A stretch of DNA of 32,000 nt. Source: Zygophlyctis sp. KS116. Taxonomy: Eukaryota > Fungi > Chytridiomycota. The notes under the pieces are model-generated. The model worked only from the letters and a program-made list of their open reading frames with translations. It was not told the origin of the DNA and did not search any database. A program made the position numbers and the translations under genes. The stretch's first letter is position 1; each line of letters opens with the position of its first letter. Below are positions 1-32,000 of the stretch, in pieces. Where the stretch lies: NCBI GenBank assembly GCA_054661495.1, contig BAAFSQ010000018.1, forward strand, positions 1 through 32,000. The letters run 5' to 3'.

Positions 1-98
1 AATTGGATGAAGATAAATCACGGCTATAGGAAAGAAGAGGTTTTTCCACTTTTTAGTTATTTTCGATCTAAAACTAAAGATCGATATAACTAGGTACT

Positions 99-160
99 GG
101 TACAGAAACCGGACCATTAACCGTTCATGATATCGTTATGAAAAATGGAACGCTTTGGAA
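99..160 (+). pseudogene. Relic fragment of a duplicated Reeler-domain gene
   Basis: 99-160 aligns without gaps to 947-1008 of the neighbouring gene (52/62 identical by hand count; GTETGPLTVHDIVMKNGTLWK vs GTETGSLTVNAIIMKDGAVWN). I see no intact surrounding ORF. Confidence 0.7.
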
Positions 161-538
161 AGAAATGACAAACCAAAAGATACTTATCCGCCCACCCGCC
201 GTCGTCCAAAATCTAAGAATGCGTCAGTAGATTCGACTCTAAGTCATAAGGCTAATGTGATTATACAAAAGAAATCACCCGACCGCTCCTTCAAGCGACT
301 ATATTGGATCTGAAATGCCTTGCAAGTATTAAAACTCCGGACTCCAGCAAAATAACACCCGATCCATAATGGGTTACAAGAATTGATTTTTCATAAATAA
401 TGTTCAATATATTTTCCATTACCGTACTTCCTGAAAAATTCCATACAAAACAGCTGAAAAACGATGGTTTTATTTGCTTATTATTAGATTGGTCGATCTA
501 AAAGTACCTATCCGAAAGCTGATATAAAAATAGATATG

Positions 539-585
539 CTATTAATAGAACTGGCGTCAATATTTAAGCAGCATTCTAATTATAG
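539..585. promoter_or_regulatory. Two CTA(W)4TAG MEF2/Rlm1-type sites upstream of the Reeler gene
   Basis: CTATTAATAG at 539-548 and CTAATTATAG at 576-585, both within 70 bp of the ATG at 605. Confidence 0.5.
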
Positions 586-604
586 AGTTTAAAAAAATTA
601 GAAA

Positions 605-1675
605 ATGTTTCATAAACTTGTCCTACTATCATTAGCATCCATCGCAATCGCCCGACCCAATGGGGCTCCAATATGTGATGTAGACACATTTGATACATCC
701 AACCATGGAGGTGCGACTTCGGACCTTAAGTATGATATTGCTGTAACTCCTCAAGGAAACAAGGCCACAATCGCAATCAATGATCAGTTCATTGGTTTGT
801 TACTATATGTCAGTGATGCCTCTGGTAAACATGTTGGATCTTTAGAACCTTCATCTGGAGATTTCAAAATTGCAACAGATTGTGGTGGTCAATCGACAAT
901 CACTCATTCATCTTCTGCCTCTAAGAGTGGAAAGTTTGAATGGTCAGGTACAGAAACCGGATCATTAACTGTCAATGCCATCATTATGAAAGATGGAGCG
1001 GTTTGGAATGTCTTCAAAGTTCCCTTGCAGATCGGACAATCATCAACTGTTGAGCCTACTGTTGAGCCTACTGTCGAGCCTACTGTCGAGCCTACTAAAG
1101 TAGAACCATCTCCAACGGCAACACCAAATGCACCAACATCGCAAGAACCCGAGGTAACGACAGTCAACGTTGTTCAAACAGTGACCCCCATTACACCTCC
1201 CACTGTATCTTTAGCCCCTGCTACGCATCAATATGGCTCTGATGATCATTCTAAAAAATATGATCATTCTAAAAAATATGATGATTCTAAAAAATATGAT
1301 GATTCTAAAACATATGATCATTCTAAAAAATATGATCATTCTCAAAAATATGATGATTCTAAAAAATACGATCATTCTCAAAAATATGATCACCAAGTAA
1401 CAAATCCAAACAAAGATTGTGATGAAGAACAAAAATTAAAGGAAAACAAGAATAGAAAGGTTTACAACAATCAAAAGAAATTGGTTAGGGGTGATCAGGA
1501 CAGAAAGAAGGAACCTGAGCATATATCAATAGAGAAACAAACAGATAAAAAGGATCGCGAAAAGACACATAAAAAGGCTCAACCCAAGAATATAGATGAA
1601 ATCAAAATAAGTGGAAGCACATGTATTTTGGCAACTCTACATGCAGTGTCATATGCATTCTTACTCTTGTTATAA
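605..1675 (+). CDS. Secreted or surface Reeler-domain protein with P/T-rich stalk, tandem YD(H/D)SKK repeats and a hydrophobic, GPI-like C-terminal tail
   Basis: Signal peptide MFHKLVLLSLASIAIA; Reeler-like motifs PNGAPIC, FIGLLLY..HVGSL and TITHSSSASKSGKFEW; hydrophobic end CILATLHAVSYAFLLLL. No intron is needed. Confidence 0.8.
   Translation: MFHKLVLLSLASIAIARPNGAPICDVDTFDTSNHGGATSDLKYDIAVTPQGNKATIAINDQFIGLLLYVSDASGKHVGSLEPSSGDFKIATDCGGQSTITHSSSASKSGKFEWSGTETGSLTVNAIIMKDGAVWNVFKVPLQIGQSSTVEPTVEPTVEPTVEPTKVEPSPTATPNAPTSQEPEVTTVNVVQTVTPITPPTVSLAPATHQYGSDDHSKKYDHSKKYDDSKKYDDSKTYDHSKKYDHSQKYDDSKKYDHSQKYDHQVTNPNKDCDEEQKLKENKNRKVYNNQKKLVRGDQDRKKEPEHISIEKQTDKKDREKTHKKAQPKNIDEIKISGSTCILATLHAVSYAFLLLL
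1046..1096 (+). repeat. 12-bp coding tandem repeat (TVEP x4)
   Basis: actgt(t/c)gagcct repeated 4 times. Confidence 0.95.
1241..1393 (+). repeat. 18-bp coding tandem repeat (YD[H/D]S[K/Q]K, about 8.5 units)
   Basis: tatgat(c/g)attct(a/c)aaaaa units with no spacers. Confidence 0.95.
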
Positions 1676-1700
1676 ATAAGAACTTTGTAACGCATTGCCA

Positions 1701-3329
1701 TTAATTGTTTTGAGACATCTTCTTTACTTGAGGCGGCCAATCCAGATGAACAGCGGTAACATCGAGCTCTAAGCATTCTGCCGAATCACAATTTAAAAGA
1801 GTAACTAAATTTGGAGTAGTCCTTCCATTATCTCCATGAACAAACTCCTTCACATAAGTGCCAGCTGAAGTCTTCATCTCCACCTCTAGTAATTCAACTA
1901 CTTCCCCAATTTCCTTATTATGCGGTATTATGGAAATTGATTCTATCACTTTCTGTCTGACTAAATCAGCTCTCCGAGGAATTCTTGTAGGTGTTCTTTG
2001 ATCAAGCATAATGTTTTTCTTTCCCGAAATCTCCTTTAAAGCTATAAAGCTTACAGGCGGATGCACCTTTACTCGACATGCATAACTCTTTGACTTAGTA
2101 GACGCAGAGTCTTTTAAAACCTTTATCGACTCACTAAACATGATAAAATCAAAAATACCGATCAACAATTTGCAAATCTTTGGTACCAATCATCCCATTA
2201 GATGACTCTGAAATCATCTTTTCGAGCATTGTTATTTCCTCCTGAGAATAATCTAGATTTTTTGGATTAACTAGTTCAAGATAAAACGGTCTACCACTGC
2301 CCAACTAAATTATAAAATTGAAAATCAATTACCATCAAAACATCTGCATCTTCCCGACCTGCAGAAGAAAACTTATAAGCTTTTTCTTCACATTTAAAAT
2401 ATGGAGTAACATTATCTGCAATAAGCTCTTCCATAGAATGTTCTGCCAACCTTTTTCCATCAATAATCCATGCTGAATTGCTAATATGTCTTTGAAATTT
2501 ATTATAACGCCCTGCTAAAAATATTGAATCATGCCAAAATGAGATATTTGAAACACTTGAATGAGTTTTTAAGGCTGGTGGTGGACACATACCAGCTTGT
2601 AATAAATTCTGAAAAGTTAATTTTTCTGCAGATCTAGCAATTTTTTCTCCAGATGCACCTTCTACAACAATTCTCCCCTTTCTTTTCACCTTTCTTACTT
2701 TAAATCCCAATTCTGGGATATCAACCATAAATCTGTAATCATTTACAGTTTCATCATGCGTAATTGAAAGGACTAATGCGAATGGACTCTAAACGTTTAA
2801 ATAAACAAATTACATTCGCATCAAACTTGAATCCTGAAGCATTGGAAAATGAATCTGCGACCAGATACCTAAATATCTCCCTGATCTCTATAAAATCTGG
2901 TAAAGCCCCAGAGACCTGATCATCCGATGCTAATTTCTCCTCCAAAAATCTTTTAATAGAAGCATTTCTGATTGCCAATTGAGGAGGAAATTGCATTCTT
3001 AAAGAAAATGTTTTTTCCTTTAGCTTATACTCCTTCAAAAGTTCCATGGCAGGCAATGCAATCGCAGAGTAATCCATTTGAAGCAATCCGACACATACAG
3101 AACAAGTATTTTCAGATTCTTGTAATGATCTTTTGGAGGGAACAGAAGGCGACGAATCTAGATTTAAATGCACTGATCTATCTCTGATTCCGACTAGTCT
3201 AAACATGCATCGGTTGCAAACATCAAGATCAGCCATCAAATTAAAAATCTTTTCAGATATTTTCAATTGGAGAGGCATGCAGGCAGTACCAAGTTGTTTC
3301 AGTAATCCAGGGATTCTTAATGAACTCAT
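1701..3329 (-). CDS. PUS10: tRNA pseudouridine synthase Pus10 (4 exons; introns 2789-2813, 2305-2332, 2134-2158)
   Basis: N-terminal CxxC pairs (CNRC, CSVC), GRYNK, catalytic SAGREDADV, GRPF, QRTPTR and AGTYVKEFVHGDNGRTTP. Three GT-AG introns (25, 28, 25 nt) join the three ORFs in frame. Confidence 0.93.
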
Positions 3330-3373
3330 AACTGCAAAAATAATTTCTAGAGAATTTTTATGAAAAATTGAAC

Positions 3374-5321
3374 TTATTCTTGAACCGATCGCACATTCAA
3401 AACTGATATCTTTCCAGGGGTTTGAAGCTTTCGCAAGCCATTTGAGAATGAATTTACAAATAAATCAGCATCATTCTCTGATACCGCTGTTTTATCATAC
3501 GCAATCATTATAGACATGTTACCTCCAAGAGTAATCACTCCAAGTGTAAAAAGTCCCCGTGCTCTAGTAATAAATTATAAACTAATTTACCCATCAAAGG
3601 AAGAATTAATAATGCCACCAAATTTATCAAGCCGTAATCGCATGTCATCTTCAGGAGAATTAGGAGTTGCAGTTGGAGCGTCCCATGCACCCAAGTTTGC
3701 CAATTCCACTGAAAACTGTCTTGAAAGTTTATCTAATTGAACTCTTTTCTTGATAAAATTAAATAATTTTGGCCGTCTGTAAATATAATTCGCAAACTTT
3801 AGCCTTGTTAAAGAAGTTCTGAAGCTAGTAATAATTCCTCTTCTCACAGTCCTACTTCGCTCCCAAAAATCATGCTTGTCACAGAGCTTTAGACTAGCAT
3901 TTGCCAAAGATCCAGCATACCCTCCAAAAACATTTACTGAAGGGTCTGTTTGTTTATCTGCTCCGTATAATAGTTTTGAATTAGGGAGGAGATGCCGCAT
4001 TGAATTGGTGACAACCCATCCCTGTCTAGCAGGAAACGTTTTTTTCTTGTATTTTTTAACATTACTAAATGCAGTTCGAACAGCAGACAATGCCAAAACT
4101 ACTAAAACAGCTGCAATAGTAGTTCCTTCTTTTTTAGAATTTTTACGAAGCGTAGATACAAACTGCTCATCAAAGAATAAAAACCGTGTTGAAGTTAATC
4201 TTTGATTTTGTTCAGCGTTTGTATCAGAATGTTCAGGGCTTTCAGACTCAATAACATCAATATCATCATAAGATCCAATATTATCATCTTCTAATTCCCT
4301 CTCTTTTCTTCCTTTATACCTTTTATGTCTCTTCTTTGATATAGCCCCAGCAATCATTCCAAAAGCAGCTAAAATTTAAAAAAAAACTAAATACCAGGTA
4401 AAATCTCAAAAAACCCAGGATTCATTAAATTATCTAGAATAGGAGGAGGCGAATCTGCCAAAACCACTTTTTCTAGCCCCAAATTCTGATCTAAATCCCA
4501 AAAACGCTTATCCATAAATTTCATAAATGTTCTTGCAAAAGCCCACATTGATAATCCATCTCCCAAACAATGATGAAAAGAAAAAGCAATTTCAAACTTT
4601 TCATAATTACAACTAGTTTCTTGTATTGGAGTTGAAGTCAAAGACTGATCAACTTCTTCCAAGACTGTATTTGGGTCATTTGAATCTAGTTTTTTATGAA
4701 AATCACCACTTTTTCCTAAATATTCTTGATATTCCTTTGCTTTTTCTACAGATGCAACAATAGCAACTTTCCACAATGGCCTTTTCCCTTCCAACTTAAA
4801 ATTTGTATTTAATTCTTTTCTTAAAACCGCCTCATAAGTCTTTTCATCTACTTTTCTGGGCACTATTTTGACTAAAAGAGGTAAATTAGCGGCATTAAAC
4901 GCTAAAGGTTCAAACGTTTTTGAATCTGGATTGATACTACAACATAATCTATAATGTTCCGCTGCTGCTAATTTAACCAAATCAATTATTCTTGCGACAG
5001 ATGTTGATTGATTTGGGGGTGTAAGCAATCTCATCCAAATAGACATTATAACCTGTGGTTTATCAGCTGGCGATGAGTAAAAGTAAGTTTCAGGAATAGA
5101 TAAACCATTGATTGGAGTAATCGGTTTTAGAGATTTTCCTTTTTTCAAAAGTCCGGTTGCCCAAAGCATAGACGGCCGTCTCTAATATTAAACTAACAAA
5201 TTACAGAAATGGATGCTGCTTGTGTTGCATTCGTTTCGGCTGATGTTTCTGACTTTTCAGGAATGGATGCTGATGTATGGGTTGCTGGCTCAATAGGCTC
5301 CGCAGCTGCCTCTTTCGTCAT
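3374..5321 (-). CDS. Stand-alone condensation-domain / alcohol-acetyltransferase-like CoA-dependent acyltransferase (introns 5182-5204, 4369-4394, 3564-3590)
   Basis: HHxxxDG motif (FHHCLGDGLS), ELNTNF...PLWKV and SKKEGTTIAAVL. Introns of 23, 26 and 27 nt give one frame from ATG 5321 to TAA 3374. Confidence 0.8.
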
Positions 5322-5490
5322 TTGCGCTCGGGGGTTTGGAACGTGATCGTTGGTGAGATCAGGCTCTTAATAAAGCAAGTCAGAACGGTCTTGTGTTAGT
5401 CTCAGGTTCGAATGCAGTTTACTAATGGGAAATATAAAGCAAAATTCTACAGCAAATAAATTCTTGTAAGCAAATTTTCTACTAGTTAAA

Positions 5491-6342
5491 ATGACAAAAA
5501 AATCTCTCCTCTCAGCAGCTTCTACTGGACGATCAGAGGCAAGGATCCAAAAGCCGAATAATGCATCTACTAAAAATAAGCAGAGACTGCTAATTCTTGC
5601 ATCGAGAGGAATCATTTCTTCTTTTAGACACTTGATGAATGATCTAAATCAGCTATTGCCACATTCTAAAAAAGAAGCAAAATGGGATACAAAGGGGCAT
5701 CTGAATTCCTTGAATGAGCTTTGTGAACTGTGTAATACAAACAATTGTTTGTATTTTGAAACCAGAAAAAAAGAATTATACTGGTGGTTGTCAAAGACTC
5801 CAAATGGTCCTTCAGTAAAGTTTAATGTCCTAAATGTCTTTAATCTTTCAGAATTGAAATTGACTGGAAATTGTTTGAAAGGATCTAGACCTATTTTATC
5901 ATTTGATGCTAGCTTTGACTCCGAGCCATTTTTAAAATTAACAAAAGAGATTCTGACTCAGACTTTTGGTACACCAACTTCATCTAGGAAAAAGAAACCA
6001 TTCTTTGATCATGTCTTCACATTTACTTGGGCTGATGGGCGTATCTGGTTTAGAAATTATCAAATTATGCAAGATGAACAAGATCAAGATAAAATGGCTT
6101 TAGAAGAAATTGGGCCAAGATTTGTGCTACAAATTGCTAGAATATTTGATGGGAGCTTTGGAGGTTCGACAATTTATGAAAATTCAGAGTTTAAGACTGG
6201 TCAACAAAAGAGAGTTATGGCAAAAATTGCAGCTTCTGCCGGGTATAAGCAAAGGCAAAACTCACTGGCATCAAGACAAGAGAAATTGATTCAGAATCAA
6301 TTGCCAAAAGATCCTTTGGAAGATGTCTTCAAGTCTGGTTAA
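5491..6342 (+). CDS. BRX1: Ribosome biogenesis protein Brx1 (Brix domain)
   Basis: SRGI...RHLMNDL..LLPHSKKE, PNGPSVKF, GNCLKGSRPILSFD, KPFFDHV, IWFRNYQI, EIGPRFVL, IFDGSFGG. Confidence 0.96.
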   Translation: MTKKSLLSAASTGRSEARIQKPNNASTKNKQRLLILASRGIISSFRHLMNDLNQLLPHSKKEAKWDTKGHLNSLNELCELCNTNNCLYFETRKKELYWWLSKTPNGPSVKFNVLNVFNLSELKLTGNCLKGSRPILSFDASFDSEPFLKLTKEILTQTFGTPTSSRKKKPFFDHVFTFTWADGRIWFRNYQIMQDEQDQDKMALEEIGPRFVLQIARIFDGSFGGSTIYENSEFKTGQQKRVMAKIAASAGYKQRQNSLASRQEKLIQNQLPKDPLEDVFKSG

Positions 6343-7746
6343 CGGAAAAATTGAAATACAAGTTCATTCCTCTTTTTCAATGTGAATATTTTCCAAAACT
6401 TTAAATGAGTCCAAATATACTTACTTTTATAAATTCATCAGGTGCTGCAGACACAAGTGTGGTTCCACCACCAGAGAGACCTAAAAAAGATGGTGTGCAG
6501 TCATGTCCGTTCCAACATTTTTGTATTTTTAGTTCAGGATAGCTACATAATGTAAGATGTTCATCTGTAGAATCAGTAGAAATCAATATTTCAGATGTTT
6601 CAGATGACCATAAAATATTGCAGACTTCGTTCTCTGTATTAATTTGACCTGTAATCTTTCCTTTGAAGACTGAGTAAAAATTAACAGTCTTTCCTCCTGC
6701 TATCGCTAATATATCTGGAAAGCACAATCCCCAAGCAAAGTCAACAATCGGACTTGGATGACTGATCAGCCGAATTAGAGTTTTATGACGCCATAAACTT
6801 ACTAATCCTCTGATCTCTCCAACAGCAATATAATCTGTACTTGAACGGATCCTAACAATTGCAGAAGAATGAGGCGTCCCAAGGAGATTTTGCTTTTCAG
6901 ATAGACATTTTCTGTTTCCTTCTTTTTTAATCGAATATATTATAAGTGAACCGTCACTAGATCCAATCCATAAGACATCATCCCCTTCAAATTCCAACTT
7001 TAAATCTAAACCAAAAATGTGACTGCTGCAAGACTTTACTTCATTGAATCCACTTACATCAAAATGATGCAATGTAATCTTTCCTGATTTAGTTCCAACT
7101 GCTAATTTACGACCGCTACTTGAAAATCGGATGCATGAAATAGAGTCCGAAGCATCCAATTGTAATAGAATTTTTGTTTCATCATTATTCTATCTATTAA
7201 TTGATGCTGGCTTACCTCTCTCCATAGATACACGGTATTATTCAGAACAACTGCAACTACACCTATAGTGCTACAATCCATCATAGAAACAGTCCGGTCA
7301 TTGGTTAACCCTGGAGCGTCCAAGATCCGATCAGGAGAAAACTTGCGAATGATTTCCGGATTTTTCAGCGGCAATTTAAGGAAAGAAGACGGATCCAGTT
7401 TATGAAGATCGCGAAGAGGACGATAGTGCATTGAAGGAGAACTGATTGGAGATGCATATTTAAGTACCAACGGCAGAGATCTGACACCGGAAGCATATGA
7501 TAAAAGTCCATTGTAATCATTATCATCAGATAATGGTGGGCTCTTTATATGATGAGATATTTGAAGCTTTCTTGATGGTGATATGATCGGCATTAATCTA
7601 TCGCCATATTTAATTTTACTATGTGGCTTTGATGATACACATGATTTTGGGTGGATGGAATCTGCGATCTTTGTAGATGCTTTCAACCGTTCAGATCTAC
7701 GAATGATTCCATGTCTTATCTGTCCCTTTCTCTTGGTTTTTTGCAT
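6339..7746 (-). CDS. Divergent Cdc20/Fizzy-family APC/C activator (WD40; introns 7190-7215, 6399-6424)
   Basis: C-box-like GDRLMP, RILDAPGL, TVYLW, LAIAGG, QVCN-like EVCNILWS and SAAPDEFIKFWKIF after splicing. The C-terminal ...QFFR resembles the IR tail. Confidence 0.85.
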
Positions 7747-7941
7747 TTAAATTTAGATTTAATAATTTCAAGTCCGATTCCGCCATTAGGAGACACCTTC
7801 GCCTTGATACAAGATCGATTTTAATTCAGACTGTAAATCATAAAAATTAACAATTATTTTCTTTGAAAAACGATTGGTTAAATAAAAACGTTATCATTTG
7901 GTGCATCTAATTCTGTGTTACTGGAGTTTTTTTTGATGCAT

Positions 7942-9742
7942 TTACTTTTCCAAGCAAAAGTAAAATGATCGATTTGGCCCCACGGATTCTTTGTAGAGTC
8001 TAATTGCCTCTACTGCCGCATCTGTAGGATTCATTCGATCCATTTGATTGCGTGTATTACTTAATCCACTAAAACATTTTTCATTTTGACAGTGAGGGCT
8101 TCCACATCCTTGAGTGAGTTGTGAATGGTAAGTCCGAATGATTTGTTCAGGAATGTCAGCCTTTTGAGAAAGAAATTTAATACATCCTTGACAAAGATCA
8201 AAAGCATTCCTGTATTCTGAAACCAAAGGATTACTGCAATTAATATTTGAGCAAATCAATTTAGGAGTCGACTTTTCTGCTAAAGAGTGTAATTTTGAAT
8301 GAATCTGAATTTCTTTGAGCTGGACTTGCTTTTGACAATTGATACAAGTGATAGTTCTTGATCCACAAACAGATTCATGCTCTGTTAGCCCAGTCCCCAA
8401 GTATAAATCCTTTGCCAGAAAAGATTTTGGTCCTGCACGCACCATCAAATGACAAAACCTACAAATAATCATCCTTTCTGGACAATCAGTCATTCTATGA
8501 TTTGCCAAATCTGATAAAAAGTATAGAGATCCACAGTCACAGCAAGTTGGAATATGAATGTACTTATGATGCTTTTCTTTACCCCGAATATCACCCATGT
8601 ACTGACATTCCGCCATTTCACAATGCCAATGATTGCTAAATTCAGAGCGTTTAAATACTTGAGAGCATTTTATACATGCAATATTATTTCTCTCGCAAAA
8701 TGCAGAGTGCATTATTATAGTTGTTTGAGGAATCCAAGCTTTACAATTTTTACACTGAACACTCCCTTCTGCAGGCATTATTGAACTTGAAGATTCCAAA
8801 GCCTTTAATTCTTTTTGAAAAGGTGTATTTGAACGAATCAATTTAAAATCAAATCCTGTATTATTTGTATTATTTGTATTGCCAATAATCCCAATATACA
8901 ACAACTTTTGACCAGTATTTTCTAATTTAAATTCCAAACTTGAACTTGCATATTCTACACTAAAATACTCATGATGCATTAGATCAGGAAACTCGTATAA
9001 TCTAGACACAAAAACATCCAAATCTTCTCCTTGCTTTAAATTACAAACTAATTTCATGAATGGCATAGTCTCTTCAATTTGAACCTAGACTTTAATTAGA
9101 AAAAAATACCTCTAAATAGAGTGAATTTTCTAATTTCCCATCACTTAAACTTGCAATATTATTTTTCCAGTCCAAAACCACCCGAGAATTAGACTTTACT
9201 CTATCCAACCCTACACCTACCGGTGAGACAATATCCACTTCAATATCTGTATTTAAACAAAGAACAGCATCCTTTGGCTTTAAATCAGAGATTAGAAATT
9301 TAATTTCCTTTTTATCAGCACAACTTTTCGACTTTTCAAGAGTAATTGTTAGGGTTTCATTCTTGACCAATGTCGCAAATTTCAATCTTAGAGTAGCTTC
9401 TAAAAGAGCTCTATAATCCATACTATATTCTACATTTGAAATAAGCGTAAGTTGCGCAAAAGTCCCTTTTTCCAAAACCACTCTCCTTAGTCCAACTTTC
9501 TCCATAATATTACCAGAAAACGCTCCCATTTTCTCTTTTGAAAGAGTTACTTGACCGTCCGAACCTGTAAATTCCCAACCTATCCCATAAGAGACTGATC
9601 CATCATGAAATAAAATTTGTAAAATTAAAGGAGAATCATGAGAAAATTCATCTTTTAAAACCTCCAAGAGTCTAGAGTCTAGCACTAGTCTGTCCCCAAC
9701 CAACAAATCGGAGACTATTGGCTCAAAAGATCCTAAATCCAT
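7942..9742 (-). CDS. UFD1-like domain protein with TRAF-type zinc fingers and a C-terminal AZUL-like domain (intron 9085-9109)
   Basis: UFD1-like GDRLVL, EFT, LEKGTFAQL, RALLEATLR..FATL and NTDIEVDI; repeated CxxC/H fingers; YHSQLTQGCGSPHCQNEKC resembles the UBE3A AZUL domain. Confidence 0.8.
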
Positions 9743-9806
9743 AACCTACCAGCGTGACTAATTTAAAACTCCAACCCTCAACAGTAACATTGGAAACCTA
9801 GACAAG

Positions 9807-10148
9807 ATGAAAAAATCAGTCAAATCTAATAAATCCTTTAAATCCAAGAAATCAGCCAAAATAGACTTTATTCCCTATAATCCTCAAGACAGAACAGAAT
9901 ACTTGACAGGATTCCATACCAGAAAACTTGCTAAAAAATCCTTGGCAATTTCTAAAAAAAAGAAACATTTAAAAGCTGAAAAATTAGAATTCAAAAGACT
10001 TAAAAGAGAATCTCTTGCTTCTAAAATTTCTATAGTTGAACAAGACTATGATCTAATCAATTCTGTTAATCAAAAAGAATTTTGTCTTTTAGAAGAAAAA
10101 GTCTCTAAAGATTCTAAAATATCTATTTCAACTCCAACCATTCTTTAG
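9807..10148 (+). CDS. RRP17: Rrp17/Nop25 (NOL12-like) rRNA-processing protein, short form
   Basis: YNPQDRTEYLTGFHTRK matches the family motif FDxxxRxEYLTGFHKRK, followed by a basic coiled coil. Confidence 0.8.
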   Translation: MKKSVKSNKSFKSKKSAKIDFIPYNPQDRTEYLTGFHTRKLAKKSLAISKKKKHLKAEKLEFKRLKRESLASKISIVEQDYDLINSVNQKEFCLLEEKVSKDSKISISTPTIL

Positions 10149-10710
10149 GAAATTCTAAATTTTTAGAATTTCTAGTGTGAAATTTCAAATCTTTAAATTC
10201 ACTTCTAGATGCACTTGACAGTAATTTAGAAAACATACTCTTTAAATGATCAATATTATCTTGTGCAGTACATGTATCTTGAGGAGGACAGTCTATAGTA
10301 TCTTTAGAATTGATCTTGATTAAATCTGTTCTAGAATTATAGTATTTTCCACAAATTAACTTTAAAACATGCTTCATGTTTTCAGAAACTGATAGATTAT
10401 TGACTTTTACTAGTAAAATGACAGAATTATTCAATGGTTGAGGTATAGTATAATCATAAATGTGTTCTTGTACAGTTTGAAAACAAAGACTAGAATTTAG
10501 AGGAATTTTAGAGTCCTGTTTTACATCAAGATTAAAAGAATTAACAAAATTTAAAGCTTTTGTAGTCCATTCTGCAGTTTCTAGAAAATCAATTTCATAT
10601 TTATGGAGTCCATCTTGAGAAGATCCAGTGATTTTAGAGACTGGGAGGTCTTTGGGAGTGAGAAAAGAATTGTATTTTCTAGGAAATTTAGTAAAATTTG
10701 TGGGTTTCAT
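10123..10710 (-). CDS. RSM24: Mitochondrial small-subunit ribosomal protein mS35 (Rsm24/MRPS35-like)
   Basis: VILLVKVNNL...KHVLKLICGKYYNSRTDLIKINS, NIDHLKSMFSKLL and C-terminal FPKEW are typical of fungal Rsm24. The sequence is divergent. Confidence 0.7.
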   Translation of the reverse strand: MKPTNFTKFPRKYNSFLTPKDLPVSKITGSSQDGLHKYEIDFLETAEWTTKALNFVNSFNLDVKQDSKIPLNSSLCFQTVQEHIYDYTIPQPLNNSVILLVKVNNLSVSENMKHVLKLICGKYYNSRTDLIKINSKDTIDCPPQDTCTAQDNIDHLKSMFSKLLSSASRSEFKDLKFHTRNSKNLEFPKEWLELK

Positions 10711-10770
10711 TCTTTTTTCTTTTAGTTTTTCTAGTTTTCTAGTTTTCTAGTTTTTGTAGAAATTTTACTT

Positions 10771-10880
10771 TTTACTTTAGGTTTTCACTTTTTACTTTAG
10801 GTTTCTTGTTTTTACTTTAGGTTTCTAGTTTTTACTTTAGGTTTCTAGTTTTTACTGTAGGTTTTCACTTTTTACTTTAG
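10771..10880. repeat. 20-bp non-coding tandem repeat (about 5.5 units, tttactttaggttt(c/t)nnntt)
   Basis: Units start at 10771, 10791, 10811, 10831, 10851 and 10871. They are preceded by (ttttctag)n and followed by scattered TAGGTTT copies up to about 11170. Confidence 0.9.
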
Positions 10881-10953
10881 TAAACTTTAGACTTTAGGTT
10901 TTTAAGGGATTTAGTTAAAAAATGGACTTTTTATTCCTTATTGTACACCTGAT

Positions 10954-11003
10954 CTATTTATATACATGCCGCAATGATTATTTATAGTCTGTTCTATTTA
11001 TAG
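10954..11003. promoter_or_regulatory. Cluster of MEF2-type YTA(W)4TAR sites in the mS35/kish divergent intergenic region
   Basis: CTATTTATAG 10994-11003 (exact), TTATTTATAG 10978-10987, and near-match CTATTTATAT 10954-10963. Confidence 0.4.
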
Positions 11004-11189
11004 ATGTTCTTTAAGCTTTTAAATAAAAGTAGTATTAAGAGTCAAATTTTAACTGATTTAATTTAGGTTTTTAAGGGATTTAATTTAGGTCTAAGAATTT
11101 TGACTTTAGGTTTATGAAATCTATAGGTTTATGAAATTTCTACACTCGGGTTCATGAAACACTAGGTTTTTAAAGGGTTATAGGAGTAA

Positions 11190-11434
11190 ATGTCTGCATT
11201 GTTCCATTTTGAATCTCTGCTTCTAGTTATACTATTACTAATCTGTACTTGTACATACTTGCACGCACAATTTCCTTCTTTACTAGATCGTAATAAGCAT
11301 GGGTAATTTCTTTATATAATTCTAGATTTATGGGAGTGTTTTGGAAGGCTGCTAGGGTGGGAGAGCGATTGTCTCCATATGTATCAATGGCATGCATAGT
11401 AATGGCTATACGTATTTTTATTAATGGAAATTAA
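11190..11434 (+). CDS. KSH1: Protein kish (TMEM167), 73 aa; 23-nt intron 11303-11325; absent from the ORF track
   Basis: Spliced product [73 protein letters not shown] carries the kish signatures LLICTCTY and [12 protein letters not shown]. Confidence 0.95.
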
Positions 11435-11442
11435 ATTTTTTT

Positions 11443-11859
11443 TTATAATCTTCTTTTTTTAGGTGGTCGACATCCTTTATGTCTATGAGCTGTAACATCT
11501 GAAATTCTTAATATTTTCCATCCAGAAGATGCTATAGTTCTAAAAGCTTGTTCTCTTCCACTTCCAAATCCTTTAAATTTAATATGAAATCCAGATTTAG
11601 GATCTACATTTTTAATTGATGCTCTCTTGATTAATTCAATTAATGCAACATTTCCAGAGTCTGGAGTCTTTTTTCTAGAATTTTTTAGACCACAACTTCC
11701 TGCAGACGTTGTTGTAATTACTCGATTATTAAAATCTGTAAGACAAGCAATGGTATTATTTTTAGTACATTGGACATGAATAGTATGATATTTTGGAACT
11801 ACCATTCCCATGGAATTTTGTAAAAAGGATGAAGAATAGCATCGAATGAAGCGATTCAT
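11443..11859 (-). CDS. MRPS11: Mitochondrial ribosomal protein uS11m
   Basis: IHVQCTKNNTI, SAGSCG, KGFGSGRE and ISDVT..HKGCRPPKKRRL. Presequence-like MNRFIRCYSS from ATG 11859 (the track's 11874 start is TTG). Confidence 0.9.
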   Translation of the reverse strand: MNRFIRCYSSSFLQNSMGMVVPKYHTIHVQCTKNNTIACLTDFNNRVITTTSAGSCGLKNSRKKTPDSGNVALIELIKRASIKNVDPKSGFHIKFKGFGSGREQAFRTIASSGWKILRISDVTAHRHKGCRPPKKRRL

Positions 11860-11950
11860 TTTTTGGTTTTTCAAGGCCCAGACCTATAAATTGACGGTGA
11901 AACCATTGGTCTTTAGTGAATGAGGGGTGATTATACTAAAATTTAATATT

Positions 11951-12495
11951 GATGATTGTCATTCAAGTAAGACAGCAACGGATTTAAAAGGATCTGATTT
12001 ATATGCAAGAAAGAGGATGGCAAAATATGTTCAAGTAATGGTGATTGTGTTCACGGTAGCTGTACAATTGGAACGTGCAGTCCGAGACGAGAATTTTTGG
12101 GAAACTGCCTAGAGAATGATGATTGTCAAAGTGGATTGTCATGTTTTTATTCTAAATGCAAGAAAAATGATGGCCAAACATGTTCAATTGATCTTGATTG
12201 TATTAGTCTCATCTGTACAAAGGGAACGTGCGGTCCGAGACTAGGAGCTTTTGAAAATTGCCAAGTTACTGATGACTGTCACTATGGATTATTATTAGGG
12301 CTTACCAATGCGTTCCCATTCCTGGTCGTGTTCCATGAAACATTTAACAGTTTACAGAAATGTCAATCTGGTTTAAGATGTAAGGATAACAATTGCAAGA
12401 GAAAGAATGGCTAAAAATGTTAAATAAATGATGATTGTGTCGACGACATGTTTACAATGGCAAAGTGCGTTCCGAGAGCAGGGGGTTTAGGCTAG
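11951..12495 (+). pseudogene. Decayed Cys-rich repeat (Dickkopf-N-like) protein gene
   Basis: Three related units CK(K/R)xxGxxCxxxxDCxxxx(C)xxxxCxPR in one frame. The third is interrupted by TAA 12412 and TAA 12421, there is a TGA at 11995, and I find no usable start or signal peptide. Confidence 0.7.
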
Positions 12496-12701
12496 AACTT
12501 GAAGGACTTTAGCTAAGCTTATTATCTTGTATTATGAACTTCTTTTCTGTAGTTGATTTGAAATGTTAATAGTAGAGTTGTTCAGATAAACAAAGATTAT
12601 CTAGTAAACTAAAAAATTAGATTTTACATTTGATTCTACTTACAATGCGATTATATAGACTGAAACTAACTTGCATTCAGCTGATCATCTTTACCATTTC
12701 G

Positions 12702-13140
12702 ATGGATGCCCCTCCCGTAGCCCCCACCAGTATTTCTATCATTCCTCATGGAATAAGCGCAATGGCTGTCGGTAATCCAGTGCAGGTGAGTCAAGATTTT
12801 AAACATTTTGATCCCAAGAGAGCTATCAATAGACCGCATCTAAATAATGTCGCTCAGGATCATTACGTTTCACTAAAGAATCGTAAGAGTGCGGCGATGC
12901 CCAACACTCCCAAAATAATAATGTTTGATAAAAATCGTTATGAAGAGGATTCAGTTTCTGAAGTACGATTCAGGTTGGGATGATGATTATGACTCCATCT
13001 TTGAAGATGATCAGTTAGATTATGTTTCTGAAGATGAACATTATGTAGTTCCAGAATCTGTGGCTGCAATGGACTTATTGCAGGATGAAGCAAGGCAAGG
13101 AGATTTACTAGGAAATAGTGCAGAATTTTTAATGGCATAG
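12702..13140 (+). pseudogene. Probable decayed gene of unknown family (acidic, frameshifted)
   Basis: Protein-like ORF MDAPPVAP... passes into an acidic D/E/Y-rich ORF in another frame near 12963 with no suitable intron. Several stops follow. Confidence 0.4.
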
Positions 13141-13680
13141 GAAGTCACCAAGTGAAGAGAATGATTTGTTGTTAGAGCTTTCAGAACTTTATAAAGGCGA
13201 GACAGAGTTTGGAGAGTCCTCATCGACAACATTGGAACAAGTTTCTAAATGTTTGTTGAATAGAAATTTAGAGATTTCCTCATGTCCGGGAGTAACCCAA
13301 TGCAGATTGATCATGTACCTGTTGTAAAATTGCAGTACAAACTTTCCGTGCATGAGACTCCACAATCGAATGTAAAAGTTGATGCTTTCCCTTATTATGA
13401 TAAATTCCATACTCTTGTTCTTCTTAATAATACTTTATGCATCACAAACACCCTCCTTCTAACATTTGATGTTATTCGTCTTCTTTTTGTATTCTTGTTT
13501 CTTCTGATTTGACCATCGGCATATATATTGCTGATAAGTACCATATTTTGCGACTTGTCAATCTGAACAGCATCTTTCCTGGACCCAAATGTGGTTTAAA
13601 TCGTAGACTTCTTATCAGCCCTGTCATCAATGGCTAGATCAACGGTAGGACCCGCAATGTGAAACTTTTCTCATCAAAAA

Positions 13681-14620
13681 ATGTCAAAAAAGCTCTGGGT
13701 TGCATATGAAGCGCTTGCAAAGAGATTTATTGACAAAGTCTCCATTGAAGGATGCTCTGATGTGGCTGACTTTAAAGGTACTATTGGCAATTTAAACTAA
13801 TTTTCTAGATGAAATAAAAAAAAAGTTTGAAATCAGTGGGCCTGCATCTCATCTCTCTCTCTACAAATCTGATGGAACTACTGAAATTGATGTTGGAGAA
13901 TCTCCTTCTTTATTTGTGAATGTAAATTCTAGAGGAAATCCTCTCATTGTTAAACCTGTGGTCTCCTCTCAAGTCTCTAGTCTTCAAAACAATTTTTCCT
14001 CAAAAGTTTCCATGGTTTTGCAATCCACCATGACGACTGAGGAAAAAGAATCTATCTTGAAGGATATTTTTGAAGTACAATCCAAAGACAAACTGCTACA
14101 ATCTAAAGATGAATCACTACAATCTAAAGATGAATCACTACAATCTAAAGATGGTTTACTTGTAGCATTGGAAAGGGAAACGCTAGGCATCAAAGCAGAG
14201 CGTGATTTTTTAAAGGGAACTTTGGATGCTCGTCATATTTTTGAAAATTACGAGGCCCGATTCAAGAAGCCGGATCCAAAAGGCCCAAAGCTTACAAGAG
14301 CGGCAAGGTGGGATCAGCATCTTAAGTTGAATCCAAACATCCTGAAAAAGTTTGAAGAGTGTAACCATGACGACAAGGAAATACTTTGGCCAAATAAAGC
14401 TGTAGAAATTTATCACGAGTTATGCAGAAACATTCATCAACGAACCATAGAAATTGGAAATGGAAAGTATATCGTGATGATTGAAAAAGCACTTCCTAAA
14501 ACTTCTTCTTGTTTTGTAAAGGTACTAGCTAAGGAATTGTACGGGGAAAGTGTTTCAGTTGAAGAAGATACATTTATATTGAGTGGAGATCCTTCAGAAA
14601 CGGAACCATCTTCTGTATAG
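13681..14620 (+). CDS. Crinkler (CRN)-like protein: ubiquitin-like header, coiled coil and unknown C-terminal domain (31-nt intron 13778-13808)
   Basis: Spliced N-terminus MSKKLWVAYE...KVSIEGCSDVADFKDEIKKKF...HLSLY...EIDVG...NSRGNPLIVK resembles CRN headers (V.DLK..IK, L.L[YF], terminal hydrophobic strand). It reads in frame into ORF 13916-14620. Confidence 0.7.
14096..14152 (+). repeat. 21-bp coding heptad repeat (LQSKDES, about 3 units)
   Basis: ctacaatctaaagatgaatca repeated. Confidence 0.9.
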
Positions 14621-14831
14621 CTGTCAAATGTAAGGTTTGCTTTCAGATGACTGATTAGTGCTTCATTGTTGAATAAATTGCTTTTCCTACGAGTTTGAGA
14701 ATTGACATTGAGATCATCTAGGCTTTCAGCTGTTTGGTAAAAGATTTAATTTCTTTTCAATATGAAACTAACTAATAAAAAGCAACTCTACGCAAACGTT
14801 TTTATTTCAATGAGAAGAGGATTTAGCAATC

Positions 14832-14900
14832 AATACAGCACTCATTTCCTAACCAGCTCATGGTGATCATTTGGAAATCACTGTCTTCCTGCTAGAGTAT
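14832..14900 (+). pseudogene. Ankyrin-repeat relic
   Basis: NTALIS*PAHGDHLEITVFLLEY resembles the ankyrin consensus TALHxAAxxGHLEIVxxLL, with an in-frame TAA at 14850. Confidence 0.45.
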
Positions 14901-15286
14901 CTTCAGCAGGAACTATCTCTCAAAGGTTCTGTACTGCACGCATTAGTAGTTTGCAGAAAAATTGTCAGAGTGTTGCGGCAAACAGACAATTATCCCTATG
15001 ATTCAAGTCCTATTGACTCTAGATTCACTGAATCAATGAAAGTTGGATTGTGGAACAATCAGACCATTTTGACTGCTACTAGTCAAGATTTCTTAACCTG
15101 GTTGTCCTATTGCGTAACGGTTTCACGAATAAAACAAGATTGACAATCCTGCATTTCATGATGAGTGGTAGCATCGAGGGAGGAATGCATTTTAAACATA
15201 ATCATTCCTTGATAAAATTACACAATTCAGTAGAGAGCGCCAACAGTGAAATGAGAACATACTCACCTAGGCCCATTAAATTTTCA

Positions 15287-16234
15287 ATGCAATTGTCAGA
15301 TCGTCAATTAGAATTGCTTAAATCACTCAGGAATGCTCCCTCTCAGACACTAGATGCAGATAATTTATTAAAGGAATTAGAGTACTGGACAATGAATGAG
15401 ATCATGCAAGAGATTAATGCATTATCAGGGACTTTTATTCAAGTTTTGACTGTCAAGGGGAAACCGGTCTTTAAGGCCTTGGATGATGATGAAGTTGAAA
15501 AGACTCTGGGAATGTCGGAATCAGAGCGAATCATTTATAATATTATCAAATCTGCTAATAACAAGGGGATTTGGATTAAGGATATAAAATCAAAATCCAA
15601 TCTTCATACACAATTAGTCAACTCAAATATTAAAGCTTTAGAGAAAAAGGGAATTATTAAATCAGTAAAATCAGTTAAAACTCCTACTAAAAAAGTCTAT
15701 ATGTTGACGGAATTAGAACCTTCAATTGAACTTACTGGTGGGGCTTGGTATACGGATCAGGAATTGGATGTAGAATTTATAGATCAATTATCAAATCAGT
15801 TATACAAATTCATCGCGTCAAAGAGTTTTCCTCTAGATTCAAAGGATGCCATATATCCAGCAAACTATAAAGGATATCCAACAATAGAAGTATTACATAA
15901 ATGGATTAGGAAATCAGGGATCACTTCTATAGAGTTATCTTTTGAAGATGTGGCTTGTTTATTAGATAGGTTAGTTTATGATGGAAAAGTTGTTAAACTT
16001 GAAAGGCAGGATTTTTCTCATACAATGGATGAAGACTCTGAAGATGAAACAAGAAAAGATATGAGTCATTTAATGTGGATGTTTAAAGCTACCAAATATA
16101 TACGTGATAATGGTAACTCCTATTCAGATATACCATGTGGAAGTTGTCCGGTTTTTGAATTTTGTAAACAAGGCGGACCAGTTAACCCAGAAGAATGTGT
16201 TTATTTAAGTAGCTGGTTAGCCCAAGACTTTTAG
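15287..16234 (+). CDS. RPC34: RNA polymerase III subunit RPC34/RPC6
   Basis: NKGIWIKDIK, LEKKGIIKSVKSV, KKVYML.ELEPS.ELTGGAWY and the C-terminal Fe-S motif PCGSCPVFEFC...PEECVY. Start placed at ATG 15287. Confidence 0.95.
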   Translation: MQLSDRQLELLKSLRNAPSQTLDADNLLKELEYWTMNEIMQEINALSGTFIQVLTVKGKPVFKALDDDEVEKTLGMSESERIIYNIIKSANNKGIWIKDIKSKSNLHTQLVNSNIKALEKKGIIKSVKSVKTPTKKVYMLTELEPSIELTGGAWYTDQELDVEFIDQLSNQLYKFIASKSFPLDSKDAIYPANYKGYPTIEVLHKWIRKSGITSIELSFEDVACLLDRLVYDGKVVKLERQDFSHTMDEDSEDETRKDMSHLMWMFKATKYIRDNGNSYSDIPCGSCPVFEFCKQGGPVNPEECVYLSSWLAQDF

Positions 16235-16236
16235 AG

Positions 16237-17898
16237 TTACTCGAAGTTTTCTTCATGAAAGGAGAATACGATATTTTTTGATGAAGAAAGTTTAGCTTGT
16301 TTCTTTACTGCTTTTCCCATGACTGGAGGTCCACAAAAATATATTCCTATATCATTTACAGAAGATGGATCTGGAGTAATTTCACTCTTTATACAATCAA
16401 ATAATTTGTCCCATTGAGGTCGTCCAATCAGTGTTTTACTTTTGAGTTGAGTTATTGGATCAAAATCTTTTGAATCGTTTAGCATAATATTTGTTAAACT
16501 TTCAACGCCCATTTTACCAGTCAGAAAAATCCTACTCTGAACAAATGATTCTGGCACATGTTCCTCTAAATAATATAGAAGACTTTGAAACCAAGCGATA
16601 TCCTGCATATCACGGCAAACCCAAATTAAATGTAATTTCTCCAATTTCATTGGTGCTTTACGCATATAAGCATACCATATAGCTTTTAAAAGACCAGCAG
16701 ATGGAGTTACACCAATCCCAGCACTTATAAGTACTGAAGTTTTGTGAGTAAACAAATCTTGCGCCGGTGCACCATACGGCCCATCAATTCTTATACTTGG
16801 AAATCCCACATTTTCACCCTTTTCTGAATTTTCTTTTGAAACTAGATCATAGAGTGCATTCGTCCAATCCCCAACAACTTTTACATGAATAGACGAGAAC
16901 CCTTCCTGTGGAGTAGAAGAAATTGTAAATGGATGCCATTGAAACTTTGAAATTTCTGGAATATTTACATATAAATATTGTCCAGGATTATAATTCATTG
17001 AAAACTTTTCAAACCGTATTTCAATGACTTTGCCGGGATGTAGAATAACATCACTAATATTTGTATCTTCTCTTGATCTCCAAACTCTTATCAGTCTATC
17101 CAAAAGAAAAATGAAAAATGCAGGAGTTATGTAATACTTTGTGTTATAGCCCTTACATTGCCCATCGGGTGAATGAAACAAACATCCAAAGGAATGTAAG
17201 AATAGGCAAATATAAAATATCACATACAAATGATGAGTATGTATGAATATTTCAAATTTAAGTTTCCTAACCAACTTTGCAGCAGTAGTAAACATGAAGA
17301 ATATCACATACACCATTACATGTCCGGTAATCCCCGCAAATGATTCATAATGCAATCCCCATGTTGTAGCAGAAGTTAGCGTTGAATAATTTTTCCTGAA
17401 CTGTTCCTGGTTTTTCGATCCTGATAGATAATTTTGAAAATGGCCTGGTAACTTAAACATATTGGCGTAATGACCATCTTTCATTAGGTAAATCAAGCTT
17501 ACTTATATGCAGCAAAGTAAAAAATAACATTGAGTAAGCAGTAACTTTATGCAGAAAAATGTTATTATCCAAAGGAAGCCATGCATTTACTATCGGCGAT
17601 CGGACAACTCTTATAAGATTTCGGCAAGTAGGAAGCCTTGGTAATTAGTTTAAAAAACTTACAATAACAATGTACAGTCAAAGCATAAAACCAATCCGGC
17701 AGCTCTTGAAAGTAGAACCGAATTCCCGATGGAGTTATAAGCTTCCATCTCTGAATCATTCTTTTGCTTGAACCATCCAAAGGTAAATAGTGCAACATGG
17801 ATGCAAACATACAGAATCCAAAATACAAATGATCGGACAGTGCTGGAAAAGTAGTCTTGGAAATGCACTTGCAGAACAGGATCAATCTTTTCAAACAT
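16237..17898 (-). CDS. noxA: NADPH oxidase catalytic subunit, NoxA/Nox1 (gp91phox-like), about 536 aa; introns 17637-17662 and 17478-17502
   Basis: Spliced SRAAGLVL..LLLLPTCRNL; heme His pairs FLHKVTAYSMLFFTLLH and HTHHLYVIFYICLFLH; FAD motifs WHPFTISS and IDGPYGAP; NADPH motifs AGIGVTP, YFCGP and HEENF. No EF-hands and no long N-terminal extension. Confidence 0.95.
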
Positions 17899-17963
17899 AC
17901 CTATGAACTATAAATAGATCTCGCTTAATATAGAACGCAGAATCTATAAATAGATCTGGTAAA
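17899..17963. promoter_or_regulatory. 65-bp bidirectional promoter with two exact CTATAAATAGATCT copies (MEF2/Rlm1-type core)
   Basis: 14-mer at 17908-17921 and 17944-17957, with near-match CTTAATATAG at 17924-17933 between them. Confidence 0.7.
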
Positions 17964-18977
17964 ATGGCTAATGTCAATCAACTAAGCCAATGGAATGCAG
18001 CTCATAATGAATTTCTGAATAAAAATTATGCAAAGGCATTGGAAGTATATGAAGGAATCAGCCACTTATCCAGGATTTCATTCAATATGGGCTCAATATA
18101 TTGTTTATTGACTGATTATGAAAATGCTATTAAATGTTTTACTAAATCTATTCTATCGGATGAATATCAACTAGTATCTTTATTTCAAAGAGGGAATTTA
18201 TACTTTTCCATGTCGGTACTTGATATGGCAGTTCAGGATTATACAAGGATGTTGGAAATATTACATGATGATTGCAACTATTCTCAAATAGGATTGGAAT
18301 ATAAATTATACATAGCAGAAGTACTATTTAATAGGGCGCTATGTTATCTTGGGCTTGAAGAAAGAGAAAAGGCTCAACAAGATTTAATTGATGCGAACTC
18401 TGCAGCCTTTTTAAATATTCATTACAAAAGTATAGAACAAGTAGGATTTTATTCTCAAATCTTTATGATGAAAAGTGGGATTCAGTTTACTATTCCAAGT
18501 TATAAAACAGAAAATCTATCTGCAAAAACATATTTACAAAATGCAAAATCTATCCGAGGAACAGAATCTAATTTCTTGGGATTTATTGGATCTGCTCCAA
18601 TGCTTCCTAAAAATGTATTTTTTACAGGATCTAGAGGAAAAAGTGTTTTCCGAAAGTCTATATCTGCACCTGGATTATCTGGATTATCTGGATTATCTAA
18701 TGTTTCTAAAAATCTTGAACCAAATCAACCTGAATCAAATCAAAATGAATTAAGAGAAATATATGTCCCAACTCTTCTGGACAAGACTGGAACTATTCAA
18801 GTCAACTCAAAATCTTTGGGATTCTTCAAAACTAGACAAAAAGCTGAAGAGGCTTGTAAAAATTATATACTCTCTTCTCTAGGAGATAATGACGCTGCCT
18901 CAAATGTAGATTGGTTTGAAAAAGGGTGGGAGTATGGTGGACTTCAACTCTATATACAAATTCAAAAAATCTGTTGA
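17964..18977 (+). CDS. noxR: NADPH oxidase regulator NoxR (p67phox-like TPR plus activation domain)
   Basis: SRISFNMG, DEYQLVSLFQRG, NYSQIGLEYKLYIAEVLFNRALCY and KTENLSAKTYLQNAKSI correspond to NoxR/p67phox SKILFN.G, D.YLAVAYFQ.G, DY.QLGL.FKLY..EVLFNRGLCY and KVKNLK.KDYLGKA. Confidence 0.9.
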   Translation: MANVNQLSQWNAAHNEFLNKNYAKALEVYEGISHLSRISFNMGSIYCLLTDYENAIKCFTKSILSDEYQLVSLFQRGNLYFSMSVLDMAVQDYTRMLEILHDDCNYSQIGLEYKLYIAEVLFNRALCYLGLEEREKAQQDLIDANSAAFLNIHYKSIEQVGFYSQIFMMKSGIQFTIPSYKTENLSAKTYLQNAKSIRGTESNFLGFIGSAPMLPKNVFFTGSRGKSVFRKSISAPGLSGLSGLSNVSKNLEPNQPESNQNELREIYVPTLLDKTGTIQVNSKSLGFFKTRQKAEEACKNYILSSLGDNDAASNVDWFEKGWEYGGLQLYIQIQKIC

Positions 18978-19054
18978 AATTCATTATTCCAAATAAAAAC
19001 GATCCACATTTATTCATGTCCAAAATTGCCGTGAATTTGTCTATTTTTATGATT

Positions 19055-19068
19055 CTATTTATAGATCT
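19055..19068. promoter_or_regulatory. CTATTTATAGATCT element 4 bp upstream of the noxD-like ATG
   Basis: Same CTA(W)4TAG core (reverse complement of CTATAAATAG) and same ATCT flank as in the noxA/noxR promoter; near-match CTATTTTTAT at 19041. Confidence 0.6.
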
Positions 19069-19072
19069 TTAA

Positions 19073-19469
19073 ATGAAAGAATCAGCTCTTTTAGTGCTTG
19101 CAAGAGTTCAAGCATACACAACTGCCTTTGGTAAGATTCTCAAGACTAAAGATTACAGCATATCTAAATGGAGGAATTTATTCACTTTTCTATCAAAATC
19201 AAATCAATGAAAGCTCTGTATCTGATTTACTTGACAAGTTAAATTTTTTCCAACAGAGTGGTAAAATAGCAATTGCAGTAGCTATTCTAATCATCTTCAT
19301 TAATATCTATATACTAAAGAAAGATCCCTCTAAAACACTAAAGATTCTGGTAGGGATCTGCTATCTCATTCTCGGACTGATCAGTGTCTTTCAGTTCACC
19401 CTAACCCTCCCAGGCAGTTTCCTGCTATTTACTGCCATAACAATATTTATGACTATTCCTACAAAGTAA
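19073..19469 (+). CDS. noxD: Small multi-pass membrane protein resembling p22phox/NoxD (cytochrome b558 alpha), 122 aa; 28-nt intron 19131-19158
   Basis: Spliced N-terminus MKESALLVLARVQAYTTAFAYLNGGIYSLFY resembles p22phox [20 protein letters not shown] and NoxD WARLIVLTAA...AIEGFFW. It has 3-4 hydrophobic helices, a matching size, and sits next to noxA/noxR. The similarity is weak and judged by eye. Confidence 0.62.
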
Positions 19470-19563
19470 CATGTAAATGTTAAAAAAACAATTTCTTATA
19501 TGTCTTTATAGAAAATCATTAAAAGTCTGAGAGTTGGGTGTCTAGGCTAGAGGCAAGTTTAAA

Positions 19564-22500
19564 ATGAATTCGTCAAAAATCGCTCAAGACGAATTGAAAA
19601 ATGTCTTGTCAGAGACTGCAGAAGGAGAAGATCCACTTGAGGCTGCAATGCTACAAAGAAGAATAAATGATGCGTCTGATTCTTATAAAAATCAACGGAT
19701 CGGAAGGATGCTTTCTCCAGAAAGAAAAGATGCTTTTAATAAAGATGATGAGACTGCAAGATCTTATTCTCAAGTCATGAAAGAGCAAGAAATGGAAAAG
19801 GAAAAGCAGGCCGCACAAAGGAAAATTAATCAGGAAAAGAAGAGTGAATGGGAAGAAGATGAAGCGCCAGCGACTAAAAAGTCTAGATGGGATAAAACTC
19901 CAAGTTCAGCATGGGAAGGAACTCCTTCTAGGAAAAGTAGATGGGATCAGACTCCAGTAGGGAAATCTTTGGATGCAACTCCAGTCGGTTTATCAGGTGC
20001 ACAAACTCCAATGCCTCAAACTCCAAGATCTGAGATACGGTTAGATAGGGAAATGGAATACAGAAATAGGTACTTGACAGATCAAGAATTTAATGCAATG
20101 ATGCCAACAGAAGGGTATAAAATTATTGAAGCTCCAACTGGTTATGAAGTTCCTGCTAGAAAGTTAATGGCTACTCCTGCTCCGTTTGAAGGCGGTGAAG
20201 ATGGGTTTAATATGCAAGAAGATGGTAAGATGGATCAATAATTAAATTTTTAGGTACAATGGGAGAAGCTGCTGGTGTAGATGTAATACCGGAAATTCCA
20301 GGTGTAGAAGGACTTTCATTCTTTAAAAATGATGATATGAAGTACTTTGGAAAACTTATGGATGATTTAAAAGAGGATGATATGACGGCTGAAGATATGC
20401 GAGAAAGGAAAATTATGAGATTATTACTTAAAATTAAAAATGGTACACCTCCAATTAGGAAAGTTGCACTAAAGCTATTGACAGAAAAAGCTAGAGATTT
20501 TGGTGCAGGTCCATTATTTAATCAGATCTTGCCACTTTTAATGTCACCAACGTTGGAGGATCAAGAGCGGCATCTTTTGGTCAAGGTTATTGATAGAATT
20601 ATGTTTAAATTGGATGATTTGGTGCGTCCTTTTGCTCATAAAATTCTGGTTGTGATTGAACCATTGCTGATTGATGAAGATTATTATGCTCGAGTGGAAG
20701 GAAGAGAAATTATTTCAAATCTTTCAAAGGCTGCAGGTTTAGCAACAATGATTTCAGTAATGAGACCTGATATTGATCATCCTGATGAATATGTAAGAAA
20801 TACAACTGCTAGAGCTTTTTCTGTTGTTGCATCTGCATTAGGGATTCAAGCTTTATTGCCTTTTCTAAAAGCTGTTTGCAAGTCAAAAAAGTCATGGCAG
20901 GCTCGGCATACTGGAATTAAGATTGTTCAGCAGATAGCTATCCTTTTAGGTTGTGCAGTTCTCCCACATCTCAGAAATCTTGTTGAATCAATTGCACATG
21001 GTTTAGAAGATGAGCAACCAAAAGTCCGAACAATTACTGCTCTTGCTGTTTCTGCTCTTGCAGAGGCTTCTGCTCCCTATGGTATTGAATCTTTTGACCA
21101 AATACTTCGTCCATTATGGTCAGGAATAAAAAGACATAGAGGAAAAGGCTTGGCTGCATTTATCAAAGCAATTGGGTTTATTATTCCCTTGATGGATGAA
21201 GAATATGCAAACTATTATACAAAAGAAGTCATGACTATTCTTGTTCGTGAATTTCAAACCCCAGATGATGAAATGAAGAAAATTGTCTTGAAAGTTGTCA
21301 AACAATGTGTGGCAACTGAAGGAGTTGAAGGGAGCTATATTCGTAGAGAAATCATGCCAGAATTTTTTAGAAACTTTTGGGTGCGCCGAATGGCTCTGGA
21401 CCGAAGAAATTACCTTCAGCTTGTTGATGCTACTCTCGAAATCGCCCGGAAAGCAGGTGTTGCTGAAATTATCAACAAAATCATTGATGGACTAAAGGAT
21501 GAATCAGAACCTTTTAGGAGAATGGTGATAGAGGGGATCGACAAAATAGTGGGAGAACTTGGAACCGCTGATATTGATGATCGCATGCAAGAAGTTCTGA
21601 TAGATGGAATTTTATATGCCTTTCAAGAGCAAACTGCCGAAGATATTATCATTTTGAATGGATTTGGAACTGTAGTTAACAAATTTGGCCTACGTATCAA
21701 GCCCTATTTACCACAAATATGTTCGACAATTCTATGGAGGCTCAATAATAAAAGTGCAAGAGTGCGCCAACAGGCTGCAGATCTAGTTGCCAAGATTGCA
21801 GGTGTAATGAAAAGCTGTGAAGAAGAAAAGTTAATGGGCCATCTCGGCGTAGTTTTGTATGAATATTTAGGAGAAGAATATCCTGAAGTTCTTGGGTCAA
21901 TTCTGAAAGGGCTCAAGGCCATTGTAAATGTTGTAGGAATGTCAACAATGACCCCCCCTATCAAGGATCTTCTTCCTCGTTTAACACCAATTTTGAAGAA
22001 TCGTCATGAAAAAGTCCAGGAACATTGTATAGATCTGGTTGGTCGAATAGCAGATCGTGGTGCGGAATTTGTTTCCGCTAGAGAGTGGATGCGTATTTGT
22101 TTTGAACTTTTAGACATGTTAAAAGCGCATAAAAAGAGTATTCGTAGAGCCACAATCAACACTTTTGGATACATTGCTAAAGCTATTGGTCCCCAGGATG
22201 TTTTATCTACATTATTGAATAATCTCAAAGTTCAAGAGCGTCAAAATCGTGTTTGCACAACGATTGCTATTGCTATTGTTGCCGAAACCTGTGGTCCATT
22301 TACGGTTTTACCAGCTCTAATGAATGAATATCGCATCCCAGAAGGCAATGTCCAGAATGGTGTTCTAAAATCTTTGTCATTTATGTTTGAATATATTGGA
22401 GAGATGGGAAAAGATTATATTTATGCGTTAACACCTCTCTTGGAAGATGGATTAATTGACCGTGATATGATTCATCGTCAAACAGCTTGTTCAACTGTAA

Positions 22501-22894
22501 AACATATGGCCTTGGGAGGGGCTTTTCTTGGAGTTGAGGACGCTATCGGTCATCTTTTAAATGTTGTATTTCCAAATATTTTTGAGGTAATTTTTTACAA
22601 AATAAAAATATAAGATGGCTCCACACATTCAAAATGCTGTAACAGAGTGCCTTGAAGCTTTCAGACTCTGTCTAGGACCATCAGTGGTTCTAAACTACTT
22701 ATTGCAAGGACTTTTCCATCCTGCTAGAAAAGTGCGAGAAGCATATTGGAGGGTATTATTTGATTTAATTAATTTTTTAGAATTATAATAATCTTTATAT
22801 TGGTTCTCAGGATGCATTGGTCTGCTTTTTCCCAAAAATTGATGCTGATGAGAGAAATGACTATGCTCGGCATGAATTAGAAATGGTCATTTAA
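19564..22894 (+). CDS. SF3B1: U2 snRNP splicing factor SF3B1 (Hsh155/Prp10); introns 20225-20253, 22587-22614, 22753-22780
   Basis: RWD(K/Q)TP motifs, [55 protein letters not shown] and YIGSQDAL. Confidence 0.98.
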
Positions 22895-22898
22895 TATT

Positions 22899-23856
22899 CT
22901 AAAAACAATGCTTGCGGCCCATCCTAATCCCATAATAAACACCATGATACTCTAAACTTTTAGCGACTTTTGGTAGAATATATAAACTATTTGAGCATTT
23001 TCTGTCTTCTCCATTCCACTTACTACAAAATCTTACTTGTCCATCTTTATCTAAATAAATTTCCCTAGGAAAATGATGATATCCAAGAGATTTGAATGGC
23101 TAAATTGATTAAAATTCCAAAATTACCAAATGTGGCACTGGATCACTATAATTTACTGAACGATATACATTTAATCCTATTTCACTGACTGCCATTGAAA
23201 GTATCTTATTTCCTATTCTCGGACTCCCCTAATATTAACTTGAAATAACTAACCATTGTATACAGATGAATTTGCGAACTATTCCTTAAATAAGATAAAT
23301 ATCCAAAAGGTGAAACAGTATCTAATGCAGCTAAAGTAGCAATTGCTCCTCCTAAAATATTAATGGATCAATACCTACCTAGTGAATGTCCGACAAAAAC
23401 AATATCGTAAACTGGGTATTTGATGGCGTAATCTAGGACCAATCTTTGAACTAGAGACTTGACTGCATTATAAGATGAAGAAAATCCCTGATGAGTAAAT
23501 GGAGTTGTTACCAGAGGAACTTGAGGAAATGTTTTTGTAGTAAAGAATTTAAGAATGCTCTTACGGTTTTCATAATTGCTAGTTCCTCTAAATGATAACA
23601 CAATAGCTTCATTCAGCACTCCGATAAATCCCTGAACTCCAGTTTGAGAATCGTTAAACGATACGATTGATTTTATATTTTTCATTGCTGGATCACTACA
23701 GTAATTACATGTCCAATTGCTAATCTTGTCCAGCGAACAGTATGCAATCGCAGAAAGCTTTCCGGCCGCTTCAAAAGAGTAAAGCTGATTAGAAGATGGG
23801 CTTACAATGCCCGATATAAAAATCATTAGAATGGCAATGATCTCTAGTGGAATCAT
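22899..23856 (-). CDS. Secreted class 3 lipase (introns 23352-23378, 23229-23253, 23100-23126)
   Basis: Signal peptide, AIAYC, SFRGT, HQGF, GHSLGGA (spliced), GSPRIGN, DPVPHLP, KCSNS and YHGVY give a complete Ser/Asp/His triad. Confidence 0.9.
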
Positions 23857-23911
23857 TCCAAATGCAAATTTTCAAGTTATGAAACAAAAGGCCAAAAATA
23901 CTTTTTTTAAC

Positions 23912-26306
23912 TTAAAACTTCCAATCTGGCTCCATATCCATTGCCCACTTAAATTTCTCTCGTAGAGTTTTAGCGAATATCTTTTCAATTGACACATCAA
24001 ACTTTTTGCACCATGCCGCTGAAATTCGCGGGTCAATGTAATTAATCTTTGATGTTCCCAAGGCAGTGGTCTTGTTTTCATCCTGAGAGTAAAAATGATA
24101 AAATTACCTTGTCGATCAAATTAGTTTTTGATGCATCAATACGGCTAGTCATTAACTCATGTTTTTTCTCTAGTTTCTCAATATCCAGAATCTGTTTTTT
24201 AGGTTTTTGATCAATGTCCATCTCAGTAATTTCTTCTTCGCCTTTTTCTCTTCTTTTTTCATTCTCTTTTGCAACCTTTACTGCAAGAGCCTTCTTTTCC
24301 TTTTCTTCCAACATTTCTAAATAGCGCTCAATAAATTCTTCGTCAACTTCTGATTCAGGATCCAATAATTCAGGTCTTTTCTTGGCTAATGATGGGTCAA
24401 GTTCCAGCATTTGTTCTGCAATCTTTTGTCTCTCATATTTAAATCCAAGGATCTTTATGTTAAGTAAAAAAGTAACACCTTATCCTTTAATTTCATCATT
24501 TGATTTCCATGGCCTTTAGTGACAGCTCTCTGATGATTACAAAGAATAGCGACTTGTCTGTTGGCTCGATTATATGCTAAAAGTTTTTCAGCAGCAGTAC
24601 CATCTTCTGGTGTTTTAATTAGTTCGTTTTGAAAAGTAAAAGATGCATTATATGTTCTAAAAACTTTTGCAGTGAGTCCGGCCATAAAACCTGATAGGTA
24701 TTTATTTAAAAGAGTAGTCTAAAATAAGAAAAATTAGCTTACAGTGAGTCTATCAAAAAGCAAATCTCCTTCAGTCTTTGGTTCTCTTTTAAATATTTTC
24801 AAATTCTTGAAAATTTGAACATCAACTTCGACTTCATTATAGTATCTTATCGAATCTTTACCCAAAAAGTCAAAAATGACTTTGTTGGGAGGCTCTAAAG
24901 ATATGTGTTCAAATCGAAGAGAACAGCAACCTACTGTATCCGCTTCATCATCACCCTTTTCATTCCCTGCTCTTAATGCAAAACGGTCAATTAAATAAAG
25001 AGCAGTCGCACGTTGTCTGATAACCATTTGTTTGTCTTTTAATTGTTCTGTATATTCATTTCTTATTCTATTAATATGATGCTAAATTTTAATAAATATA
25101 AATTACTTTAAGTTCTCTAGCCTTTTCAAACTTTTTAAAATCTGATTGACCCTTCAGACTTGAATTTGCAGCCAGAAAAACATATTTAAAATTTTCATTT
25201 ACATTTTCTTTCCAAAAAGCAAGCCATGTGACTTTATTATCATGAACGACTTGTCCCCAAGAATGACCAGCAGGAGGTTCAGGAACTGGATCCTTTTCTC
25301 CAATATTAATTGTAATTTGTTCTGGAGACACACGAGTCTGAAATTAAAACTTTTTAAAAAATTACCTTTAGTGAACCAGTTTTAGGATGTTCCCCTCTAC
25401 CCTTGAATAAACCAGGAGGTTCAATCCTAAAATTCCCAACCTTTTCCTTCCTTGCATCTAAATACGCAAATCCATACTGCTCATCAATCTTTAATTTTTC
25501 TTCTTTAATCTTTAATTTTTCTTCCTTTGTCATTGACTTTTTCTTCTCTTTGACACCTTCTAAATACTCTGTGATTGGCGTAAAATCACAATCTTCAAAT
25601 TTCTTAATAGGACATCCTGGATCATTCTCTTTGAGAACCTACAAATTAAAATTCACTGCCAAGCATCCAAGCATCATTTCCAAGCACAAAAGCAGTAAAA
25701 ATTTAAGTGCTTGGATGCCTGAATTTCCTGGATAACGGTAATTACCTGCATGAAATCATTAAAGAAATTCTTTTGAAATACATCATTATTTACCCAATCT
25801 GTACCTATTAAAGCAGCATAAAAACTAGCAACTTCTTCTGAATTTGGCGATAAATCAATTTCTTTCCCTTTATACTTCATTTTAATTCCATGCGGTTGAT
25901 ACTCTGGAGGAAATAAAACTCCATTATGTACTAGACTATTCCATTTTATAGTATCATCTCTATTTTCTTCCAACCACCATTTATATTCCTCTTCCTCCTC
26001 TTCATCCTTTTTAGGGGAACCTTTTGGCGAAGACTTTGGCGAGTCTTTAATCAAATCCTTTTTTGGGGACTTTCTAGTCTTTTTGGGCGTGACTTGTTCA
26101 TTTTTGACTCTAGGAGAAGATTTAACGCTAGAGATTTTCCTAGAAATTTTCTTGGATGAAATTAGCGGCATATCTTCATCAGACGACACTTTTAAATTCT
26201 TGGTTTTTTTAGGTTTAAAGCTAGATTTAACTTCAGTTTTGATTCTTTTTAAAGGAATATCTTCTTCTGATGAACTCTAAACATGAAAAATTTAAAAAAG
26301 TACCAT
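23912..26306 (-). CDS. TOP1: DNA topoisomerase I (type IB), 8 exons; introns 26277-26303, 25639-25745, 25338-25365, 25082-25106, 24719-24742, 24453-24478, 24083-24107
   Basis: [78 protein letters not shown] and catalytic SKINYIDPR. The first exon is the ATG alone. Confidence 0.97.
25649..25726. repeat. Inverted-repeat (hairpin) insert inside TOP1 intron 2
   Basis: On the transcript strand, gcatccaagca/tgcttggatgc (11 bp perfect) and aaattca/tgaattt (7 bp), with extra copies of gcttgg. Confidence 0.8.
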
Positions 26307-26596
26307 TCTCAGTATAGAATAATAAAAATAATTGATTTTTGGTCTGAAAACTAAAAGTTTTAAAATTTTTACGAGAAATTTAGGACTAGTTTTAGGTGTT
26401 TTACTATTCTGATTGATGGATTGTTACTGCAATTATCAAATTAGATGGATCAATAGAAATAATGATTTAGTCTTGAGATGATTTAGTAAAATTATATTTC
26501 CTGCGTATCAAGATTAAAATGATTAAAAGAGATTTGAAAGATCTAAAGGTCGCGCCCATTTTAATTCACCGCTAAAGTTTCTGATTTCATTTTATT

Positions 26597-29032
<2,436 letters not shown>

Positions 29033-29036
29033 TAAT

Positions 29037-29630
29037 CTAATTCAATGAAACTTCATTACTTTTCCTCAACAAGTCCATCATTCCTAGAGGTAATATCGGA
29101 CCATTATCATCCACCAAGTACCTAAAAGGCATTTCCACCTCCTCCTTTTTCCCGAGTCTAATGACTGGTCTATCAACAGTAGCCAGATCTTGCAAATGTA
29201 TTTGATCTTTACAAATCTTGTTTGCGACTAAACAAGCAGTATCTGTAGTCATTTGAACTGGACCTAAATTCCTAGTTGAGAATCCCAAATCTCTCAATTC
29301 CTTTGTTCTATCTTTTGGCGGATCATCACCCAAAATCCCTCCAAACAATAGAGCATCATACTCTGCTGCATCTTGTGGTGAAAGAGGAATTGGTGATTTT
29401 GGATCACATAGTAAGACCCGATTAAAATCCAGACCGAATGCATTAGATTTGCATAAATCCAGTATCCGACTACTTGTAAGTTGAGCATTGAGATTCAAGT
29501 TTTTCATCAATGCTGGATCTAGTCCAGAAAGTATTAAATTCTCAGATCCAACAACCGATGCAATATTCTTGTATTCTAATAATGACCATTCATCACATTC
29601 AGGCTCTAGATGCTCAACAATGAATTTCAT
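29037..29630 (-). CDS. SFM1: SPOUT-family methyltransferase Sfm1 (DUF431)
   Basis: FIVEHLE...WSLLEY, LCDP, FGGILGDDPPKDRTKELR, RNLGPVQMTTDTA and EMPFRY. Confidence 0.92.
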   Translation of the reverse strand: MKFIVEHLEPECDEWSLLEYKNIASVVGSENLILSGLDPALMKNLNLNAQLTSSRILDLCKSNAFGLDFNRVLLCDPKSPIPLSPQDAAEYDALLFGGILGDDPPKDRTKELRDLGFSTRNLGPVQMTTDTACLVANKICKDQIHLQDLATVDRPVIRLGKKEEVEMPFRYLVDDNGPILPLGMMDLLRKSNEVSLN

Positions 29631-29822
29631 TCTTTAGGATCCACCCTTGCCACATTTTTCCTTTTTGTTGTTGCAGTTATTGTTGTCCTGTTAATATTTT
29701 TTATCAATGAGATTTATTTGTATTTATAATGATCAGAGTTGAGTGATCATCCTACATTGAGAGTTGCCGCTGACGGCTATTTAAAGGCGCAATATGATGT
29801 TTCAAGACTCTCAAAATTAAAT

Positions 29823-30062
29823 ATGAAAGGACTAATGTTTATGCTTATGATTGCAATTACTACTGCTATGCCATTTAAATTCCCAACTGGTAAAGTTACA
29901 GTTCCTAAAGTAGCACCCAAAGCTGCTAATAATGCTCAATCGCAGAGAGCTACTTCTGCTCAATTAAGACAGCAGCAAATTCATCGGGAAGCTTATGAAC
30001 GGTATCTCAGAGAACAGTATGAGATAAAGAGAAGCAATGCATTTGATGAACTAGATGAATAG
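29823..30062 (+). CDS. Small secreted protein of unknown function (79 aa)
   Basis: Signal-like MKGLMFMLMIAITTA|MP followed by a basic then helical region; TATTTAAA about 45 bp upstream. Confidence 0.55.
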   Translation: MKGLMFMLMIAITTAMPFKFPTGKVTVPKVAPKAANNAQSQRATSAQLRQQQIHREAYERYLREQYEIKRSNAFDELDE

Positions 30063-30452
30063 ATTTCAAACCTCCAGGATCGAGGTTTCGGACAGATCGG
30101 ATTTATCTATCAAATAGCCTAACTGATAATAAATGCACCATGTCTGATCATCATAAGAATTTATTTTTATTTTTGAGAATTATGGATGTACTGTTCCAAC
30201 ATATCGCCCTAATGCTTTTTATTAATTGTTATAACGGGGATTCGGACGAGCGATTGTGAATCCATCAATACAAGGAAAGGGATAATTAAAAATAATATGA
30301 TATCCGTGCCAATCGATTAATCATGTTGGATTTTCTTCTAAAAGGAAGTTTTACTTTACCATGCAGTATTTCGAACACCATGAATTATGGCGCATTGTCC
30401 TCACGTCGATTGTCAAATAACTCTAAACTTTCGTAAACAATAAACAAAAAAA

Positions 30453-30865
30453 ATGCTGCTTTAATCTCTCAAGAATTATATCGGGACGTTTGCTCTCACT
30501 GTAATGATCTCAGGGACTGATGCAGCGGTTTCATGTGATTCAAGATCTTGTCAATGCTGCTGGGTTGTCCGATCATGGCAACTGATGGGGAAAAGCACAT
30601 CAGTTTCTTCTACTAGTAGCACTGCATGTTGTTCGTTGAGTGGTGTGAGCTGTTCTGGATCTTCAGTTACAGAGATTTATTGGAACTCGAAATATCTTAC
30701 AGGGACAATTCCTGCAGAACTCGGAAAGTTGACAAGTTTGACTTTACTGTAATTAAGTTCCAAATTTAAAATTCATGTTATCTGTACAACAACGATCTCA
30801 GCGGATCAATTCCTGCAGAGTTTGGAAATTTGGGAAATTTAGTATACCTCATCATATGCCTCTAA
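30453..30865 (+). pseudogene. Secreted leucine-rich-repeat protein pseudogene
   Basis: Cys-capped LRR N-terminus (ACC..GVSC..VTEIYW) and plant-type LRRs LTGTIPAELGKLTSLTLL and YLYNNDLSGSIPAEFGNL. TAA at codon 4, no AG acceptor after the GT at 30749, and an early stop. Confidence 0.8.
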
Positions 30866-31014
30866 TTGCAAGGCTACAGTGGATGAAATGACCGATAAAA
30901 TGAGTAAGTAACAAATTTGGAAGATATCAATACTGCTATTGATCGCTCACAAAAAAGAAAAGAGAACTACATTAAAATCCTTGCGGTCTATCGCCATAAT
31001 AACTATGCGGTATA

Positions 31015-31474
31015 TCATCCATGATATTCTGCCTTTGTACTCCTTACAACTACAAGAATAGCTGTTCGCAATCCTCCTTGTTTGATTCCATACTTTTCAA
31101 GTTTCTCATCAGTCAAAGCAAGATCATCACTAGCCATAAGTTGATCATATTCAATATCTTCCTTATAGAATACTGCGCGTACTTGTTTCATCTGTTGTGG
31201 TTTTTTCACTGGATTCTTCAAAGCTTCTTCCAATTTTCCAAAGAATTGCTCCATTTCAGGGCTAAATTCAGCTACAGTTAGATACCGACTATTACCAATC
31301 TCCAACACAGGTATATTCATATCAACATCTTTATTTGCTTTCATAAAATTTAGTAACCTAGAATTAATAAAGAAAATATAACCTGTCTAGCTTTTCATTT
31401 TGAGAATCTAGTTTTTCATCAATCTTTTCCAACTCTTGCCGATTTTTGTCAATCAACTCTTCCAATAGATCCAT
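31015..31474 (-). CDS. Short coiled-coil plus SAM-like domain protein, possibly a fragment of a larger gene (intron 31358-31382)
   Basis: Spliced MDLLEELIDKNRQELEKIDEKLDSQNEKLDRLLNFMK...; EDIEYDQL...LTDEKLEKYGIKQGGLRTAIL fits the SAM consensus. Confidence 0.6.
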
Positions 31475-31596
31475 CCTACGCCGCGACCGGAACCACAGTA
31501 TCGTTTAGAGAAAACTGCAAGTAAATTCCTTTGATTTTTTCAAACATCAAATTTTTGTCACAAAATAAACGCAAACACGAACCGTTCAACACGACA

Positions 31597-32000
31597 ATGG
31601 TTGACAGTATGTACGAGCCCACTCCGCCAAAGAGACTCTGTTTGGTCAATGAGTCAAGTTCCCCATCATTCTCTGAACTGTCAGTCAACAATGAACAAAA
31701 CACTTATAGTTTACGAAAAAAACGCCAACATTCTCCAATTAAATCTAGACTGCGGATTCGTGCCTTGTTAGATTACGGATTTGAAGACCCCGAGGCAAAT
31801 GGAATTCAACCACAAAAGGACGGTATTCAGATTGAAAAGCGGGTTACAAGGAGTAGTAATATTGAAAATGGTATCTATTCAGACTTAAATTTTAGAAGAT
31901 CAAAAGATTGCATTACCACTTATACCTCTAGATTCAAATCTAGTTGTTTCAATTACAGATTCAGACTATATAAGGGGGATTGCTGAATTATCAGTACATA
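31597..32000 (+). CDS. 5' part of an unknown gene running off the window (intron 31871-31895)
   Basis: ATG 31597, NLS-like PPKR and RKKR. A 25-nt GT-AG intron gives a frame open to the window end. Confidence 0.55.

Follow-up and report, generated by a model that had tools for sequence, protein, structure and literature searches.

A probable three-gene cluster for a NoxA-type NADPH oxidase complex in a chytrid-like fungus, most likely a relocated copy of an older cluster

In a 32,000-nucleotide stretch of DNA from a water-dwelling, chytrid-like fungus (the whole stretch is here called the window), an intact-looking noxA gene, a noxR/p67phox homolog, and a small membrane gene lie side by side, raising the question of whether the three specify one NADPH oxidase complex that is maintained as a unit. 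The reading favored here, and considered likely, is a three-gene cluster for a single NoxA-type complex, most likely a relocated copy of an older cluster.

The three genes and their flanks

Re-examination of the locus bore out all coordinates given for the trio in the initial annotation. The noxA gene (minus strand, ATG at 17898, stop at 16237) and noxR (plus strand, ATG at 17964) are head-to-head with 65 bp between their start codons, and the 122-aa membrane gene (gene 3) has its ATG at 19073, 95 bp downstream of the noxR stop, once a 28-nt intron is removed. The trio is bracketed by genes unrelated to the module, namely an RPC34 open frame on the plus strand (15110 to 16234, true start inside; PF05158, E 3.5e-84) ending 2 bp from the noxA stop and an SF3B1-type HEAT-repeat gene (first two exons at 19564 to 22613, plus strand; PF08920 on the ortholog in the relative L017) starting 94 bp past gene 3. 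Three-gene adjacency by chance was roughly estimated at ~3e-7 for roughly 6,700 genes, and the trio also recurs. The 65-bp gap had been offered as evidence of a dedicated module and fails as such, since an unrelated UFD1-like/Nop25 pair (9742/9807) in the same genome is head-to-head with 64 bp, making such a gap ordinary here.

The noxA gene model comprises exon 1 (17663 to 17898), a predicted 26-nt intron (17637 to 17662) found at the same place in L017, exon 2 (17503 to 17636), a predicted 25-nt intron (17478 to 17502), and exon 3 (16237 to 17477), all on the minus strand, yielding a 536-aa frame after removal of the two short GT-AG introns. The introns were picked for GTAAG donors and typical size, and alternative GT-AG pairs also leave the frame open; in one run of assembled contigs, possibly derived from DNA, no read confirmed the splice junctions of the noxA or gene 3 introns, and one contig spanned noxA intron 1 unspliced. 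Four heme-ligating histidines (equivalents of H101/H115 and H209/H222) are encoded as H-x13-H in exon 2 and H-x12-H in exon 3, the latter exon matching PF01794 as well as the FAD- and NADPH-binding domains (PF08022 and PF08030), in which HPFT, GxGxxP, and the C-terminal Phe are present in the alignment with NOX2. The protein has no EF-hand extension, its top PDB match was NOX2 (E 1.6e-78), and the closest named matches of the exon 3 product were chytrid Nox proteins. A quick tree, built without NoxB or ferric-reductase reference rows, placed the chytrid Nox clade (support 99) beside Dikarya NoxA. The domains, histidines, NOX2 match, and tree placement bear out the earlier assignment, and by its retained heme, FAD, and NADPH motifs the predicted catalytic gene is a NoxA/NOX2-type NADPH oxidase.

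The intronless noxR gene (17964 to 18977, plus strand) encodes 337 aa with N-terminal TPRs, a degenerate activation segment, and a C-terminal domain other than PB1. NCF2 was its top natural match (E 1.4e-20 over residues 3-215), and it matches the gene of a relative, still linked there to noxA, at 46% over 263 aa. For PB1, the window protein gave no Pfam match and an hhalign probability of 0.1% against chytrid PB1 domains; the domain is present in Gorgonomyces NoxR. In p67phox, Val204 is crucial and Asp67 and Arg102 are the Rac-binding residues (PMC2121648). The window protein retains the TPR region, Ser37, Asp67, and the Tyr-Leu core of the activation segment, while Arg102 aligns to a His beside a 2-residue gap and the Val204 (or Leu) position of the activation domain is Ser in the window and L017 and Val in Batrachochytrium and Gorgonomyces. 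The activation segment is even more degenerate in three NoxR copies on contig C90 of the same assembly. Of the earlier description as a NoxR/p67phox-type activator, the homology was upheld: judged from its sequence, the window protein is a divergent p67phox/NoxR homolog and not a canonical NoxR, and because PB1 is missing, Val204 is replaced by Ser, and Arg102 aligns to a His, we only infer an activator role.

Gene 3 (plus strand) is predicted to consist of exon 1 (19073 to 19130; 71% identical over 17 aa to L017 exon 1), a 28-nt phase 1 intron (19131 to 19158) at a position common to the C90 paralog and the L017 and Batrachochytrium homologs, and exon 2 (19159 to 19469, including the stop), encoding three hydrophobic helices. 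The codon-position identity of exon 2 to L017 (0.64/0.84/0.45), with synonymous codons at 24 of the 51 identical residues, indicates that gene 3 is a real coding gene. Its proposed likeness to p22phox/NoxD failed in direct profile searches and stood through its relatives. Neither the p22phox (PF05038) nor the DUF7727 (PF24853) profile matched window exon 2 or any other part of the genome, a word search with exon 2 found no homologs, C90 gene-3 exon 1 matched nothing relevant in the PDB, and a model of window exon 2 alone matched generic helical bundles only. A lineage-only gene 3 profile found Polychytrium (E 8e-9), Terramyces (4e-7), and Batrachochytrium (1e-6) among 24,629 pieces, the Terramyces and Polychytrium orthologs matched DUF7727 weakly and below the cut-off, and the profile of the whole gene-3 family matched ascomycete DUF7727 with an hhalign probability of 69-85% (E 5e-5 to 6e-6). 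The lineage-only profile was not significant against ascomycete DUF7727 (probability 0.5%), and the link therefore needs the named chytrid intermediates. DUF7727 is taken here to be the NoxD family on the basis of NoxD sequences and the fold match rather than of a named database entry.

Structural comparison was made in the PDB, where p22phox was the only sequence match of the gene-3 family profile, a weak one at E 1.1, and the ascomycete DUF7727 profile had no sequence match. A model of the Terramyces ortholog, an intronless gene, had p22phox as its top match (Foldseek probability 1.0) and aligned to human p22phox with a VIA Z of 12.9 (rmsd 2.4 over 106 residues; next match 10.4), a value close to the chance level attainable by helical bundles; an Atlas fold search with this model gave nothing above TM 0.5. 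The intermediate sequences and the profile-profile match support gene 3 as a p22phox/NoxD homolog, of a family that is linked to DUF7727 and, as modeled for one ortholog, p22phox-like in shape. A bacterial DUF6064 identity for exon 2, from Atlas, was rejected for low recognition.

A second cluster and linkage in other fungi

The trio recurs on contig C90, there with three noxR copies, and a search for unlinked paralogs of the kind proposed in the initial annotation located every detectable noxR-like and gene-3-like gene of the assembly within the window or C90 cluster. In quick trees of Nox, NoxR, and the small subunit, the window and L017 copies grouped with the C90 copies (support 97, 84, and 82, respectively); because all three trees fit it, the trio appears to have been duplicated as a whole module. 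The window copy carries only the three module genes into new flanks. C90 would represent the ancestral position, from which the window copy would have moved to its site between RPC34 and SF3B1, the window NoxR presumably losing PB1.

Five different arrangements of order and orientation were seen among the trios of the window, C90, L017, L020, Batrachochytrium, Gorgonomyces, Terramyces, and Polychytrium. Synteny across zoosporic fungi is thereby kept in two named chytrid orders (Rhizophydiales and Polychytriales) and in metagenome relatives, and no trio was found within 8-10 kb in Geranomyces, Cladochytrium, Quaeritorhiza, and Paraphysoderma. When metagenomes were scanned for more chytrid loci, most of what came back was ascomycete, plus a single close relative. 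Contrary to the premise of no linkage in filamentous fungi, 27 of 32 ascomycete loci (20 of the 23 distinct ones) have a DUF7727 (NoxD-type) gene in head-to-head arrangement with noxA, so the linkage is not confined to chytrids. In the sampled ascomycetes noxR was never a neighbor of this pair, and within the loci sampled the chytrid-specific part of the linkage was the addition of noxR only. No report of noxA-noxD-noxR linkage was found in the literature searched, and Lacaze et al. (2015) may already report it; a NoxD homolog in B. dendrobatidis has been published (Lacaze et al., 2015, as cited in PMC5309816).

Candidate regulation and alternative explanations

The divergent noxA/noxR spacer (17899 to 17963) contains a perfect 14-nt direct repeat and two boxes (17908 to 17917 and 17944 to 17953) fitting CTA(A/T)4TAG, the MEF2/Rlm1 consensus (PMC3250504), and a third box (19055 to 19064) ends 8 nt upstream of the gene 3 start codon. 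Such boxes were present in the spacers of the window cluster, the C90 cluster, and two relatives, six being observed in independent spacers vs. 0.05 expected, with varying core letters; the spacers of the named chytrids had none. A MEF2-type MADS-box gene is encoded on contig C151 of this genome, and no paper on a MEF2/Rlm1 regulon for chytrid Nox genes was found. The common box, as a candidate on-switch, supports co-regulation of the trio. The earlier view of a co-regulated, possibly co-inherited module thus retains the shared candidate box and the apparent duplication as a unit, and loses the 65-bp spacing. By analogy with NOX2/NoxA, NoxA and the small subunit would assemble in the membrane, and NoxR with Rac-GTP, encoded elsewhere, would start the transfer of electrons from NADPH through FAD and two hemes to O2, yielding superoxide. 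A MEF2/Rlm1-type factor, possibly the one on C151, may bind the spacer boxes and turn the genes on together, probably during development or wall remodeling, for instance at encystment, germination, or substrate penetration.

The identity of gene 3 bears on this model, since it might instead belong to the small four-helix membrane proteins of TVP18/Cg6151-P or COPI-associated type and just happen to be located beside noxA. The absence of a direct p22phox match for the window protein and the Atlas scores of the Polychytrium homolog (0.85 for Cg6151-P and COPI_assoc, just under 0.86 for DUF7727) would fit this identity, but a separate Cg6151-P gene on contig C466 reaches no more than 4.6 bits with the gene-3 profiles, both gene 3 copies of the genome lie inside Nox clusters, and orthologs match DUF7727, one of them folding like p22phox in its model; the TVP18/COPI-associated identity was rejected as very improbable. 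A stronger possibility, although still an unlikely one, is that the window oxidase is neofunctionalized or partly activator-independent, its NoxR-like protein serving as a scaffold or inhibitor rather than as a Val204-segment activator. The substitution at Val204 and the apparent one at Arg102, positions of known importance in p67phox, the other conserved C-terminal domain in place of PB1, and the further degeneration in the C90 copies favor this, against which stand the retained TPR region, Ser37, Asp67, and Tyr-Leu core and the conservation of a noxA-linked noxR in a relative. Such a change of function would not conflict with a real cluster.

The linkage itself could be gene-order inertia among true Nox subunits instead of selected co-regulation, the duplicate being an ordinary segmental duplication. 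Part of it may be general inertia, because some relatives also keep Vps10, a cNMP-binding gene, and fumarate reductase beside the cluster, and a Reeler-like gene and Pus10 are further partly conserved neighbors; the four lineages lacking the linkage and the confinement of the MEF2-type box to this lineage agree with this. However, the trio stayed together through at least four reshufflings of order and orientation, only the three module genes entered new flanks in the window, the Polychytrium cluster has none of the tested flanks in common, and the noxA-DUF7727 pair persists in ascomycetes, and inertia as the whole explanation is considered improbable. The adjacency, the two sets, the candidate shared motif, and the recurrence in relatives point to a module that has been retained and controlled as a whole. 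A broader proposition is held tentatively, at somewhat below even chances: that this is an old, previously undescribed fungal cluster encoding an entire subunit-regulated NADPH oxidase, kept as a trio in several chytrid orders and as a noxA-NoxD pair in many ascomycetes, and here duplicated, with a MEF2-type regulon and a rewired PB1-less activator.

Relation to known oxidase systems and gene clusters

The cluster names a probable complete chytrid oxidase as one locus, including in the amphibian pathogen B. dendrobatidis, and bears on the early organization of the subunit-regulated NOX system in animals and fungi. Synteny may offer a route to p22phox/NoxD subunits overlooked by profile searches, the trio provides a minimal three-gene set for reconstitution, and the natural NoxR variants could serve as tests of the need for Val204, Arg102, and PB1. 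The candidate MEF2/Rlm1 link would connect wall-integrity signaling with ROS production in zoosporic fungi; compared with MEF2/Rlm1 regulons, the window boxes fit the exact consensus and a MEF2-type gene is present, with binding here predicted.

With the human NOX2 complex (gp91phox/CYBB, p22phox/CYBA, and p67phox/NCF2), the trio shares its top matches (NOX2 for NoxA, NCF2 for NoxR, and the p22phox fold for a gene-3 ortholog) but differs in that gene 3 lacks a proline-rich tail and the window NoxR an SH3 domain. The human NOX2-complex genes are located on different chromosomes. The fungal NoxA (Nox1)-NoxD (Pro41/HAM-6)-NoxR-Rac complex has the same three subunit types, and Rac and Cdc24 homologs are encoded elsewhere in this genome; in contrast to that complex, the window NoxR is without PB1 and the key Val/Leu, the small subunit has diverged beyond the reach of the DUF7727 profile, and the three genes form one contiguous, duplicated set. 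Fungal functional clusters and head-to-head pairs for one complex likewise combine physical linkage of coupled genes with a shared cis-element. Described fungal gene clusters mostly specify metabolic pathways, whereas this trio is predicted to encode the core of a signaling enzyme plus its activator.

The NoxA oxidase locus

The genes for NoxA (17898-16237, minus strand, two predicted introns, 536 aa), NoxR (17964-18977, plus strand, 337 aa), and a small membrane protein termed gene 3 (19073-19469, plus strand, predicted 28-nt phase-1 intron, 122 aa) are separated by gaps of 65 bp (noxA/noxR) and 95 bp (noxR/gene 3) within a 12.7 Mb, gene-dense assembly with introns of 25-30 nt. This reproduced all three sets of coordinates in the initial annotation as well as its unrelated flanks, RPC34 and SF3B1, on either side of the cluster. 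The 65-bp head-to-head gap proved ordinary: the unrelated UFD1-like/Nop25 pair is also head-to-head, 64 bp apart. Searches with the predicted spliced models took each exon separately; for gene 3 and noxA, the check on the joined product covered only whether its frame stays open. The sole public run containing the stretch was a freshwater metatranscriptome library. Contigs from this RNA library map onto all three genes and may be DNA rather than transcript, as one reads straight through noxA intron 1 and none shows a splice joint. Elsewhere in the window, a 234-aa ORF (13916-14620) without a Pfam match contains SKDESLQ as a short tandem repeat, and two neighboring minus-strand frames (3587-5169), one with a weak alcohol-acetyltransferase (PF07247) match, are possibly a single condensation-domain gene.

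NoxA carries PF01794, PF08022, and PF08030, matches human NOX2 (E 1.6e-78), and keeps two heme-histidine pairs, HPFT, GxGxxP, and the terminal Phe. By these motifs it looks catalytically intact and would presumably be active. Its best named matches were chytrids (43-48% identity), and a quick tree grouped it with metagenome sequences in a clade that evolves fast and lies within the chytrid NoxA group, adjoining Rhizophydiales (support 84). A third Nox/ferric-reductase-like gene (contig C285, 30-1439, locus L012) forms a long branch with 34-36% identity and its 3' end off the contig; no noxR or small subunit was found in the 8 kb upstream.

The three genes are likely a co-regulated module for one NoxA oxidase, co-expression being the predicted part. 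The comparisons below establish the identity of the subunits and the linkage of their genes. We infer how the oxidase would assemble, be activated, and serve the cell: NoxA plus the small subunit as membrane core, switched on by NoxR and Rac, making superoxide at a developmental step. Homologs of Rac, Cdc42, and Cdc24 are encoded on other contigs of the assembly.

Identity of the small subunit

Direct searches with gene 3 gave no p22phox or DUF7727 match; the p22phox/NoxD-like character proposed initially was recovered via chytrid orthologs with DUF7727 matches and, for the Terramyces ortholog, a p22phox-like predicted fold. Gene 3 has exactly one paralog in the assembly, on contig C90 (33% identity, E 2e-10), with an intron at the identical position, and the homolog in the metagenome-derived relative L017 shares 51% identity and shows a synonymous-change pattern. 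The lineage-only profile picked, at E 8e-9 to 1e-6, the noxA-adjacent small genes of Polychytrium, Terramyces, and Batrachochytrium. Members in Terramyces and Polychytrium (weakly, below the cut-off) and in Boothiomyces carry DUF7727 matches. The family profile aligned to ascomycete DUF7727 proteins over ~115 columns, and its only PDB sequence matches, although weak, were p22phox (E 1.1). The predicted model of the intronless Terramyces ortholog has four helices, with p22phox as top match in both Foldseek (probability 1.0, E 0.017) and a second structure search (Z 12.9, rmsd 2.4). DUF7727 is presumably the NoxD/Pro41 family, an assignment that rests on NoxD/Pro41 sequences, similar size (146 aa for FgNoxD, PMC8928025), and the p22phox fold match. 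Gene 3 is very probably a p22phox/NoxD homolog. Terramyces has two tandem, near-identical small-subunit copies upstream of noxA (L024:2-481 and 832-1323), and Boothiomyces likewise has two with consecutive locus tags.

Linkage, probable duplication, and candidate regulation

Synteny across zoosporic fungi, a check proposed in the initial annotation, held in part. With noxA (A) forward, noxR (R) and the small subunit (D) are ordered D(-) R(-) A(+) in the window and L017; R(-) R(-) D(+) R(-) A(+) on C90; R(-) D(+) A(+) in the metagenome-derived L020, Gorgonomyces, and Polychytrium; R(-) D(-) A(+) in Batrachochytrium; and D D A in Terramyces with R ~6 kb downstream. In Geranomyces, at two Cladochytrium loci, in Quaeritorhiza, and in Paraphysoderma, no partner gene turned up within 8-10 kb. 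In the search for unlinked paralogs, every clear noxR-like or gene-3-like gene in the assembly fell into one of two clusters. The second, on C90 (L010:987-6839), comprises noxA2, noxR1, an inverted small subunit gene, noxR2, and noxR3. The activation segment is degenerate in all three NoxR copies; R1 and R2 have near-identical PB1-like C-termini and R2 and R3 near-identical N-termini. C90 is probably the ancestral position because its Vps10, cNMP-binding, and fumarate reductase flanks are common to L020 and Batrachochytrium. All three gene trees cluster the window and L017 copies with C90, excluding L020, which fits a single duplication of the whole module. Reeler-like secreted-protein paralogs (87% DNA identity) start both contigs (window:96-160, 605-1675; L010:1-793) and, given the L020 order of noxA, Reeler, and Pus10, C90 reversed may abut the window contig, with the clusters ~17-20 kb apart.

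The noxA/noxR spacer holds a perfect 14-nt repeat containing CTA(A/T)4TAG, the MEF2/Rlm1 consensus (PMC3250504), and a third box sits ahead of gene 3. Spacers that had played no part in finding the motif contained six boxes vs 0.05 expected (P ~5e-7 even at 5x the genome-wide rate, 0.083 per kb), with differing core letters and retained flanks. The only MADS-box gene detected in the assembly (C151, L140:1423-1716) is of MEF2 type. As the box was not found in named chytrid or ascomycete spacers, it is a lineage-specific, candidate MEF2-type element. More boxes occur at window:539, 576, 10994, and 27353 and L010:883, two preceding the Reeler-like gene, which suggests a possible wider regulon.

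Gene-order inertia as the account of this linkage is considered unlikely. That gene 3 is not p22phox-type is highly improbable, and the look-alike TVP18 family having its own gene on contig C466 argues against it. A changed role for the window NoxR, compatible with a real cluster, is less likely than not.

The top natural PDB match of the window NoxR was p67phox (E 1.4e-20, residues 3-215). Of the key p67phox residues (PMC2121648) the alignment retained Asp67, and it set His opposite Arg102, beside a 2-residue gap, and Ser opposite Val204; the Val204 equivalent is retained in Batrachochytrium and Gorgonomyces NoxR. PB1, present in Gorgonomyces NoxR, was not found at the window NoxR C-terminus, where ~78 aa (18741-18974) conserved in L017 gave no Pfam match. 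From its sequence, the window NoxR was filed as a divergent homolog departing from the canonical activator.

Comparison with known Nox systems

The Nox subunits themselves are already known, and a B. dendrobatidis NoxD homolog was published in 2015 (as cited in PMC5309816). No report of Nox gene linkage was found in the literature searched, the 2015 NoxD work and its companions lying outside its reach. The 2015 authors may already have reported linkage, as their Batrachochytrium homolog is probably the gene adjoining noxA.

The ascomycete loci (L072, L082, L090-L137) came from a Nox-anchored metagenome scan and are the best of a ranked list rather than a random sample; one falls in a cluster named from Neophaeococcomyces/Knufia. 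Of the 32 loci with enough flank, 27 (20/23 distinct) have a DUF7727 gene upstream of noxA in head-to-head orientation, and none has noxR within the fetched flanks. This runs against the premise that Nox genes are unlinked in model filamentous fungi and shows that noxA-NoxD pairing is widespread, the three-gene form being confined to chytrids among the loci sampled here.
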